From contig CAWGXH010000004.1 of assembly GCA_963826525.1 (NCBI GenBank), positions 1,280,001-1,344,000 of the forward strand: 64,000 nucleotides of DNA, in the 5' to 3' direction. The first letter of the stretch is position 1; every line of letters starts with the position of its first letter. A program made the translations under genes and the position numbers. The notes beneath the pieces were generated by a model. It made no database searches and was not told the DNA's origin. It saw only the letters and a list, made by a program, of their open reading frames with translations. Positions 1 to 64,000 of this stretch are shown in pieces. The stretch is from an uncultured Methanomicrobiaceae archaeon (GTDB lineage Archaea > Halobacteriota > Methanomicrobia > Methanomicrobiales > Methanoculleaceae).

Positions 1-1
1 G

Positions 2-293
2 CTGCGGGGCGCCGGGATCAGGATCGTGATCGCAAAGTCCTTTGCCCGGATCTTCTACCGGAACGCGATCAATACGGGGCTTCTGCCCCTGGTCTGCCCT
101 GAGGCGGATACGATCGAGGACGGAAGCGAAATTGTCGTGAATCACGGCGGACGGCTCCGTCGAGGCGGACGGAAGGAAACTTCCCATCGAGCCGGTGCCG
201 CCGTTCCTCCAGCGGATCGTCGATGCCGGGGGACTCGTCGAGTACGCGAAGGGAATGGATGAGGTGGAGACATGTACCGAATCGCAAGCATAG
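2..293 (+). CDS. leuD: 3-isopropylmalate dehydratase small subunit (LeuD/DmdB family), 5'-truncated by the window edge, with one frameshift near 145
   Basis: [18 protein letters not shown] motif; after a shift the frame reads [18 protein letters not shown] to TAG at 291-293, overlapping the leuB start. Confidence 0.88.
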
Positions 294-1391
294 GCGGCGA
301 CGGCATCGGCCCTGAGATCATCGAGGCCGGAAAAGTCGTTCTGGATGCGGCCGGCGAGCGGTACGGCTTTGATATCGCATGGGAAGACTTCGCTATCGGG
401 GCCGACCGATACCTCGCGACCGGCGAGCTCGTCACCGAGGAGGATCTCGCCGACCTCTCCCGGTTCCGAGGCGATCTACTTCGGGGCTATCGGGGACGAC
501 CGGGTGAAACCCGGCATCCTCGAGAAGGGTATTCTGCTCGCCCTCCGGTTCCACTTCGATCAGTTCGTCAACCTCCGGCCGATCAAGCTGCTGGAGGGGG
601 TTGCAACACCGCTTGCGAACAAAACCCCGGCGGATATCGACTTCGTCGTCGTCCGCGAGAACACCGAGGACTTCTACGTCGGTATCGGGTCGCGGTTCAC
701 CGGCGGGAGCGAGACAGCGACGCTCGAGGTCGTCCGCGATATCTACCAGGTGAAGTTCGGGATGGACGTTACGACCGATGCGGAGGAGATTGCCTACCAG
801 ATCGGTGTCATCACCCGCGAGGGAGCGGAGCGTGTCATGCGTTACGCCTTCGACCTTGCACAGCGGCGGGAGAAGAAACTCACCTCCGTGGACAAGGCGA
901 ACGTCCTCTCCGATGTCTACGGCCTCTGGCGCGACGTCTTTTCGGGTGTTGCGAAGGATTACCCGGAGGTTTCGACCGAGTTCAATTTCGTGGACGCTGT
1001 CACGATGTGGTTTGTCAAGAACCCCGAGTGGTTCGACGTCGTGGTCACGCCCAATATGTTCGGCGATATCATCACCGACCTCGGGGCAATCATCCAGGGC
1101 GGGCTCGGCCTCGCCCCGGGCGGGAACATCAACCCGCAGGGCACTTCCATGTTCGAACCTATCCATGGTTCGGCACCGAAGTACAAAGGGCTCAACGTGG
1201 CAAACCCCATGGCCACCATCTGGGCGGGATCGATGATGCTCGACCATCTCGGCGAGCACGAGGCGGCGGCGGCCGTCCTCCGGGGTATCGAGCAGAGCAT
1301 CACCGAACAGTTCGTCACCCGGGATATGGGCGGGAAGGCGACGACGAGCGAGGTCGGCGACCACGTGGCGTCGCTGGTCCTGCAACGATAA
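272..1391 (+). CDS. leuB: 3-isopropylmalate / beta-decarboxylating dehydrogenase, frameshift near 465
   Basis: N-terminal GGDGIGPEI in ORF 272; [25 protein letters not shown] and FEPIHGSAP in ORF 345..1391. Confidence 0.88.
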
Positions 1392-1444
1392 CTCCTTTTT
1401 TACACCGGTCGGAAAGCGCCACAGGAAAAAGAGAGTGTCTCGAT

Positions 1445-2059
1445 CTACTCGGCTTTCCTCTCAAGAAGCCTGCGGATAGCTTTGAGTTCCGCGAGTATGG
1501 CATCGTCTCCCGCTACTGTGCGGGGCGGCGCCGCGGGCTGCTCTGGCTGGCCTTCGGTTGCGACGGGAGGAGCGCCCCGGACAAAACTCATGATCGTCTC
1601 CCGGAGATCCTCGGCATCCTCGATCCCGTTTAAGTTGATCTCCGCCCGTGCCTGGGCGGAATAACCCGCTGTCTGGACACGGAGAGATGAGAACCCGAAG
1701 TAGCGCATCAGCGGCCCCTGGGTAATATCGACGTTTGTGATTCGGTTGTAGGGGACGATCCCGGTCTGCCGGAACCAGACCCCCCGCCTCCACGAGATCT
1801 CGGTAGGGGTGAGCTGGTAGATGACGCTTCTGTAGTAGAGCGGGATCCAGACTGCGACGAAGGCGAGGACTGCGGCGATCGGGATGCCGACGGCGAGGAC
1901 GGCGGGCAGCGATCCAGTGAGCCCCAGGGGCAGGACGACGAAGGGGAGGACGAATACCACGACGATCAGGACGAACGTGACATACATATACGTCCGGTAT
2001 GCCGGTTCGGGTTTGAACGGCTCTCCGATGTGGAAGGGTACGGTTGCCATCTGTATCAC
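1445..2059 (-). CDS. Membrane protein with bacterial PH domain (bPH_2 / YdbS-like)
   Basis: Two TM helices, then RRGVWFRQTGIVPYNRITNVDITQGPLMRYFG and VQTAG. Confidence 0.8.
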   Translation of the reverse strand: MIQMATVPFHIGEPFKPEPAYRTYMYVTFVLIVVVFVLPFVVLPLGLTGSLPAVLAVGIPIAAVLAFVAVWIPLYYRSVIYQLTPTEISWRRGVWFRQTGIVPYNRITNVDITQGPLMRYFGFSSLRVQTAGYSAQARAEINLNGIEDAEDLRETIMSFVRGAPPVATEGQPEQPAAPPRTVAGDDAILAELKAIRRLLERKAE

Positions 2060-2116
2060 CCGTCTGGTTCGCGCTCTCCGGTGTTGAAGGTATCAGTTCG
2101 ATAGCGTGAATGCTGT

Positions 2117-2548
2117 TTATGTCTCTCCTGCGGTGACCCGGTAGTATGTTCCGTGGTACTCAAGAAGGATGTTCTGGACGTTTCCGCTCTCATCGGGGTA
2201 CCAGGCGTAGCGGGTTATCAACTGCTCCTCTTCGTCGGGCGTAATACGGAGCGAGCTATATTCGGGGGGGTTCGAGAGGCGAGGAAGGCGATCGAAGAGT
2301 GTGCCGGTCGGGCGGATGACCCTTTTCTGATCCCGGATCATCTCCGCGAGTGCCGGATGCCCGGTAAGATCGTCCTCGGTCAGGCGATAGACGATCTCGT
2401 CCTCCGGCGTATACGTAGCCGTATCGATCGCCTGCACCGTAAGGTAGCCCTGCGAGAAGCCGCCGACGGCGTATGCCGAGAGCAGCGTCATCGCGCTGAG
2501 CGAGACAAAGAGAACCAGTATCATACCTTCAACCCGCATGGTGCCCAT
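2117..2548 (-). CDS. Hypothetical exported or membrane-anchored protein
   Basis: Hydrophobic N-terminus; ends LLEYHGTYYRV; TATA-like AT-rich run at about 2570-2578 upstream. Confidence 0.6.
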   Translation of the reverse strand: MGTMRVEGMILVLFVSLSAMTLLSAYAVGGFSQGYLTVQAIDTATYTPEDEIVYRLTEDDLTGHPALAEMIRDQKRVIRPTGTLFDRLPRLSNPPEYSSLRITPDEEEQLITRYAWYPDESGNVQNILLEYHGTYYRVTAGET

Positions 2549-2615
2549 TATGAATGAATCGCCTGATGGATATAAAAATCCACGGTCTCGCGGGAGACTA
2601 CAATAACCTCCGGGC

Positions 2616-3068
2616 TCACTCTATTTCCTTCCTCATAATCATCCGATCCGCTCCGGCACCGAAGTAGTCGCCGCAATAGTCGACCTGTGTAAATCCGTAC
2701 CTGTCGTAGAGGCTCCGCCCCGGGGCATTCGCCGGCGAGACCGATAGAAATACTTCGTGTATCTCCATGTCCTGAAACGCCGTGAGGATGTTCGCGACGA
2801 GACTCGCTCCCACACCCTGCCTCCGGTTTTCCTCCCGGACGGCGAGACGGATGATCCAGGCTTGCGAGTTCCTCTCCTGGATCCGGGCGCCGATGGTGTA
2901 CCCGATGATCTCACCGTCACGGTCGGCGACGAGGAAGGTCTCCGGGAAGAGGATGCCTGCCTGCCTGATGAAGACCGCGGGTTTGCATTCTCCGGGGATA
3001 TTCGCTTTTTCGAGGGAGCAGATCATGGAATAATCCGAGTCGCGGTACTGCCGGATAATCTGGTCCAT
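2616..3068 (-). CDS. GNAT (RimI-like) N-acetyltransferase
   Basis: RLAVREENRRQGVG acetyl-CoA motif A, SVSPAN and LYDRYGF; likely start MDQIIRQY at 3068. Confidence 0.85.
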   Translation of the reverse strand: MDQIIRQYRDSDYSMICSLEKANIPGECKPAVFIRQAGILFPETFLVADRDGEIIGYTIGARIQERNSQAWIIRLAVREENRRQGVGASLVANILTAFQDMEIHEVFLSVSPANAPGRSLYDRYGFTQVDYCGDYFGAGADRMIMRKEIE

Positions 3069-3422
3069 GCTTGGCATATTCGTCGCCGTTCTTGAAAAGA
3101 ATGCCCATTCGGGATCGTATTCCTTGCGATCAACCTTGCTATGATACCAATACCGACGGACACCGGGAACGGTGTGCCTGTCGATAAGAAAATGCGCATA
3201 GTCATCGCAGGATATGGAAAAATCCTGGTTATCGGCTATTTTCCGGCAATGGAGATCCCGGCACTCGCCGGCATGACGATCAGGGAGACCGGTCTTCCGG
3301 GTTTTGGCGTCCGGTTCGAGATACATATCCCGAACGGGACGTGCCAAATCTCACATGAGGCCGGGGAGCGGACATTCAGGCCGCTACCGACGTTGGGGTG
3401 AGGCCGAAAAACGGCCTCAACC

Positions 3423-3627
3423 TCACTTTTTGCCCTTTTCGAGCATGTCGCGTGCCATCTTGTAGGTCTCGACTTTATACTGCAACTGCTCGATCATATG
3501 TTCTTTCATCCGAATCTTCGACTCGATCATCCGGCCAACCAGCTGCCTGATCTGGTCCTCGTCGAGGCTGCTTCCACATCTTTTCCATAAGCTCCGAATG
3601 TACGTCGTATCCGCCACCATGTTGCAT
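3423..3627 (-). CDS. Small Met-rich helical hypothetical protein, frameshift near 3566
   Basis: Joining two frames gives MQHGGGYDVHSELMEKMWKQLDEDQIRQLVGRMIESKIRMKEHMIEQLQYKVETYKMARDMLEKGKK. Confidence 0.65.
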
Positions 3628-3970
3628 AGAATGGTTCCTCCTGTTCTGATCCGCGGTCACTCATGGCCACGGGTGACCCCCTGTTTCGGTGCGGGTATTA
3701 ATACCTTGTGGGGTGGCGGAACCCTGTACAAGCCTGATAATCGAAGTGAAGCCTGATTCGGCATTCGTCCCCGTTACTATTCCTGCCAGCCGTACGCGTA
3801 GACGACAGAGTGGAAGGGTCGGAAAGGCGAGCCCGGGTCAGGCCGCCGGTGGACATATCGCCACCGCGGCTTCTTAACGGAGAGAGGGACGATCGCTGCT
3901 GATGATCTGCGAGGATGCCCCGGTGCGAAAGAAGCTCCTGTTCTGTAGGATTCACTCATCCGGGTGCGGG

Positions 3971-5116
3971 CTATGCTCTTCGCCGCTGCCCGTCCATACA
4001 GGCGTTCAGTACCTCGTCGAGGAACTCGAGCGTTCCCTCGACACCGGCGAGCGCCCGGGCGCGAAGGTGCACCCGCCCCCGCACCGGCGGTGTCAGGGGG
4101 ACGAAGGGAGTCTTCGGGATGACGCTCTGTTCGTAGGACGAACCGATGACGAGATCGGGCTCGCATGCCCTGAGCAGATCCGCTATCCGGGTGAAGTCGA
4201 CCGTCTCCTCGACCCGGAAGCGGGAGGGGGGGGCGTGGTTTCGGGAGCAGATGCAGGCTATCTCGGCGTCGAGATGCTGCTCGAGCGTCTCCGCGACGAA
4301 GACTGCATATGCCCCTCCTCCGAAGACTGCCGCCCGGGGAGGCTCGAAACGGCGCAGGTACTTGTCGCATGCCTTCGCGATCCGCGCCTCGGCGGAGGCG
4401 ATCTCCCGGTAGACCGGTGCGGGGTCGATAGTGTCACGGGTGTTCGCGAGTCTCTCGAATGTCTCCGCCACTGCATCGAGGCCGAGGAGGGAGCCGCACC
4501 ACTCTCCGACGCCGCTCGCGAGGTCGGGATTCGTGCCGACCGTGAACGGAGCCGCCCTATACGCCGCATCGAACCGGTCGCAAGCGAAGGTCGTGCCGAT
4601 GCCCGCGCCTGCCGCCGTGAGCAGGCGCCGGGCTTCCAGCATGTTCCCCCGGTGCAACGGATCGATAAGGCTGATCCCGTCGATGTTGATGCCCGGCATC
4701 TCGTCGTCGACCGCCGGCTGTATCCGTTCCAGCGCCGCGTGGTACCCGGCCTCGAGCGTGCCGAGGAATCCCGGACTGTCGACGAGGAGCAGGTCGTGAT
4801 CGTCGACCACACCGGCGAGGTCCTCCCCCATAATCGCGGGCACGCAGGTGGTGACAACGGCGATATGATCGTACCGTCCGGCAACCTCGCCGATCACCTC
4901 GCCGAGCCGCTCTTCCGTCCCGAAGATGATCTCGTTCTCGACGAGAAACGTCCCGTGGATGGGGGCGGCGACGAGGGAGGCCGGGTAGAAGTAGCAGCCG
5001 CTCGAACCGTGGACGATGACGGCGAGATCTTCGAACCCGGCGAGACACGCGACCGCTCCGGTCATGGCGCAAGGCCAGAGCGGGTTTGAGCAGTCCTGCT
5101 GTGCGGGTGGGTGCAT
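3971..5116 (-). CDS. Nitrogenase component-1-like oxidoreductase subunit (NifD/K fold, short form)
   Basis: NPLWPCAMTGA, HGSSGC, ENEIIFG, TTCVPAIMGEDL, DSPGFLG and DLVIGSSYE. Confidence 0.88.
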   Translation of the reverse strand: MHPPAQQDCSNPLWPCAMTGAVACLAGFEDLAVIVHGSSGCYFYPASLVAAPIHGTFLVENEIIFGTEERLGEVIGEVAGRYDHIAVVTTCVPAIMGEDLAGVVDDHDLLLVDSPGFLGTLEAGYHAALERIQPAVDDEMPGINIDGISLIDPLHRGNMLEARRLLTAAGAGIGTTFACDRFDAAYRAAPFTVGTNPDLASGVGEWCGSLLGLDAVAETFERLANTRDTIDPAPVYREIASAEARIAKACDKYLRRFEPPRAAVFGGGAYAVFVAETLEQHLDAEIACICSRNHAPPSRFRVEETVDFTRIADLLRACEPDLVIGSSYEQSVIPKTPFVPLTPPVRGRVHLRARALAGVEGTLEFLDEVLNACMDGQRRRA

Positions 5117-5215
5117 GGTCTGGCAAGATCATCGATGCGGCGGGATAAAAGGGTGGCGCAGGGGCGGGCACTTCGCCGCAGCCGATGTGAATTACGGGGT
5201 ATTCTCTTTTTATTC

Positions 5216-6503
5216 GTGAATATATGCTGTATTAAGGCTCAGAATTGTACTCTGCTCCTAGTCGCGCTCCTGCTTCTCGCGGGAGGGTTCGTCTCTTCCG
5301 CGTCTGCTGCCGGGACCGCCGACGTGACGATCGTCTCCTCTCCCGGTGGTGCCTCCGTCACGGTAGACGGCTCCTATGTCGGCATGACCTCGCGGGGTCG
5401 ACCCTTCCATTCTCCGTCACCGTGAACGCAGGAGCCCATACTGTGGCCGTAGCACTCACCGGGTACCAGCCCTCGGTTACCACCATCCAGGCGAAGCCGG
5501 GCGAGCTGCGGACGCTCTCGATGATCCTCGCCTCCTCCCCGGCGTCGGGTGCGGCATACGTCGCCTCGACGCCCGGGAGCGCGATGGCGTCGCTTGACGG
5601 CGGCGAGACACGGGCGACTCCCGCGAACTTCACCGTCGTGGCGCCCGGAACGCACTCGGTGAAGATCACGAAACCGGGTTTCGTTCCCTGGTCGAAGACG
5701 GTGACCGCCAATGCAATCCTGAACCCGGCGCCGGATACGGGAACGCTCTCGGTCATGTCAAACCCGTCCGGTGCCGATATCTATCTTGACGGGACGTACC
5801 TGGTTTATTCCCCGATCACCCTCGGGAACGTCGTCCAGGGCGGACACGAGCTCCGCCTGCAGCTCGCCGGGTACCAGACCTGGACGGGGACGGCATCGGT
5901 TGGAGGCGGGAAGACCGCTGCGGTGAGCGCAGTCCTCATCCCGACACCTGCCGGGACGTAGGTGACATCGCCGTGACGTCCACGCCCGCGGGAGCGGCGA
6001 TATATCTCGACAACACCTACCGGGGCACGACTGCCGCCGGGAACCCGATTGATATCACCGGGGTCTCTCCCGGTACGCACGCTGTCACGCTGACGCGTGC
6101 CCGGTATGCCGATTACGTCACCGGCGTTTCCGTCGCCCCGGGACAGACGGTGCGCATAGCCGCGGTGATGATGCCCGGTGCAGGCCCGGGTGAGAAAGGC
6201 TTGGTCGCGGTCTCTTCAAAACCCTCCAGTGCAGACATCTATCTCGACAACCAGTATCTCGGGATCACGCCGCTTACGCAGGCCGGCGTCGCGCCGGGTC
6301 AGCATGCGCTGCTTATGAAGGTGAACGGCTATACGGACTGGTCGGGAGATGTCCAGGTGGCGGCAGGGAAGACCACTGAGGTCACGGCAGGCATGATGGC
6401 GAAGCAGAGCGCGCCGGAGGCAGGGAGTGCTCCTGTCCTGCTGCCGGGTGCGCTCATGCTTGCCGCGGTGCTGTACCTCGCGTGCAGGATGAAACGAGAA
6501 TAA
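5216..6503 (+). CDS. Multi-PEGA-domain surface protein with signal peptide and C-terminal membrane anchor; frameshifts near 5390 and 5960; start approximate
   Basis: About five S(S/T/N/K)PxGA-IYLDG-G-TP repeats across ORFs 5111, 5245 and 5973; C-terminus PVLLPGALMLAAVLYLACRMKRE. Confidence 0.8.
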
Positions 6504-6530
6504 CTCCCCCCATTTTCTCTGACGGATGGT

Positions 6531-6986
6531 TTAGCGTTTCACGACCATGACCGGCTGATGAGCATTTTTGACGACATACTCGGAGACGGTGCCGAGCAGC
6601 CGGTCGCGGATGTTGCTCCTGCCGTGCGATCCTATGACGATGAGGGAGACGTTCTCCTCGTCAGCCGCTTTGACAATCGCCTTTCCCGGCTCGTCGATGG
6701 GTGTCCGGACATGCACTGCGAACCCCTCCCGCTCGAGCTGCCGGCGTGTGTCGATGATGTTGTTCTGGATATCCTCCCGTAACCGTCGCTGAACCTCGGT
6801 CTCGACGTCCGGCACCGAGCCGAGGAAACCCGCTCCACCCGATGCGATCAGGGTGATATCCTTCTGGTCGATGACATGCACCATCACGACTTCGAGGGTG
6901 CCGGCGGCCTTCAGATCCCGGATATAGTCCATTGCTTTCAATGAGGGCTCGGAGAAGTCGGTGGGGAACAAAATGCGCTGAAACAC
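6531..6986 (-). CDS. Universal stress protein (UspA family)
   Basis: ILFPTDFSEPS and LIVIGSHGRS...LLGTVSEYVVKNA. Confidence 0.92.
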   Translation of the reverse strand: MFQRILFPTDFSEPSLKAMDYIRDLKAAGTLEVVMVHVIDQKDITLIASGGAGFLGSVPDVETEVQRRLREDIQNNIIDTRRQLEREGFAVHVRTPIDEPGKAIVKAADEENVSLIVIGSHGRSNIRDRLLGTVSEYVVKNAHQPVMVVKR

Positions 6987-7069
6987 GGTTGGATCCTCCT
7001 CTGTGGATAACCAAACCTTTGTTCATCCTGTATATAAGAGTACGGTCGGGCCAGGCCGGGAACCGGCCT

Positions 7070-8143
7070 TTATCGGTGGCCGCCTGAACGGATTGCCCGT
7101 TGCCAGCGGTGCAGCATCCGGTGGATGCCTGCGGTTCCGACAGGAGCCGGGTAGGGGGCAGGGAGCGGTATCCCATCCTGCGTGAGGCGGAGATCGAGCG
7201 TTTCTACTAGTTCTGCGACGATCCCGCGCCCTTCCCCATCCTCTTCGAGCATTGGGGAGAACCGGTCGAACCTGATACGGGTTCCGGCGAGATCGGCGAA
7301 CTCTGCCAGAATCTCCTTCTGGTATGCAGCCTCCTCATGCACCGGATCACGGGAGTCCTGTCCGGTAAGTCTGCCCACCTCTTCGAGGAACCGGCGGGTT
7401 CCGGCGAGACCCGCCGGAAACGATTCGACGAAGGGTGTTCCGTGTCGGTGCATAAGTTCCTCCCCGACCGGCCGGAGAGCCGGTTCGCGGAGGATGTTGA
7501 GCGATCCCGCACCAAGCCGGGCGACATCGCGCGTAGCGATATCCCGGACGAACCGGAGGTTCACCGGAAGGTCGAAGTATGCAAGCAGACGCACCATCTC
7601 GGCGTAGTTTTCGTCGACATCCGATTCGAGGTTCTTTTCCCCGATGAGCGTCACCCCGGCGTCCTGTTGTGAGCAGGGTCCGGCAAGAGTCGCGGCGGCG
7701 AGCAGTGCATTCGAAACCCCCGTCTGGAAGATGCCGCCGAGGAATCCGGCCGTCCGGATGGGAACGACCGGCAGATCCCACTCGCGCGTGCAGACGCCGT
7801 AGACGTCGTCGCCGATGGTATCGACGATACAGGTGGAGAGGACGAAGAGCGACGCCGGGGATGGCAGAACCTCGTGAGCACGGCCGATGCACCGTTCAAG
7901 CGCATCTTCACCGCCGAAGATGATCTCGTTCTCGGAAAGCCCGGTCGAGAGGAGACGTGGGACGGCAACCGTATCGTTTCCGAGCAGCGTTGCATGGAGG
8001 AGGGAAAAATTGTGGTGGGTGCATCCGGCAGGGCCGTGGATGATGCAGACCGCGTCGCGTATCTCTGTCACCACGGCGAGAGCGCCGGTCAGGGTGCATC
8101 CCTCAAACCTGGACACATTCGAGGGCAAAGGCTTCGAGTTCAT
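7070..8143 (-). CDS. Nitrogenase component-1-like oxidoreductase subunit (NifD/E fold, short form)
   Basis: [41 protein letters not shown] and TAGFLGG; likely start MNSKP overlaps the end of the NifH-like gene. Confidence 0.88.
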
Positions 8144-8921
8144 CCATGTCGAAGGGAGTCGGAATGCTCGTCTGGGTGTTCTTGTAGATATCGTCGGCCA
8201 GCTGCCGGTAGACCTCTGCCTGGCCGGAATCCGGAGCATACTCGATGACCGTCTGCCTGTTCAGCTCGGCGAGCTGGACGATGCGGTCGCGCGGTATATA
8301 CGCTATCAGGGATGAGTTGATACGCCGGGCGAACTCCTCCACGAGGTCACGTTCCCCTTCGATGTTCTTCGCGTTGCAGATGACGCCGCCGAGCCTGCAG
8401 CCGTTTCTGACCCTCTTCGAGAGGCGGGCGATCGCTTTTGCGATGTTGTTTGCAGCGTAGATCGACATCAGCTCGCCGGAGGTGACGAGGTATACCTCCT
8501 CGGCGTAATTCTCCCGCATCGGCATGGCGAAACCGCCGCAGACGACGTCGCCGAGGACGTCATAGACGATCACGTCGCCGTTAAGAGCGCCGAGCCGTTC
8601 CAGAAGCTGGAAGGTTGCGATGATTCCACGTCCGGCACACCCGATCCCCGGTTCCGGACCCCCTGCCTCCACGCAGCGCACACCCGAGAAACCGGGATGG
8701 ACGACGTCGTCCACGGTGAGGTTTGCATCTCCCCGCTCACGGATAAGGTCGAGCACGGTCGGGATCCAGGTCCCGTGCATCAGCATCCTGGTGCTGTCGT
8801 GCTTCGGATCACAGCCGATCTGCAGGATCTCAAGGCCGCTTCTTGCCAGTGCTGCCGAAAGGTTAGCCGACGTCGTGGATTTGCCGATTCCACCTTTCCC
8901 GTAGAGGGCGATCTGTTTCAT
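8103..8921 (-). CDS. Nitrogenase iron-protein-like reductase (NifH/CfbC family, group IV-like)
   Basis: [35 protein letters not shown] and [12 protein letters not shown] with both [4Fe-4S] Cys. Confidence 0.93.
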
Positions 8922-9179
8922 CCTAGAACCTACCTTACGTTAGGCACGCTGTCCTCAAATAATTAATCTGGATTTTCGTAAAGACAAGTGGATGTGCGGG
9001 ACACCGGGTATACGGCATCTCCCGCCTTCCATTCCCCGGCGGGTGCCTATCAGGCGCCGCATGCTCGATCTCCGGGCGGTGCGGTTCCCGGCGGCTACCC
9101 GGGAACGGCGGGTCGGAGACGTTAGCCCGAGACCATCTCGCGCTTCTGCCGGTGCCGCGGAGCCGGCCGTCAAAACACA

Positions 9180-9320
9180 TCTTCTCAAATAAATAGTTTT
9201 GTCCTTTCTTAAATCCGGTCAGATGAACTCTTTTAGAGGATATGTCACGATGAGGATTCAGTTTAATATTCTGAGTCTTATAAATTGTTATTTATTATCC
9301 AGAAGGTATATAATTGGCGA
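9180..9320. promoter_or_regulatory. AT-rich divergent promoter region with TATA-like boxes
   Basis: Strongly AT-rich stretch (ttataaatt, tttattat, tataat) between the divergent NifH-like gene and the 9359 gene. Confidence 0.5.
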
Positions 9321-9358
9321 GTTGAAAACCTACGTACACCACAGGGGAGCTGACGTAT

Positions 9359-9988
9359 ATGGACCCACACTACCGTTCACGACTGATTGCCGTTGTCATC
9401 GCCATGATCGTTATCTGTTCGGCTTTTTCGGTCAGCCCGGTAGCTGGATTCCGACTGGAGAACAGGGATGGAAACGGCACCGGTGCAATACTTGCCGAAT
9501 CGCTGGTAATGCAGGAGAGCACCAAGCTTGAGGAAGAGTTTCTGGAAAACGTGACCGTCTACATCGACAGCCGGAGCGACAAGTTCGAGCCGTACCGAAA
9601 CTCCTCGCTCGAGGTTTTTGTGAACGGTGTCTATAGCCTTGAGGAGGATGCGATCTACCTGCGATCGGATCTGAATCCCGAGAGTGCGGACGAGACGCTC
9701 GTCCAGCAGATCGGATACCGGATCTACTACCGGAAGGGGCTTGAGAAGAGCGATCTTCTGCGGTCGCTCACACCGGCTCCCGGGTCTTACCTGAGCCGAA
9801 TCAGCACCCTGCCGGGCGAGGTCACCGGTGCGACCGTCTTTGCAAATGCCTTCATGCTCTACTACACATCCCCCGAGCTGCTCGAGACGGACAACCCCGG
9901 GCTCTACACCTATATCGACCTGCTCGTCGAGACAGGAGGGGATGCAGCGGTCGTCGACGACCTGTACCGCACCTCCGAGCCGGCGTGA
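9359..9988 (+). CDS. Secreted protein with a degenerate zincin (ATLF/Pro-Pro-endopeptidase-like) fold
   Basis: Signal peptide; GVY...IYL...TLVQQIGY in place of HExGH; VFANAFMLYYTSPELL...PGLYTYI; T-run at 10005-10014 after the stop. Confidence 0.6.
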   Translation: MDPHYRSRLIAVVIAMIVICSAFSVSPVAGFRLENRDGNGTGAILAESLVMQESTKLEEEFLENVTVYIDSRSDKFEPYRNSSLEVFVNGVYSLEEDAIYLRSDLNPESADETLVQQIGYRIYYRKGLEKSDLLRSLTPAPGSYLSRISTLPGEVTGATVFANAFMLYYTSPELLETDNPGLYTYIDLLVETGGDAAVVDDLYRTSEPA

Positions 9989-10579
9989 TCCGGCTTTTCT
10001 CACGTTTTTTTTTAGGCTCATTTCAGGGCGCTTCCCTTTCAGTCTTTTCGATCCGGACTCTTCAAACCCGCAGGGAAATCGATTTACGTACGATGATATG
10101 ATCCTGCGTTCCGGCGCAATGAACGCCGGGATGAACTGATGGGCTTCAACCCTGCATGGCGAGCGTTTTTCCGGCCGGAGCCGGTGATCAATGCCTCACC
10201 GGGTTCGTTTCGCGTCTCGATGCAGATTTCCGCTGGTAGGTCTACTGCGCTCCGGTGAGATGTGCGTGACTGTCCCCTGTTCCGGGAAGAATATTCGGCT
10301 TCATGATACGTGACGGCACGGGTGCTGGATTTTTCCATACGCTGATTTTTTCCAGCGCGATTGAGATATATGCTCGACCGTTCAAGGTTTCTCAAGGGCC
10401 TGATTGCCATGCGAGAGTTTGTGGTACTTCGGATGTGCGATTAATTCAGGGAAAAGCGAGTGCTGTTCATCCCACCCTGATAAGCCGGATGAGCATACTA
10501 TAGCTCGAAGGCAGATGTGTTTGCATTCTTCAACTTAAGAGTCTGCTCGTTTTTGCCTTCGGTTTGAAGGTGATTACCA

Positions 10580-13500
10580 ATGAGCACGAAACGTATAGAG
10601 AGAGTCATTCCTCTTCTCATGGCGGTGCTGATGATAACCACGGCGTTCATCCCCGCGGTGAGCGCTATGGCACCGCAGGCAACTGCATCGAGTATGGATG
10701 CCGGGGGGATACTCGGTGCCTGACATAACCCCTTCTGCCGCAGAGATGTCCGGAGCGGCATCCGGGACGGTATCGAACGGTCAAAGCGTTGCAAAAAATA
10801 AGAAGAACCAGTCGTCGTGGTCGGCAGAGAACTGGGCACAACCCATGTCTGGGACGAACGCCACCGGCTATGCCCCTTCGGGGATTGAGTCTGCCGCAGA
10901 ACCGGGTATAGATTCTCTAGGCGGCAGGAGTTGAACGCGTGGTCACCGGTTCCGGCAAGACCAAGATCAAGGTTCACGATCCGGAGACCAGAACCATCGG
11001 GATTCAGGACGAGAGCAGGTCTGGCGGCAACGGCGGCGACGATGAACTCGAGATCAGGCTGCTGAACGCCACCCCTGACCTCGGCACCTTCACGGAGATA
11101 TTCGAGGTAACCGCACACCGCATGATCGCACTCGACGAATCGGAAGACTTCCTGGCCACGAGAGCGCTCCATAACGGGAACGAGAACGTCACACGGGCTA
11201 CCAGTGGTTCGTCTGAGAGAACAGATCGCATACCGTCGAGATTCACATCATCGAATAACGAAATGTTACCCTGCGGCATACCGCTCTCCTGAGAATGAAC
11301 CCGAGGACGTCGATCCTGACGACACCTTCGGAGATATTACCCTCGCAGAGCGGCGACTCACAAGGCAAAGCCGGGCTGAAAGTACCTATGAAGAGATCTT
11401 AATGAAGGATAAAACTCTTGAGAGCGGTGTTCACGAGGAGATCGTCCCCGAGAGCGCTCCCCACCAGAACAGCACCCCGGAAAACAGCACTTCTGAGAAC
11501 GTTCCCATCGAAGACGTCATCCCTGACATCGATATCTCCGGAAACACCACTCCTGATGAGACAACTTCCAAAACCGTCACAATCAGAGAGCCCTATATCG
11601 CCGGCACCGAGACCAGGGAGGAATCCTGGCCGGAGTGGGTGGCGTTCGACCCGGCAGGGCGGACGGCTCAATGTCGGTGAGACCTATCAGTTCAAGGTAA
11701 TCTACAAAGAATACGCCGAGATAGGACAGTTCGATATCAAGACGGCGCCGGTCATCGAGGCGTCGCATGCCCGGAGATGACCTGGTGGACTACCGCCTGG
11801 GCATACTGGGTGCCGATCACGATCATCAGCCCGCCCTCAATCGATGGCTACTCGCACTGTGAGAACGTCTCATTCCGCGACGGGATGCAGAGCGACTTCG
11901 ATGACGTCCGGTTCGCAACCGACGACGGCACCGTCCTCGACTACTGGAAAGAGTCCTATACGGCATCCGGTTCGGCGGCCATCTGGGTCGGCCTTCCCGC
12001 CGGTACGACCTCGATCTGGATGTACTACGGGAACGCGAGCTGCCACCGATATCGGCGACATGAACAGTGTCTTCACCCTCTACGATGGCTTCGACGGGCC
12101 GTCTCTCGACACCACTCTGTGGCATGAATCGCCTTATCCTGGGGTGAATTACTTCTCCAAAGGCTGGATATACAATGCCCAGTCTCATAATGCACTACGA
12201 ACTAGAATACTCGGAATAGTGTGATTCACGAGCGGCGAACCGCTGATCGTGGCGATGCACATCCATGTCGATAGTCTGCCTCGGTCTCCCACCATCAGCT
12301 GTGGGTGTTTCCCCTATTCCTTGGCGGCATTTACAACGGCATGTCTTGGTGCTGGGAGGGGCCGTACAGACCGGCGTGTCCGCGTGAATGGTGTGTCATC
12401 ATGGCGACCGGGAACATCAGCGTGGTCTCGAGGTTGGGGGTGACTACTACAGCACTTGGATCATCACTCCCTCCACTCAAACTCACACTGTCAGCGGAAG
12501 CGCCACATACACCGATGTTTTCGCTGGCACTACCGGGATATCAAACCATCAAATGTTCCTCCTAGGCGGTGACAACTACATTCCCGGTCGAGTAATACGG
12601 ATGGACTGGGTCAGGGTCCGGAAATACGTCGAGACCGAACCGGTGTTCACGTATGGAACACCGCAGGAATCACCCGTCGTGACGACGATCTCTGTCACTC
12701 CGTCGGATGTGGATCTAGCGGTGGGCGAGACCTGTCAGTTCACTGCTACTGCTTATGACGATGCTGGTAACGTGGTGGACATCACCTTCACCTGGGAGAG
12801 CAGCAACGAGACGGTCGGCACCGTGACCGAAGACGGTGTCTTTTCAGCAAATTACGACGGGACAACCGAAATATCTGCATCTGCAGGTTCGATAACCGTA
12901 ACCGCGCAGGTGACCGTCATCCCTGTCAGTGACGTACGGATCGGCATGGAACTGCTCTGCCGACGGCTGGTATCAGGCTGGTCGTCTACCGCATCGTGGA
13001 CATGCCCTAACGGCGCCTGCGCCGAATATGGCCCCGTCATGGTCGACGGTCACGGAGAACACGGTGCGGACGTCCATCTCTCGGCGGGTGCGGTGATAGC
13101 AAGTGTCGAGCACAACTTTACTGATCCCTCCGGTGTCGGGTGGGACGGCTTGGCGCTCGTCGCGCGCGTGGGGGGAAGCAGCGTCCCCTCCGGGCGGTGG
13201 ATGACCATCGAGGTGAACGGCGAGCTTGTTTACTCGGAGTCCGGTTTCTCCAGCCTCCGATCCTGACAATGCGATCCCCAGGATGTTCCAGGCCGACTTC
13301 CCGCAATCCGACACCGTGCGGATAAGATATCTCCCATGGGCAGAACCCGATGTGGAGCACTCACGTCCCGATGGACTACTATTCGCTCGAATTGCATCCG
13401 TCTACTCCCCCCATCGCCATCACCTCTCCGCGTGACGATACGGTGCCGTCCGGCGAGAACGTCACCGTGGCCGGGAACGTCTCCGATACGAGCATTACCA

Positions 13501-16500
13501 ACCTCACGCTCACTCACAACGGCGTGAATTCGACCCTCACGGTGCAGAACGGGATACTTTTCGGCCAAGGTGACCCTTGCGGATGCGAATACGATCACGG
13601 TCAGCGGCACCGACTCGTGGGGCAACCCGATCTCGAAGACGCTCCTGCTGGACGGCGATATGCTGCCAGCCGACTTCGAAGAGTCGATCGGGTTCGATCC
13701 GCTCGACGCTGATTCCGACTGGACCCAGTGGTATGGAAACCAGGCAGACAACGGGATCATCGACGGTTACGAGCACTCCTTCAACGGGCTGCCGGTCTTT
13801 GTGAAGTACCGGATCGGCGCCGATCCGTTCGCGTTTGATAGTGACGGCGATTGGCTCCTCGACGACTTCGAGCTGATGCACCTCGCCCTCACCACCAGTG
13901 TCTGCTCGTCTGATTCCGATGGCAACGGTATACTGGATAGGGACGAGGACCCGGATGATGATGGTCTTTCGAATTATGAGGAACAGACCTACGGGACCGA
14001 ACCGCTGATGGCCGATACCGACGACGACGCTCTTCCCGACCGGGAGGAGATCTCGCTGGGAACCGATCCCTGCAACGCAGATACCGACGGCGACGGCATT
14101 CTCGACGGCTATGAGGTGACACTCGGAACCGGCCTTCTGAACAACGATACGGCCGTCCTCGGCACACTAGACGGTGAGGAGGATTACTGGAGCACCGGGC
14201 ATTATATCAACGAAACGCTGAACCTGACGGTCCACGGCCGGGGCTACGCGATCGCCAACGCCAGTGTTCCCAGGTTAACTTCACCAATCTTATGCGAGAG
14301 GATGTCCTCGTCAGCAAGGTCTACGATATCGGGTTCGGCGATGGTATCGACCACGGAACGGTAACGATCAAGTATAACAGCACGTTCGTTGAAGATAACG
14401 AAACCCTGTCGGTATACCGGTTCGACGAAGATTTCGGGACGTTTTTGCCGATCAATTCGACGGTCGACGAAACACAGGGGGTCGTGACCTGCGCCGTGAC
14501 CAACTCCTCGATGTACGCCGTGCTGGATTCGGTGAAGTGGGACTCCCTTTTCGTCAACTGGCCGGGCATGTCGTCCAGTGAGGTGTCGGCACTAGGTGAG
14601 GGATGGCAGGCTGTTGCAAACGGAGATTTCTCGGAGGGGCAGACCGGTTGGGTGCCGTCCGGTCAGTATTTCTACAATCAAGCGAACTATGGAATGATAG
14701 TTGAGCCCTATTATCACTCGGGGTACGAACCTTCTCCGCCATCTTTGAGAATTTCGATCTGGAATAAAAGGCCTGAGGATTTTACAGAATGCATAGTAAT
14801 GCACCCCAATGTTGATCTGACAGATGTCGATTCCCTTACATTCAGACTACAGGTGCATTGAAAGCCATCAGAGTGGGGGCATCGCCTCGTCCGGGTTACG
14901 ATACTGGATCGATGGGGTATCCACTGCGGGATCGCCGAGTTTCAGGGATGACGGTAGTGGCCTGGTCTGGGTGGATAAGGAATGGCAGACGGCAACTATC
15001 GATGTGAGTGACGTCAAGGGTGTAAGATCTCTATATTTCAAAGTCTCGATGAACAGGGACATGGGAATAATCGAGTATAACGAAGCAGACCTGACATATC
15101 TCATTGACGATGTTACTGCCTGGTCGAAGACGGAGCCACACAGCCCGATACCGCCATCGTGCGGCTCCATGTCGAAGATATCGCAGTCGCATGCAGGCGT
15201 GCCCAACGCAAAAATCACCCTTTCCGATAGTGGGAAATATGTGTATACCGATGCATACGGAAATGCCTATGATTTTCTCTTTAAAGGCCCTTTAGTGACT
15301 CTATCTCCTACCGTATCGAAGCGGAAGGCTACAACAATCATGACGGATACATACGAATCGATCCCGATGATTTCGGCACAAACCGTACCGATAAAGCAGT
15401 CATCAACGATGGTCTCACGGGTTCGATCGAGGTAACCTACACTCAATCGCAGGTATTCATCTACGTTGACGATATGTACTATCAGGGCCACTGGAAACAC
15501 TGCTTATATTTTCGATCTCTGTGCAGAACCAGGATACAAATTCGCATATCGTTAGATTTGAAAAGGTGAGTTGGAGTCCCCAAAAACAGATGTTTGGTAC
15601 CTGCCGGTGGTCAGCCGCACGTTTCCTTTAACCTGATGGATGCAACGGGGGCAATCGAGGTCACCTCCACGCCGCCGGGTGCCGCCGTGTACCTCGATCA
15701 GGTGTATAGAAACACCACGTCAGAGGGTTCCGGACTCCTCACGATATCGAATGTCAACTCCGGCCAGCACCGGATCGACGTTCAAAAGGACGGCTATGCT
15801 CCGTTCTGGACGACGGTAACGGTGGCCGATGGTCAGACTGCTCAGGTGGAGGCGGACCTCGACAACACGACGAAGAGGAGGACGGCATACTGGATTACTA
15901 CGAGAGGAACGGGTTCGTCGACGGCTTCGGCAATCGGCACGTAACCAATCCCGACTCGGTCGACACCGACGGCGACGGGCTCTCGGACGGATACGAGGTG
16001 ACGGAACTCGTCCATCTGGGTGGGAATCTCTTCTTCTTCAAGTCCAGGAGCGACCTGACGAAAGTAGACAGCGATGACGATGGGATTAATGATCCCGACG
16101 AGCCCGAGTTCTTGACGCAGCCGATGAGACGCGATACCGATTCGGATAGGATCCTCGATAGGTGCGAGCTCCTGCTCGGGACCGATCCGATCAACCGTGA
16201 CACGGACTATGACGGGAATGATGACTATCTCGAGTTACAGTTTGACTATCCCTACGGTCCGCTGGTTCATGCCGACAGGAGTTACATTGAAAACGCCATT
16301 GCTCTTGCCGACGGTTTTGCCTCCGGCGAGAGGGGCGCAGACCGTTGCGACAACCTGTACGACCTTGCCGGGTGGATGTTAAGTGGTGTTGTCCTTGCAG
16401 GAGATATCCGTGATATAGGCGGGTCGATAGTGCGCGGCGACGGGATGGGAACGCTGGCGAATGCCTTTGCTCAGATCCCGGCAATAGGAGATGCTGAAAG

Positions 16501-17345
16501 GGCGGTTATATAAGGAGCCAAATATTTGAAACGATCACGAGAAGAATCGAGGTAGCGCAACGTTTGTTCCGAGGTATATCGCCTCGTCCATCGATTCGGT
16601 TAAGAAGATCATCGGTTAATACGTCATCGACGGGTTGAGGGCAAAAGGGTTTAAGGATGATGCAAGCGTACGCTTACTAAACAGGGGATCAAATCTAAAT
16701 TGCTCGACGAAGCGCTGGACAATGCCGTCGTCAACGGCCAGAGCATCTACGTGCGGTACCCGGGTCTCAAGAATTTCTTTAGCGATAAGAATGACCCTGG
16801 AGGGCTCTGGTCTTCAAGGAACAGGGGACGTTCAACACACTGAATATCGTTCGCGCCGGAAACTGGACAGTCGGTCCTTCGGTATACGAACAATCTCCAG
16901 GGAGCCTATTCCGAGTTCTGCGCGAAAGGCTGGACATCGGCGGCGATGCGGGTACGCGACCTGAGCGACATCAACACGGGCGGCGTCGACTACGCCGCGC
17001 TGGTGGATGGCGGAAACACCCTGAAGATCGTGGAGGTCAAAGCTCGGCAGAGACTGGAGCGAGCGGATCTTAGGAATTACATAAAATTCGATCGAACAGT
17101 ACAATCCCGAGTCTTTCAACGTGGACTACGTGATTCTGAGCCTCGGAGAGGACTTCTTCAAGGAGCAGTCGACCGTCAGCAAGGAATTCGTGCTGTATAT
17201 CAACAGCCCCGAGAGCACGGCGATCAGGAGTCACCTGAACTTTGATCCCGACCTGTGTTTATGGTATGAATTTACAGGTAAGGACGGTACAAAACATTCG
17301 GGAACCGTAAAAATTACGGTGACGGCGGTGAAAAAACAGGTGAAG
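10580..17345 (+). CDS. Giant secreted multidomain protein, candidate polymorphic toxin (about 2200 aa if repaired; many frameshifts)
   Basis: RBS gaaggtga + ATG 10580; signal MSTKRIERVIPLLMAVLMITTAFIPAVSA; DUF2341-like DFDDVRF...LDYW...WMYYGN (11780-12130); Big_2 Ig (12670-12930); DxDxDG Ca repeats (13650-14190, 15860-16230); PEGA (15640-15860); pre-toxin-TG-like (16360-16500); GVD...IVEVK nuclease (16870-17340). Confidence 0.72.
13650..14190 (+). repeat. Asp-rich Dx[D/N]xDG calcium-binding repeats (TSP3-like), first block
   Basis: DSDGDWLLD, DSDGNGILD, DPDDDGLSN, DTDDDALPD, DTDGDGILDG with GTDP spacers. Confidence 0.8.
15860..16230 (+). repeat. Asp-rich DxDxDG calcium-binding repeats, second block
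   Basis: DTDGDGLSDGYE, DSDDDGIND, DTDSDRILD and DTDYDGNDD across shifted frames. Confidence 0.75.
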
Positions 17346-17348
17346 AGC

Positions 17349-18539
17349 ATGGCGGGTAATGCATTTCAAAAGTATTTATTTGAGGAGCGGGAACGATGCG
17401 AGTCGCTCCTGAAGGGATTGGGAGCGGTACGATAGGTTGCCGGAAAAACTCGACTCAGAGCCGATCATATGCTATGAGAAACTCGGATCCATCTATCTGT
17501 ATTCCGGAGAGACCGACCTTGCCGGAAGGATGTTCTCCAACCTCTCCCTTTTCGGCACGGCCATCAGAAAATCCCGGTTCGACATCAAAGGGTTCAAAGA
17601 AGAAGATAAAGCCAAACCGGATCTTCTCGTGATGATAGCAAAGGGAGATATAGAGAATGCGATTTATCTCCTTCTTGCAGGGAAGAACCCGGATCAGGTT
17701 CATCGACTCGTTACGTGGGCGGCGGAGAACACCGATCTTCCACCCGACTACGTCAGGGGGCGACTGGGGGTTCAGGACTATAGCGAAGTCGCCGTCGGGT
17801 ACCTCTGGCACGGCTACGCCCTGATCTGCCTCGGGCGGTACGGGGAGGCGCTTCCGCTGCTCACGGGAGGTGACCCCGCTCTTCGTCCAGGAGCGGAAGA
17901 GCGGCGTCGAGGTCTGGCAGAAGGTCGAGTATGCCCTCCCGAAGGCGCTCGTACCCCTCTGCGAGTTCGAGCTCGATCCCACCGCCGACCGCCTGAAAGC
18001 GGCGCAGGAGGGGATCGAGACCTACCTCAAAAGCCTGAAGATGTACCGCGATCGTCTCAGCGGCCTCCTCTACTATTTCCACCTCAAGAAGCAGTTCGCC
18101 GACGTCTACGAAGCCGATCCGGCATCGTTCGTCCCACCATCCGCAAACGGTAGCGGAAAAGCCGGCTATGGCCTCGCAACCGGTCACCGGCCGGGAGAAG
18201 GACCCCGAAGGTATGATCGTCATGGGACTGACCCAGTTGGATCCGCCGAAGGTCTGGACGCTGGGATCGTTTGGGTGCTACGCGGATTTCGAGGCGTTCA
18301 CTGCGTACGTCCGCTCTCTCGGCGGGTATCCTGCGCTCGCGGCACTGATGGACACCTATACCCTCGAAGAGCAGCAGGAGGCCGCGCCGTTTATCGAGGA
18401 GTGCGAACGGCTTCTCCAGCTCCGGGATCTCGATCCGAGGGTTCGTGCCGTTGCGGAGGAGATCCTTTCGGCTCTGCAGACCGCGGTGCAGGAAGGTGCA
18501 ATACCGGACGATCTGGTGGTGGAGATCTACCAGGGGTAA
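17349..18539 (+). CDS. Candidate immunity protein (alpha-helical, TPR-like); frameshifts near 17430, 17866 and 18165
   Basis: RBS aggtga + ATG 17349 directly after the nuclease tip; WHGYALICLGRYGEALPLL TPR-like helix; no signal peptide. Confidence 0.55.
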
Positions 18540-18687
18540 GGGCTGCTGTGAGGGATCGGTTCCAATCCCTTCAGGGCACGGTGCTATCCTGAATTACCTA
18601 TCGGCCGGATGCACCCACTTTTTCTGAGAGACGCCGACGGCAATCCCGATAGCAAAAAGCGGTGCGCCCCGGCTGGCCCCGCCCCCC

Positions 18688-20146
18688 TCAGTCGAACCGC
18701 TTGAATATCCCGAGGAAGAGCATGATCACCGGGATGATCTCAAGACGCCCGATCCACATGATCATGATGAAGAGCACCTTTGCCGAGGCGGACATATCGG
18801 GGGAGACGAACCCGGTGCTGATCCCGTTGTTGCACATCGCCGACACGACCTCGAAGATGACATTGCTCGACTCGAACCCGGTCGGCTGCAGGTGCATCGC
18901 GAGGACGGTGGCGATGAAGATGATCAGGAAATAGAGCATGATCACCAGCATGTTCCGGGAGACCTCGAGGTCGGCGATATTCTTCGGGATGACCTTCCCC
19001 TCGTACTTGAACGGAACGAGCACCTTCCCCGAGACGAGCATCCTCCGGAACCACCACAAAAGACTCTGTGTACCGAGGACGACGCGGGAGAGCTTGATAC
19101 CTCCGGCAGTGCTCCCGGACGCTCCACCGATCACCATCAGCATCGAGAGGAAGAGCACCGTGACGCTCGCCCATTCGTTCGGCGAGCTCGATCTGAAAGC
19201 CGGTGCTGGTGGCGGCCGCGATCGACATGAAGAGCGCCTGCCGGATCGCCGTCGGCGTATCGGCGAAGGAGAGGGTGACGAGGTCCCAGGCGATGACCAC
19301 GATACCGACCGCGATGAGGATGAAGAGCAGCCGTGCCTGTGAATCGCCGAAGAACTTCACTCCTTTCTTGTTGTACATGTAGTAGTACAGTTTGAACGGC
19401 AGGGCGCCGGCGATCATGACGGGTATGATGAGGATCTCAAGAAGCGGGTTGTCGTAGTAGGGAATTCCTGCCGCATGGACGGAGAACCCGCCGGTGGAGA
19501 TCCCGACGAGTGCGATATTGATTGCGTCCCAGACCGGTATCCCGGAGAGGAGGATCATCCCGACCGAGGCGGCCGTCAGGACGAGATAGATCTTCCACAT
19601 CTCAAGCCCTGTTGCCACCACGCTCGGCATCAGCGCCTCGCTCCGCCCCTCCGACCGGTAGAGCCGGAACTGCGTCAGGCCCGTCCTGCTCGCCATGGCG
19701 ATGGTGAATGCGACGATCCCGATACCGCCGAGCCACTGCATGAGCGACCGCCAGAAGAGCAGCGTCTTTGGTAGTGTGTCGATATCGGGGGCAAGCGTCA
19801 GGCCGGTATCCGTCCACCCCGACATCGCTTCAAAGACGCTGTCGAGGTAGGGCATCCCTATCCCGAGCGTGAACGGGAGCGCCCCCACGATAGCACAGAT
19901 CAGCCAGATGATGGCGACCGCCATGAGGGCTGCGGAGAGAGGCGGTTCCCGCTCCCGGTGCGGAACCCGCGTGAGCAGCGTGCCGAGGAGAAAGAGGGTG
20001 ATCGGAACCGATGCCATCGGGAGCAGCATATTCCACTCCTGGTAGATCAGCGTGATAAGGAGCGGCACCGCTGTACCGATGCTGATAAATCTGAAGATAT
20101 TGCCGATATCGGGTGCGATGATGGAGAACTGCTCGACCCTGTCCAT
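18688..20146 (-). CDS. trkH: TrkH-family potassium uptake protein, frameshift near 19190
   Basis: FEAMSGWTDTG, WRSLMQWLGGIG, ISTGGF, GGASGSTAGGIK and MWIGRLEI. Confidence 0.92.
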
Positions 20147-20268
20147 CGATAAAACAACGCTCTATCGCGTATTATCTCTTTTCTTGTAAGACCTTTGAAA
20201 TCGGGCGGGAAATGGCGGGGAGAGGGGATACTTACCCGCTGTTCCGCAGACTCGCGAAGCCCCGCGGT

Positions 20269-21240
20269 TCAGGTGCGATCGGGCGTTGCCTCGATGAAGA
20301 TTCTGCGATTGATGATCTGCCAGGCGAGGATGAGCTGGACCACCTCACCCGCCGTCAGGTAGGAATCGTCGACGGCGAACTTAATGGGGTGAATCTCGGT
20401 CTGATCCTCGATGTTCTCCTCAAGTTTCCCGATGACATCGGCGTTTACCTCTCCGTCGAGGGTGAGCGCCCCCATAGGCCGGCCGTAGATATCGTCGACG
20501 GAGTATTCGAGGAGGAAGTTCCTCTCCGAGAGCGAGAGGAGCGAGAAGAGATCAATCGAGAGATCGATCTCCCTGATGCTCCGATCAAGCCTGCTCTGGC
20601 AGAGTGAAACCTGGTAGACGTTCCGCTCTTCGCTCACCGCCCGTCCGTACTTCGAGTATGAGATCCTGATGATCGCATCGGCAAACCCGCACTGCGGGGC
20701 AACATACCGCTCGTAATCGGGTTTGCGCCGGATCATCTCCTGAACGACTGCCTCCGGCCGGTAACCCCGCCGATCGACATCGCGTTGTATCTTCCAGGCA
20801 CGTTTGACCTCGGGGTCGGGATCGACGTAGAGTTTGAAGTCGATGAGCTCCCGGAGGCGGGGCGTGAAGAAGGGATGCAGTCCTTCGAGGATGACGATCT
20901 TGCTCGGCGAGAAGGGAACGGGGTCTTCGAAGGTGCCTTTGTCGTGATTGTACACCGGCTTTTCGATGGTTTCTCCTGCTTTCAGTGCCGCTACGTGCTC
21001 TTCAAGGAGTTTGAATCTGTTCGCTTCCGGGACGAGTGGCGTGATCCCGAGTTCTGCCCGTTCCTGCCGGTCGAGCGAGTGGTAGTCGTCGAGCGTGATG
21101 GTGGATACGAGATCCTCGCCGAATATCTGCCGTATCGTCCGGGTGAAGGTCGTTTTTCCGGAACCGCTGTCTCCTGCGACCCCGATGATATAGATATATG
21201 GAGACTCTGCGATGATATCCCTGAAGTTCGCGGGCTGCAT
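20269..21240 (-). CDS. prk: Archaeal phosphoribulokinase (PRK/uridine kinase family)
   Basis: IGVAGDSGSGKTTF, LDDYHSLDR, KPVYNH, LEGLHP, WKIQRDVDRRGY and YVAPQ. Confidence 0.8.
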   Translation of the reverse strand: MQPANFRDIIAESPYIYIIGVAGDSGSGKTTFTRTIRQIFGEDLVSTITLDDYHSLDRQERAELGITPLVPEANRFKLLEEHVAALKAGETIEKPVYNHDKGTFEDPVPFSPSKIVILEGLHPFFTPRLRELIDFKLYVDPDPEVKRAWKIQRDVDRRGYRPEAVVQEMIRRKPDYERYVAPQCGFADAIIRISYSKYGRAVSEERNVYQVSLCQSRLDRSIREIDLSIDLFSLLSLSERNFLLEYSVDDIYGRPMGALTLDGEVNADVIGKLEENIEDQTEIHPIKFAVDDSYLTAGEVVQLILAWQIINRRIFIEATPDRT

Positions 21241-21349
21241 GGTTGGTGATCGGGTGGACGGTAGTGCATCGTTAAGATTTCGGTAGCGGGAGCACTGAAG
21301 CGCCCTGTGCAGAAAAAAAGTGGTGTGATAATCGATCCGATCTTCGGTG

Positions 21350-21751
21350 TTACTGCTTGTTCGTCCAGAGCTGGTGAATATTGCAGTAGATCCGCGCTTT
21401 TACGTTCGTATCGTCGATCCAGGGAAATGTCGCCTCGGGAGGCCCTGTCGGGTCGAGTTTCTGGATAAAGAGGTATGGGCCTTTCCTGACCTCGACCCAC
21501 TCGATGTGGTGTTCGGGTATCATGGGATGGGGCGTCGAGCCGATCTTCACCCGGATGCCCTGGTCGGCCTTCTCGATCACCGGCACGTGCTTCTCCGTAA
21601 GCCCTTCCTCACGCATCTTCTCCGGGAGGTGCTGCCACTCGCAGGTTGTCTCGCCGGTGCAGATCGTATCCTCGGGGCTGTTTCCGGAATGCGATACCTT
21701 CACCACGTCTCCCGTGGACGGGCACTTGTATAACTCCAGCAATCTGCTCAT
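21350..21751 (-). CDS. Superoxide reductase / desulfoferrodoxin
   Basis: EKHVP, HPMIPEHHIEWVE and YCNIHQLW catalytic-site motifs. Confidence 0.9.
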   Translation of the reverse strand: MSRLLELYKCPSTGDVVKVSHSGNSPEDTICTGETTCEWQHLPEKMREEGLTEKHVPVIEKADQGIRVKIGSTPHPMIPEHHIEWVEVRKGPYLFIQKLDPTGPPEATFPWIDDTNVKARIYCNIHQLWTNKQ

Positions 21752-22953
21752 GCTATGTTGCCTCCTTCTCTGACGAGGGAGTCGTTCTCATGCCTTTTAA
21801 CGATTTCGTCGGCGAGGCGATCGAGTGCGGCGAACGCTTCTTCGTCGGGATTGCCCCGGATCATCACCGGTTCGATGAATTCGACCTTGAGCCGATCGAG
21901 CATCCCGGTTGTCCGGTCGACTGCCTTTCCTCCCCACCCATACGACCCGATGACTGCGGCATACCGGGTCTTCGGGCGGAGGAGGTTCGTGATGTAGGCG
22001 GCGGAGATGACCTCCGGGTGCGGGCCGAAAAGGACCGTCGGCGTCCCGATGACGATGGTGGCGGCGTCGACGATCGCCATGGCAAGCTCGCCGGGGTCCG
22101 TTCTCGTCAGATTGAAGGGCTTGACGGTGACGCCTCGTGCAATCAGCGCCCCGGTAAGATGGTCGACCATCTCCCGGGTGCTTCCGTGCATGGAGACGAA
22201 AGGAAGGACGACCTCGTTCTTCACCGCATCGTCCGTCCAGTCGCGGTAGGCGTCGAGGATCCGTGACGGCTGGTCGTGGAGCGGCCCGTGGCTCGGTGCG
22301 ATGATCTCGATCCCAAGCGGTTCGAGCCTCTCCAGGTATCCCTGGATGCTCTTTCGAAACGGCATCATGAGCTCGGCGTAGTAGCGCTTCGCTGCAGGAT
22401 AGAGGGCAGCCGTATCGTCTGCATAGAGATCGCTCGTGGCGTAGTGAGCGCCGAAGAGATCGCAGGAGAAGAGGAGGCGATCCCCCTCGAGGTACGAAAG
22501 TCTGCGTATCCGGCCAGTGGACCCAGGGAGTGATGAAGAATCGGAGTGTCCGGTCGCCGAGAGAGAGCGTGTCGTTGTCCGCGATGACGCGGATCTTTTC
22601 GGATGGGATATGCAGAAGGCTCATCAGGAGATCGCGGGCCTTCGCGTTTGTCACCACCTCCGCACCCTCGTAGCGTTTGAGCAGCACCGGAAGGGATCCC
22701 GAGTGATCCTGCTCGGCGTGGTTGACGACGATGTAATCGATCGACGCGATCCCGAGTCCGTCCAGGTTCGCCAGAGCTCGCTCGTCTTCGTCGGATCGAC
22801 GGTGTCGATCAGGGCTACCTTCTCGCTGCCGCGGACGATATAGGCGTTGTAGCTCGTTCCGTTGGGGAGCGGGATGAGTGCATCGAAGATCTCTCTATCC
22901 CAGTCTATTGCACCGACAGCGAAGCACCCGGGCAGAATCTGCCGTGCCGGCAT
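21748..22953 (-). CDS. fprA: Flavodiiron protein (FprA, O2/NO reductase); frameshifts near 22775 and 22497
   Basis: GTSYNAY, LIDTVD, NHAEQDHSG (shifted frame), PWVHWPD, IAPSHG, SMHGST and GSYGWGG. Confidence 0.92.
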
Positions 22954-22955
22954 GA

Positions 22956-23024
22956 TCAGGCCTCCTCCGGTGGGTGGGTGTTCTCCGTAGCGGCTCTGTG
23001 TGGGTTATGTCGATATACTGCCAT
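22956..23024 (-). pseudogene. 22-aa ORF MAVYRHNPHRAATENTHPPEEA, possible rubredoxin remnant or leader peptide
   Basis: RBS ggaggt upstream; stop lies 2 nt before the fprA ATG; MAVYR resembles rubredoxin N-termini. Confidence 0.35.
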
Positions 23025-23178
23025 CTCGTCTGACCTCCAGGTTCTGCTATGACGATCGGATCCGGCTCTGCTCCGCCCTTGCGCCGTGAATCAGGAGCCC
23101 AAAAGGGGAGCGATCCGATCCGCCCGTTAATTCCCTCTATCCGGCCTGATCGTGGATAACCGTTTCGGCGGTGGCAGA

Positions 23179-23889
23179 TCAGAGAAGTGTCGTCTGTATC
23201 GCTTCACCGCTCCCGCGGCCGTGTCGCCGGACGGTGTTTGAGAAGAGGTGTGCCTGTCGTGTCGGTTCGGGGAGGCGGTACCCCCGGTCGGCGGCGAGGA
23301 CGATTGCGATCGCCGGTGCAAGGTCGATCCGGTGCCCCACGGAGACGTAGACCGATCTGACCCGGCTCTTCGTCCGCACTGCCATCCCGATCGTCTCACC
23401 TTCGTTCATGATCGGGCTCGTCGCCCCCCGCTCCGGTGCAGGTTCGGCCGCCGTTCCGGTGAGGAGCCTCTTTGCGACGCCGATTGTCGGCCGGTCGAGA
23501 AGCACTCCCATGTGGCTCGCTATCCCGAGGCCGCGGGGGTGGGCGATCCCCTGACCGTCGAAGAGGATCACCTCCGGTTCCGACCGTACCTTTCGGAACG
23601 CTTCGAGGAGTGCCGGCCCCTCCCGGAAGGTCAGGAGGCCGGGGATATAGGGAAAACTTGTCTCCGCCCGTGCCCAGGCGTACTCGACCGGAATAAGCTC
23701 CGGAAACGCGAGGACGACGACGGCGGCGTAGATGATGTTCTCCCCCTTCGCATACGATGCGTCCGCGCCGGCGATCAGGCGGATATCTCCGGGATCGCCG
23801 TGGGGGACGACTCTTTTGCGAAGTTCCTCCTGAAGGCTGACCGCCTCTTTTGGCGTGCAATCGAAAGAATGGACGGCAGGGTTCTTCAT
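23179..23889 (-). CDS. nfi: Endonuclease V (deoxyinosine 3'-endonuclease)
   Basis: AGADASY, FPYIPGLLTFRE, DGQGIAHPRGLGIASH, IGVAK, YVSVGH and RLPEPTRQAH. Confidence 0.95.
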   Translation of the reverse strand: MKNPAVHSFDCTPKEAVSLQEELRKRVVPHGDPGDIRLIAGADASYAKGENIIYAAVVVLAFPELIPVEYAWARAETSFPYIPGLLTFREGPALLEAFRKVRSEPEVILFDGQGIAHPRGLGIASHMGVLLDRPTIGVAKRLLTGTAAEPAPERGATSPIMNEGETIGMAVRTKSRVRSVYVSVGHRIDLAPAIAIVLAADRGYRLPEPTRQAHLFSNTVRRHGRGSGEAIQTTLL

Positions 23890-25085
23890 ATCCGCCTCCC
23901 CACGCCGCTTTCCACCGCCGCCTCGTACACCGCCTCCGAAACCTCCTTCGTCACCCGTTTGTCAAGGATACTCGGGAGGATCCGCTCCCTGGTCGGCCGG
24001 GTTACGAATCCGGCGAGGGCGTGGGCGGCAGCGAGTTTCATCGTATCGTTGATAGCCGTTGCCCGGGCGTCGAGTGCTCCCCGGAAGACACCGGGAAATG
24101 CGAGGACGTTGTTGATCTGGTTAGGAAAGTCTGAGCGGCCGGTGCCGATCACCGCTGCTCCCGCACGTTCGGCGGCATCCGGCATGATCTCGGGGACGGG
24201 GTTTGCGAGAGCGAAGACGATTGGGTGGGGAGCCATGGCCCTCACCATCGATTCGGTGACGATCCCTCCCACAGAGACCCCTATAAGTGCGTCCGCTCCC
24301 TGCATGGCATCGGCGAGTGTCCCGTGCCGGTTCTCCGGGTTGGTCTCGTGGGCAAGGATATATTTGTGCGTGTTCTTCAGGAGATCGCCCCGTCCCCGGT
24401 AGAGGATCCCCTGCGTATCGGCGACGACGATCTCCCTGACCGGGCTGCAGCTGCCCCCCTCCACCCCGAGGCACCGGAGTAGCCGGACTACGGCGTACCC
24501 CGCCGCCCCCGCACCGCTCACCGCGATGGTGAGGTCCTCGAATTTCCTTCCGGTGACCAGGGCGGCGTTCATGAGTGCGGCGAGAACCACGATCGCCGTC
24601 CCATGCTGGTCGTCATGCATCACCGGGATGCCGAGATCTCCGAGCGCCTCTTCAACCTCAAAACAGTTCGGTGCGGCGATATCCTCGAGGTTAATCCCGC
24701 CGAAGACCGGGGCGATCTTTCTGACACCGTCGACGAGATCGGCAGGGGAGCCATCAAAGCAGATCGGGATGGCATCGATCCCGGCGAATTCCCGGAAGAG
24801 TATCGCCTTCCCCTCCATCACCGGGATTGCGGCGGAAGCGCCGATGTTGCCGAGGCCGAGCACCGCCGAGCCGTCCGTTACTATCGCGACGGTGTTTGCC
24901 TTCATGGTGTAATCGTAGGCTTTTGCCGGGTCTCTCCGGATCTCCCGGCAGACCTCTGCCACACCGGGCGTATAGGCCAGGGCAAGGTCGTGCATGGTCC
25001 GAAGAGGCACTTTGGAACAGACTGCGAGTTTTCCACGGCATTTCCTGTGCAGAGTGAGTGACTCGCGGTAGAGTTCCTCATCCAT
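23886..25085 (-). CDS. NAD(P)-dependent malic enzyme
   Basis: AYTPGVA, TDGSAVLGLG, VMEGKA, INLEDI, HDDQHGTA, GAGAAG and QINNVLAFPG. Confidence 0.95.
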   Translation of the reverse strand: MDEELYRESLTLHRKCRGKLAVCSKVPLRTMHDLALAYTPGVAEVCREIRRDPAKAYDYTMKANTVAIVTDGSAVLGLGNIGASAAIPVMEGKAILFREFAGIDAIPICFDGSPADLVDGVRKIAPVFGGINLEDIAAPNCFEVEEALGDLGIPVMHDDQHGTAIVVLAALMNAALVTGRKFEDLTIAVSGAGAAGYAVVRLLRCLGVEGGSCSPVREIVVADTQGILYRGRGDLLKNTHKYILAHETNPENRHGTLADAMQGADALIGVSVGGIVTESMVRAMAPHPIVFALANPVPEIMPDAAERAGAAVIGTGRSDFPNQINNVLAFPGVFRGALDARATAINDTMKLAAAHALAGFVTRPTRERILPSILDKRVTKEVSEAVYEAAVESGVGRRI

Positions 25086-25267
25086 ACTGCCGACTTGCCG
25101 GTAAGCTACATCTACCTTTCCGTAACCCGCTCCCGGGCCTGCTGGGTGGCCGCTACGACCCTCTGACCGGGTGGCTGGCTGTTTGAGGCGGCCTCATGCC
25201 GTATCTTCGATACTGCGGAACGTATTTATGCTCTGAGTTAGGGGTATCCGCCTGACTGAAATGTGAG

Positions 25268-25471
25268 GTGGGAACTGTGGTCAGGTGGGTCTGCAGTATC
25301 TGTGACTATGTATACGACGAGGAGATGGGGGATCCGGCAACCGGGATTCCGCCCGGAACCGCTTTCCACGACCTTCCCGACGACTGGCAGTGTCCGGGCT
25401 GCCGGGTCGGCAAGGAGGCGTTCGTGCGCAGCGAAGGGAGAGAGGATGTGAATGACGATGACGAACTCTGA
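25268..25471 (+). CDS. Rubredoxin
   Basis: CSICDYVYD...GTAFHDLPDDWQCPGC. Confidence 0.92.
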   Translation: MGTVVRWVCSICDYVYDEEMGDPATGIPPGTAFHDLPDDWQCPGCRVGKEAFVRSEGREDVNDDDEL

Positions 25472-27065
25472 ATCGACCACGGTCGCCGATCTCATGGCGG
25501 CCGAGCTCGCTGCGTGGGGTATCCGCCTGATTTTCGGGATGCCTGGGGGTTCGTCGCTCCCGCTCGTCGATGCTATCCGGAGACGGGACGACCTCCGGTA
25601 TATCGTCGTCCGGCACGAGGAGACGGCGGCGATGGCGGCGTCGGCGTACAACAAACTCACCGGTGGAATTGCCGTCTGCCTGACCATCGCCGGTCCCGGC
25701 GCCACCAACCTTGCGACGGGCCTGTACGACGCCAAAGAGGATCGCGCTTCGGTCCTTGCGCTGAACGGGCAGGTGAAGACGCAGTACACCGGTCCCGGCG
25801 GATTTCAGGAGATTGACCAGGACGCGTTCTTCCGGCCGGTGACGGTCTTCAACAATACTGTCTCCGATCGGTCGACGGCAGTCGAGCTCCTGACACGAGC
25901 CCTGCGCTACGCGATCATCGATCACGGTGTCGCCCAGCTCTCCGTGCCGAGCGACATCCAGAAAGAGAGGCTTACGGCCTCCTCCTGCAGGCGGGAGGCC
26001 TGCCTGCAGGACGGGGCGATCGTTCCTGCCGGGGATGCTGTCGATGGCGCGGCGAAGGTGATCGACCGGGCGAATCATCCCGTTATCGTTGCCGGATGGG
26101 GTGCCATGAAGGCTGCCCCGCACGTCCTCAACCTTGCCCGGAAGATTGGAGCGCCGATCGTCACCACGTTCCGTGCCAAAGGCATCATTCCGGAGGATAA
26201 CGAGTGGGTTATCGGTATTCACGGTCCCATAGGGCCCCCGCAGGCGGCACAGGCAGTGAAGGACGCCGATCTCCTGATCACCTGTGGGGTCGGTTTCTCG
26301 CAGTATACGGGTCTCCCGGGCGACAAACCGACGGTGCAGATCGAGGTCGACCCGCTCCGGATCGGGAGGCACCCGTTCGCCGCTGCGCTCTGGGGGAGCA
26401 CCGAGCACGTCCTCCCGAAACTCGTCGGGCGCGTTCGGAAGCGGGAGAGGGAACCGGTCCTGCAGAGCATCGCCGCTATGAAGCGGGAGTGGAGAGAGAC
26501 GCTCGACCGCGAGGCAGACCCTGAGGCGGTTCCGCTCCGCCCGCCGTTCATTATGAAGGTTCTCTCGGAGACCCTTCCCGAAGATGCGGTGATCACCGTT
26601 GACGTCGGGGAGAACGGGTGGTGGTTCGGCCGGAACTTCCTGATGAAGAACCAGCGCTTCGCAATGTCGGGCTACCTCGGCACGATGGGGTTTGGGCTTC
26701 CCGGTGCGATCGCGGGAAAACTCGCCTACCCCGAAAAGACCGTCGTCTGCATAACCGGTGACGGCAGTTTTGCCATGGTGATGGGGGAGTTCCTCACCGC
26801 CGTCAAGTACAACCTCCCCATGGTGGTGGTTATCCTGAACAACCACGAGCTCGCCATGATCACGCAGGAGCAGAAAGAGGCGCACTACCCGCCCTATGCG
26901 ACCGATCTCCTCAATCCGGACTTCGCCGCCTACGCTGGACTCTGCGGCGGCGCCGGGCGGAGGGTTACCCGACCGGCAGACCTCCAGGATGCGCTCATCG
27001 AAGCGATAGAGGCCGACCAGCCGTTCATCGTGGATATCGAGACGGATCCGAAACGGTTCGAATGA
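25452..27065 (+). CDS. Thiamine-diphosphate enzyme, pyruvate oxidase (PoxB-like) / acetolactate synthase family
   Basis: FGMPGGS, RHEETAAMAA, AGPGATN, FQEID, GTMGFGLPGA and GDGSF...LNN ThDP motif. Confidence 0.88.
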   Translation: MTMTNSESTTVADLMAAELAAWGIRLIFGMPGGSSLPLVDAIRRRDDLRYIVVRHEETAAMAASAYNKLTGGIAVCLTIAGPGATNLATGLYDAKEDRASVLALNGQVKTQYTGPGGFQEIDQDAFFRPVTVFNNTVSDRSTAVELLTRALRYAIIDHGVAQLSVPSDIQKERLTASSCRREACLQDGAIVPAGDAVDGAAKVIDRANHPVIVAGWGAMKAAPHVLNLARKIGAPIVTTFRAKGIIPEDNEWVIGIHGPIGPPQAAQAVKDADLLITCGVGFSQYTGLPGDKPTVQIEVDPLRIGRHPFAAALWGSTEHVLPKLVGRVRKREREPVLQSIAAMKREWRETLDREADPEAVPLRPPFIMKVLSETLPEDAVITVDVGENGWWFGRNFLMKNQRFAMSGYLGTMGFGLPGAIAGKLAYPEKTVVCITGDGSFAMVMGEFLTAVKYNLPMVVVILNNHELAMITQEQKEAHYPPYATDLLNPDFAAYAGLCGGAGRRVTRPADLQDALIEAIEADQPFIVDIETDPKRFE

Positions 27066-27126
27066 CTGCCGCCGTCCGTGGCGGTGTGGAAACGGTGATA
27101 TACCGGCGGCGAGATGATGGCGTTCT

Positions 27127-27462
27127 ATGACCACTACAGATGAGGAGATGGCGACGGTTGCGGCGAAGGTGCGGCGAGCTGTTCCCGGTCTTGCTGCCCG
27201 GGAAGAGCAGGAACGAAAAGACGCTCTTAAGGCTCTTCGGGAGCTCTGCAACTGTCCGGGATGCCCGACATACAACATCTGTGCGGAGCAGGCCGGTGAG
27301 AGGTTCTTCTGTGCAGAGGGAGGAAGCACAGTCTGCATCTCGAGCGAACGCGGGTGTCTCTGCCCCGACTGTCCTGTCCATGCCGAAATGGGTCTTCAGC
27401 ACCGATCCTTCTGCACGAGAGGCTCGGAGGCGATACAGGGGTACGAGACATCCCCCCGTTGA
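27127..27462 (+). CDS. Cys-rich protein, DUF2769-like (copy 1)
   Basis: CNCPGCPTYNIC...FC...CI...GCLCPDCPVH...FCTRG. Confidence 0.78.
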   Translation: MTTTDEEMATVAAKVRRAVPGLAAREEQERKDALKALRELCNCPGCPTYNICAEQAGERFFCAEGGSTVCISSERGCLCPDCPVHAEMGLQHRSFCTRGSEAIQGYETSPR

Positions 27463-27641
27463 GCGGGGCGGAATGCTTAATAGCACCCGGATGCACCGGC
27501 CATGAAAAGGGGACGCGAGGATGATTAATCTGTTTGAGGCGGTCCGTTGCACGAGGATGGAATCCAAGGCTGGAGCCAGCAGTATGAACGCACCGCATGG
27601 GGTATCCGGTTCTGAAGCGATCCGGTGCGGGGGAGCGTAGC

Positions 27642-27956
27642 ATGCCGAAGTTCGAGGAGCAGGGACGGGATCTGGCTGAGCGGGATCGGAACGAACGGAT
27701 GCGGATGATCGCATCGCTCAACCTCCAATGCAGGTGTCCCGGATGCCCGACACACACTGACTGCGCAAAAAGGAACCGGGAGAAACTCTTCTGCTTCAAC
27801 GGGAAGAGTTTCATATGCATCGATACGGAGAGGGAATGCCTCTGTCCCGGCTGCCCGGTTCACGATGAGATGGGGCTCCGCTACAACTTTTTCTGCACGC
27901 GGGGTTCGGAGAAGGCACAGCGCTATGAACACGATGTATGGGGGATCCAGCACTAA
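27642..27956 (+). CDS. Cys-rich protein, DUF2769-like (copy 2)
   Basis: CRCPGCPTHTDC...LFC..GKS..CI...CLCPGCPVH...FCTRG; RBS gggag before ATG 27642. Confidence 0.78.
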   Translation: MPKFEEQGRDLAERDRNERMRMIASLNLQCRCPGCPTHTDCAKRNREKLFCFNGKSFICIDTERECLCPGCPVHDEMGLRYNFFCTRGSEKAQRYEHDVWGIQH

Positions 27957-27976
27957 CGGTTCCGAAAAATGGGGAG

Positions 27977-28225
27977 TCATCCGCCGCTTACGTAGTCATA
28001 CAGAAAGGCGGCGAGAACTGCCCCGACGATCGGCCCGATGATGTAGATCGGGAAGAACTCCCAGAAATTCGTACCGCCGAGGAGCCAGTCGCCAAGATAC
28101 GGGTCGAAGGTTCGTGTGGGGTTGAGCGACGAACCGGCGATGTTCCCGGTCGTCGTGATGATCCCGGCAACGGTCAGTCCGACGACGAGTCCGGCAAAAC
28201 CGGGAGGCGCTCGCCTCTGCGTATA
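27977..28225 (-). pseudogene. C-terminal fragment of archaeal aquaporin (AqpM/MIP)
   Basis: APPGFAGLVVGLTVAGIITTTGNIAGSSLNPTRTF...IYIIGPIVGAVLAAFLYDY; N-terminal two-thirds absent. Confidence 0.8.
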
Positions 28226-28323
28226 CGCAACGAGGCAAGGCGCATCCGGTACCGGCGTGCCCCTCCGGTTGCTAGGCAAAAAAGATTCAGGGGGATAGTC
28301 CCTTCTATTCCCTTCTATCCGGC

Positions 28324-28542
28324 TCAGGATCGCTTCTGTCCGCCGAATGCCTCACGACATTCCGGGCAGAGGACCCGCGGCACCTGTCGTTTCATCTCCC
28401 TGGCCGGGAACGGGTAGCCGCCCTCCCAGAGTTCGACGCTATCCCGCATGGTATGCTCCATACACAGACCCATTCCGCAGACGATGCAGACGGCAACCGC
28501 ATCGCTCCCCGCTCCTTCCGTGGCACATACATAGCACCGCAT
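28324..28542 (-). CDS. DUF2180-like small Zn-finger protein
   Basis: MRCYVC...AVCIVCGMGLCMEH...WEGGYP...RVLCPEC. Confidence 0.8.
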   Translation of the reverse strand: MRCYVCATEGAGSDAVAVCIVCGMGLCMEHTMRDSVELWEGGYPFPAREMKRQVPRVLCPECREAFGGQKRS

Positions 28543-28760
28543 TTGTAACCCCTCCTGTTCCACCGGCAGTGCAGAAGACCGTTTCGTATGCTGAAGAGAT
28601 TGGTTCTCTATGTCCCTGTCTAAAAACGGGGCACGCACGGCTCGATGGGAGCACATGTGTAGCGGCGATCATCGCGCATATACATTTCGGTGGACTGGGA
28701 AGAGGCCCCCGGATTCTACTGGTCCGTGTTGGTTCTAGCAAAGTGTCGTCCGGTCATCTG

Positions 28761-29762
28761 CTAGAACCACTGATCCAGCGTCTTCTGATGTGCCTTTACC
28801 GAGAACTTCTCGAGAGCCCCTTCGACGCGCTCCCGTGAAAAATCGAACCTGCCGGAGAGCATCTCGACGACGCCGTCGGTATCCGGCGGCGACCAGGTGA
28901 GGTGGTAGTCGTCGGAGACCGGGGGGTTTAAGAAGAACTCCCTGATGGGCGTGGGATCGAACCCCGGCAGCCTTTCGGCGATGACGGATTCAAACTCCCC
29001 GTTTCGCACCAGTTTGAGTGCGGTCTTTCCGCCGACGCCCTTTATCCCGGGATGGTAGTCGGTGCCGACCAGGATACCGATCTCGACGAGGCCTTCACGG
29101 GTGATGCCGAGACAGTCAAGCAGGGTGTCAAGGACGATTCGCTCCGGACTGACCGTTATCGTCCGCCCCCGCATCTTTCGCCGTCCGCTTACGGTGAGGT
29201 TCCGGACGAGGACCGGCGAGCCGAAGAGGAGTGAGTCATAGTCCTGCGAGACGGCGAACCGGACGCTTCCCTTCTGTGCCATGTAGGCTGCCTGCGCTTC
29301 ACCCTCGCTTGGCGCCTGCACCCAGGGGATGCCGAGGAGCGTTAAGAGTTCCTGCGCGCTCCCGGTGATTGAGGCGTCGACGCGGGCGGAAGCACTCGCT
29401 TGCTTGTATGCTTCGGTTATGTCGCCGACCCGGAGCGCCTCCTTCCAGGCATCTCCCGCGCGGGTTCTGACCTCCCGCCGCTGATCGATCGTCTCCTGCT
29501 TGAACGTCGGGGGTGTGCCGTCGAAGACGTAGACCGGGCGGAGGCCCTTCTCGACGAAATTTGCGGTCCGGAAGAGGAGTCCCGTCAGGTGCGAGGTTAT
29601 CTGTCCCTCGGCGCTCATCAGTGGCGTGCCGTCGGGCTGCCGGATGATCGAGAGAAACTGGTACAGCGCATTGTGCGCGTCTATGGCGGCGATACCGGAA
29701 AGCGCGTCCAGGTCGACCGTCTCCCTGCAGTCGGCAGCAAGATCGCGGAGTGCAACACCCAT
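28761..29762 (-). CDS. fen: Flap endonuclease 1
   Basis: AIDAHNALYQFLSIIRQPDG, APSEGEAQAA, SQDYD, GTDY and the C-terminal PIP box QKTLDQWF. Confidence 0.97.
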   Translation of the reverse strand: MGVALRDLAADCRETVDLDALSGIAAIDAHNALYQFLSIIRQPDGTPLMSAEGQITSHLTGLLFRTANFVEKGLRPVYVFDGTPPTFKQETIDQRREVRTRAGDAWKEALRVGDITEAYKQASASARVDASITGSAQELLTLLGIPWVQAPSEGEAQAAYMAQKGSVRFAVSQDYDSLLFGSPVLVRNLTVSGRRKMRGRTITVSPERIVLDTLLDCLGITREGLVEIGILVGTDYHPGIKGVGGKTALKLVRNGEFESVIAERLPGFDPTPIREFFLNPPVSDDYHLTWSPPDTDGVVEMLSGRFDFSRERVEGALEKFSVKAHQKTLDQWF

Positions 29763-29812
29763 ATATCCTACCAATGAGCCGGGATGTGCGTATAAATGTT
29801 GGTGATCGGGGG

Positions 29813-30127
29813 TCAGCGGTACATCCGCCGTGAGAGCCCGTCGACGATATCCTCCATATGAGCGACGGTATTATCATATTTGGCGTTCATTGTCGCTGCC
29901 ATCTCTTCGAGGTTTACCCGCATGGTGCGTTCTCTGTTGATGACATTCTGTTCGAGGCTTATGATCTTCATGCCGAGGGAGATGATCAGACCGCCAAGAG
30001 AGAGCATCATGAAGGTGGCCGCCACCGCGAGGATCAGATCCTGCCAGAACCGCATCACCAGAACGACGGTGGAGATCACCATCACGATGGTCAGAATAAT
30101 GTCCGTGATGAGTTCACGAATATCCAT
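29813..30127 (-). CDS. Hypothetical membrane protein (2 TM + coiled coil)
   Basis: Two hydrophobic helices followed by a heptad-like tail. Confidence 0.7.
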   Translation of the reverse strand: MDIRELITDIILTIVMVISTVVLVMRFWQDLILAVAATFMMLSLGGLIISLGMKIISLEQNVINRERTMRVNLEEMAATMNAKYDNTVAHMEDIVDGLSRRMYR

Positions 30128-30181
30128 ACTTTTAGATGATGAAAATGAATTAATTAACCTACCTATAAGTAACGGAGAAGT

Positions 30182-31096
30182 ATGATGCAGATACGTGACT
30201 GGTTACCGTTTGTCGGGATGCCCCTGATGCTCCTGTTTGTTCAGTTGATCGCAATAGTACTCTCCATCCCCATGCAGGAGGCAGGACTTGCGGCCTTCGA
30301 GGATCCGACCTCGGTAGCAAACCCCCTGATATTCATCGGCATGCTGCTTGCGTTTACACTCGTCCTGTTGATCCTTATAAAAAAGGGTGGGAAGCGCATC
30401 ATCGGTCTCTTTATCGCATTCTCGATATTTCTGACCTTCACCTATATCTTCGGGGCGATCGGCCTCTGGTACCTCGGTCTCTCGGATGTTACGGCGGTTG
30501 CGACGCTGCTCCTTGCCGCCGGAGCGACGGCACTCCTGTACTTCTATCCCGAGTGGTACGTCATCGACGTTCTCGGGGTGCTGATATCGGCCGGCGTCGC
30601 CTCCATATTCGGGATATCGCTCGCGATCCTGCCGGTGCTGGTGCTTCTCGTCCTGCTTGCGGTGTACGATGCGATCTCGGTCTACAAGACAAAGCACATG
30701 ATAACGCTCGCGGAAGGCGTCCTTGAGATGAAGACCCCTATTCTGGTGGTCGTCCCGAAGAGGAGGGACTACTCGTTCCGCAAAGAAGGTCTTGATATTG
30801 GAAAGGATAAAGGAGAGCGGGGTGCGTTCGTCATGGGAATGGGAGATCTGATCATGCCTTCCATCCTCGTGGCCTCCTCGTATATCTTCGTCGCCGCGCC
30901 GCCGGTCATCTGGGTGCTCTCCCTCCCCACCCTCGGCGCGATGGCAGGATCGCTTGCGGGCCTTGCGGTGCTGCTCTTCTTCGTCAACCAGGGAAAACCT
31001 CAGGCAGGTCTTCCCCCGCTGAACGGGGGAGCCATCGCCGGTTTTATTCTTGGATGTATTCTGGCGGGGACACTGGCCGGATGCTTCGGTGTGTGA
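30182..31096 (+). CDS. Presenilin-family GxGD intramembrane aspartyl protease (PSH)
   Basis: AVYDAISVY, MGMGDL and QAGLPPLN; about 9 TM helices. Confidence 0.93.
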   Translation: MMQIRDWLPFVGMPLMLLFVQLIAIVLSIPMQEAGLAAFEDPTSVANPLIFIGMLLAFTLVLLILIKKGGKRIIGLFIAFSIFLTFTYIFGAIGLWYLGLSDVTAVATLLLAAGATALLYFYPEWYVIDVLGVLISAGVASIFGISLAILPVLVLLVLLAVYDAISVYKTKHMITLAEGVLEMKTPILVVVPKRRDYSFRKEGLDIGKDKGERGAFVMGMGDLIMPSILVASSYIFVAAPPVIWVLSLPTLGAMAGSLAGLAVLLFFVNQGKPQAGLPPLNGGAIAGFILGCILAGTLAGCFGV

Positions 31097-32018
31097 GCAG
31101 GGCTTCGACCGCCTCCTCTATCCCCTCTCCGGTCACGGTGGACATGACCGGGTATCCGTCAACCTTCAGGATATCGGCCTTGTTCACGACGGCAATAACC
31201 GGCACGTCCACCATCCCGCTGACTTCATCGAGGAGCGCCTTCTGGTCTTCGATCGAGTAGCCGCACTGTTCGCTCGCGTCCAGCACGAAGAGAACGGCGT
31301 CGGCGACGTTCACAAGAGCGCTCACCGCCTGCTGTTCGATCTGGTTCCGCTCGGCGGCGGGCCGCTCGAGCACCCCGGGGGTATCGATGAGTTGCATCCG
31401 GTCCCGGGTCCCGAGTATGCGGTGGCCGACGATGATCCCCTTCGTGGTGAAGGGGTATGCGGCGATCTCGGGCTCTGCGGAGGAGACGAGCCTGATGAAC
31501 GAGGATTTTCCCACGTTCGGGTATCCGGCGACGACGACCGTGAACTCTTCCTCGGTGACGTGGGGAATCTTCCGGAGGATGTTCCTCGCTTCATTGAGGA
31601 ACAGCAGGTCGTCCTCTACCTGATGGACGATCGAGGCGATCCGCGCAACCGCCTGCCTTCTGACCTGGCCCGTATCGAGAGCGGGACGCATGGCGCGTGC
31701 ATGCTGGGTTCCGACGGTGCGCACCTGTTCCCCCGCCCATGTAACGGCGCCGAGTGACTTCTTCAGATGATCGACGCTGAAGAGAATATCCGCGATATCG
31801 CGATAGAAGGGGGGGAGACGGTCGAAGGTTGGGAACGATCTGACAACGGTATCGAGTTTGTCGTGGACAGCACTTGCTACCGATCTGACAAACTCTTCGT
31901 TCGCCTTGTCTTTATTTGTCTTCAGTTTCTTTCTTGCCGCTGCCCGGCGGAAACTGCGGTCGAGTATCTCTTCCGCAGTGGGTACGGTCGGTATTGTTTC
32001 AAACTCCACGCAATGCAC
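31044..32018 (-). CDS. NOG1-family GTP-binding protein
   Basis: GYPNVGKSS, YPFTTKG, DTPG and NKAD. Confidence 0.92.
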   Translation of the reverse strand: MHCVEFETIPTVPTAEEILDRSFRRAAARKKLKTNKDKANEEFVRSVASAVHDKLDTVVRSFPTFDRLPPFYRDIADILFSVDHLKKSLGAVTWAGEQVRTVGTQHARAMRPALDTGQVRRQAVARIASIVHQVEDDLLFLNEARNILRKIPHVTEEEFTVVVAGYPNVGKSSFIRLVSSAEPEIAAYPFTTKGIIVGHRILGTRDRMQLIDTPGVLERPAAERNQIEQQAVSALVNVADAVLFVLDASEQCGYSIEDQKALLDEVSGMVDVPVIAVVNKADILKVDGYPVMSTVTGEGIEEAVEALLTHRSIRPVSPPEYIQE

Positions 32019-32056
32019 AACCTAATGTATTTAATTACGTAATATAACTGATAATT

Positions 32057-32936
32057 ATGGATTTGTCCCTCATTCAGAAAGATATCCTGATAACTCTTAT
32101 TACTCTATATCATCAGTCGTCTCACTCTATAAAAGGTGAGGAGATCGCGGAGGTTCTCAAGCGAAACCCCGGGACTGTCCGCAACCAGATGCAGGCGTTA
32201 AAAGCGCTCGGCCTCGTCGAAGGAGTGCCGGGGCCAAAGGGTGGGTATACCCCAACCGCCATGGCGTACCGGGAACTCAACCTCGTTGACTACGAGCACC
32301 AGTCGGATGTTCCTATCGCTCGCGGCGGGGAGACGGTGACGGGGAGTGCGGGTTGCCGAGCTCGATTTTACAACGCTCTGCCACCCTGACCTCTGCCACG
32401 CGGTCGTGAAGATCATCGGGAGCGTGAAACACTTCAAGGTCGGCGACCTCATCACCATCGGGCCGACGCCCGTCAATAAGCTGCTCGTCCGGGGAGAAGT
32501 ATACGGTATGGATGAGAACCTCCCGGCGCTTCTGATCAGCATCTCCGAGATGATCTCTCTTCCAAAGCAGCCTATCAAGACATTCATGAGCGCCCCGCTG
32601 CTCACCCTCTCTCACGACGACACGTTCCGGGATGCGGTGCGCCTCTTCAGCGCACACCGTATCCACGGGGCCCCGGTCATGAACGATGCCGAGCTCGTGG
32701 GCATCGTTACGATAAGCGATATCATCCGGGGACTCGACGAGGGGATGACGATGGATACCGGCGTGACGGCGGTGATGACGACCGATGTGGTGAAGGCGCC
32801 GTCGAACATCCGGATATTCGAACTGGTCGGTCGGTTCAAAGAACGGGAGATCGGACGGCTGATTGTCATGGAAGACGGCAAGCCCGTGGGTATCGTTACA
32901 CAGTCCGACATCATCCGGGTGTTTCCCTCACTTTGA
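32057..32936 (+). CDS. HTH (HrcA-like) + CBS-pair transcriptional regulator, frameshift near 32343
   Basis: IKGEEIAEVLKRNPGTVRNQMQALKALGLVEGVPGPKGGY; IGPTPVNKL; two CBS motifs (GIVTISDI, GIVTQSDI). Confidence 0.85.
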
Positions 32937-33082
32937 TACCCTCTCCCTCGGGAAATTCGCCCGTGAACCCCGCTGACGACGGATAAGTATTTATATGAGT
33001 ATTCATATGTTGGTTCTGTAAACCGAGTCTCTGGGACAGAGTACATTTCCGAGAGCTCGAGCGAAAAGGGGGATATGAGATC

Positions 33083-33292
33083 ATGACTGATTTACCACTG
33101 GCACCTGTTGGCAGAATCGTAAAGAAATCCGGCGCTGAACGCGTCAGCTCCGATGCAAACGAAGAACTCGCAAAACTGATGGAGGCCTATGCCTCGAAGA
33201 TCGCAAAAGAGGCGATCAAGCTTGCCGGGCATGCGGGGAGGAAGACGGTCAAGGCGACTGACGTCCGGATGGCCGCCGAGACTGTAAAATAA
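33083..33292 (+). CDS. Archaeal histone (HMf family)
   Basis: DLPLAPVGRI...GAERVS...HAGRKTVKATD. Confidence 0.95.
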   Translation: MTDLPLAPVGRIVKKSGAERVSSDANEELAKLMEAYASKIAKEAIKLAGHAGRKTVKATDVRMAAETVK

Positions 33293-33369
33293 TAATCCCA
33301 ATTCTTTCTTCATTTACAGATTCCGGCATTTTGGAACAGTTTATATAGTACAACATACCCATCTTGGGT

Positions 33370-33627
33370 ATGAGCAAAACCTTCTGCCGTGTCTTAGCCA
33401 AAAAGAGAGTGATGAGCAATGATGGAATGCTCATCGGCACCATCAAGAATATCATGGTGGACATCGGGACTGGTCAGGTTGTGGATCTTATCGTCAAACC
33501 GGACGACTCTTTCAAGACTGACGGTTACCGGATGGACGGCGACAAGATGTTCGTCCCCTTCGAGGCCGTAAAAGATATTAAGGATTATATCGTGGTCGAT
33601 CGCTATCTGCTGAAGAAATCGGCGTAA
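33370..33627 (+). CDS. PRC-barrel protein (CdpB-like cell-division family)
   Basis: KRVMSNDGMLIGTIKNIMVD..TG...VPFEAVKDIKDYIVV. Confidence 0.82.
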   Translation: MSKTFCRVLAKKRVMSNDGMLIGTIKNIMVDIGTGQVVDLIVKPDDSFKTDGYRMDGDKMFVPFEAVKDIKDYIVVDRYLLKKSA

Positions 33628-34307
33628 TACTTTTTTACCGCTTCGACAAATCCGTCACCGTATTTCTCTTCCGAGACGAAGTCGGCGGCCGCGCGGGTCA
33701 TCTCTGTGGAGTTTGCAACGGCAACGCCGACACCTGCTGCCCGGATCATCTCGATATCGTTCTCCGAGTCTCCGACGGCCATGATCTCGGCCGGGGATAT
33801 TCCCATCAGATCGGCAAGTTCGCGAAGAGCGGTGCCCTTGTTCACGCCGAGAACCTGGAGGTGAACGGCAAATCCGGTGTCGAGAACCCGTACCGGGAAG
33901 GCGTGGTCGCGGATCACCCGCCGGGCCTCGTCGACGTCGACGTTCCGCGCAAAGGCGACATCGGCGAACCGGTAGTCGGGGCTGTAGAGTTCAAGGTCTG
34001 TACCCTTCGCTGAAAAATGAGCCTGCAGGATGGAGAGAGCATCCCGGCATACCGTCTGGTCGCCGGCGACCTGGAGGGTGCCGTCGAAGTAGCGGCGGTA
34101 TACCCCTCCGTTCTCACCGATGATGGTGCCGTTCGTCCCTATCATCTTGCAGAGCCCGTCCATGAGGCAGACGGTGTTGCCGCTCGCTATGACCACGTCG
34201 ACTCCGCCGTCGACGAGGGTGCGGATACATTCGATGGCTGCGGTGTTGATCCGCCGGCGCGAGTCGGTGATAGTGCCGTCAACGTCAGTGACGAGCGCTT
34301 TTAGCAC
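33603..34307 (-). CDS. Phosphoglycolate phosphatase (archaeal HAD IIB)
   Basis: DVDGTIT, ASGN, ENGG, NKG and GDSEND. Confidence 0.9.
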
Positions 34308-35275
34308 GGTTTGATCCCTGCCATCTCGACCATGAACGCAGCCTCTCCTTCGGGAAGGTTCGGGCTGTCTACGAGACGGGCGACGCGTTTGCCCGCTTTG
34401 CTCTTCCGGAGATAGAGCCGGAACGTTGCGGTATGTCCGACAATATTGCCGCCGATGGGCTTTGTCGGGTCGCCGAAGAGCACGGCGGGATTCGACATGA
34501 CCTGGTTTGTCACGAGCCCGACGGCATTGTGTTCGTCGATCAGCTTGAGAAGGTCGTGCATGTGCCGGTTCAGCTTCTGCTGCCGTGCAGCAAGTGTTCC
34601 CCTGCCGGCATACTCCGACCGGAAGAGCGACGTCAACGAATCGATGATGAAGAGCCGCACCGGACGATCGGATGTGCGCAGTTCGTTTGCAAGCTCCCGT
34701 GCGGATTCGATCAGCAGCATCTGGTGGTCGGAACTGTGCGCCCGTGCCACATGAATCCTGCTGAGCACTTCATCGAGCGTGCCGAGATCGGCATCGACAT
34801 CGAGGCCGTTCAACATCTGCTCGATACGCTCCGGTCGGAACGTATTCTCGGTATCGATGTAGACGGCGCTTCCGTTGAGGCCGCCGAGGTCGACAGGGAG
34901 CTGGACGTTGACCGCGAGCTGATGGACGAGCTGACTCTTTCCGGAACCGAACTCGCCGTATACCTCCGTGATCGCCTGGGTTTCAAGGCCGCCCCCCACC
35001 AGTGCGTCGAATTCGGGAACAAGGGTGCTGAGTTTCCGGACATCTTTGCGCTTGTCGAGGATGTCGCGTCCCGTCTTGAACGTGCCGATATCGGCCATCT
35101 TCCGGGCTGCCTGGATCAGTTTCTTTGCGGTCGACTCCCCTATCTCGGCAGCCTCCGCAAGGTCGGAGGTGGTTGCCGTAGCGATCCCCTCGACGGTTCC
35201 GTATCCTGCTTCGCGAAGTTTTTCGGCAATAGTGGGTCCGACACCCGGTAAATCTTCCAGATCAATCTCTGTCAT
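34301..35275 (-). CDS. radA: DNA repair and recombination protein RadA
   Basis: Hh[40 protein letters not shown] and GGNIVGH; no intein. Confidence 0.97.
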
Positions 35276-35392
35276 ATGATTCCTCACTTGATCTCTTGTG
35301 TAGTCCTTCTGCTGTGCTACGTATACTATTTGTAGGGAACCATAAAGGTCGATGGCCTTGCGGGGTGAAAGTGAAAAATTCCCGTACCCGGG

Positions 35393-36676
35393 TTACGGGA
35401 TCAGCCGCTCCGCCCGGTCTGCAAGACCCTTCAGATCCGGTGTGACGGGCTCGTACTCCCGGACGGTGATCCGTTTGCGGTGAAGAGCGCCCCTGACTCG
35501 GACATCGAAGCCGACGGGGAGCGGCAGATCAAGGAGGTAACACCCGTCGGCGGTATCGAGACAGAGACCGAGGTCTGTCCGGATGACCGTCCCGGTAAGA
35601 TCGATCTCCTCTTCCGTGCCGCTCCGGATAAGAAACGCGCTCCCCCTGCCGAGGCTGAGTTCGAGGCCCCCGTATCGGCCGGGGCGTGCGGCCACGTTGA
35701 AGACCTCAAGAGCGTCTCCGGGAACCAGGTGCGCCTGCGCCTCCTCTCCCCAGAGGACGAGGGCGATCTCGCCGGTCGCGTCGGCGACGACCAGGTTTCG
35801 CACCCAGGACCGCCTGCCGTCCCGCGTGGTGAAACTGCGTGGAGGCTGGATGGTTACAATGCGCCCGGTCACTGAGTAGATTCCCCCGTCCCGCACCTCT
35901 GCTATGGGAGTGGTCGGGACGTCGATCTCGGCGGTATCCGCCGTCACGGTTGCGGACTCGCCGAGGCTGTACTCCACGCCCTGCTCTCCTGTCTTTACCG
36001 TTGCCCCGGCGATCCTGACCGCGGTGCCCGGTTCGAACCCTTCGAGGAGAGAGGGTACCCAGGCGACAAGGCGGCCGACGCCGGCGGCGTCCCCGATCAC
36101 CGCCTCGACCATCTCGCCGGGTGTGCCGTCGCGCCGGGTGAACGTCCGCAGGGGTTTTACAGCGATCAGTTTGACCAGCAGGTCTTCGCTCTGGGAGGAT
36201 GTCCGCATCTCTGCTCCGCCCGCCGTCCCGGTGCAGGTTATCTCGCAGGCAGCCTTCTGTAGTGCGGTAGCGTGGACCTCCGCGGGTGCCCCCCCCTTCG
36301 GCCGCCCGAGGATCTCGAGGACGTCGCCGATCTCGATCTCGCCCGCAGCTTCGGCTTTTTCATCCCAGAGGACGACGCGAGCCCTTCCGGTCTCGTCACC
36401 GACGATCAGATTAGCGACGAGACCTTTGGTGCCGTCCGGCCGCTCGAACTCGCGGGGTTTCCCGAGAGAGAGCACCTTTCCAAAGAAACAGACGAGGCTC
36501 GACTCCGGTGCGAGCCCCTGGATCCTGACGTGGGCGCGGCCCATATCCCGGACGACGAGCATGGCGGCGGTCTGCTCGTCCAGAAGATCGCCGGACGCGC
36601 CTATCCGCTCCTCTACCTGCTGTTCGAACGCTTTGCGACTGATGAGATCGTCAACCAGGAGGTAGTGGAACTGCAT
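35393..36676 (-). CDS. rpa: Replication protein A (multi-OB-fold SSB)
   Basis: Repeated (R)xFxRxDG...GDETG..RVVLW OB-fold motifs; directly upstream of radA. Confidence 0.85.
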   Translation of the reverse strand: MQFHYLLVDDLISRKAFEQQVEERIGASGDLLDEQTAAMLVVRDMGRAHVRIQGLAPESSLVCFFGKVLSLGKPREFERPDGTKGLVANLIVGDETGRARVVLWDEKAEAAGEIEIGDVLEILGRPKGGAPAEVHATALQKAACEITCTGTAGGAEMRTSSQSEDLLVKLIAVKPLRTFTRRDGTPGEMVEAVIGDAAGVGRLVAWVPSLLEGFEPGTAVRIAGATVKTGEQGVEYSLGESATVTADTAEIDVPTTPIAEVRDGGIYSVTGRIVTIQPPRSFTTRDGRRSWVRNLVVADATGEIALVLWGEEAQAHLVPGDALEVFNVAARPGRYGGLELSLGRGSAFLIRSGTEEEIDLTGTVIRTDLGLCLDTADGCYLLDLPLPVGFDVRVRGALHRKRITVREYEPVTPDLKGLADRAERLIP

Positions 36677-36692
36677 GCGGCTCGTCTCCTGA

Positions 36693-37985
36693 CTACTGCT
36701 GCCACGCCGGCCGCTGCATCGGTGCCGTCAGGTCGTCGATAGATTCCGCCCGGCGCATGAGTGTCGCATCCTCTCCCCGGACGATCACTTCCGCAGAGCG
36801 CGGTCTGCTGTTGTACTGCGACGACATGGCAAATCCGTACGCCCCCGTATCGAGGACGGCGATGAGATCGCCTGCGGCGAGGGTGGGCAGCATCCGGTCT
36901 TTGGCGAGGATATCGCCGGTCTCGCAGATCGGGCCTGCGATGGTATACTCCTGCTCTAGAGGGGCGTCCGCTTTATTCGCTGCAACGACCGTATGGTAGG
37001 AGTCGTACATGACCGGCCGCACCAGCAGGTTGAACCCGGCATCGACGTTCGCGAAGGTCTTGTGCGCCTCTTTGACGGAGTTTACCCGGGTTACGAGGAT
37101 CGTGGAGTCGGCGACGAGCGATCTCCCCGGCTCGACCCAGAGTTCGGGCTCTATACCGATCTTCCGGATCCCTGCAAGGAAGATCGGCATGACGGCGCCC
37201 GCATAGTCCTCTGGTGTCGGTGCGCGGTCGGTCTCGCGCCGGTAGGGGATGCCGAGCCCTCCCCCGATATCGATGAACTGCAGGGTTACTCCCATCTTTG
37301 AGAGTTCCCCGGCGAGCTCGATAACGACCTCCATCTCGCGCGCGAAGGGTTCGACCTCAAGGATCTGGGAGCCGATGTGGCAGTGGATGCCGACGGGCTC
37401 GACGTTGCTGCAGGCGAGCGCTTCGCGGTAGGCGTCGAGGATCTGCCCTGCCGGGATGCCGAACTTGCTGGTTGCAAGACCCGTTGCAATCTTCGGGTGA
37501 GTGGGGACCTCGAGCGCCGGGTTGACCCGGAAGGCGATCTCGACGGTCTTCCCTGCAGCCTCTGCCGCAGCGTTCAGCTGCCGGAGTTCGTCGAACGAGT
37601 CGACCGAGACCCGTATGCCCTCTTTTACCGCGAGGGCGAGATCGGCGGCGCTCTTTGAGCTCCCGTTGAAGAGGAGGAGCCCGGGTTTCATCCCGGCTGA
37701 GAGAGCGAGGTGCAGTTCGCCCGCGGAGAAGACGTCGGCACCGGCGTTCAGCCCGGCGAGGATACGGAAGACTGCGAGGTTGCCGTTCGCCTTTGCCGCG
37801 TAGAGCACCTGGACTTTGTCGTAGTACCCGCCGAGCGCCTCTGCAAGACGCTGATAGTTCTCCCGGATCCGGTCTTCGTCGGTGACGTAGAGCGGCGTGC
37901 CGTACTGCTCCGCGAGCTCTACCGTATCGTGGCTGCCGATGACGAGGTGGCCGCCCCTGACGGTGAGGTGGGACGGGAGTATCAT
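36693..37985 (-). CDS. lysA: Diaminopimelate decarboxylase
   Basis: YAAKAN PLP lysine, [20 protein letters not shown] and GAYG...YN. Confidence 0.96.
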
Positions 37986-39130
37986 AGATTCATCTCCCGC
38001 ATCCGCCCGACCGCTTCTTCTATCCGCTCCACGGACCGGGTGATGGCGAACCTGACGTAGCCGTCGCCGTGGGTGCCGAACCCGACGCCGGGTGTCGCTA
38101 CGATGCCCGCCTGATCGAGGAGCCGTGCGGCGAATTTCATGCTGTCGTCGACGGCCATCCAGACATAGAACGTCGCTTTCGGCGACGAGACCTCAAAGCC
38201 CATCTCCGAGAGGCCTTTCACGAGGACGTCCCTCCGTTCCTCGTATATCTCGCACGCGTTTTTAACGCAGTCCTGCGGCCCGGTGAGGGCGGTGATCCCT
38301 GCGTGCTGGATGGCATCGAAAGCACCCGAGTCGATGTTGGTCTTCACCCGACCGAGACCGGCGATGATCTCGGGGTTCCCGCAGGCCATCCCTATACGCC
38401 ATCCGGTCATGTTGTAGGTCTTTGAGAGCGAGTGCATCTCGATACCGACCTCCATGGCGCCGTCGACTTCGAGGAACGAGGGGGCGGTGTAGCCGTCGAA
38501 GGTTATCTCGGAGTAGGCGTTGTCGTGGACGACGACGATCCCGTTGTCGCGGGCGAAGTCGACGACCTCCGCAAAGAAGGACTTCGGTGCTATTGCCGCC
38601 GTCGGATTGTTCGGGTAGTTGATGAACATCAGTTTCGCCTGTGCGACGACGTCTGCCGGGATATCGTCAAGCACCGGGAGGAAACCGTTCTCGGCGGCGA
38701 GCGGCATCTCGTAAATCTTCCCCTCGGCAAAGAGGGTGGAGGTCTTGTAGACCGGGTAGCCGGGATCTGCGGCGAGCACGTAGTCCCCGGGGTTGACGAA
38801 TGCTTCGGGCACATGGGCTATTCCCTCTTTGGAGCCGATGAGTGCGAGTACTTCGGTCTTCGGGGCAAGGTCGACCCCGAATCTGCCGGCGTACCACGCT
38901 GCCACGGCCTCCCGGTAGGCGAGCATACCGGTATAGGACGGATAGTGGTGGTTCTTTGGATCGCGCGCCGCCGTGCAGAGCGCATCGACGATATGCGCCG
39001 GTGTCGGGAGGTCGGGGTCTCCGACACCGAGGTCGATAACGTCGACACCCTGGCGGATCTTTTCTCCTTTGAGCTCGTCGATGCGTGCGAAAAGGTAGGG
39101 TGGAAGGTGATCCATACGTTGCGAGTACAT
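37982..39130 (-). CDS. dapL: LL-diaminopimelate aminotransferase
   Basis: [26 protein letters not shown] and [15 protein letters not shown]; overlaps lysA. Confidence 0.88.
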
Positions 39131-39365
39131 TATCAGATCATTGCACACGAATCCCTATGTAAGTTTTGTACGGTTTTGATTGCATTTCAAAGAGTGGCGG
39201 GGCGGAATGATTCTTCTTTTCTCCCCCGCCCCGCCGCATGGGATCGGAGGGTCCGCTCAGTACCCGTGGTACCGCCGGCGCTGGAGTTCCCGATATGCGG
39301 TCAGGGCGATGTCCCGGGAAGGCTGCCCGCTGCGGTCGGCAGCGCGACGAATTTAAATACGGACG

Positions 39366-39701
39366 ATGAAAGAGATTGAATATATGGCTCCCCCCGAGTA
39401 TGTGGTGGTCTTCTGCACGGCTCCGGTGGCCGATGCGAAGGCGATTGCAGAGGCACTGGTCGACGCACGGTTGGCGGCATGCGTGAATATCACCGAGGTC
39501 GATTCGTGCTTCCGGTGGAAAGGAGACGTCTGCAACGAGCCCGAGCAGCTCCTCATCATCAAGACCCGCTACGATCTGATCGATCCGCTGATAGCCCGGA
39601 TTCGCGGGATGCACAGTTATGAGCTCCCGGAGATCATCGCTCTCCCCATCGTGGGCGGGTATGCCCCGTATCTCGACTGGATAGGAGAGGAGGCGGGCTG
39701 A
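39366..39701 (+). CDS. cutA: Divalent-cation tolerance protein CutA
   Basis: LVDARLAACVN, W.G and HSYELPEI. Confidence 0.93.
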   Translation: MKEIEYMAPPEYVVVFCTAPVADAKAIAEALVDARLAACVNITEVDSCFRWKGDVCNEPEQLLIIKTRYDLIDPLIARIRGMHSYELPEIIALPIVGGYAPYLDWIGEEAG

Positions 39702-40450
39702 TGGATCTCTCCTGCTTTACCGGCATTCAGGTGAAAGGGGATACGGCGGCGGAGATCCACGACGATGTCATCGTCGAGGATCACTTCCGCCTCTTCTTCA
39801 ACGGCCGGTACCTCACGACGCTGGTTGCAAGCCCCGACCGTCTCGAGGACCTCGGTGCGGGCTTTATCATCTGCGAGGGGCTCTCCGATGAGATAGGTTC
39901 GATGAACGTCACCGGGAACGATATCTACGTCTCCGCCGTCCCGAGAAAGGATATCAACCTCGAGATCGAATCATCAGGTGGATTCCGGGTCATGGGTGAG
40001 GCGAAGACGGTCGAATCGTCGATCGAGATAACCCCGGACAGTATCCATGCGGTGACGGGAGCGATCGAGTCCGAGACCTGGCGGCGCACGGGCGGCGTCC
40101 ACTGTTCGGTGCTCTTCTGCGGAGGCGACCTGATCACCCGCGCATGTGACGTCGGGCGGCACAATACCCTCGACAAGGTGGTCGGCTATGCCGCGCGGGG
40201 CGGGCTTGACCGGTCGCAGTGCATCGTCGGCTGTACCGGGAGGCAGCCCGCGGGGATGGTGGCGAAGGTTGCGAACGCCGGCATTCCCATCATCGTCTCC
40301 CGTGCTGCATCCACCGACCGGGGGATCCGGGCTGCAGACCGGGCGGGTATCACGCTCATCTGCTTCTCGCGGGGTGATCGCTTCACCATCTATACGCACC
40401 CAGAAAGGGTGCCGGACGTCCTCGAACGAATGAGAAAGGTGGTTATATGA
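39701..40450 (+). CDS. fdhD: Formate dehydrogenase accessory sulfurtransferase FdhD
   Basis: TGGVH, DVGRHNTLDKVVG, TGR and GITLICFSR. Confidence 0.92.
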   Translation: MDLSCFTGIQVKGDTAAEIHDDVIVEDHFRLFFNGRYLTTLVASPDRLEDLGAGFIICEGLSDEIGSMNVTGNDIYVSAVPRKDINLEIESSGGFRVMGEAKTVESSIEITPDSIHAVTGAIESETWRRTGGVHCSVLFCGGDLITRACDVGRHNTLDKVVGYAARGGLDRSQCIVGCTGRQPAGMVAKVANAGIPIIVSRAASTDRGIRAADRAGITLICFSRGDRFTIYTHPERVPDVLERMRKVVI

Positions 40451-40929
40451 CGGAAGAGAATGTAGCCGGGAAGACGGCACTGATCCTGCTCGGGTGCCCG
40501 CAGGTGCCGGTACAGACGAGCGTTGCCCTGTACTGCGCATACCTGCTGAAGCAGAACGGCATCCGCCCGATCATTGCGGGGACGACTGCGGCGCGGAAAC
40601 TTCTGGAGGTTGCCGACCCGGAGCGGCACTACGCAGAGACGCTCGAGGATCTCGACACGGTCATCGGCGAGTTTGCGGAGAAGAAGCGGGACGTCGACTA
40701 CTGCTTCGTCTTCGCCCACAACGACTCCGGCATCGCCTACGCCGGCACCATGGCGTACCTGTCACGGGCGCGGCTCTACGTCCTGCTCTTCGGAGAGCAC
40801 CCGGAGGAGGTCGCTACGGCAATCACATTCCCCTGCGAACAGGTGACGGCAAAAGCTGTTCACAACCCTATGCCGATGAAGAGAAAGATCGATGAGGTGA
40901 TACGATGGGTGGCTGCCTCGAAGCAATGA
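40447..40929 (+). CDS. DUF1890-family methanogen protein
   Basis: LLGCPQVPVQ, HNDSG and AVHNPMP. Confidence 0.82.
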   Translation: MTEENVAGKTALILLGCPQVPVQTSVALYCAYLLKQNGIRPIIAGTTAARKLLEVADPERHYAETLEDLDTVIGEFAEKKRDVDYCFVFAHNDSGIAYAGTMAYLSRARLYVLLFGEHPEEVATAITFPCEQVTAKAVHNPMPMKRKIDEVIRWVAASKQ

Positions 40930-41183
40930 AACCCGATATACTCCTTTCGCGCTGCTCGTTTATGGAGGCGCGGGAGTACGTCAAGAAGAATATCAGAGAA
41001 TACTATGAAGTGGAGCCGGGCTACAAGATCTTCGACATCCACCTGATCGGTGTTCCACCGCTGCTCGTCGGTATCGACGGAGACGATGTCATCTTCCCGT
41101 ATACCAAGCCCTGCCACGGAACCTTTGTCGTGAAGGTCCCCGGCGGAGATGAGATCGCCAGGCTGCGTGCCCGGCGACGATAA
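40905..41183 (+). CDS. DUF1894-family methanogen protein
   Basis: FPYTKPCHGTFV; overlaps the DUF1890 gene. Confidence 0.82.
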   Translation: MGGCLEAMKPDILLSRCSFMEAREYVKKNIREYYEVEPGYKIFDIHLIGVPPLLVGIDGDDVIFPYTKPCHGTFVVKVPGGDEIARLRARRR

Positions 41184-41677
41184 CCCGCTTTTTCACCGGT
41201 GGCACCGGCCACCCATAGAGCAATGAGGGTCTATGGAAGAATACTTTTTACGAGATCTGCAACCGATAGATTCCGGAACGACGGCCATCAGAGTCAGCGA
41301 TCTCTCTAATACTCGTGACGGGAGACGCGTCCTTGATGCCGTCTCGTGCGTGGGCGGCGGCTGATGGTGGTCTTTCCGGAAGACGGAAGTATAAATGATG
41401 TGACACGTGTACAGGTACAGGCAGTTCCCTCCCGGCAGTATCCCGCGTATACGCTGCAATTTCTCTCCGCATCGCGCGCATCGGGCTCCGAAAACGCGAG
41501 ATGACGGCTCGGAACGGCTTTGCGCGGGAGAACGCCGGGGAACATCCTGAATGTTCACACCGGTGGTGGCTTTGGCCGCCCCGGGAGCGGGGAGTGGCGA
41601 TCTCTGTCCTCTCCGTGCGTAGATAAACTCGTATATCGCAAAACCGGTTAATAGCACCTGGTTTGCAGGGTGAAAGC

Positions 41678-44371
41678 ATGGACGATATGGTGAAGGTACT
41701 TCTGATCGAAGATGATCCCGCGGACGCCCGGTATATTCGGGAGAAACTCTGTGAAAGGGGCAGCCGGTTTGAGGTGGTGGAGTCTGGCAGGCTCGCGGCC
41801 GGACTTGCCGCGCTCTCCCGCGATGCGTTCGATCTTGTCCTGCTCGACCTGATGCTCCCGGACAGCGGAGGGGTTGAGACGTTTCTTTTGCTTCGGAACC
41901 ATGCTCCGGATATCCCGGTCATCGTTCTGTCAGGCCACGACGATGCGAATCTCGCCGCCCACACCGTGCAGAGCGGGGTTCTCGACTGCCTGGTAAAAGA
42001 GAGGATCGAGCCTGAGTTCCTGACCCGCTTTCTCCGGTATGCGCGGGAGCGGAAGCGACTCGAAGATACAGTGCGGCATCTGGAAGCGCAGCATCGGCAC
42101 TACCTCGATACCCTGCACGAAGGTGTCATCGCGATCGATCTTCGGGGCGGGATCACGTATCTCAATCCCCGCATGGCAGAGTTCCTCGGTTATGCCCCGG
42201 GAGATCTCGTCGGCAGCCCGGTCGCGGCGCTCGGTGAATGCCTCCGGAGTCTGAACGACAGGGAGAGCGGGATGTTCGAGGCGCCGCTGCTCCGCGGTGA
42301 CGGATCTTCCGTCTGTGTGCGCATCACCACATCTCCGGTCACCGATCTTACCGGGAAACGCCTCGGTACCCGTGCTGCTGTCTTCGAGATACCCGCCCGG
42401 AGCGGTGCCAAAGAGGTGCTCCGGGGGGGCGAAGAGCAGTATCGTCTTCTGGTGGACGGCCTGAACGAGGGGATCTGGGTCATCGACGAGGCGGCAACGA
42501 CGACGTTCGTCAATCCGCGGATGGTCGAGATACTTGGCTATCCAGAGCGCGCGATTATCGGGAGATCCGCTTTTGATTTTGTCGACGAGGCCAGCCGCCC
42601 GGTTATAGCCGGGTCCCTGCGCCGCCGCAGAGCGGGCCACCGGGAGCAGTACGAATGCACCCTTATCAGGAGCGACGGAGCCCGGCGGACGGCTCTCATC
42701 ACGGCAGCACCGCTGTTCGATGGCGACGGCCTTTTCCGGGGCTCTATTGCCGGGGTCACCGACATCACCGAACGCAAGAACGCCGAACAGCAGATGCGGG
42801 GTATGGAGAAGGCCATCGCCTCCTCCGTCAGTCCCATCGCGTTTGCCGATCTCGACGGGAACCTGACCTACGTCAATCCGGCGTTTCTCGAGCTCTGGGG
42901 ATACGCCTCGCCGGACGAGGTGGTCGGAAGGGCGCTCTCTTCCTTCTGGGAGGATGCATCCGAGGCGGAAGAGGTCTCGGAAGCCGTCTGGGGCGAGGGG
43001 CAGTGGACGGGCGAGCTCGTTGGGAGGCGGCGGGACGGCTCGATCTTCGATGCGCAGATCTCGTCGAACACCGTAACCGACGACTTCGGAGAGCCTATTA
43101 TCATCATGGTCTCGCTGATCGATATCTCCGAGCGGAAACGTGCCGAGCGAGAGATCCTCACGCGGAACAAACAACTCATGGTCTTAAACCGGATCATCGG
43201 CTCGTCCGCATCGTCGCTTTCGCTCTCCGAACTCCTCGAGACCGGGATGCGGCGTACGCTCGAATTGATGGAGTTTGACATCGGCATCGTTTATATGCTC
43301 GATGCCGAACGAAAGCGGGGACTTCTCCAGTATCAGGAGAACATCCCCGCCTCCGCCCTCTCCCGGCACCGGATCGTCAAGGTGCATCACTGGCCGTTCA
43401 ACTTTATCTTCATCGCAGGCCAGGCACGGTATATCGAGAGCAGCAAGGGTCTCAGTTCCATCGAGTCGGCGATCCTCGAGGATCTCGGGGCCGTATCGCT
43501 TGCCTGTATCCCGCTCGTCGCCGAATCCGTTGTTGTCGGAGCACTCTATCTCGGGAGCAAGACCGAACCTGCATTGTCGCCGGAAGAGAAGACGCTGCTT
43601 GAGGCGATAGGAAAGGAGATCGGTTCCGGCATCCTGAAGGGGATGCTCCATAAGCGTCTCGAGGCCGCGAACCGCGAGGCGAACCTCTACCTCGATATCA
43701 TGACCCACGATATCAGGAACGCTGAGAACGTCTCCACGCTGTACGCCGATCTTCTCATCGATATGCTCGAGGGCGAGGCCGCGCTGTACGCGAAGAAACT
43801 TCAGGGGAGCATCAGAAAGAGTATCGGGATCCTGCGGAGCGTCTCCACGATCCGCCGGATTCACCAGACCACGGCTGAGCTCCAGCCCGTCGACCTCGAC
43901 CGGGTGATCCGTGAAGAGCGTCTGGCCTTCCCCGGCGTTTCGATAGCCTATGAAGGATTACCCCGGGAGGTCTGGGCCGACGACCTCATCGCCGAGGTCT
44001 TCGGAAACCTGATCGGAAACAGCATCAAGTTCGGCGGGTCGGACGTCAAGATCGCCGTCCGCGTCGATGAGTACGATGGGGAGAGTCTGCTCGTCTCGAT
44101 TGAGGATACCGGCCCGGGAGTGCCTGATGCGGTCAAAGAGACGATATTCCACCGATTTGAACGGGGGAGAAGTCATGGCAGCGGTGAAGGGCTCGGTCTC
44201 TATATTGCAAAGACACTCATCGAGCGTTACGGTGGGAAGGTCTGGGTCGACGACAGAGTGGAGGAACGGCCCGACCTCGGAGCAGCCTTCCGGTTCACCC
44301 TGCAGGAGGTCATGCCTGCGGGTGACGATGAGACGGTGGACGATCCGTGCCCGCCTGAGGACGAGGAGTAG
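41678..44371 (+). CDS. Hybrid sensor histidine kinase REC-PAS-PAS-PAS-GAF-HisKA-HATPase
   Basis: LLIEDD / LLDLMLPD receiver; PAS x3; H-box DIMTHDIRN; NLIGNSIKF, DTGPG and GEGLGL. Confidence 0.93.
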   Translation: MDDMVKVLLIEDDPADARYIREKLCERGSRFEVVESGRLAAGLAALSRDAFDLVLLDLMLPDSGGVETFLLLRNHAPDIPVIVLSGHDDANLAAHTVQSGVLDCLVKERIEPEFLTRFLRYARERKRLEDTVRHLEAQHRHYLDTLHEGVIAIDLRGGITYLNPRMAEFLGYAPGDLVGSPVAALGECLRSLNDRESGMFEAPLLRGDGSSVCVRITTSPVTDLTGKRLGTRAAVFEIPARSGAKEVLRGGEEQYRLLVDGLNEGIWVIDEAATTTFVNPRMVEILGYPERAIIGRSAFDFVDEASRPVIAGSLRRRRAGHREQYECTLIRSDGARRTALITAAPLFDGDGLFRGSIAGVTDITERKNAEQQMRGMEKAIASSVSPIAFADLDGNLTYVNPAFLELWGYASPDEVVGRALSSFWEDASEAEEVSEAVWGEGQWTGELVGRRRDGSIFDAQISSNTVTDDFGEPIIIMVSLIDISERKRAEREILTRNKQLMVLNRIIGSSASSLSLSELLETGMRRTLELMEFDIGIVYMLDAERKRGLLQYQENIPASALSRHRIVKVHHWPFNFIFIAGQARYIESSKGLSSIESAILEDLGAVSLACIPLVAESVVVGALYLGSKTEPALSPEEKTLLEAIGKEIGSGILKGMLHKRLEAANREANLYLDIMTHDIRNAENVSTLYADLLIDMLEGEAALYAKKLQGSIRKSIGILRSVSTIRRIHQTTAELQPVDLDRVIREERLAFPGVSIAYEGLPREVWADDLIAEVFGNLIGNSIKFGGSDVKIAVRVDEYDGESLLVSIEDTGPGVPDAVKETIFHRFERGRSHGSGEGLGLYIAKTLIERYGGKVWVDDRVEERPDLGAAFRFTLQEVMPAGDDETVDDPCPPEDEE

Positions 44372-44720
44372 CGGCCAGAGGCTCCCCTGCTTCTCCGGTT
44401 CCCCAATCCCCCGGCAAAATGGGCGCGCAGGAAGAACTTCTCCTGTGAGACGAGATCCTCGGGCTTACCGGCGGGGTGGCGCAAAAGCACCTCTCTACGC
44501 GCTCGATCCAGTGGTACTGGATTTTTCCAATCCGATAAGGCTTATTAGTCCCTGCTAAATACTTTCTTTCCGAGCTGGTTCAGTGAGGATGAGTGGAGTC
44601 GGCCGAAGCGCACGCGAGCCCACCGGGCATCTCTCTGAAGGTTGCCGCGGCCCTGTTTTTTCCGTGACTATCCCGACAGAGAGAACAGGAGCAGAAGGGT
44701 CCGGGGGGGATATCTAGAGC

Positions 44721-47700
44721 ATGCAACGACTGGAGAAGGAGATCGAGGCTGCCCGGCGATGCCTTGACGATCTCGACCGGCAGGCCTGCATCTACCCGGA
44801 GCGGCCGGGTCTGCTGCTCGATATGATACACCATCTCTCCGCAGCGTTGAAGGAACTGTATCGCGAGCGGGAAGACCTGATGGCGGCAGGTGCGGATGCC
44901 GTCAGGGGAGAGAGGTATGCGGCTGATCTCTTCCCCCTCACCTCCGATGCGTGCCTCATAACCGATCCCGACGGCAGCATCCGGGAAGCAAACCCTGCGG
45001 CAGCAATCCTGCTCGGGTCTGCGCCCGGTGCGCTGATAGGCGAGCAGATCCGCCATTTCTTTCCCCCAGTGGATGCTGCATCGCTCGTTGCGCGGCATCG
45101 CCGGGTTCTGGCAGGCGAGGCTGTGCCTGCATGGGAACTCGATCTTCGGCAGGGGAGCGGCGGCCTGGCCGTCCTCGCAACAGTTACTCTCTGCGGTGAC
45201 GGCCGTGGATCTCCGGTCCGCCTGATCTGGCTCTTTCGGGATATCACCGGGGCGAAGGATCGCGATGCCGAACTCCGGATCAGAGATGCGGCTCTCGAAG
45301 CATCTACGGGTGCGGTGGTGATCGCCGGCGTTGACGGCAGGGTCATCTACGCAAACCGGGCGGCGTGCACGATCTGCGGATGCCTCCGTCCGGAGGATAT
45401 TATCGGAGAGCGGATCTCCCGGTTCCTTGGAGACGGCGATTGTACCGCGGCATTTCGGGATGGTCTCCTCCGGGATGGTATGTGGCAGGGGGAGGTAACC
45501 GGCCGGAGGCGGGACGGTTCGGAGTATATTCTGCAGTTATCGGCCAAGGTTGTCACCGGTGAGGCCGACACTCCCTCATATCTCGTCGTTTCCTGCACGG
45601 ATGCCGCCGGAGAGCGGAATGCCCGGGCACGCCTCTGCTCCTCCGGGAACCTCTGCCGGGCACTTCTTGAGATCTCGGGATCTGCGATGCTGATCGTCGA
45701 GGAGGACGGTACGATCGCTGCAGCGAATGCAGAGTGCGAGCGCCGCTTCGGCTTTGCCCGGCGCGACCTTGAGGGCTGCATACTCTGGAAACGTCTCTTC
45801 TCCGGGAGTAACCGGGACGTTATCTGCGAATACCTTCGGCTTTGCAGGGAAAATCCCGCATACGCTCCGCGGAACTACTCCGTCCCGCTCATCGACGTCG
45901 AGGGACCTGCCGTGACGTCGTCCTCTCCGTAGCGGCGATACCGGGGATGCAGCGCTACATCGTCTCGCTGGTTGATACGACCGAGACGAGGCGGCTCGAG
46001 GCGGCGCTGAAGGCAAGCGAGGAGAAGTTTCGGGAGATCGTCCAGCGCAGTTTCGACGTGCTCTTCACCTGCAACGGGGCATGCGTGCTGACCTACGTCT
46101 CGCCGGCGATCGAGCGGATCACCGGGTACACCCCGGAAGACCTGATCGGGCACTCTTTCGAAGAGCTCGATCATGCCCTCCTCGAAGAGGAGCCTCGAGG
46201 ATGCAGAGAGGACTCTCAAGCGCGGGCTGCCGGTCGAAGGTCTCGCCCTCACGATCGTCCGAAGGGATGGCATGCCCTGCGTCATCGAGATCAATGCCTC
46301 TCCCACCGGCAGCGGGGGGGTGATGGCCGGCGTTCAGGGTATCTGCAGGGATATCACGGATCGCATGCGTGCGGAGGCGGAACTCAAGATCAAGGAGATG
46401 GCCATAGCATCCTCCGTCAGCGCCATCCTGCTCCTCGACCTCGAAGGGGTGGTCGAATATGTCAACCCGGCATTCTTACGCCTCTGGGGATACGATTCGG
46501 GAGACGAGGTGCTCGACCGGCCGGTAGTTACGTTCTGGCAGCCCGAGCAGAGGGTGGAACAGGTCTTCTCCGCGCTCCGGCGGGACGGCACCTGGGTTGG
46601 GGAGATAGCGGGACTCCGGAAGGACGGATCACCCTTCGATGCGCAGATGTCGGCGAATGTCGTGACCGACGAGTACGGAAACTCCCTCTGCTTCGTCGGG
46701 TATGTCGTCGATATCTCCGACCGCAAAAGGGTCGAAGAGGCGCTTCGCTCCCGTAATAAGCAACTCTATGCACTTAACCAGATCATCGGCGCCTCATCGC
46801 AGTCATCCTCGATTCAGGAGATTCTGGAGAGCGCCCTTGCAAAGACGATGGATCTGCTCGGCTTTGATGTCGGTATCGCCTACCTCACGGATGAAGATCG
46901 AAAGAAGGGGTATGTCGCGTGCAGCCGGGGCGTCCCCGCGCCGTTCCTTGCGGCCAATCGCGTCATACGGATCCATCACTGGCCGTTCAACTACGTCTTC
47001 GTCGCCGGCCAGCCTCGGTACCTCATGAAGGAGGCGAGACTTGACCCCGGTTCGACGGAACGGGTGCTGCTGCGGGAGCTCGGGGTTTCGTCGCTCGCCT
47101 GTATCCCCCTCGTTGCAGAGTCGGTGATCGTGGGGGGACTCTACATCGGCAGCAGGTGTGGGGAAGCACTGCCGCGGGAAAAAAGGATCCTCCTCGAGAC
47201 TATCGGGCGTGAGGTGGGCTCCGGAATCCTGAAAGGGGTGCTCCATAAGCGTCTCGAGGCCGCGAACCGAGAGGCGAACCTCTACCTCGACATCATGACC
47301 CACGATATCAGGAACGCCGGGAACGTCGCCAGCCTGTACTGCGATATCCTGAGCGATGCGCTCGAAGGGGAGATGGGGCTCTACGTGAAGAGGCTGCGGG
47401 GGAGCATCAGCAAGAGTATCGGAATTTTAGCCAACGTCTCGACGATCCGCCGTCTCCATCAGGAGGAAGTCGATGTAAAGCCGGTGCATCTCGACTCCGT
47501 CATCAGAGAGGAGTTGAGCCAGTTTCCCGATCTGCGGTTCGTCTACGAGGGCTCTTCGGTCTATGTCGAGGCGGACGATCTCCTGCCGGAGGTCTTCACC
47601 AATCTGATCGGCAATAGCGTCAAGTTCGGAGGGCAGGATGTTGAGGTTCGTATCCTGGTGGAGGAGGAGGACGAGAACGTCCTCGTCACGATCGAGGATA

Positions 47701-47966
47701 CCGGCCCGGGGATACAGGACGATCTGAAACAATCCATCTTCCATCGATTCGAGCGCGGGAAGAATCCGGCGAGCGGTGAGGGTCTCGGCCTCTATATCTC
47801 CCGGATGCTCATCGAGCGGTACGGTGGGAGAATCCTCGTCCGGGATCGGGTGGAGAAGCAGCCCGAAGCGGGGGCGGCATTCTATTTCTCTCTGCGAAAA
47901 GCGGGTATGCCCGACGGAGAGGGGCCGTTTGTCGGACAATACGATTTAATCTCAAAAGATTTATAA
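44721..47966 (+). CDS. Multi-PAS-GAF sensor histidine kinase; frameshifts near 45905 and 46168
   Basis: About five PAS domains over ORFs 44721, 45842 and 46173; DIMTHDIRN, DTGPG and GEGLGL. Confidence 0.9.
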
Positions 47967-47989
47967 ATTCTAGTCGCTTTATTGATTTC

Positions 47990-48475
47990 GTGAGCATTCC
48001 CTTCGTTAATATTGTCAAGTTCATCGTCGCGATAGCCGTATGCCAGGCTGCCGGCCTCATCGGGACGATATTCACCATTCCGGCGATTCCGACATGGTAT
48101 GCCGCACTTGAGAAACCCGCCCTCACGCCGCCGTCGTTCCTCTTCGGTCCGGTCTGGACGGTTCTCTTCTTCCTGATGGGTATCGCGCTCTACCTGGTCT
48201 GGCTGCGGGGATGGGAGCGAAAAGACGTGAAGCTCGCAGTCTCGATTTTCGGTATCCAGCTCGTCCTCAATGTCCTCTGGTCGTACTTCTTCTTCGGACT
48301 TCAGATGCCCTTCTTTGCCCTGATCGAGATCATCATCCTCTGGGTTGCGATCGCATTCTCGATATGGAGTTTTGCCAAGGTCTCCGTACCTGCGGCGCTT
48401 CTGCTCCTTCCCTATATTCTCTGGGTGAGTTTTGCCGCCTACCTTAACTACGGTATTTCCGTTCTCAACCCGTAG
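47990..48475 (+). CDS. tspO: TspO/MBR tryptophan-rich sensory protein
   Basis: WYAALEKPALTPP..LFGPVWT, QLVLNVLWS and PYILWVSFA. Confidence 0.93.
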   Translation: MSIPFVNIVKFIVAIAVCQAAGLIGTIFTIPAIPTWYAALEKPALTPPSFLFGPVWTVLFFLMGIALYLVWLRGWERKDVKLAVSIFGIQLVLNVLWSYFFFGLQMPFFALIEIIILWVAIAFSIWSFAKVSVPAALLLLPYILWVSFAAYLNYGISVLNP

Positions 48476-48856
48476 AGGCGGGGAGAGGGTCGCGGGTGGT
48501 TGCCCACCCGTTCATGATCTCCCGGCTCCTTCATGGCACACACTTCTCCGATCCCACCATACCGGGAACGCCACAGACCCTTTTGATCGCCCGATCACGA
48601 CTCCTTACATATCGGCGGGTACCTCTGTGAAACCGTTGCAGCGCCTCTCCGGTGGAAGACGCATGGTGGGCGACCTCGGCGGTTATTCAACGGCATCCTG
48701 TATGTCCTGATACTCGGGTACGTCCGGCAGAATGAACGGAAAAATGCAGGGCGAAAGTGACGGTATGTCGGCACGACCTCGAACTCCGGGAGAAGAGAGT
48801 CTGCCTGGGGATCTTCCCCGACCGTCTCCGATCGGGGTCTTGAGGCCGGGGACGCC

Positions 48857-49459
48857 TCATTCCGTATCGATCTGCCGCCAGGTGTGGGCGAACCGCTGCA
48901 GTGCCGTGTAGTGCCCGAAGATGCCGAAGATGACGAGGAGCCAGCCGAGATAATTGAGGCCGAAGATGGCTCCTGGTATCATGATGGTCAGGATACCGGC
49001 GAGGATGATCAGAACCAGGCGGTCTGCCCTCCCGAGCAGCCCTCCGTAGTACCGGCCGACACCGACCGCCTGCGCCTGGGTTCCGAGGTACGACGACATC
49101 AGAACACCGGTCAGTGCGAAGACGCCGATCTGCCAGGATGCCGCACCCCCGGCGAAGATGCCGGTGATGATGAAGATATCGGCATATCGGTCGATGACGT
49201 GGTCGAGGAAATCGCCGCGGAGACCGGCTGTCCCGAGATCCCGGGCGAGGGCACCGTCGAGCGCATCGAAGAGGGCGTTGAGCCCGACCATCAGAACGCC
49301 GAGGGCGATGCCGCCTGCCCAGAACGCGGCGCCGGCAGCAGCCGAGAAGGCCAGGGATGCGACGGTATAAGTATTCGGAGTCAGCCCGAGCTTCTTTGAT
49401 ATCTTCACCATGGGCTGAAAGATGCCCTGCACCATCGGTCGAAACTGATCGAGCGTCAT
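48857..49459 (-). CDS. CDP-alcohol phosphatidyltransferase (archaetidylinositol-phosphate synthase-like)
   Basis: DALDGALAR...GDFLDHVIDRYAD. Confidence 0.9.
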   Translation of the reverse strand: MTLDQFRPMVQGIFQPMVKISKKLGLTPNTYTVASLAFSAAAGAAFWAGGIALGVLMVGLNALFDALDGALARDLGTAGLRGDFLDHVIDRYADIFIITGIFAGGAASWQIGVFALTGVLMSSYLGTQAQAVGVGRYYGGLLGRADRLVLIILAGILTIMIPGAIFGLNYLGWLLVIFGIFGHYTALQRFAHTWRQIDTE

Positions 49460-49968
49460 AAGCCGGTATCCAGATAGGGAGTCCAGTCGATGTTCCCGTA
49501 GGATGGTGGCAGTTTTCCTTTCATAAACTGCTCGATTTTATCCGCACACTCCTCTACCGACTGCTCCGTCGTATCGAGCTCGTAGATGGTATCTTCGGGG
49601 CGCTCTTCGAGCGTCTCTATCAGGATGACGTCGAGGGCTTCCGCTTCGGCGTTTTCACGGATCTTCTCGAGGCCGTAGCCCCGGGGTGAGAGCCGTGCGG
49701 CAAGAATATCCGGGCGGCACCGGAGCACGACGATCCGGTCGCACGGGAGGAAGTGGGCAAGGTGCCCTTCGACGATCCCGTCGACCGCGGGAAACTTCTC
49801 TGCCCAGCGTTCGACGTCGACGACGAGCGTGTCCCGCTCCCTATCTTCTTCGAGGATGTACTCTTCGATAGTCTCCCCGATCCGGACGACGTGGTGCCCG
49901 CGCCGCAGAAGTTCGTGGGCGATCGCTGATTTTCCCGTGCCGGGCGTCCCGGTGATGCCGACCATCAT
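49456..49968 (-). CDS. Adenylate kinase, AK6/Fap7 family
   Basis: ITGTPGTGKS, VEGH and RGY...KIRENAEAE. Confidence 0.88.
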   Translation of the reverse strand: MMVGITGTPGTGKSAIAHELLRRGHHVVRIGETIEEYILEEDRERDTLVVDVERWAEKFPAVDGIVEGHLAHFLPCDRIVVLRCRPDILAARLSPRGYGLEKIRENAEAEALDVILIETLEERPEDTIYELDTTEQSVEECADKIEQFMKGKLPPSYGNIDWTPYLDTGL

Positions 49969-51020
49969 AGTGATCCTATCGCCTCGAGGAATCGATTGTT
50001 TTCCCAGTCGTCACCGATGCTGACGCGGATATAGTGATCGCCGAGCCCCGGGAAGCTCGTGCACGACCGGGCGAGCACACCCTTCGCCGCGAGGAGGTCG
50101 ACGACCTCGTCACCCGTATGGGGGGCGACGTCCAGCATGACGAAGTTCGCGTCCGAGGGCAGAGCCGGAAACGGTGTCTCTGCAAGGAAACGCTTCCGCC
50201 ACCGGCAGACGTGGTCGCAGGTTGCCGTGACATGCCCGCTATCGGCGAGCGCTCCGATCGCCGCTGCCGCCGAGACGGCGTTGAGTGCGAACGGTGTTGC
50301 CGCCCGCAGGTAGAACGGCTCGAACCACGCCGGCACGAAGGCATAGCCGACCCGGAGGCCGGCAAGCGAGAACATTTTGGACATCGTCCTGCCGAGGATG
50401 AGGTTATCGTATTCCTGCATGAGCGGCCGGTAATCTATCCCGGAGAAATCGACGTAGGCGTTGTCGAGGAAGAGCATGCCGTCGATCGCATCGAGGATCT
50501 CCCGCACCGCCGGAGGCGGCGTCACCGTTCCGGTCGGATTGTTCGGCGAGCAGAGGAACGCTAGTTTTGCGCCCCGGCAGGCATCGGTGAATGTGCTGGT
50601 ATCCACTGAGAAGTCGGCGTTCCGGGGCACGTTCTGGACGACGGCGCCGTGCGCGCCGGCCGCAATGGCGTAAAAAGAGAAGGTGGGCGACGCAACGACC
50701 ACCCGTTCGCCGGGCTCGACGATCGTCCTGATGACGGTCTCGATGACGCCGTCCATCCCGGAGCCGGTCACGAATCGGAAATCCCCGTGATAGCGGCGGA
50801 GTGCCTCACAGAGAGCGTCCATCCGCTCGTCAGGATACCGGTTTCCGCCCCGGAGGGCCGCATGAGCCGCCTCGATGGCGAGGGAAGAGGGGGGGCGGGG
50901 GTTTTCGTTGCTTGCGAGCCGGGCAATCCGGTCAAACCCGTGCTCCCGTGCGACCTCGTCCGCCTTTCTGGCGTACGAGTATCCCTGCCGGGAGAAGCGC
51001 GCCCTAATCAAGTGCTGCAT
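49965..51020 (-). CDS. hisC: Histidinol-phosphate aminotransferase
   Basis: LASNENP, CSPNNPTG, DNAY and RTMSKMFSLAGLRVGY. Confidence 0.92.
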   Translation of the reverse strand: MQHLIRARFSRQGYSYARKADEVAREHGFDRIARLASNENPRPPSSLAIEAAHAALRGGNRYPDERMDALCEALRRYHGDFRFVTGSGMDGVIETVIRTIVEPGERVVVASPTFSFYAIAAGAHGAVVQNVPRNADFSVDTSTFTDACRGAKLAFLCSPNNPTGTVTPPPAVREILDAIDGMLFLDNAYVDFSGIDYRPLMQEYDNLILGRTMSKMFSLAGLRVGYAFVPAWFEPFYLRAATPFALNAVSAAAAIGALADSGHVTATCDHVCRWRKRFLAETPFPALPSDANFVMLDVAPHTGDEVVDLLAAKGVLARSCTSFPGLGDHYIRVSIGDDWENNRFLEAIGSL

Positions 51021-52131
51021 TCAGGACTCCGATCACGCGGTCGATCTCGTCGTCGGTGATGACGAGCGGCGGGACCAGACGGAGGTTGCCGTCGGCGGCG
51101 CAGTTGACGAGGACACCTTCGGCCGCACACCGCTGCTGAACCTCCGGGCAGCGTTCGCCGACGGTGATACCGATCATCAGCCCGCGAACACGCGGGTTGT
51201 GGGAGCTGAGCCCCTGGCGGAACCGCTCGCCCCTCCGTGGGATATCCGCGAGGATCTCTTCGACGACACCGAGTGTGGCGAGCGCCGCGGCGCAGGCGAG
51301 CGGCCCGCCCGCAAAGGTGCTCCCGTGCTCGCTCTTCTGGAACTCGAGCCCCTCGCGGGCAACGAGCGCGCCGATGGGAAACCCGCTCGCAAGCCCCTTC
51401 GCAAGGGTGACGATGTCAGGCGTAACCCCGGTGTGCTGGATGCCGAGCCATTTTCCTGTCCTGCCGATACCGGTCTGGACCTCGTCGACGATCATCAGCG
51501 CGCCGGTATCGTCGCAGATCTCCCGGATGCCTTTAAAGAAACTGTCGGGCGGGATGATGACGCCGGCTTCGCCCTGGATCGGCTCGACGAAGATGCCCGC
51601 GGTGGTGCCGTCCACCGCCTCCATGACACCGTCGAGGTCGCCGTACTCGACGAAGGTGCAGGCCGGTTCGAGCGGCGCGAACGGCTCGCGGATCGCCGGC
51701 TTGTGGGTGACGGCGAGCGACCCGCACGTCCGGCCGTGGAACCCGTGGATGAACGCGACGAACGTCTTCTTCCCCGTCCTGACCCGGGCGAGCTTGATGG
51801 CTCCTTCGTTCGCCTCGGCTCCGGAGTTTGAAAAGAACGCCTTACCTAACCCTGTGATCGCTACGAGTTTCTCTGCAAGTTCGGCCTGATTCGGGACGTA
51901 GTAGAGGTTCGAGCAGTGGATGAGTTCTCCTGCCTGCCTCCGGATAGCGTCCACTACTGCTGGGTGGCAGTGGCCGGTGCTGCAGACCGCTATCCCTGCC
52001 ACACAGTCGATGTACTCGTTTCCCGCATCGTCCCAGACGTGCGAACCCCGGCCGCGGACGATCTTCATCGTCCTGCCGAAAGCCGGCATGTAGTATTTTG
52101 CATCAAGAGCCCGTGTATCCGTATCTTCCAT
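51004..52131 (-). CDS. argD: Acetylornithine aminotransferase
   Basis: NSGAEANE, FHGRT, EPIQGE, DEVQTG, AKGL and HGSTF. Confidence 0.93.
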   Translation of the reverse strand: MEDTDTRALDAKYYMPAFGRTMKIVRGRGSHVWDDAGNEYIDCVAGIAVCSTGHCHPAVVDAIRRQAGELIHCSNLYYVPNQAELAEKLVAITGLGKAFFSNSGAEANEGAIKLARVRTGKKTFVAFIHGFHGRTCGSLAVTHKPAIREPFAPLEPACTFVEYGDLDGVMEAVDGTTAGIFVEPIQGEAGVIIPPDSFFKGIREICDDTGALMIVDEVQTGIGRTGKWLGIQHTGVTPDIVTLAKGLASGFPIGALVAREGLEFQKSEHGSTFAGGPLACAAALATLGVVEEILADIPRRGERFRQGLSSHNPRVRGLMIGITVGERCPEVQQRCAAEGVLVNCAADGNLRLVPPLVITDDEIDRVIGVLNAALD

Positions 52132-52141
52132 CTCGACCGCC

Positions 52142-53071
52142 TCACTCGTACTCGATCGTCGCCGGGGGTTTCGGCGTCACGTCGTAGACGACGCGGGCGA
52201 CACCCGGGATCTCGGAGGTTATCCGCGATGCCATGCTCGTGAGCACTTCGTACGGGAGGAGGAGCGGGTCGGCAGTCATCCCGTCGCGCGAGAAGACCGC
52301 ACGGACGGCGACGATCCAGCCGTGGAGCCGGACGTCCCCTTTCACGCCGGTTCCCTGCCCGACGAGTGCGGCGAAGCACTGCCAGGGGCGGAACTCCTCG
52401 ACCAGGTACTCCTCGACGATGGCGTTCGCCTCCCGGACTATGTCGACCTTCTCGCGGGTAACCTCGCCGATGATCCGCACAGCGAGTCCCGGGCCCGGGA
52501 ATGGCATCCGGTGCTGGATCTCGGGCGGGAGGTCAAGTCCGCCTGCCACCTCGCGCACCTCATCTTTGTAGAGGTCTGCTATCGGTTCGATGACCGACTT
52601 GAACTCCATATGAAGGGGCATTCCGCCGACGTTGTGGTGGCTCTTGATGCCGCCCTCGCTCTCGATCCGGTCGGGGTAGATGGTTCCCTGCAGGAGGTGG
52701 GATGCACCCGTCCGCCTCGCTTCGCGCTCGAAGACCCGAACGAACATCTCTCCGATGGCCTTTCGCTTCTCCTCGGGGTCGGTGAGCCCGACAAGGACGG
52801 CGAAGAACTCGTCCGCGGCATCGACGATGTGGAGGTTCAAGTCCCCAAAGAGCGTCCGGATCCGGTCGGTCTCGCCCTTGCGCATGAGACCGGTATCCAC
52901 GTAGATTGGCACGAGCCGGTCGCCTATGGCGCGTGCTGCGAGCGCAGCGCAGACCGAACTGTCGACGCCTCCCGAGAGCGCCATGACGACCTTGTCGTCG
53001 CCCGCCTCTTTCTGTATCCGGGATATTGCTTTTTCGATAAATTTCTCGACGTTGACCATTGCTTCATTCAC
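52142..53071 (-). CDS. guaAB: GMP synthase subunit B (ATP pyrophosphatase)
   Basis: SGGVDS, QGTIYPD, IKSHHNV, PFPGPGL and KPPATIEYE. Confidence 0.95.
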
Positions 53072-54660
53072 CTTGTCTGGGTGGTTGTCTTATTCTTCCG
53101 GCACGCTCCGACGAACCCGAGGTACGGCGGCGATGGGTGTGTCGGGCTCGACTTGAACTCGGGGTGGAACTGGGTGGCGAGGAAGAAGGGATGATCCCGA
53201 ATCTCGCAGACCTCCATCCGGTTTCCACAGGTGCCCGAGAAGACGAGGCCTGCCTCTTCGATCCCCTCGATGAACTCGGGATTCACCTCATAGCGGTGGC
53301 GGTGCCGCTCCACGACCTCCCGCCTGCCGTAGAGGTCGAAGATCCTCGTTCCCTCTTTGAGGTTGACGGTGCAGTCGCCAAGGCGCATCGTGCCGCCGAG
53401 ATCGACCACATCCTCCTGCTCGGGGAGGATGGCGATGACATGGCTTCCCGGTCCCATCTCCTCGCTGGTGGCGTCCGGAATGCCGACGACGCTGCGGGTA
53501 TACTCGATCACCGCGAGCTGGAAACCGAGGCAGAGACCGAGGTACGGGATGTTGTTCTCACGCGCATAGCGGATCGCCTGGATCTTCCCCTCGATGCCTC
53601 GCTTGCCGAACCCCCCGGGGACGAGGATGCCGTCGACATCGGCGAGGTGTTTCCGATCGCAGGTCTCGGCATCGAGCCAGCGGATGTTCACCTCGGTCGA
53701 GAGCGCTCTCCCCGCGTGCTTGAGCGACTCCTTGATGGAGATGTAGACGTCCTCGATCCCGTATTTGCTGACGATGGCGACGGTGATGCGGTTCGTATAC
53801 TCCTGCGAGACGGTGTGGTACCACCCCGAGTCGGGTTCGCCGCGGTTCTCGAGGTTCAGGTACTCGATCAGAACATCCGCGAGCCCTTCTTTCTCAAGTT
53901 CCATCGGCACCTGGTAGATGTCGGGGACGTCCTTTGCACTGATGACCGCCCGTGCGGGAACATCGGTGAAGGCGGAGATCTTCTTCTTCGCCTGAGGCCC
54001 GATCACCTGTTCGCACCGCCCGACGATGATGTCGGGGTGGAGCCCGAGTTCCCGCAGCGCCTTGACCGAGTGCTGGGTGGGCTTGGTCTTGAGGTCTCCC
54101 ATCGTATCGACCGGGACGAGCGTGACGTGGATCAGCGCCATATCCTCTCGCGGAAGTTCGCCGTGCATCTGCCGGATGGCTTCGAGGAACGGCATGCTCT
54201 CGATATCGCCGACGGTGCCGCCTGCCTCGACGAGACAGATGTCCGCCGTCTTATCAGGCTCGAGTTCCTCGTGCGCCGCCTGGCTGATGCAGTGCTTGAT
54301 CTCGTCGGTGATGTGCGGGATGATCTGGACGGTCGCTCCGAGGTAGTCACCGCGCCGCTCTTTCTCGATGACGTTCCGGTAGACCTTTCCCGTCGTGATG
54401 TTGTGGATCGATTTGAGATTGATATCCAGGAATCGTTCGTAGTTGCCGAGGTCGAGGTCGACCTCGCCTCCGTCGCTGAGCACGAAGACCTCTCCGTGCT
54501 GGGCGGGGTTCATGGTGCCGGCATCGATATTGAGATAGGGGTCGATCTTCACCGCGGTTACCCGATACCCGCGGTTCTTGAGCAACCGGCCGACCGATGC
54601 GGTGGTGATGCCCTTACCAAGGCCGCTCATTACGCCGCCAGTAACCACAATGTACTTCAA
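53068..54660 (-). CDS. pyrG: CTP synthase
   Basis: [31 protein letters not shown] and QFHPE. Confidence 0.97.
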
Positions 54661-54803
54661 AATGTCCTACTCCTGCAAGTCTGGATCGCTACACGCTTCA
54701 GCTCAAGTACGTATACGCGCGGTATAGACAAAGGTATTGCCCTTGAAATGGCGGGGGTGCGCCCCGTGCCCCCTCCTCCTCTTTCCGGAGCACCCATTCC
54801 GGT

Positions 54804-55211
54804 TTATACTTTCACGACGGCGAACGACGCGGTTGTCCGTGAGAGCAGTGTCCCGTCCGTGCTTGTGATCTCGCTCTCGGTGAAGGCGACCCGGCGCCCT
54901 TTCCTGACGACCCGGGCGGCTGCGGTGATGGTGCCGCCGGCAACCCCCCGGAAGAAGCTCGTGTTCTCCGATATGGTGGCGATCCCCTCGCCCTCCTCGA
55001 GGACGGTGTAGAGGGCGAGCGCCATCGCTTCGTCGGCGAGGGCGACGAAGACCCCGCCCTGCAGCCAGCCGGCGCCGTTCATCATGTCGGGCCGGACAGT
55101 CATCGAGAGCTCTGCGGCGCCGTCTCCATACGTCCCGACCTCGATCTCCATCAGCCGGAAGAAGGGGTTTGCGTCTCTTCCCTGCGCGGCGAGTGCATCA
55201 AGATACTCCAT
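54804..55211 (-). CDS. PaaI-family hotdog thioesterase
   Basis: NGAGWLQGG...LADEAM and GRRVAF. Confidence 0.88.
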   Translation of the reverse strand: MEYLDALAAQGRDANPFFRLMEIEVGTYGDGAAELSMTVRPDMMNGAGWLQGGVFVALADEAMALALYTVLEEGEGIATISENTSFFRGVAGGTITAAARVVRKGRRVAFTESEITSTDGTLLSRTTASFAVVKV

Positions 55212-55317
55212 AGGTCACCTCTCCTCCCGAAGCGTTTGCGATCTCGCTGAATAAGCGTTGCTATTGGCCTTGCGGAGGATCGAAACGGTGATGTGGCGCC
55301 TCTTCCTTTCATCCTGT

Positions 55318-55549
55318 ATGGAACAGGATGAGACCCGAGAAATGCTCCGCGATCTTGTCTGGCTCAACGCCGTGATCGCCACGGAGCTGATCCAGATAAC
55401 CGAGAATACGTCGTCGATTCTGCGAAAAGAGCCGCCGCCGGAGACCTGCCTCGAAGAGCATGCGGCGCTCCGGGCGACGGCGCTTGCGATGGCGGAGAAG
55501 GTACCGGCCAGGAACGGCGCTCCGTCAGCACATCGAGAAGCATCAGTGA
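55318..55549 (+). CDS. Small hypothetical protein, frameshift near 55500
   Basis: MEQDETREMLRDLVWLNAVIATELIQITEN...; removing one G gives EKYRPGTALRQHIEKHQ*. Confidence 0.6.
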
Positions 55550-55582
55550 GCGTCCCATTCCGGCGGTGAGAGAGGAGCGGGG

Positions 55583-57898
55583 TTACACCCGATCCCCGTC
55601 TCCGGATTCTTCCGTCCTGTTCGGCATCTCCGTTTCGTCGGCGTCATATTCACTGTCGGTGTTTCGTTCACGACCGGCGTCTCCGTTATCGTCGGCGTCG
55701 TCACATTCACTGTCGGTGTTTCGTTCACGACTGGCGTCTCTGTTGCCGTCGGCGTCATCATTCATCGTCGGTGTTTCATTCACTGACCGGCGTCTCCGTT
55801 GCCGTCGGCGTCTCGTTCACCGTCGGGGGCGGCGCGGGGACCAGCCCGGCATCGATCGTCAGGTTCTCCTCTCCCGGCCGCAAGGGAGATCGCTCCCGTC
55901 CGCCCGGTAGTCGGGGTTCGGGATCGCTGTCCCGGCGCATCGTCGGCACCCTGATTCTGAGTCGTAAACGTAAACGATTCCGGGGGCAGGAACTCGACCG
56001 AGTAGATGCCTGCGGAGAGGTTGGTGAAGCGGTACAGCCCGCGCTCGTCCGTCGAAGCATTGTTCACCGTCGTGCCGTTCGCATAGAGCAGGCGAAGAGT
56101 GAATATTGGCAATGCCGGGCTCCGCGGAATCCTGGATGCCGTCGGCGTTGGTATCGTTCCAGACGAGGCCACCGATGGTCCCGTTCACATCCCCGTCTCG
56201 TTCGGGATAAGTCCGGCGTCCCAGGTTCCTGATTCTCTCCCGACCGGAGGGTGATATTCTCCGTTCTGCCGGTCGTCAGGTTGGCATCGCTGTCGACAGA
56301 GTCGTTCGTGCCCTGGTTTTCGAGGGTGAAGGCGTACGCGGCCGGGGGCGTGAACTGCACGGAGTAGGTTCCTTCTGTGAGGTTCCCGAACCGGTACATC
56401 CCGTCCGCATCGGTCGCGGTCGTCCCGACCGGTTTCATCTCCCGATTAAGGAGTTGTACCAGGATATCGGGCACACCCGGCTCTCCGCTATCCCGGGTGC
56501 CGTTCCGGTTCGTGTCGTTCCAGACAATGCCACCGATGGAGCCGTTCTTCACAACCTGCGTCGGTGTAGGGGTGAGGGTGGGCGTCGCCGCTGTCGGCCC
56601 CGGTGTCGGGCACGACGGCGGGCAGAACGGCTTCGGGGGTTTCGGGGGCTTTGGCGTCGGCGCCGGTGGCGTCACCGTTGCTTTGAGTTTCACCACCCAG
56701 GCATCGGTCTCTGCCGCCGCCTCTTGTCCTGTGGTGAAGACGCCGGCAAAGACATACTCGTTTTCTGCCGTCTCGAGAACCGCCTTCGCGCGGTCGGCCA
56801 GGGCGCCGCCATAGGTCGCATTCCAGATCTCGGATCCGTTCCCGTCGAGTTTGACGATCCAGGCGTCGGTATTCTCATTCCCCACGCCGCCCGCTCACCG
56901 GCAAAGAGCGAGCCTCCGTCGTTGGTCAGGATGAGGGCATACGCCGATGCGTTATCCGCGGGACTTCCGTAGGTGGCGTTCCAGACTACCTCTCCGTCAC
57001 CGGTGAGCCGGACGACGAGCGCATCGGTATCGGTGCGGTTCTGGCCGTCCCGGGACGTATACGTCCCTGCAAAGAGGAGGCTGCCGTCGGGAGCGGCGAC
57101 GAGCGATCGTGCGGTGTCGTTGTCAGGGCCGCCGCAGGTCCGGTTCCAGACCTCGGATCCGTTCCCGTCGAGTCTGACGATCCAGGCATCGGTTCCTCCC
57201 GCGCTCCCGGAGTCGGTCGAGCCTGCGAGGCCGTAGCCTCCGTCCGGCAGGGCGGCGATCGCGTACGCGGTCTCATTTCCCCCGGGCGCCCCGTAGGTCA
57301 TGTTCCACTCTTCGCCACCGGACTCGTTCACCTTCACTACCAGGGCGTCGGTGCGCCCCGTCCCGTAAGGCTCCACCGAGCCTGCGAGGAGATACCCGCC
57401 TTCCTTCGCCCTGGTCGCGGCGTTCGCCGTCGCGTTGACCGCAGCGCCGCCGTACTTCTCGTTCCAGACCTCCGCGCCGGAACCGTCGATCATGACCGCC
57501 CAGGCATCGGTATCCCTCCTGGTATTGTCGGTGATGAAGGTGTAGGTGCCGGCAAAGAGCGTCCGGTTCTCCGTGACCGGGACGAGAGCACGGGCGGTAT
57601 CGTTCTCACCCCTACCGTAGGTCATGTTCCCGACTTCGTCGCCGTCCCCGGTGAGGGCGACGACCCAGGCGTCCGTTCCTCCTGCCCCGTAGGATCCGGT
57701 CTTCCCGGCGAAGAGGTATCCGGAACCGTTCGGGGGTTCGATGATCGCGTATGCCGAGTCATTTCCCCCGGTTCCGCCGTAGGTCATATTCCAGACGACC
57801 GAAAGGTCGACTGCCGCCGTGGCGGTGATCGGAAGACAGATGCAGAGCATGAGAACTGTCAGGTAGGTACATCTTCGATTCCATTCCATAGGATACAC
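55583..57898 (-). CDS. Secreted surface glycoprotein: beta-propeller-type repeats, Pro-rich linker, two SdrD-B-like domains and a Thr/Pro tail; several frameshifts
   Basis: Signal peptide; about 7 x (D-A-W/L-V-V...G.E.WN.TYG); IGG.VWNDTN.NG..D..EPG and G.YRF.NL..G.YSV.F twice. Confidence 0.8.
55630..55835 (-). repeat. Tandem ~54-57 nt repeats encoding TPT(A/I)TETPVVNETPTVN
   Basis: attcactgtcggtgtttcgttcacgac.ggcgtctc repeated 3-4 times. Confidence 0.85.
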
Positions 57899-58321
57899 CT
57901 CCGGGTGTACGAGCCCGGAAGAGCATGGTCACCATTCGGCCACCGGCCGGTCGTGTCCATCGGAAAACCGGGGGGCAGGAGGGTACGGAAGAGCTCTCCG
58001 GCGGACTCAGCAGCCCATCATCAGATTATTATAATAATGTTTTTATGTCTCGGGAGTTCTCCCCGTTTCGGCGGATCTGCCTCCGGGAGGACTACCCCGG
58101 AAGAGCCGGTACTCACGGTCGTCCTTGTGCGTATCCGGGCATTCCCGGCATCGGACAAACACTCTTATTGGCAGACCGTGATCAGTACATACGAATGCTG
58201 CTCTCCGCCATCACCCCGATACCGGGAGATCACGGTCTGCCGGAGTACCGGCCGTTGCCAGCAGGCACACTATCACCGGGGGCAGCAGTAGAATATGCCG
58301 AAAATATCGTAGCGAAGTCGA

Positions 58322-59036
58322 ATGGTGAACAAATCACAGCCGGTGCGGGTGGATCAGCGGGATTGCACGCTGGTAGTCCCCGCCTATAACGAGGAGGCGC
58401 GGATACAGAGCCTCCTCTCCGACGTCTCGTCTTTTGCGGGAGAGCTGATCTTCGTCTGCGACGGGACGGACTCGACCGCGAATATCATCCGTGCGTTTGC
58501 AGACGAGCGGCCCGAGCTTCGCATCCGCTGTCTTGTCTTCAACCACCGCCTCGGAAAAGGTGGGGGGGTGTTTGCCGGGATGAAGGCTTCCGAGGGCAGT
58601 CTACGTCGGGTATATGGATGCCGACGGGTCGACGGCACTCGATCAGATGACCGTCCTCTTCGACCGCCTCGGGCAGGCTGACGGAGCGATCGGTTCCCGG
58701 TGGGTTCCGGGCGCGGTCCTTGTAGTAAAGCAGAATCTCGTGCGGCGGGTGCAGAGCCGGCTTTTCAACCTTACCGTGAAGGTGCTCTTCGGGCTCGAGT
58801 ATCGCGATACCCAGTGCGGCGCTAAGGTCTTTCGGAGAGAAGCACTTGAGGCGGTCTATCCCGATCTCCGGGCAACGGGATTTGAGTTCGACGTCGAACT
58901 GCTCTGGCGGCTGCGGCAGAAGGGGTTTGCCGTCGAAGAGGTCTCGATAGTCTGGGAGAATAAGGACGCATCGAAGGTCGGGGGATCCGACGTGTTCGGG
59001 ATGCTCACCGGGATGCTGCGTCTCCGGCTCGGATAG
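58322..59036 (+). CDS. GT2 glycosyltransferase (dolichyl-phosphate glycosyltransferase-like), frameshift near 58590
   Basis: VVPAYNE, DGTDST, GKGG, MDADGS, GSR, DTQCGAK and FEFDVE. Confidence 0.9.
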
Positions 59037-59162
59037 TAGTTGGTCAGGTCTATAAACCGGATGTTGCTATATAAAAAATCTGCCTGATCGCTCGCTGTTT
59101 CTCAAAATACTCTCGCTTTCGGAGTATATCTCTTTGTCGCTCCGGAACCGGAGAGGGGGCGT

Positions 59163-59309
59163 TCACCCCTTCAGGTACATCTCCGGGTTCTTCTCGAAGA
59201 GCTTCTTACAACCCGGGGCGCAGAAGTAGTACTTCTTCCCCTGATACTCGGACGTGAACTTTGCGGACGCTTCATCGACGTCCATCTTGCATACCGGATC
59301 GACTGCCAT
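59163..59309 (-). CDS. YHS-domain protein (putative copper chaperone)
   Basis: Read manually: MAVDPVCKMDVDEASAKFTSEYQGKKYYFCAPGCKKLFEKNPEMYLKG; 7 nt downstream of copA. Confidence 0.9.
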   Translation of the reverse strand: MAVDPVCKMDVDEASAKFTSEYQGKKYYFCAPGCKKLFEKNPEMYLKG

Positions 59310-59316
59310 GATTCAC

Positions 59317-61769
59317 TCACCCTCCGCGTGACAAGACTCCCTTCTTCGCCGGGGGTATATATGCTTTGAGCAGCAGCGAGAGCGAGACCACGGTGACGGA
59401 GCTCAGGGCCATCGCAAGCGCCGCGAGCTCCGGCCGGAAGGTGATCCCGAAGAACGGGTAGAGAACACCTGCGGCGACCGGGATTAAGAGGGCGTTGTAG
59501 GCGAACGCCCAGAAGATATTCTGCTTGATCCGGCCCATCACCTTCCGTGAGAGCTGGACTGCGGCCACGGCGTCCGTAAGGTCGTCCTTGATCAGCACGA
59601 TATCGCCGCTCTCGATCGCAACGTCCGTGCCGCTCCCGATGGCGATCCCGACATCCGCCCGGGCGAGCGCGGGCGCATCGTTGATCCCGTCCCCGACGAA
59701 CGCCACGCTCTCTCCCTGCTCCTGGAGCCTCTTCACCTCACGTGCCTTCTCCTCCGGCAGCACGTCGGCGAGCACCGTGTCGATGCCGATCTGCCGGGCG
59801 ATGGCGTCTGCCGTTCGGGCATTGTCGCCGGTTATCATCATCACGGAGAGCCCCATCCGTTTGAGAGCCGCGACGGCAGGCCCGGTCGTCGGCTTGAGGG
59901 TATCGGCGATCCCGATGATGCCCGCAAACTTCCCGTCCCCGGCGACGAGGACGGCCGTCTTCCCCTCGTCCTGCAGGCGGCCGATCGCCTCGGTGCTCGA
60001 CGGTGCGAGGGAGACGCCCCGCTCTTCCAGAAATGCGGGATTCCCGATGAGCACCTCCGTCCCGTCCACGGTGGCACTGACGCCCCGCCCGCCGAAGGTG
60101 GTAAATCCCATCGTTTCACGGAGGGGGGTTCCGGCCGCCTCGGCCCTTCTGACGATAGCTTCGGCGAGGGGATGCTGCGAGTTCCTCTCGACGCTCGCGG
60201 CAAGGGCGATGAGCCTCTCTTCATCCATACCGACCGCGATAACGTCGGTGACATCGGGTTTTCCCCGGGTGAGCGTTCCGGTCTTGTCAAAGACGATCGT
60301 CGTTAAGTGTTCGGAGACCTCGAGCGCCTCGCCGTTTCGGATCAGCACGCCGAGCTCCGCCCCCCTGCCGATCCCGACGGTGACGGCCGTTGGGGTTGCA
60401 AGGCCGAGAGCACAGGGGCAGGCGACGACGAGGATGGAGATGAGCACGGTGAGGGAGAAGAGGAGCGTGGCGCCGAGGGCAATGTACCAGACGACGAACG
60501 CGGCGATCGCGATCGAGAGCACGACCGGGATGAAGTAGCTCACCGCTGTATCGGCAATACGCTGAACCGGCGGCTTTGATCCCTGAGCATCCTTCACCAG
60601 CCTGATGATCTGTGAGAGCGCCGTATCACGGCCGATCCGTGTCGCCCGGATCCGGAGCATCCCGTTCGTGTTCAGCGTTCCGCCGACCGCTTCGTCGCCG
60701 GGCTGCTTGTAGACGGGGATTGACTCGCCTGTGATCATCGACTCGTCCACCGCGCTCTCGCCGCCCACGACCTGCCCGTCGACCGGCACCTTCTCGCCGG
60801 GTCTGACCATGAGGACGTCGCCGACCTGCACATCGTCTATCGCCACTTCCTCCTCCTTGCCGTCCCTGATCACCGTGGCGGTCTTTGGTTGCAGGCCGAC
60901 CAGTTTTTTGATAGCCTCCGACGTCCTCCCTTTCGCCCGCGCTTCCAGGTAGCGGCCGAGGGTGAGGAACGAGGCGAGCATCACCGCGGTAGCGTAGAAG
61001 TTGAACGCCGGCGTCAGGACGAGGCCGAACGTGCCGAGGATGCTCGCGCCGTACGCGACACCGATACCCATCGAGTACATCACATCCATATTCAGCGTCC
61101 GGTGCCGCAGCGCCCCGAGTGCGGCGTGGAAGATCGGGTAACTGACGTAGACGAAGACCGGGGCGGTGATGACGAGCATGATGAGGTTGATCGAGACCGG
61201 GAGCTCGACGAGCGCCGGAAGCCCGAGGAGCATCACGAAGAAGAGGGGTATGCTCACGGCAAACCCGACGGAGAACCGGAGTAGTTTGTCGCGGAGATCC
61301 TTATCCCGTGCACGCTCCTCTTCGTCTTCGGCGACCTCTCCCTCGACGCCGAGGTACTGGTACCCGCGTCCTCGATGGCCGCTTTCATATCGGCGACGGA
61401 GACGGTGGCCGGGGTATAGGTGACGTGCGCGTTCTCCGTCGCGAGGTTCACCCGGACATCGAGGACGCCGTCGAGGTCGCGCAGGGCGGCTTCGATCACC
61501 TGGACGCAACTCGCACAGACCATGCCGCCAATCTTCAGCGTTATCCTGCTCGTAACGACCCCGTATCCGGCTTCATCCACCGTGCGTTCGAGCTCGGCGA
61601 GGTTCGTCTTTTCCGGGTCGTACTCGACGGTTGCGGTCTCCTCTGCAAAGTTCACCCGGGCATCGTAGACATCATCGCGATCCTTGAGCGCTTTTTCGAC
61701 GTTGAGAGCGCAGGATGCGCAGTGCATTCCGGATATCTTGAGATCCGCTCGTTTCCGCTCCTCCGGCAT
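59317..61769 (-). CDS. copA: Cu(I)-translocating P1B-type ATPase, frameshift near 61363
   Basis: Two HMA domains (GMHCASC, GMVCASC), TGES, CPC, DKTGT, HP, GDGIND, and YN...MALSS Cu+ signature. Confidence 0.95.
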
Positions 61770-61937
61770 ATGTACATCTCCTTGTCCCCCGTTCTCATAT
61801 AGGTGCATCCCTCATGCCGCCGCTGCGCGATCTGCCGCGGCATCCTCTTTTCTGTGGAAATACCATTCCGTTATTTTTATAGAAAAGATTATTATATTGT
61901 TCGTCCGCTAGGGGGGACCGTTGCGGAGGCGATACCG

Positions 61938-62861
61938 ATGCAGAGACGAGATGTGGTTACTGAGGAGAAGCAGGAGAGAGGACGATATGACGTTGATCTG
62001 CTGCGATCGGAGGGTGACGTAGACGGTCTGACCGATGCGCTGGACAGTCCCGATGCGCTGATCCGTCAGCGCGCCGCCCAGGCGCTCGGCATCCTCGGGG
62101 ATCCGGCGGCCGTCGATCCCCTCATCGGGGTGCTCGGCGATCCGGTGGTGGGTGTGCGGGAGGCTGCCGCCGATTCACTCGTGATGGTGGGGAACCTGGC
62201 GGTCGAACCGCTGATACAGGTGCTCGAAGGGTCCTGGTGGGCCGAGAGGTACGAATGGGCCGGTGAAGCCCGGGAGGGTATGGCGCAGCACGATATGCTC
62301 GGCGGTCCTGCCGACGTGGAGCCGGAAGACAAAGAATCCCTCCGCCGTGAGTCGCTGCCCCAGCACGATATGTATGCAGGGCCCGGGGATATCGGCCCGA
62401 AGAAGGGTCTTCGGAAGGGGGATATGACCCAGCAGGATCTCCTCGGCGGGCCTGCCGATGTGGATCAGAAGGCGAAGGCGGAGTTCCGGCGTGAGCCGCT
62501 CCCGCAGCACCAGATGTACGGCGGGCCTACCGATGTCGGCAGCAGGAAGTCTCTCCGGCACGGCGATCTGGCGCAGCACGATCTCCTCGGCGGCCCCGAG
62601 GACGTGCGGGGGCATGAGGCGCTTCATACGCGGGAGACCCTCCGGGGCGAAGGGCCTCCCGGCACCTGGGATGTCCGGACCCGGCGCATCCATGCGGCGG
62701 CAATCCTCGGTGAGATCGGGGATACCCGTGCACTCGACGCTCTCCGGCAACTGACGCAGAACGCGGACAGCGAGGTTCGGAGCGTTGCGGAGGATGCGAT
62801 CGGCAAGATCCAGGCGAGATCGGGTGCGATGCAGACGCCGCCACCGCCCACGTCCCGCTGA
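61938..62861 (+). CDS. HEAT-repeat (PBS-lyase-like) protein with an internal His/Met repeat insert
   Basis: IRQRAAQALGILGD..AVDPLI, VREAAADSL, AAAILGEIGD and VRSVAEDAIGKI flanking five QHD(M/L)(L/Y)GGP-type repeats. Confidence 0.85.
   Translation: MQRRDVVTEEKQERGRYDVDLLRSEGDVDGLTDALDSPDALIRQRAAQALGILGDPAAVDPLIGVLGDPVVGVREAAADSLVMVGNLAVEPLIQVLEGSWWAERYEWAGEAREGMAQHDMLGGPADVEPEDKESLRRESLPQHDMYAGPGDIGPKKGLRKGDMTQQDLLGGPADVDQKAKAEFRREPLPQHQMYGGPTDVGSRKSLRHGDLAQHDLLGGPEDVRGHEALHTRETLRGEGPPGTWDVRTRRIHAAAILGEIGDTRALDALRQLTQNADSEVRSVAEDAIGKIQARSGAMQTPPPPTSR
62286..62597 (+). repeat. Five Q(H/Q)(D/Q)(M/L)(L/Y)(G/A)GP repeats spaced 75/69/75/69 nt
   Basis: CAG codons at 62286, 62361, 62430, 62505 and 62574. 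Confidence 0.9.
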
Positions 62862-62888
62862 ACCCGACAACCTTTCTTCTTTTTTCCG

Positions 62889-64000
62889 TTACCTGCGGCG
62901 GATGCGCACCGACTCTGCGTGAGCGGCGAGCCCCTCGGCGTCGGCGATCGTCTCGACGAGATCACCTATCGCCTCGAGGCCTTCCCGGGAGATTACCTGC
63001 ACCGACGAGGTCGTGCAGAAGTGGCGGACGTCGAGCCCCGAGTACTGGCGGGCGTAGCCTGCCGTCGGGAGGACGTGGTTCGTCCCTGAGGCGTAGTCTC
63101 CGCAGGCAACCGCTGCGTAGGGGCCTACGAAGATGGAGCCGGCGTGCCGGATGCGTGAGAGGACGGCGAGCGGGTCGGCCACCTGGATGGAGAGGTGTTC
63201 GGGTGCGATGCCGCTCGCTGCCTCGATTGCTTCGTCGAGGTCGTCGACGACCACGAACCCGGAGTTTTCGAGCGCCCGGCCGATGATCTCGCTCCGCTCC
63301 GCTGCTCCCGCCATCCGCTCGACGGCGTGCCCGACGGCCTTTGCAAGCGCGGCATCGGTGGTGATGAGGACGCAGGCCGCCCGGGGATCGTGCTCCGCCT
63401 GCGCCAGGATATCGGCGGCGATGAACTCGGGGTTTGCCGTGCCGTCAGCGACGACTGCGATCTCGCTCGGGCCTGCCGGGAAGTCGATCTCGGCCTCCTC
63501 CCGGAGGAGCATCTTCGCCGCGGTCACGTAGACGTTCCCGGGCCCGACAATCTTCTCGACCTTCGGGATGGTCTCGGTGCCGAGCGCCATCGCTGCGATC
63601 GCCTGCGCCCCGCCGACACGGTAGATCTCATCGACCCCCGCGATGTCGAGCGCCACCAGAGTGATGGGGTTTACGGGCGGCGGCGTGCAGCAGCAGATCT
63701 CGGAGACGCCCGCAACCCGGGCGGGCACGGTGCACATCAGGGCGGTCGAGGGGTAGGCCGCTCTCCCACCGGGGACGTAGGCGCCGATCCGCCGGAGCGG
63801 CGAGACCTTCTGGCCGAGGATGATCCCGGGCTCGATCTCCCGCAGCCAGAGATCCTCCGGCCGCTGCATCTCGTGAAACTCCGTTATCCGCGCCTCCGCC
63901 TCGATCAGGCTCTCGACGAGCTGCGTGTCGACCTTCTCGTAGGCCTCCTCCCGCTCCTCGTCGGTGACCGCGATCTCCGCAAGGTCGATGCCGTCGAACT
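62889..64000 (-). CDS. hisD: Histidinol dehydrogenase, 5'-truncated by the window edge
   Basis: YVPGGRAAYPS, GGAQAI, GPGNVYV, PAGPSE, QAEH, APEHL and GTNHVLPT. Confidence 0.96.
   Translation of the reverse strand, partial: FDGIDLAEIAVTDEEREEAYEKVDTQLVESLIEAEARITEFHEMQRPEDLWLREIEPGIILGQKVSPLRRIGAYVPGGRAAYPSTALMCTVPARVAGVSEICCCTPPPVNPITLVALDIAGVDEIYRVGGAQAIAAMALGTETIPKVEKIVGPGNVYVTAAKMLLREEAEIDFPAGPSEIAVVADGTANPEFIAADILAQAEHDPRAACVLITTDAALAKAVGHAVERMAGAAERSEIIGRALENSGFVVVDDLDEAIEAASGIAPEHLSIQVADPLAVLSRIRHAGSIFVGPYAAVACGDYASGTNHVLPTAGYARQYSGLDVRHFCTTSSVQVISREGLEAIGDLVETIADAEGLAAHAESVRIRRR

Follow-up and report, generated by a model that had tools for sequence, protein, structure and literature searches.

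Two-component nitrogenase-like (NFL) enzymes that are driven by a NifH-type iron protein have been described in several forms. In DPOR and COR (BchLNB and BchXYZ) the iron protein serves an N/B-type pair, and an organic substrate, a tetrapyrrole, is reduced directly at the interface cluster; the [4Fe-4S] cluster of DPOR is bound by three cysteines and one aspartate. NifEN, the FeMo-cofactor maturase, likewise pairs an alpha with a beta subunit, works with a NifH-type protein and has its cluster where the subunits meet. CfbCD is the reductive cyclase in the synthesis of the nickel cofactor F430, and CfbC is its iron protein. The catalytic component of CfbCD is different, as CfbD is a single homomeric subunit according to excerpts of PMC13474568 and PMC12176620. 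Alpha-like NFL proteins that are fused to NifH, with a beta-like gene next in line, have been noted in Archaea, Firmicutes and Deltaproteobacteria (Dos Santos et al. 2012, PMC3464626), and Group VI NFL proteins keep at most four of the six cluster cysteines, as stated in the excerpted section 7 of PMC13474568. The D1D2 pair that we describe here, from an uncultured archaeon of the Methanomicrobiales, is an uncharacterised variant of this known enzyme superfamily.

Organization and distribution of the locus

The window, by which we mean the whole 64,000-nucleotide stretch of DNA that was analysed, contains three related genes on the minus strand. H (8103..8921, minus strand) encodes a NifH-family iron protein of the CfbC type with 272 aa, D1 (7070..8143, minus strand) an alpha-like (NifE/NifD-like) PF00148 subunit, and D2 (3971..5116, minus strand) a beta-like (NifN/NifK-like) PF00148 subunit with 381 aa. 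At its full extent the D1 reading frame covers 7070..8239(-), or 389 aa; the start MNSKP at position 8143, common to 22 aligned relatives, gives a protein of 357 aa and a gene that overlaps H by 41 nt. The D2 start is found 1.95 kb downstream of the D1 end. The initial annotation had described a NifH-like gene, an overlapping component-1 gene and a second component-1 gene about 2 kb further on the same strand, and this trio was borne out. It had also reported that nif accessory genes and an upstream NrpR box are missing, and we agree on both points: the ORFs scanned from 1 to 30 kb included no accessory gene, and GGAA-N6-TTCC occurs only at positions 171 and 61856 of the window, where 1.08 occurrences are expected by chance. 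An AT-rich TATA-like stretch (8955..8970, minus strand), noted by reading the sequence only, precedes the start codon of H by about 35-50 nt and could be an archaeal promoter for H-D1(-USP).

The universal stress protein gene (USP; 6531..6986, minus strand; Pfam Usp 102 bits) lies on the same strand as D1, 83 nt past it. This gene adjoins D1 in two loci (L056 and L057) and D2 in a third (L058), and among the fetched loci it is found beside D1 or D2 only within the host's own family. Between the USP gene and D2, a pair of PEGA-domain surface-protein genes on the plus strand (5245-5961 and 5973-6503; Pfam PEGA 110.3 and 97.7 bits) is an insertion parting D2 from H-D1 in the host lineage. The gap between D1 and D2 is absent in 14/14 loci fetched from other genera, where H, D1 and D2 are contiguous on one strand, and the H-D1 / D2 split occurs only in the host genus and its sister genus (3/3 loci fetched). 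The flanking genes vary across loci and include TrkH, PRK, an ABC exporter, a PF02579 protein and NikR/CbiM; no clue to the substrate was found among the neighbour genes in the flanks scanned.

Nearly all sampled Methanomicrobiales have H-D1-D2, with D1 and H present in 119/121 genomes each and D2 in 118/121 of our order sample. In the phylum sample, D1 was found in 36 of the 37 Methanomicrobiales genomes, and no match better than 1e-27 was found in the 213 other genomes, in which we thus saw no D1 orthologue. From one genome of the order (G053, 99% complete) D1D2 has been cleanly lost, with H and cfbD still present; at least in this lineage, methanogenesis can therefore do without the pair, and H needs no D1D2.

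The iron protein and the cfb and nif genes of the genome

H carries the P-loop GKGGIGKS and two cluster cysteines (CAGRG and VCGGF), matches Pfam Fer4_NifH with 366.5 bits, and has a dN/dS of 0.049 when compared with a same-genus genome. It scored 420.8 bits on the NCBIfam F430_CfbC model (NF033200; curated cut-off 402), the same level as that reached in other methanogen families (403-429 bits), and 395 bits on the nifH model (cut-off 394.35), whereas the host's true NifH remained under the CfbC cut-off of 402 with 382 bits. H and this true NifH were the only NifH homologues found in the host genome, which is 87.6% complete, so that one second cfbC could be unassembled. By hand count, 77/121 genomes of the order have a single NifH-family match at E<=1e-60.

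The true nifH-D-K-E-N cluster is located 1.1 Mb away, on the same contig as H-D1-D2. The true cfbD (354 aa; 499.9 bits on the CfbD model) is on another contig (C3:405601-406647), where it is clustered with cfbE and cfbB (cfbE-cfbD-cfbB) and where cfbC is absent from the cluster. CfbD was found in 114/121 genomes of the order, always in single copy. The initial annotation had proposed a check for a separate cfbCD in the genome; there is a separate cfbD, but no separate cfbC was found. Its view that the locus is a self-contained three-component system apart from Cfb was not supported, since H passes the CfbC cut-off and is the only CfbC candidate found in the genome, a first point in which the locus resembles CfbCD.

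Because H passes the CfbC model and is the sole non-Nif NifH homologue found, we infer from these sequence comparisons that it is most likely the F430 iron protein, common to D1D2 and CfbD. One ATP-driven electron donor would thus probably serve two different enzymes. The ancestry of H is a separate matter. H shares 45-50% identity with nine CfbC-type genes of other families, all high-scoring and seven of them linked to cfbD, and 53% with the host's own NifH. A quick ML tree placed H on the NifH/fused-H side of a split (98% SH-aLRT), but a grouping of H with the CfbC clade was not rejected by the AU test (p 0.152, delta lnL 16.9). In other families, cfbD is directly upstream of cfbC in 7/9 loci, and in the 121 genomes of the order sample H and cfbD are never adjacent. 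H may not be orthologous to canonical CfbC.

Affiliation, cysteines and predicted structure of D1 and D2

The two PF00148 genes scored 153.9 and 159.1 bits against Pfam Oxidored_nitro, and the claim that they are neither Nif nor CfbD was upheld by the more specific models. For CfbD (TIGR03282, methanogenesis marker 13), D1 and D2 reached 52.3 and 48.7 bits with a cut-off of 268.4, and they are two paralogous subunits. The Nif equivalogs gave at most 95.7 bits with cut-offs above 320: NifDK/VnfDK/AnfDK were rejected at 72-88 bits (cut-offs 486-874) and with the FeMo-co ligands absent, and NifEN at 95.7 vs 505.1 bits for NifE (D1) and 25-28 vs 326.8 bits for NifN, with the L-cluster Cys absent. 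DPOR was rejected as well, the BchN/BchB models giving 35-38 bits, far under cut-offs of 324-490.

Sequence matches and trees identify D1 and D2 as a distinct alpha-like and beta-like pair. The best match of D1 was NifE (the N-half of the fused NifEN 9i0g, E 6.4e-25), followed by NifD, and that of D2 was the NifN half of 9i0g (9.4e-13), followed by NifK; the HMM rankings agree in both cases. A MarD chain from the PDB matched D1 at 1.2e-14, which is weaker than NifE. The two profiles are paralogous to each other (hhalign E 4.9e-25, 28% identity, 234 columns). In our tree, which holds no named reference for Mar or for Groups IV-A, IV-C to IV-F and VI, D1 falls outside the NifD/E clade (99% SH-aLRT) and within a clade of 31 rows (98% SH-aLRT) that unites it with 11 H-fused proteins and unfused relatives. 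These nearest relatives are all uncharacterised. They differ from our locus, in which H is a separate gene overlapping D1 and is also a candidate CfbC, and in which the D1 clade is shorter and, in the genome samples searched, was found in a single archaeal order only. When compared with a same-genus genome, dN/dS was 0.27 for D1, the highest of the three genes, and 0.16 for D2.

The cysteine motifs quoted by the initial annotation are all present (EGC16, HGPAGC41 and STC105 in D1; WPC16, HGSSGC41 and TTC91 in D2), and D2 has an additional invariant Cys9. C16, C41 and C105 of D1, together with C9, C16, C41 and C91 of D2, are kept in 18/18 orthologues; in a wider D1 alignment (23 rows), C41 and C105 never vary and C16 hardly does. 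Cys16, Cys41 and Cys105 of D1 align with C62, C88 and C154 of NifD, and Cys16, Cys41 and Cys91 of D2 with C70, C95 and C153 of NifK, and the P-cluster motifs of the host's own NifD/NifE and NifK/NifN align with the cysteines of D1 and D2 in the same way. All six P-cluster positions (alpha 62, 88, 154; beta 70, 95, 153) are thus held by D1D2 cysteines, as in NifDK and MarDK. Group VI NFL proteins, with four at most, and DPOR, with its aspartate, differ from the three plus three cysteines of D1D2, and so does CfbD, which lacks the first cysteine and has PRPSS instead, an N-terminal motif that is missing in D1 and D2 alike.

The FeMo-cofactor ligands are absent, as the initial annotation suspected: D1 has an Arg where NifD has Cys275, and it lacks the segment that would hold His442. 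Domain III of D1 is shortened and, in contrast to NifDK and MarDK, has no room for an M-cluster-like cofactor; each subunit is about 100-150 residues shorter than in those enzymes, and no nifB or marB adjoins D1D2. In their short length (357 and 381 aa, with 354 aa in the host CfbD), in having no M-cluster ligands and in their methanogen host, D1 and D2 resemble CfbCD, from which they are set apart in being two paralogous subunits and by the presence of the true cfbD elsewhere in the genome.

AlphaFold2 models of D1 and D2 had pLDDT values of 86.1 and 91.8. The best Foldseek matches were NifD, MarD, NifE and BchB for D1 (TMq 0.63-0.74), and VnfK, NifN, NifK and BchB for D2 (TMq about 0.8); BchN was also among the best fold matches. 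A D1-D2 complex was predicted with the six cysteines at the interface, in line with the heteromer that had been claimed. Its score was 0.79, a mark reached by 58/80 solved complexes and 2/110 mismatched pairs, and the best of 3 controls gave 0.00, although the pass may reflect likeness to solved complexes of the same family. At least 84% of the contacts are common to the prediction runs, and the partner has a pLDDT of 89. The predicted interface (D1 15-16, 37-44 and 104-106; D2 6-16, 37-40 and 91-92) includes all conserved cysteines, at the positions of the P-cluster cysteines of NifDK and MarDK, with which D1D2 also shares the fold. These residues suggest an Fe-S cluster at the interface, but six cysteines are no proof of an 8Fe cluster.

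Possible roles of the D1D2 pair

On balance, D1 (alpha-like) and D2 (beta-like) probably make up an uncharacterised NFL catalytic component, with H as their donor and H also as the CfbC candidate. In such an enzyme, a dimer of H would bind MgATP and, once loaded, would dock on a (D1D2)2 core. Low-potential electrons would then flow from H to an Fe-S cluster at the D1-D2 interface bound by the six cysteines, three per subunit, close to which C9 of D2 would provide a seventh invariant cysteine. As a ligand for a cofactor of the M or L type is lacking, the substrate would be reduced straight from the interface cluster, as in DPOR, COR and CfbCD. The initial annotation had suggested that a tetrapyrrole, a sulfur compound or a metal chelate may be reduced. 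Our best guess for the substrate class is a tetrapyrrole or another cofactor-type organic molecule, which we favour because F430 synthesis appears to use the same iron protein and because the architecture is a minimal one.

We consider it unlikely that D1D2 is instead a NifEN-like scaffold or maturase which, with H, assembles or carries a complex Fe-S cluster, e.g. an L-cluster-type [8Fe-9S-C] for the MCR activation complex, and is no substrate reductase. The top sequence matches of D1 and D2 are indeed NifE and NifN, and L-cluster-like clusters and an essential NifB are reported in methanogens in excerpts of PMC12176620 and PMC13474568. In one family, two loci (L044 and L048) also have a PF02579 (NifX/NafY-type cofactor-binding) gene as a neighbour of D2, but this gene is convergent to D2 and not co-oriented. 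The L-cluster Cys of NifE, which aligns to NifD Cys275, is the Arg of D1 mentioned above, most of domain III is gone, and D2 has three interface cysteines when the host NifN keeps only two of the three. Moreover, many of the 213 other genomes of the phylum, which have no orthologue, are methanogens with the same need, and G053 lives without D1D2.

Just as improbable, in our opinion, is that D1D2 gives the F430 pathway a second catalytic component, a heteromeric one that would work via the same CfbC, either as a CfbD isoenzyme or as an F430 modification or repair enzyme. The only CfbC-type gene is in the operon of D1 and D2, D2 has NikR and a CbiM-type Ni/Co transporter gene as neighbours in one locus (L045), and cfbD is 11-14 kb from H in some genera. 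However, the distance of D1 and D2 from CfbD is large (52 and 49 vs 268 bits, with only 111 columns aligned by hhalign), CfbD is retained in single copy in nearly all genomes of the order (114/121), and G053 has cfbD and H without D1D2. We know of no modified F430 from Methanomicrobiales.

Reductive cleavage of C-S (or similar) bonds for sulfur acquisition, like that of methylthio-alkane reductase or isethionate reductase, seems less probable still. MarDK has the same six P-cluster-type cysteines, D1 has MarD (9fmg_A, 9d9u_A) among its top structural matches (TMq 0.67-0.72), and other Group IV NFL systems are tied to sulfur metabolism in excerpts of PMC13753814 and PMC13474568. Against this, the Cys275 cofactor ligand has no equivalent in D1, a NifB/MarB-type gene is absent from the flanks scanned, no sulfur-metabolism gene lies beside the operon in the loci scanned, and D1 groups with H-fused alpha-like proteins, in a tree without a named Mar reference. 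Finally, that D1 and D2 are decaying relics and H (as CfbC) alone is functional is very hard to believe: D2 is parted from H-D1 in the host lineage, D1D2 is lost in G053 and dN/dS is higher in D1 (0.27) than in H or D2, but the frames are intact and of full length, the ligand cysteines persist in 18/18 orthologues from six families, dN/dS is well under 1, and both models show confident folds.

Coming back to D1D2 as an NFL catalytic component with H as donor, a bolder version of this reading can be put forward, which we regard as speculative and somewhat unlikely as a whole. In Methanomicrobiales, the iron protein of an unrelated NFL operon may have displaced an ancestral cfbD-linked cfbC, so that one Fe protein would now drive both the homomeric CfbD, for F430, and the heteromeric D1D2. 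The latter would work as a 'P-cluster-only' enzyme: it would lack an M-cluster, bind an 8Fe-type cluster by six (plus one) cysteines, and use this cluster for the direct reduction of a tetrapyrrole or cofactor precursor specific to the order. If this is true, 'P-cluster-only' direct reduction by D1D2 would be a catalytic mode undescribed for any NFL enzyme.

Organisation of the operon and its surroundings

The iron protein gene H, a NifH-family member of CfbC type identified from its ORF and from Pfam and NCBIfam, occupies 8103-8921 on the minus strand and encodes 272 aa. On the same strand lies D1 (7070-8143), an alpha-like PF00148 gene of 357 aa counted from the conserved start MNSKP at 8143, a start that gives a 41-nt overlap with H. 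D2, a second, beta-like PF00148 gene (381 aa), is found at 3971-5116, also on the minus strand. Pfam placed a universal stress protein (USP) gene (6531-6986, minus strand) and two PEGA-domain genes (5245-6503, plus strand) between D1 and D2, and the PEGA pair has an insertion-like appearance. The window has a GC content of about 0.6, and the publicly named homologues are Methanoculleus and Methanoregula proteins. A search for sequencing runs turned up three DNA metagenome runs, all from a single study, and no RNA run.

An insertion-like block of about 10 kb (9000-18700), in which GC is lowered to 0.53-0.57, carries surface-protein-like ORFs with DUF2341 (11777-12127), Big_2 (12388-13266), TSP3 (13570-14364) and PEGA (15594-15944) domains. 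It parts H from the TrkH (18740-20146), PRK (20269-21240) and desulfoferrodoxin (21350-21751) genes at 18.7-21.8 kb, three genes that flank H in several other families. When we compared the flanks of the H-D1-D2 loci, we found no functional neighbour conserved across them. The neighbours confined to single families, a PF02579 gene with an ABC exporter or NikR with CbiM, are in convergent orientation to the operon: in one genus, NikR and a CbiM/PDGLE Ni/Co-transporter gene converge on D2 (L045 7319-8478), and in one other family a PF02579 (NifX/NafY-like) gene does so (L044 7374-7982; L048 3343-3918). We dismissed an NrpR operator in the window, where motif matches occur at chance level, in agreement with the initial annotation, which had seen no NrpR box upstream.

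Distribution in the order and a natural loss

Among 121 Methanomicrobiales genomes (104 of them high-quality), D1 was found at E<=1e-20 in 119 (103 of the high-quality set), and in 117 the match, as read from the table, was better than 1e-60. D2 was found in 118 at E<=1e-20 (103/104), CfbC-type H in 119 at E<=1e-60 (105 above cut-off; 103/104), and cfbD, the gene for the catalytic subunit of the F430 reductive cyclase, as a single copy in 114 at E<=1e-60 (102/104). Across 251 genomes sampled from the phylum, D1 occurs in 36 of 37 Methanomicrobiales, the window's own genome excluded, and in the 213 other genomes no match is better than 1e-27. In all 14 loci retrieved from other genera, the three genes follow one another on one strand, with ends abutting or overlapping; in the three loci retrieved from the window's genus and a Methanoculleus-like genus, D2 is set apart and the USP gene adjoins D1 or D2.

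One Methanomicrobiales genome, 99% complete and representing a genus of its own (G053), retains H, which scores 406 bits, and a cfbD of 494 bits; it holds no PF00148 gene other than cfbD. At its locus (L059, G053:C13:21000-36000; 6215-7720), the TrkH-H arrangement is kept and both D1 and D2 are absent. The gene right after H shares 38% identity (E 1.5e-29) with the post-D2 gene of a sister genus, and since H abuts this homologue, D1 and D2 were cleanly lost with H retained. This loss is consistent with an H that is essential on its own, as CfbC, and with D1D2 as an accessory component.

The iron protein and its probable link to F430 synthesis

H scores 420.8 bits on the NCBIfam F430_CfbC model (cut-off 402) and 395 bits on the nifH model (cut-off 394.35). 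Its own genome (16 contigs, 87.6% complete, contamination 5.3%) carries two further loci: at C4:158.9-166.3 kb a true nifH-(D)-K-E-N cluster, and at C3:405601-406647 a true cfbD (499.9 bits) that sits between a cfbE-like and a cfbB-like gene and has no cfbC beside it. Only two NifH-family genes were found in this genome, the true nifH and H, and thus H is the sole candidate CfbC found. The initial annotation had read H, D1 and D2 as a self-contained system, neither Nif nor Cfb, and had proposed a check for a separate cfbCD; the separate cfbD does exist, but no separate cfbC was found. A second frame begins part-way in nifD (C4:163013-164639) and in the cfbE-like (C3:404400-405582) and cfbB-like (C3:406650-408024) genes; given the completeness and contamination of the assembly, these split frames look like assembly indels rather than genuine pseudogenes. 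Such breaks do not occur in H, D1 or D2.

By hand count, the number of NifH-family matches is exactly one in 77 of the 121 order genomes. cfbD never adjoins H in the order sample; of nine loci from other methanogen families, seven have cfbD immediately upstream of cfbC. In several genera of one family (e.g. G029, G096, G035, G023, G115, G005, G111), cfbD lies 11-14 kb from H-D1-D2, and outside those genera the distance runs to hundreds of kb or the two loci sit on different contigs.

A quick tree of H set the cfbD-linked CfbC proteins of other families against a group of Methanomicrobiales H, NifH and fused-H sequences (SH-aLRT 98). H is 53% identical to its own genome's NifH and 45-50% identical to nine fetched CfbC-type genes of other families, seven of them cfbD-linked. 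The AU test did not reject H in a clade with CfbC (p 0.152), and displacement of an ancestral cfbC in Methanomicrobiales therefore stays a lead and not a result.

D1 and D2 as an alpha-beta pair

On the CfbD model (cut-off 268.4) D1 and D2 reach 52.3 and 48.7 bits, and every Nif and Bch equivalog cut-off lies far above their scores. The possibility that D1D2 is an isoenzyme or modifier of the F430 pathway, which would suit an operon shared with a CfbC-type gene, is to us a weaker reading. Against solved structures, the best match of D1 was NifE (the N-half of fused NifEN 9i0g, 6.4e-25), with NifD next, and that of D2 the NifN half of 9i0g (9.4e-13), with NifK next; a NifEN-like scaffold is the rival that these matches bring to mind, and we consider it less probable than a catalytic component. 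Confident AlphaFold2 models (pLDDT 86.1 for D1, 91.8 for D2) were matched by Foldseek to alpha-type chains (NifD, MarD, NifE) and BchB for D1 (TMq 0.63-0.74), and to beta-type chains (VnfK, NifN, NifK, BchB) for D2 (TMq about 0.8). MarD is one of several chains in this list, and a role as a C-S reductase is again a weaker reading. The profiles of D1 and D2 are paralogous (hhalign E 4.9e-25), and a protein atlas search matched 'nitrogenase component 1' clusters only. With dN/dS values, against a same-genus genome, of 0.271 for D1, 0.157 for D2 and 0.049 for H, and with intact frames and ligand cysteines kept in orthologues from six families, a relic is also a weaker reading.

FastTree (138 rows) and a quick IQ-TREE (56 rows) concur on the placement of D1. 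Its orthologues form one clade (SH-aLRT 100), nested in a larger clade (SH-aLRT 98) whose members are alpha-like and uncharacterised; many carry a fused N-terminal NifH domain, and none, in the subsets scanned, reaches a curated NCBIfam cut-off. The NifD/NifE clade (SH-aLRT 99) falls outside this larger clade, and D2 lies on the beta side of the tree. P0151, which is sister to the D1 clade, had six metagenome proteins as homologues in a database search. In a three-sequence query, P0156, one of the nearest non-orthologous relatives, was located in a Nitrospinae MAG with an alpha-beta pair, uninformative neighbours and no adjoining NifH gene; the other 79 loci of that search are distant (23-30% identity). 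In another family of the phylum, a NifH-like gene that shares 55% identity with H (L146, G171:C6:45500-56000; about 4828-6785) adjoins a PF00148 gene 26% identical to D1 over 287 aa and 24% to D2, a further uncharacterised nitrogenase-like (NFL) type.

The cysteine motifs reported for D1 and D2 in the initial annotation are all present in the sequence. When we aligned D1 with its own genome's NifD and NifE, C16, C41 and C105 matched the RGC, HGPxGC and STC motifs (alpha C62, C88 and C154); against NifK and NifN, C16, C41 and C91 of D2 matched the motifs of beta C70, C95 and C153. These six cysteines and D2 C9 are kept in 18/18 orthologues from six families; D1 C118 is invariant among the 18 but not across a wider set of 23 rows. 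The genome's CfbD has PRPSS where the first Cys would be, whereas D1 and D2 retain that Cys. The alpha-Cys275 column is Arg in D1, which is without most of domain III, the His442 segment included.

The predicted D1-D2 complex scored 0.79, the best of three controls scoring 0.00; the mark for this score is reached by 58/80 solved complexes and 2/110 mismatched pairs, counts that apply to D1-D2 only roughly because the alignments were self-supplied. Prediction runs agreed in at least 84% of contacts, with a partner pLDDT of 89. The confident predicted interface comprises D1 15-16, 37-44 and 104-106 and D2 6-16, 37-40 and 91-92, which would place all the conserved cysteines at the interface. Since NifDK-type complexes are solved, the score may reflect likeness to those structures, and the prediction is one of likeness, not of binding.

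A putative second partner for the candidate CfbC

D1D2 is best read as the catalytic component of an alpha-beta NFL system specific to this order. A single iron protein, H, would serve CfbD and also drive D1D2, which would hold an interface cluster on the six cysteines, without an M-cluster site. Its substrate would most plausibly be a tetrapyrrole or a molecule of cofactor type.

Our literature search found no paper describing the H-D1-D2 operon and none pairing CfbC with Methanomicrobiales. Nitrogenase-like pairs in general are catalogued by Dos Santos 2012 (PMC3464626), where the Methanocorpusculum labreanum pair Mlab_1040/1039 is given as having fewer conserved cysteines. Passages of a 2026 review (PMC13474568) describe CfbCD as the simplest NFL system and most NFL clades as uncharacterised, which they name as the main gap of the field. 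D1D2 is an NFL pair near-universal in the sampled genomes of a major methanogen order, and the operon ties it to the iron protein probably required for coenzyme F430. The lineage without D1D2 offers a ready-made comparison. If one Fe protein does serve two catalytic partners, the system would be a natural model for NFL partner specificity and would represent an additional ATP-driven reduction in methanogen cofactor metabolism.

Follow-up and report, generated by a model that had tools for sequence, protein, structure and literature searches.

The WapA/WapI system of Bacillus subtilis is Sec-exported and surface-associated and works without a dedicated secretion machine; WapA has a bacterial wall anchor, a long stalk of RHS repeats and, at its C-terminus, a nuclease tip that varies, and its immunity gene is adjacent. 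In CdiA-CT/CdiI, a conserved pre-toxin boundary is followed by swappable tips with cognate immunity genes, and some of these tips are DNases of the restriction-endonuclease fold. Makarova et al. 2019 reportedly predicted contact-dependent toxin systems in many archaea, Methanomicrobia included. In general, polymorphic toxins are described as starting with a trafficking signal, which is followed by a stalk of repeats, a pre-toxin segment and a C-terminal tip that recombination replaces; the immunity gene comes directly after, and orphan cassettes and SUKH proteins are further features (PMC3482391). Such systems are called rare in archaea in the same source, which names RHS-stalked toxins in Methanosarcina acetivorans (Zhang et al. 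2012, PMC3482391), and according to another source no experimental characterisation of archaeal polymorphic toxins existed by 2021 (PMC8416519). Systems of conflict between archaea have for the most part been predicted only.

Here we describe a locus in a stretch of 64,000 nt from an uncultured Methanomicrobiaceae archaeon (the window, positions being counted from its first letter), whose contig also carries mcrA. Sequence comparison indicates that this locus is likely to be a toxin/immunity module of the polymorphic kind, in an archaeon of the class Methanomicrobia that has mcrA. Like WapA, it combines predicted Sec export, a long stalk, a variable tip and a neighbouring predicted immunity gene, and it differs from WapA by the absence of the RHS stalk and the bacterial wall anchor and by a different target envelope and entry route. 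Its stalk is made of TSP3, PEGA and Ig-like domains, as opposed to the RHS stalks of the M. acetivorans toxins (PMC3482391). A conserved pre-toxin boundary in front of exchangeable tips recalls CDI, and one member of the family, P0107, itself bears the EC869 domain (PF21111); however, CdiB, TPS and FHA are absent from the window and the window's tip shows no relation to the EC869-like domain. The earlier note had seen no Rhs, CDI or T7SS machinery, and this observation was borne out: RHS repeats, TPS/FHA repeats and CdiB were found neither in the toxin gene nor in the 93 other ORFs of the window, and those 93 ORFs contained no member of the Rhs, CDI, T6SS or T7SS families. A predicted secretion signal, a diversity of tips behind one carrier and a linked downstream gene, all expected of polymorphic toxins, were found, while recognised toxin domains occur in members of the family (P0090, P0107) and not in the window's own tip. 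By their sequences, the pre-toxin domain, the tip and the predicted immunity protein match no Pfam family, although the supplements of Makarova et al. 2019 may list them; among the papers searched, none joined "polymorphic toxin" with "Methanoculleus".

The region 10580-17336 of the + strand is a single gene of ~6.75 kb spread over all three frames. As assembled, this copy is untranslatable: its longest ORF does not exceed 292 aa, and by an alignment-free count no fewer than 22 switches of frame are needed. The pieces match successive parts of intact homologues, which confirms the ~6.8 kb gene that had previously been stitched together from + strand fragments. Residues 3-1010 of P0025 cover 10586-13773 (666 identities in 1000 aligned residues), residues 1-1177 of P0068 cover 13801-17336 (938 in 1160), and an ORF of 1974 aa (L011:5202-11126) spans the window from 10580 to ~16543. 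The gene is collinear with intact homologues in the range of 1,200-2,000 aa (the shortest being P0068, with 1177 aa, and the longest having 1,974 aa) and encodes one modular protein rather than separate genes, with the order signal peptide, acidic region, DUF2341, Big_2, Ig-like, TSP3, PEGA, TSP3, pre-toxin domain and tip (Table 1). The proposal of a Sec-exported carrier agrees with the predicted signal peptide, as read from the translation; the intact homologues keep the same N-terminus.

Table 1. Features of the toxin gene and the downstream gene, in window coordinates.
Feature	Position	Strand	Basis or remark
Signal peptide, Sec-type (predicted)	10580..10666	+	basic start, ~19-residue hydrophobic core, ...AVSA before cut; read from translation
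In-frame TGA	11214..11216	+	W in homologue
In-frame TAA	11256..11258	+	Y in homologue
Acidic low-complexity region	11280..11600	+	longer than in P0025
DUF2341	11894..12128	+	Pfam 40.8 bits (cut-off 23.4), profile 1-55; 18.3 bits, profile 51-83; two frames
Big_2 Ig-like domain	12679..12918	+	Pfam 39.3 bits (cut-off 22.8)
Ig-like domain, Big_7 / Glucodextran_B type	13407..13532	+	23.3 and 18.4 bits in the window, sub-cut-off
TSP3 calcium-binding repeats, block 1	13830..14135	+	TSP3_bac 30.3 bits (cut-off 25)
Conserved region, lower GC	14250..15560	+	no Pfam family above cut-off; GC 0.474 at 15000-15499
PEGA domain	15648..15869	+	Pfam 50.1 bits (cut-off 20.8)
TSP3 calcium-binding repeats, block 2	15880..16240	+	TSP3_bac 21.4 bits, sub-cut-off; above cut-off in homologues
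Conserved pre-toxin domain, ~100 aa	16244..16510	+	alignment A1; profile match E 4.7e-28
Pre-toxin landmarks	hydrophobic stretch 16364-16399; GDIRD 16400-16414; RGDG 16433-16444; IPAIGDA 16475-16495	+	translation
In-frame TAA, directly behind the pre-toxin domain	16511..16513	+	K in P0068
Variable C-terminal tip, ~270 aa: linker, helical part, PD-(D/E)xK-like core	16514..17336	+	tiles intact P0001-P0016, P0068
In-frame TAA, in the linker	16617..16619	+	D in P0068
Conserved residues of the tip core	AYSE 16904-16915; GGVDY 16979-16993; IVEVKA 17027-17044	+	E, D, ExK
Downstream gene, predicted cognate immunity protein, ~394 aa	17349..18539	+	no signal peptide; tiles G001 protein

Frameshift-aware alignment placed ~36 frameshift events in the toxin gene, 17 against P0025 and 19 against P0068, besides the four in-frame stops. 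We lean, if only modestly, towards these breaks being errors of the consensus, in an island that varies between strains and in a long-read assembly prone to error, rather than real decay. Most of them are indels of 1-2 bases, as elsewhere in the assembly, and by our reading natural decay would leave far fewer indels for each substitution that creates a stop codon. Some housekeeping genes of the window are likewise split, for example TrkH, one for a PEGA protein and, probably, one for a P-type ATPase, and the source genome (G000) is 87.6% complete despite its having just 16 contigs, with similar-sized sister genomes being 98-99% complete. Across the matching stretch, a short-read contig of a close relative encodes the unbroken 1177-aa protein P0068. 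One read run contained 8% of the window's words and carries a relative that is ~88-90% identical, not the source strain.

The same module could nevertheless be dead, the toxin gene and perhaps the immunity gene being a decaying pseudogene heading towards the state of the sister species G001, and to this we give a considerable probability, though it is not what we expect. Break density is ~5 per kb in the gene and ~0.4-0.7 isolated frame-breaking indels per kb in the flanking genes (from gap lists), that is, 5-10 times higher in the gene, and because of this excess real decay of the island has to be taken seriously. In addition, all four stops lie one base away from the homologue's codon, two of them are placed precisely where the pre-toxin domain gives way to the tip, and G001 did lose the toxin while keeping the downstream gene. 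Against decay speak, besides the split neighbours, the completeness of the genome and the size of the indels, the three frameshifts that the downstream gene, presumably selected, also bears here, and a residue identity to homologues that stays at 67-81% over all pieces. In this assembly the strain-variable island is broken several times more often than the sequence around it, so that it will be missed by gene callers.

The Gly-rich segment reported near the C-terminus was located at 16364-16495, inside the pre-toxin domain. In alignment A1 of this domain (n = 17 sequences) the residues G, D, R, D and D are invariant, and the corresponding profile is present in 31 of 301 class genomes and in 8 of 42 genera, often with 2-4 short tandem copies behind a full-length gene. 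A collection of 5.8 billion proteins yielded 99 proteins with the domain, with names from Methanoculleus, Methanofollis, Methanosarcina, Methanolobus and Methanoperedens plus one actinobacterium. The segment at 16360-16500 had been taken for a PT-TG-type segment, an assignment that the searches do not support: the Pfam model (PF14449, membership at 23.5 bits or more) matched nowhere it was tried, not in the window pieces or the scanned homologues (E up to 10), not in six frames of the own genome (0 matches at E up to 1), and in 0 of the 99 database homologues. Among 401 genomes of the phylum none had PT-TG over the cut-off, and the best 10 sub-threshold hits all lay off the pre-toxin domain. 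By its sequence, the pre-toxin segment is a conserved domain of its own. PT-TG is likewise positioned between carrier and tip, and its best conserved residues are described as Gly, Asp and Arg in a 15-residue loop (10.1101/2025.10.01.679605), which the GD[IV]RD core recalls; however, its model never matched the domain found here. The PT-TG survey of the Pandoomain preprint, as presented there, covered bacteria only (10.1101/2025.10.01.679605). As a side observation, yokI of the B. subtilis phage SPBc2 contained LXG and Tox-SHH only, without PT-TG.

Scaffold and tip of the window gene have different relatives. Its N-terminal 2.7 kb match only the toxin of G024, with up to 69% identity, and the pair of G228 is the sole match of the tip (16540-17336) and the downstream gene; the own downstream gene of G024 has no match. 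The scaffold-kept, tip-swapped comparison suggested beforehand therefore gave a positive outcome, and because scaffold and tip/downstream pair match different relatives, the polymorphic-toxin reading gains support. Among the 301 class genomes, the whole tip was found in G000 and G228 only, and homologues of the downstream gene in G000, G001 and G228 only. A homologue of the downstream gene stands behind the tip in all six tip loci examined, namely that of the window and the five external loci found in genome_contigs (G228, two Methanosarcinales, one Methanoregula and one short contig in a Desulfobacterales MAG bin), the homologues of the external loci being 36-43% identical to that of G001. 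Where ORFs were listed (four external loci), it starts 3-13 nt past the toxin stop; in G228, this stop is directly followed by the start of the downstream ORF. The scaffolds differ among tip loci, with VWA+TSP3, PEGA+TSP3 or LamG+TSP3. As these sequences are distributed, the tip is exchanged between lineages jointly with its downstream gene.

The diversity of tips extends to the whole family. Of 128 proteins or ORFs with a complete pre-toxin C-end, 12 were left out as duplicates and 14 because their tails were shorter than 120 aa; the remaining 102 distinct tails fell into 12 sequence clusters, the biggest (n = 53) still being a loose superfamily; clustering was done on the last 120 aa, since whole tails were chained through a semi-conserved linker. 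Behind the pre-toxin domain, P0090 has a Colicin-DNase tip (65.9 bits; WHH, 46.6 bits) and P0107 a CDI_toxin_EC869_like tip (35.7 bits). Orphan cassettes are present in relatives (G024, G052, G124, G191, G161, G276, L073 and L075), and SUKH/SMI1_KNR4 immunity genes were found behind orphan cassettes; the window locus has no such cassette, and its next gene is TrkH, on the opposite strand.

From the conserved residues, we infer that the window's tip is a PD-(D/E)xK-type nuclease. E42, D70, E83 and K85 (P0005 numbering; the E, D and ExK codons lie at 16913-16915, 16988-16990 and 17033-17041 in the window) are invariant in alignment A6 and nearly invariant in A3, so that E, D and ExK are all there with the usual spacing, ~13 residues separating D from ExK. 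NCBIfam models of the YraN family match over the tip core in four of five short tip proteins (E 0.003-0.013), with scores of 15.5-17.6 bits against cut-offs of 81-109, and in hhalign the E, D and ExK residues of the tip align with those of E. coli YraN at a probability of 4% (E 0.011). Compared with YraN/UPF0102, a PD-(D/E)xK endonuclease-like family, the tip has an additional N-terminal helical part and a longer C-terminus, and its scores are far under the family cut-offs. Of the nuclease-like C-terminus put forward earlier, the conserved E..D..ExK motif has thus been found, and family matches stay below threshold. None of nine tip proteins matched Pfam at E up to 10, the tip had no match among PDB sequences or PHROGs, PF02021 (YraN) had no match in 121 phylum genomes, and hhalign against P0107 covered the pre-toxin and linker part only, leaving the EC869-like tip unmatched.

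A toxin with a tip of another kind, be it a different enzyme or a membrane-active domain in which E..D..ExK is coincidental, is possible, if somewhat doubtful. It would account for the want of a significant match to any nuclease family, for the low YraN scores and hhalign probability, and for a tip that shows no relation to the EC869-like one of P0107. What argues for a nuclease is that the four positions hardly vary, if at all, among tips whose mutual identity is 33-71%, that the spacing from D to ExK is as expected, and that independent weak matches converge on one core and on one family of that fold.

The tightly coupled gene that had been noticed behind the toxin is real: 17349-18539 tiles an intact 394-aa protein of G001 (L023:1518-2699) in four pieces, with 71-83% identity each, and carries three +1 frameshifts, at 17427, 17867 and 18148. 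Between the toxin end and the downstream ATG there is no stop codon, as assembled. The protein matches no immunity family; SUKH/SMI1_KNR4 (Pfam) gave no hit on the window pieces, on the proteins of G001 and G228 or on four other homologues. Sub-threshold TPR hints were obtained with three homologues and, more weakly, with a window fragment (TPR E 0.14-0.31), and the protein is probably all-helical. G001 is without the window's 10442-17329 and has an intact gene 90% DNA-identical to 17329-18539, so that, by this alignment, the sister species lost the toxin gene and kept the downstream gene intact. The retention of an intact copy in a toxin-less species presumably means that the gene is under selection, and G001 provides a natural toxin-less, immunity-only relative.

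Under the polymorphic-toxin reading, the protein would leave the cell via Sec and either stay on display at the surface or be released from it, and its stalk would contact neighbouring cells. In the pre-toxin domain, two short hydrophobic stretches rich in small residues appear to flank the charged GDIRD loop, and the domain may mark the site of the tip's release or of its assisted passage through the target membrane. As a PD-(D/E)xK-type nuclease, the tip would degrade nucleic acid in cells without the cognate protein, and the 394-aa cytoplasmic downstream protein would bind and block it in the producer and its kin. A dedicated secretion machine would be unnecessary, as with Sec-dependent bacterial toxins such as WapA.

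It is very unlikely that the product is instead a variable surface protein of the VARTIG kind, serving adhesion or the recognition of self and non-self, with a C-terminal domain that binds a partner and a downstream gene for a chaperone or that partner. The scaffold is indeed built of adhesin-type domains, tip and downstream protein match no toxin or immunity family, and the VARTIG of Thermococcales is described as an archaeal hypervariable surface module that need not be a toxin (PMC8416519). However, the pre-toxin domain bears Colicin-DNase/WHH and EC869-like nuclease tips in family members, SUKH immunity genes follow the sister cassettes, the downstream protein has no signal peptide whereas the tip is predicted to be exported, and an intact downstream gene in a toxin-less species fits protection, not a chaperone.

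Returning to the toxin, a bolder proposal, which we regard as speculative and rather improbable, is that the pre-toxin domain (hydrophobic stretch, GD[IV]RD loop, GD and P..GD.K), having no Pfam model, is a delivery module in its own right, common to methanogens and methane oxidisers among the archaea (Methanomicrobiales, Methanosarcinales and Methanoperedens). It would enable a surface protein exported by Sec alone to release its tip and bring this tip through the S-layer and the membrane of a nearby archaeon, with no injection machine, and tip and 394-aa protein would form a new nuclease/inhibitor pair. If this were true, it would represent a route of contact-dependent killing specific to archaeal envelopes. 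More generally, the conserved domain may serve to find such toxins across methanogens, and one tip and its downstream protein travelling together in 6/6 loci make up a defined, testable family with intact orthologues, one of which lies in L075, a Methanosarcina genome record that bears no MAG label. Strain-level killing among methanogens, if true, would bear on the structure of methanogenic communities.

The domains claimed for the carrier held up for DUF2341, broken by a frameshift near 12038, and for Big_2, the first TSP3_bac block and PEGA, all above their Pfam cut-offs; the further beta domains and the second calcium-binding block are sub-cut-off in the window, and Glucodextran_B (31.9 bits in an intact homologue, cut-off 27) and TSP3_bac pass in homologues. 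That single Pfam domains cut across neighbouring frames, and that the pieces follow one another without rearrangement along intact homologues of 1,177-1,974 aa, makes it next to inconceivable that the fragments are independent small genes and the long gene an illusion, even with no ORF above 292 aa in the region. Relative to P0025 the window gene has 55 extra codons, most of which fall in the acidic region in the alignment to this protein. The lower-GC region noted between the calcium-binding repeats and PEGA was recovered, with a GC of 0.474 at 15000-15499 (0.492 at 17000-17499) in surroundings of ~0.55-0.62. The stretch 14250-15560 is conserved in the alignment with P0068 and gave one sub-threshold match, to Tail_spike_N (19.8 bits, cut-off 25); similar stretches were seen by eye in P0008, P0035, P0039 and P0090.

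The earlier note had stitched the ORF fragments of 10580-18539 into one long carrier gene followed by a coupled cytoplasmic gene. The longest + strand ORF in this interval does not exceed 292 aa, and translation showed the coding sense switching among all three frames across the toxin gene. By an alignment-free count, a stop-free path through 10580-17340 must change frame at least 22 times, and one through 17349-18536 at least twice. The translation of 15710-16510 was compared with 41 related genomes and matched in eight, counting the window's own, several of the matches lying within intact ORFs of 1,324-1,975 aa; a 1974-aa ORF (L011:5202-11126) is collinear with the window as far as ~16543. 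We then performed frameshift-aware alignments to two other intact homologues, P0025 (residues 1-1010 supplied) and P0068. The first spanned 10586-13773 and gave identity at 666 of 1000 aligned residues; it contained 17 frameshift events and two in-frame stops, where W is replaced by TGA (11214) and Y by TAA (11256), and the window lacked six residues and had 55 extra codons. The second spanned 13801-17336, with 938 of 1160 residues identical, 19 frameshift events, two in-frame TAA codons (16511 for K; 16617 for D), ten residues missing and ten codons extra. P0068 is encoded on a short-read contig of 3,680 bases from the one public run found with related sequence, and there its 1177 codons form an uninterrupted frame. 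The two alignments show a single long gene, and the reading of the fragments as independent genes is refuted because the window pieces align in order to all three intact homologues.

The product starts with basic residues, followed by a hydrophobic core of ~19 residues and AVSA, an N-terminus recognisable as a Sec signal peptide. Pfam searches of the window pieces recovered the domains that had been listed from the sequence, the Ig-like domain and the second TSP3 block only below threshold (Table).

Table. Features of the toxin island, its surroundings and related loci (window coordinates unless prefixed; G001, sister genome; G002, related genome)
Feature	Position (strand)	Observation
Toxin gene	10580-17336 (+)	fragmented
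DUF2341		Pfam 40.8 bits; divided between two frames
Big_2		Pfam 39.3 bits
Ig-like domain		Pfam, sub-threshold in window pieces
TSP3_bac block 1		Pfam 30.3 bits (cut-off 25)
TSP3_bac block 2		Pfam 21.4 bits, under cut-off of 25
PEGA		Pfam 50.1 bits
Low-GC stretches	15000-15499; 17000-17499	GC 0.474; 0.492
Core of pre-toxin domain	16364-16495	Gly-rich
Tip	16514-17336	
Downstream gene	17349-18539 (+)	+1 insertions at 17427, 17867, 18148
TrkH cation transporter	18691-20146 (-)	+1 base at 19189 vs G001; ORFs cover Pfam profile positions 20-332 and 345-491
PEGA-repeat protein	5245-6503 (+)	breaks at 5392, 5961 vs G001; two ORFs in window, one gene of 437 aa in G001; PEGA region of the toxin also matched by its repeats
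262-aa gene	near 9100-9353	break vs G001
Two nitrogenase-component-1-type genes	3974-5116, 7073-8239 (-)	adjoin NifH-family gene; conserved in G001 and G002
NifH-family gene	8106-8921 (-)	conserved in G001 and G002
HMA-domain ORF	61257-61808 (-)	overlaps start of P-type ATPase ORF
E1-E2 P-type ATPase ORF	59320-61509 (-)	with HMA ORF, probably one copper-ATPase gene (59320-61808) split by frameshift
Variable spot after island	18539-18678	138 window bases replaced by 1,330 other letters in a relative from public run X1
Second polymorphic-toxin locus, window's genome	G000:C3 ~362900-366400 (L020:7945-11375)	fragmented gene, same pre-toxin domain, different tip, then 349-aa and 128-aa SUKH/SMI1_KNR4 genes
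Orphan cassette, Methanosarcina	L075:6053-7430	pre-toxin motif, different tip, small downstream gene; adjoins tip + immunity pair
Orphan cassette, Methanoregula	L073:834-2369	as for Methanosarcina
DUF4013 membrane-protein gene, G001	L023:789-1460	224 aa
Tip remnant, G079	G079:C52:12161-12292	44 residues, in 52-aa open frame

The Gly-rich segment lies at the heart of a conserved domain. All 17 aligned sequences have the same G, D, R, D and D within the pattern GD[IV]RD ... GD ... P..GD. In a sample of 301 genomes from the class Methanomicrobia, the profile of this alignment matched 31, belonging to 8 of 42 genera (by family, 15/46, 5/155, 0/44, 0/11, 7/11 and 3/33), frequently as a long gene followed by two to four short tandem copies. 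In a 5.8-billion-protein collection, 99 proteins reached E ≤0.001 among 8000 candidates scored; their sources include Methanoculleus, Methanofollis, Methanosarcina, Methanolobus, Ca. Methanoperedens and one actinobacterium, and their annotations do not go beyond hypothetical, PEGA-domain or VWA-domain protein. The assignment of 16360-16500 to PT-TG, made in the earlier note, failed in every HMM test: PT-TG gave no match on the window pieces or scanned homologues even at E up to 10, nor in the window's own genome at E up to 1, PF14449 was carried by none of the 99 homologues, and none of 401 genomes of the phylum passed the cut-off, the ten best sub-threshold matches lying on unrelated proteins. 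[quoted passage not shown]

Different tails follow this domain. A complete pre-toxin C-end was present in 128 proteins or ORFs, from which 14 tails shorter than 120 aa and 12 duplicates were removed; by their last 120 aa, the remaining 102 distinct tails formed 12 clusters (53, 12, 10, 8, 5, 4, 3, 3, 1, 1, 1 and 1), the largest being a loose superfamily. Behind the same pre-toxin domain, P0090 carries Colicin-DNase (65.9 bits) and WHH (46.6 bits) matches, and P0107 a CDI_toxin_EC869_like match (35.7 bits; cut-off 27). SUKH/SMI1_KNR4 genes follow orphan cassettes in G024, a relative, and at the second locus of the window's genome. The first 2.7 kb of the window gene matched the G024 toxin only, at ≤69% identity, its middle matched both G024 and another relative, G228, and its tip and downstream gene matched G228 only; the downstream gene of G024 had no match. 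Judged by these matches the window gene is a mosaic, and the proposed opposition of a scaffold to a swapped tip and downstream gene is borne out by them and by the 12 tail clusters.

Window pieces from 16620-17345 tile intact tip homologues in order. An exhaustive search of 1.84 billion representatives returned 11 tip homologues at E ≤0.001, and a word-based search eight. Among the 301 class genomes, the whole tip was present only in the window's genome and as the C-terminal end of an intact 1646-aa protein of G228 (tip at L062:7815-8522); the remnant in G079 covers the last part of the tip profile only, and 13 other genomes matched only its pre-toxin and linker part. Homologues of the downstream gene were confined, in the same genomes, to the window's genome, G228 and the sister genome G001. 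A scan of one genome per species yielded five tip loci, in G228, Methanoregula, a Methanosarcina sp., Methanosarcinales and a short contig assigned to a Desulfobacterales MAG. A downstream homologue, 36-43% identical to that of G001, is present at all five, and the gap from the toxin stop is 3-13 nt at the four loci with ORFs listed; the downstream ORF of G228 begins immediately behind the toxin stop. The coupling of this gene to the tip is upheld by their joint presence at six of six loci including the window, which represent related lineages and not independent trials. The scaffolds of the tip loci differ (VWA+TSP3, PEGA+TSP3, LamG+TSP3).

The alignment of G001 (same genus, 99% complete) with the window ends at 10442 and resumes at 17329. 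In place of the toxin gene G001 has the DUF4013 gene; its downstream gene is intact (394 aa, 90% identical in DNA to the window's) and preceded by the toxin's last few codons. The related genome G002 has neither the toxin nor the downstream gene. Such persistence of the downstream gene where the toxin is absent would be expected of an immunity gene.

The tip family shows no or almost no variation at E, D, E and K (AY.E, GG.D, IVE.KA), with ~13 residues from D to ExK, and the window has all four. This arrangement is the PD-(D/E)xK pattern. NCBIfam YraN models matched the tip core in four of five short tip proteins at E 0.003-0.013, far under the cut-off, and hhalign aligned the four residues with E. 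coli YraN, but with a probability of 4% and E 0.011; the tip matched nothing in Pfam, PDB sequences or PHROGs. The support that known families give the nuclease-like tip of the earlier note is weak, and we regard a PD-(D/E)xK-type nuclease as a somewhat better than even prospect. The downstream protein lacks a signal peptide and was assigned to no family; TPR matches were sub-threshold in three homologues and weaker still in the window fragment (E 0.14-0.31). Pfam and NCBIfam hold no model for the pre-toxin domain, the tip or the immunity protein; the PHROGs scan covered the last two.

Frame breaks in this copy amount to ~36 frameshift events and four in-frame stops over 6.75 kb of toxin gene, and three insertions over 1.19 kb of downstream gene. 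Flanking genes compared with G001 contain ~0.4-0.7 isolated frame-breaking indels per kb (gap lists, read by eye), and the breaks are 5-10 times denser in the island than around it. The TrkH and PEGA protein splits were confirmed by Pfam. Since flanking genes are split and completeness is low (87.6% in 16 contigs vs 98-99% in the sister genomes), the assembly is error-prone throughout. Consensus errors in a low-coverage or strain-mixed island are, in our view, the likelier source of the breaks: the indels are small, like those elsewhere in the assembly, and very frequent relative to stop-creating substitutions, the downstream gene, putatively under selection, is broken too, and a ~88-90% identical relative is present in the only run found with related sequence. 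Real decay of a dead gene is somewhat less probable, and is favoured by the four stops, each one base off the homologue's codon and two of them exactly between carrier and tip, and by toxin loss in the sister species. At its end P0068 reads ...AVNK and the window ...AVKK CAG GTG AAG AGC ATG. This runs in frame into the downstream start, and the two genes are thus not divided by a stop. The codons ahead of the downstream ATG are identical in G001, and a gain or loss of one base in the A6 run at 17331-17336 would put a stop in frame.

No Rhs, CDI, T6SS or T7SS families were found among the 93 other window ORFs, in agreement with the initial impression that the window holds no Rhs, CDI or T7SS machinery. 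The island's neighbours are housekeeping genes, and mcrA lies on the same contig. The predicted system would work in the same manner as Sec-dependent bacterial polymorphic toxins, and it has the comparative features that define polymorphic toxin systems in PMC3482391, which describes them as rare in archaea. Predicted archaeal systems, credited to Makarova et al. 2019 by later papers, were uncharacterised as of 2021 according to PMC8416519. Given these features and the archaeal systems already predicted, we place the putative window system within the known class of polymorphic toxin systems. At 18539-18678, where the X1 relative differs, G002 has an extra stretch of ~1,330 bases, and a second variable spot therefore lies directly after the island.
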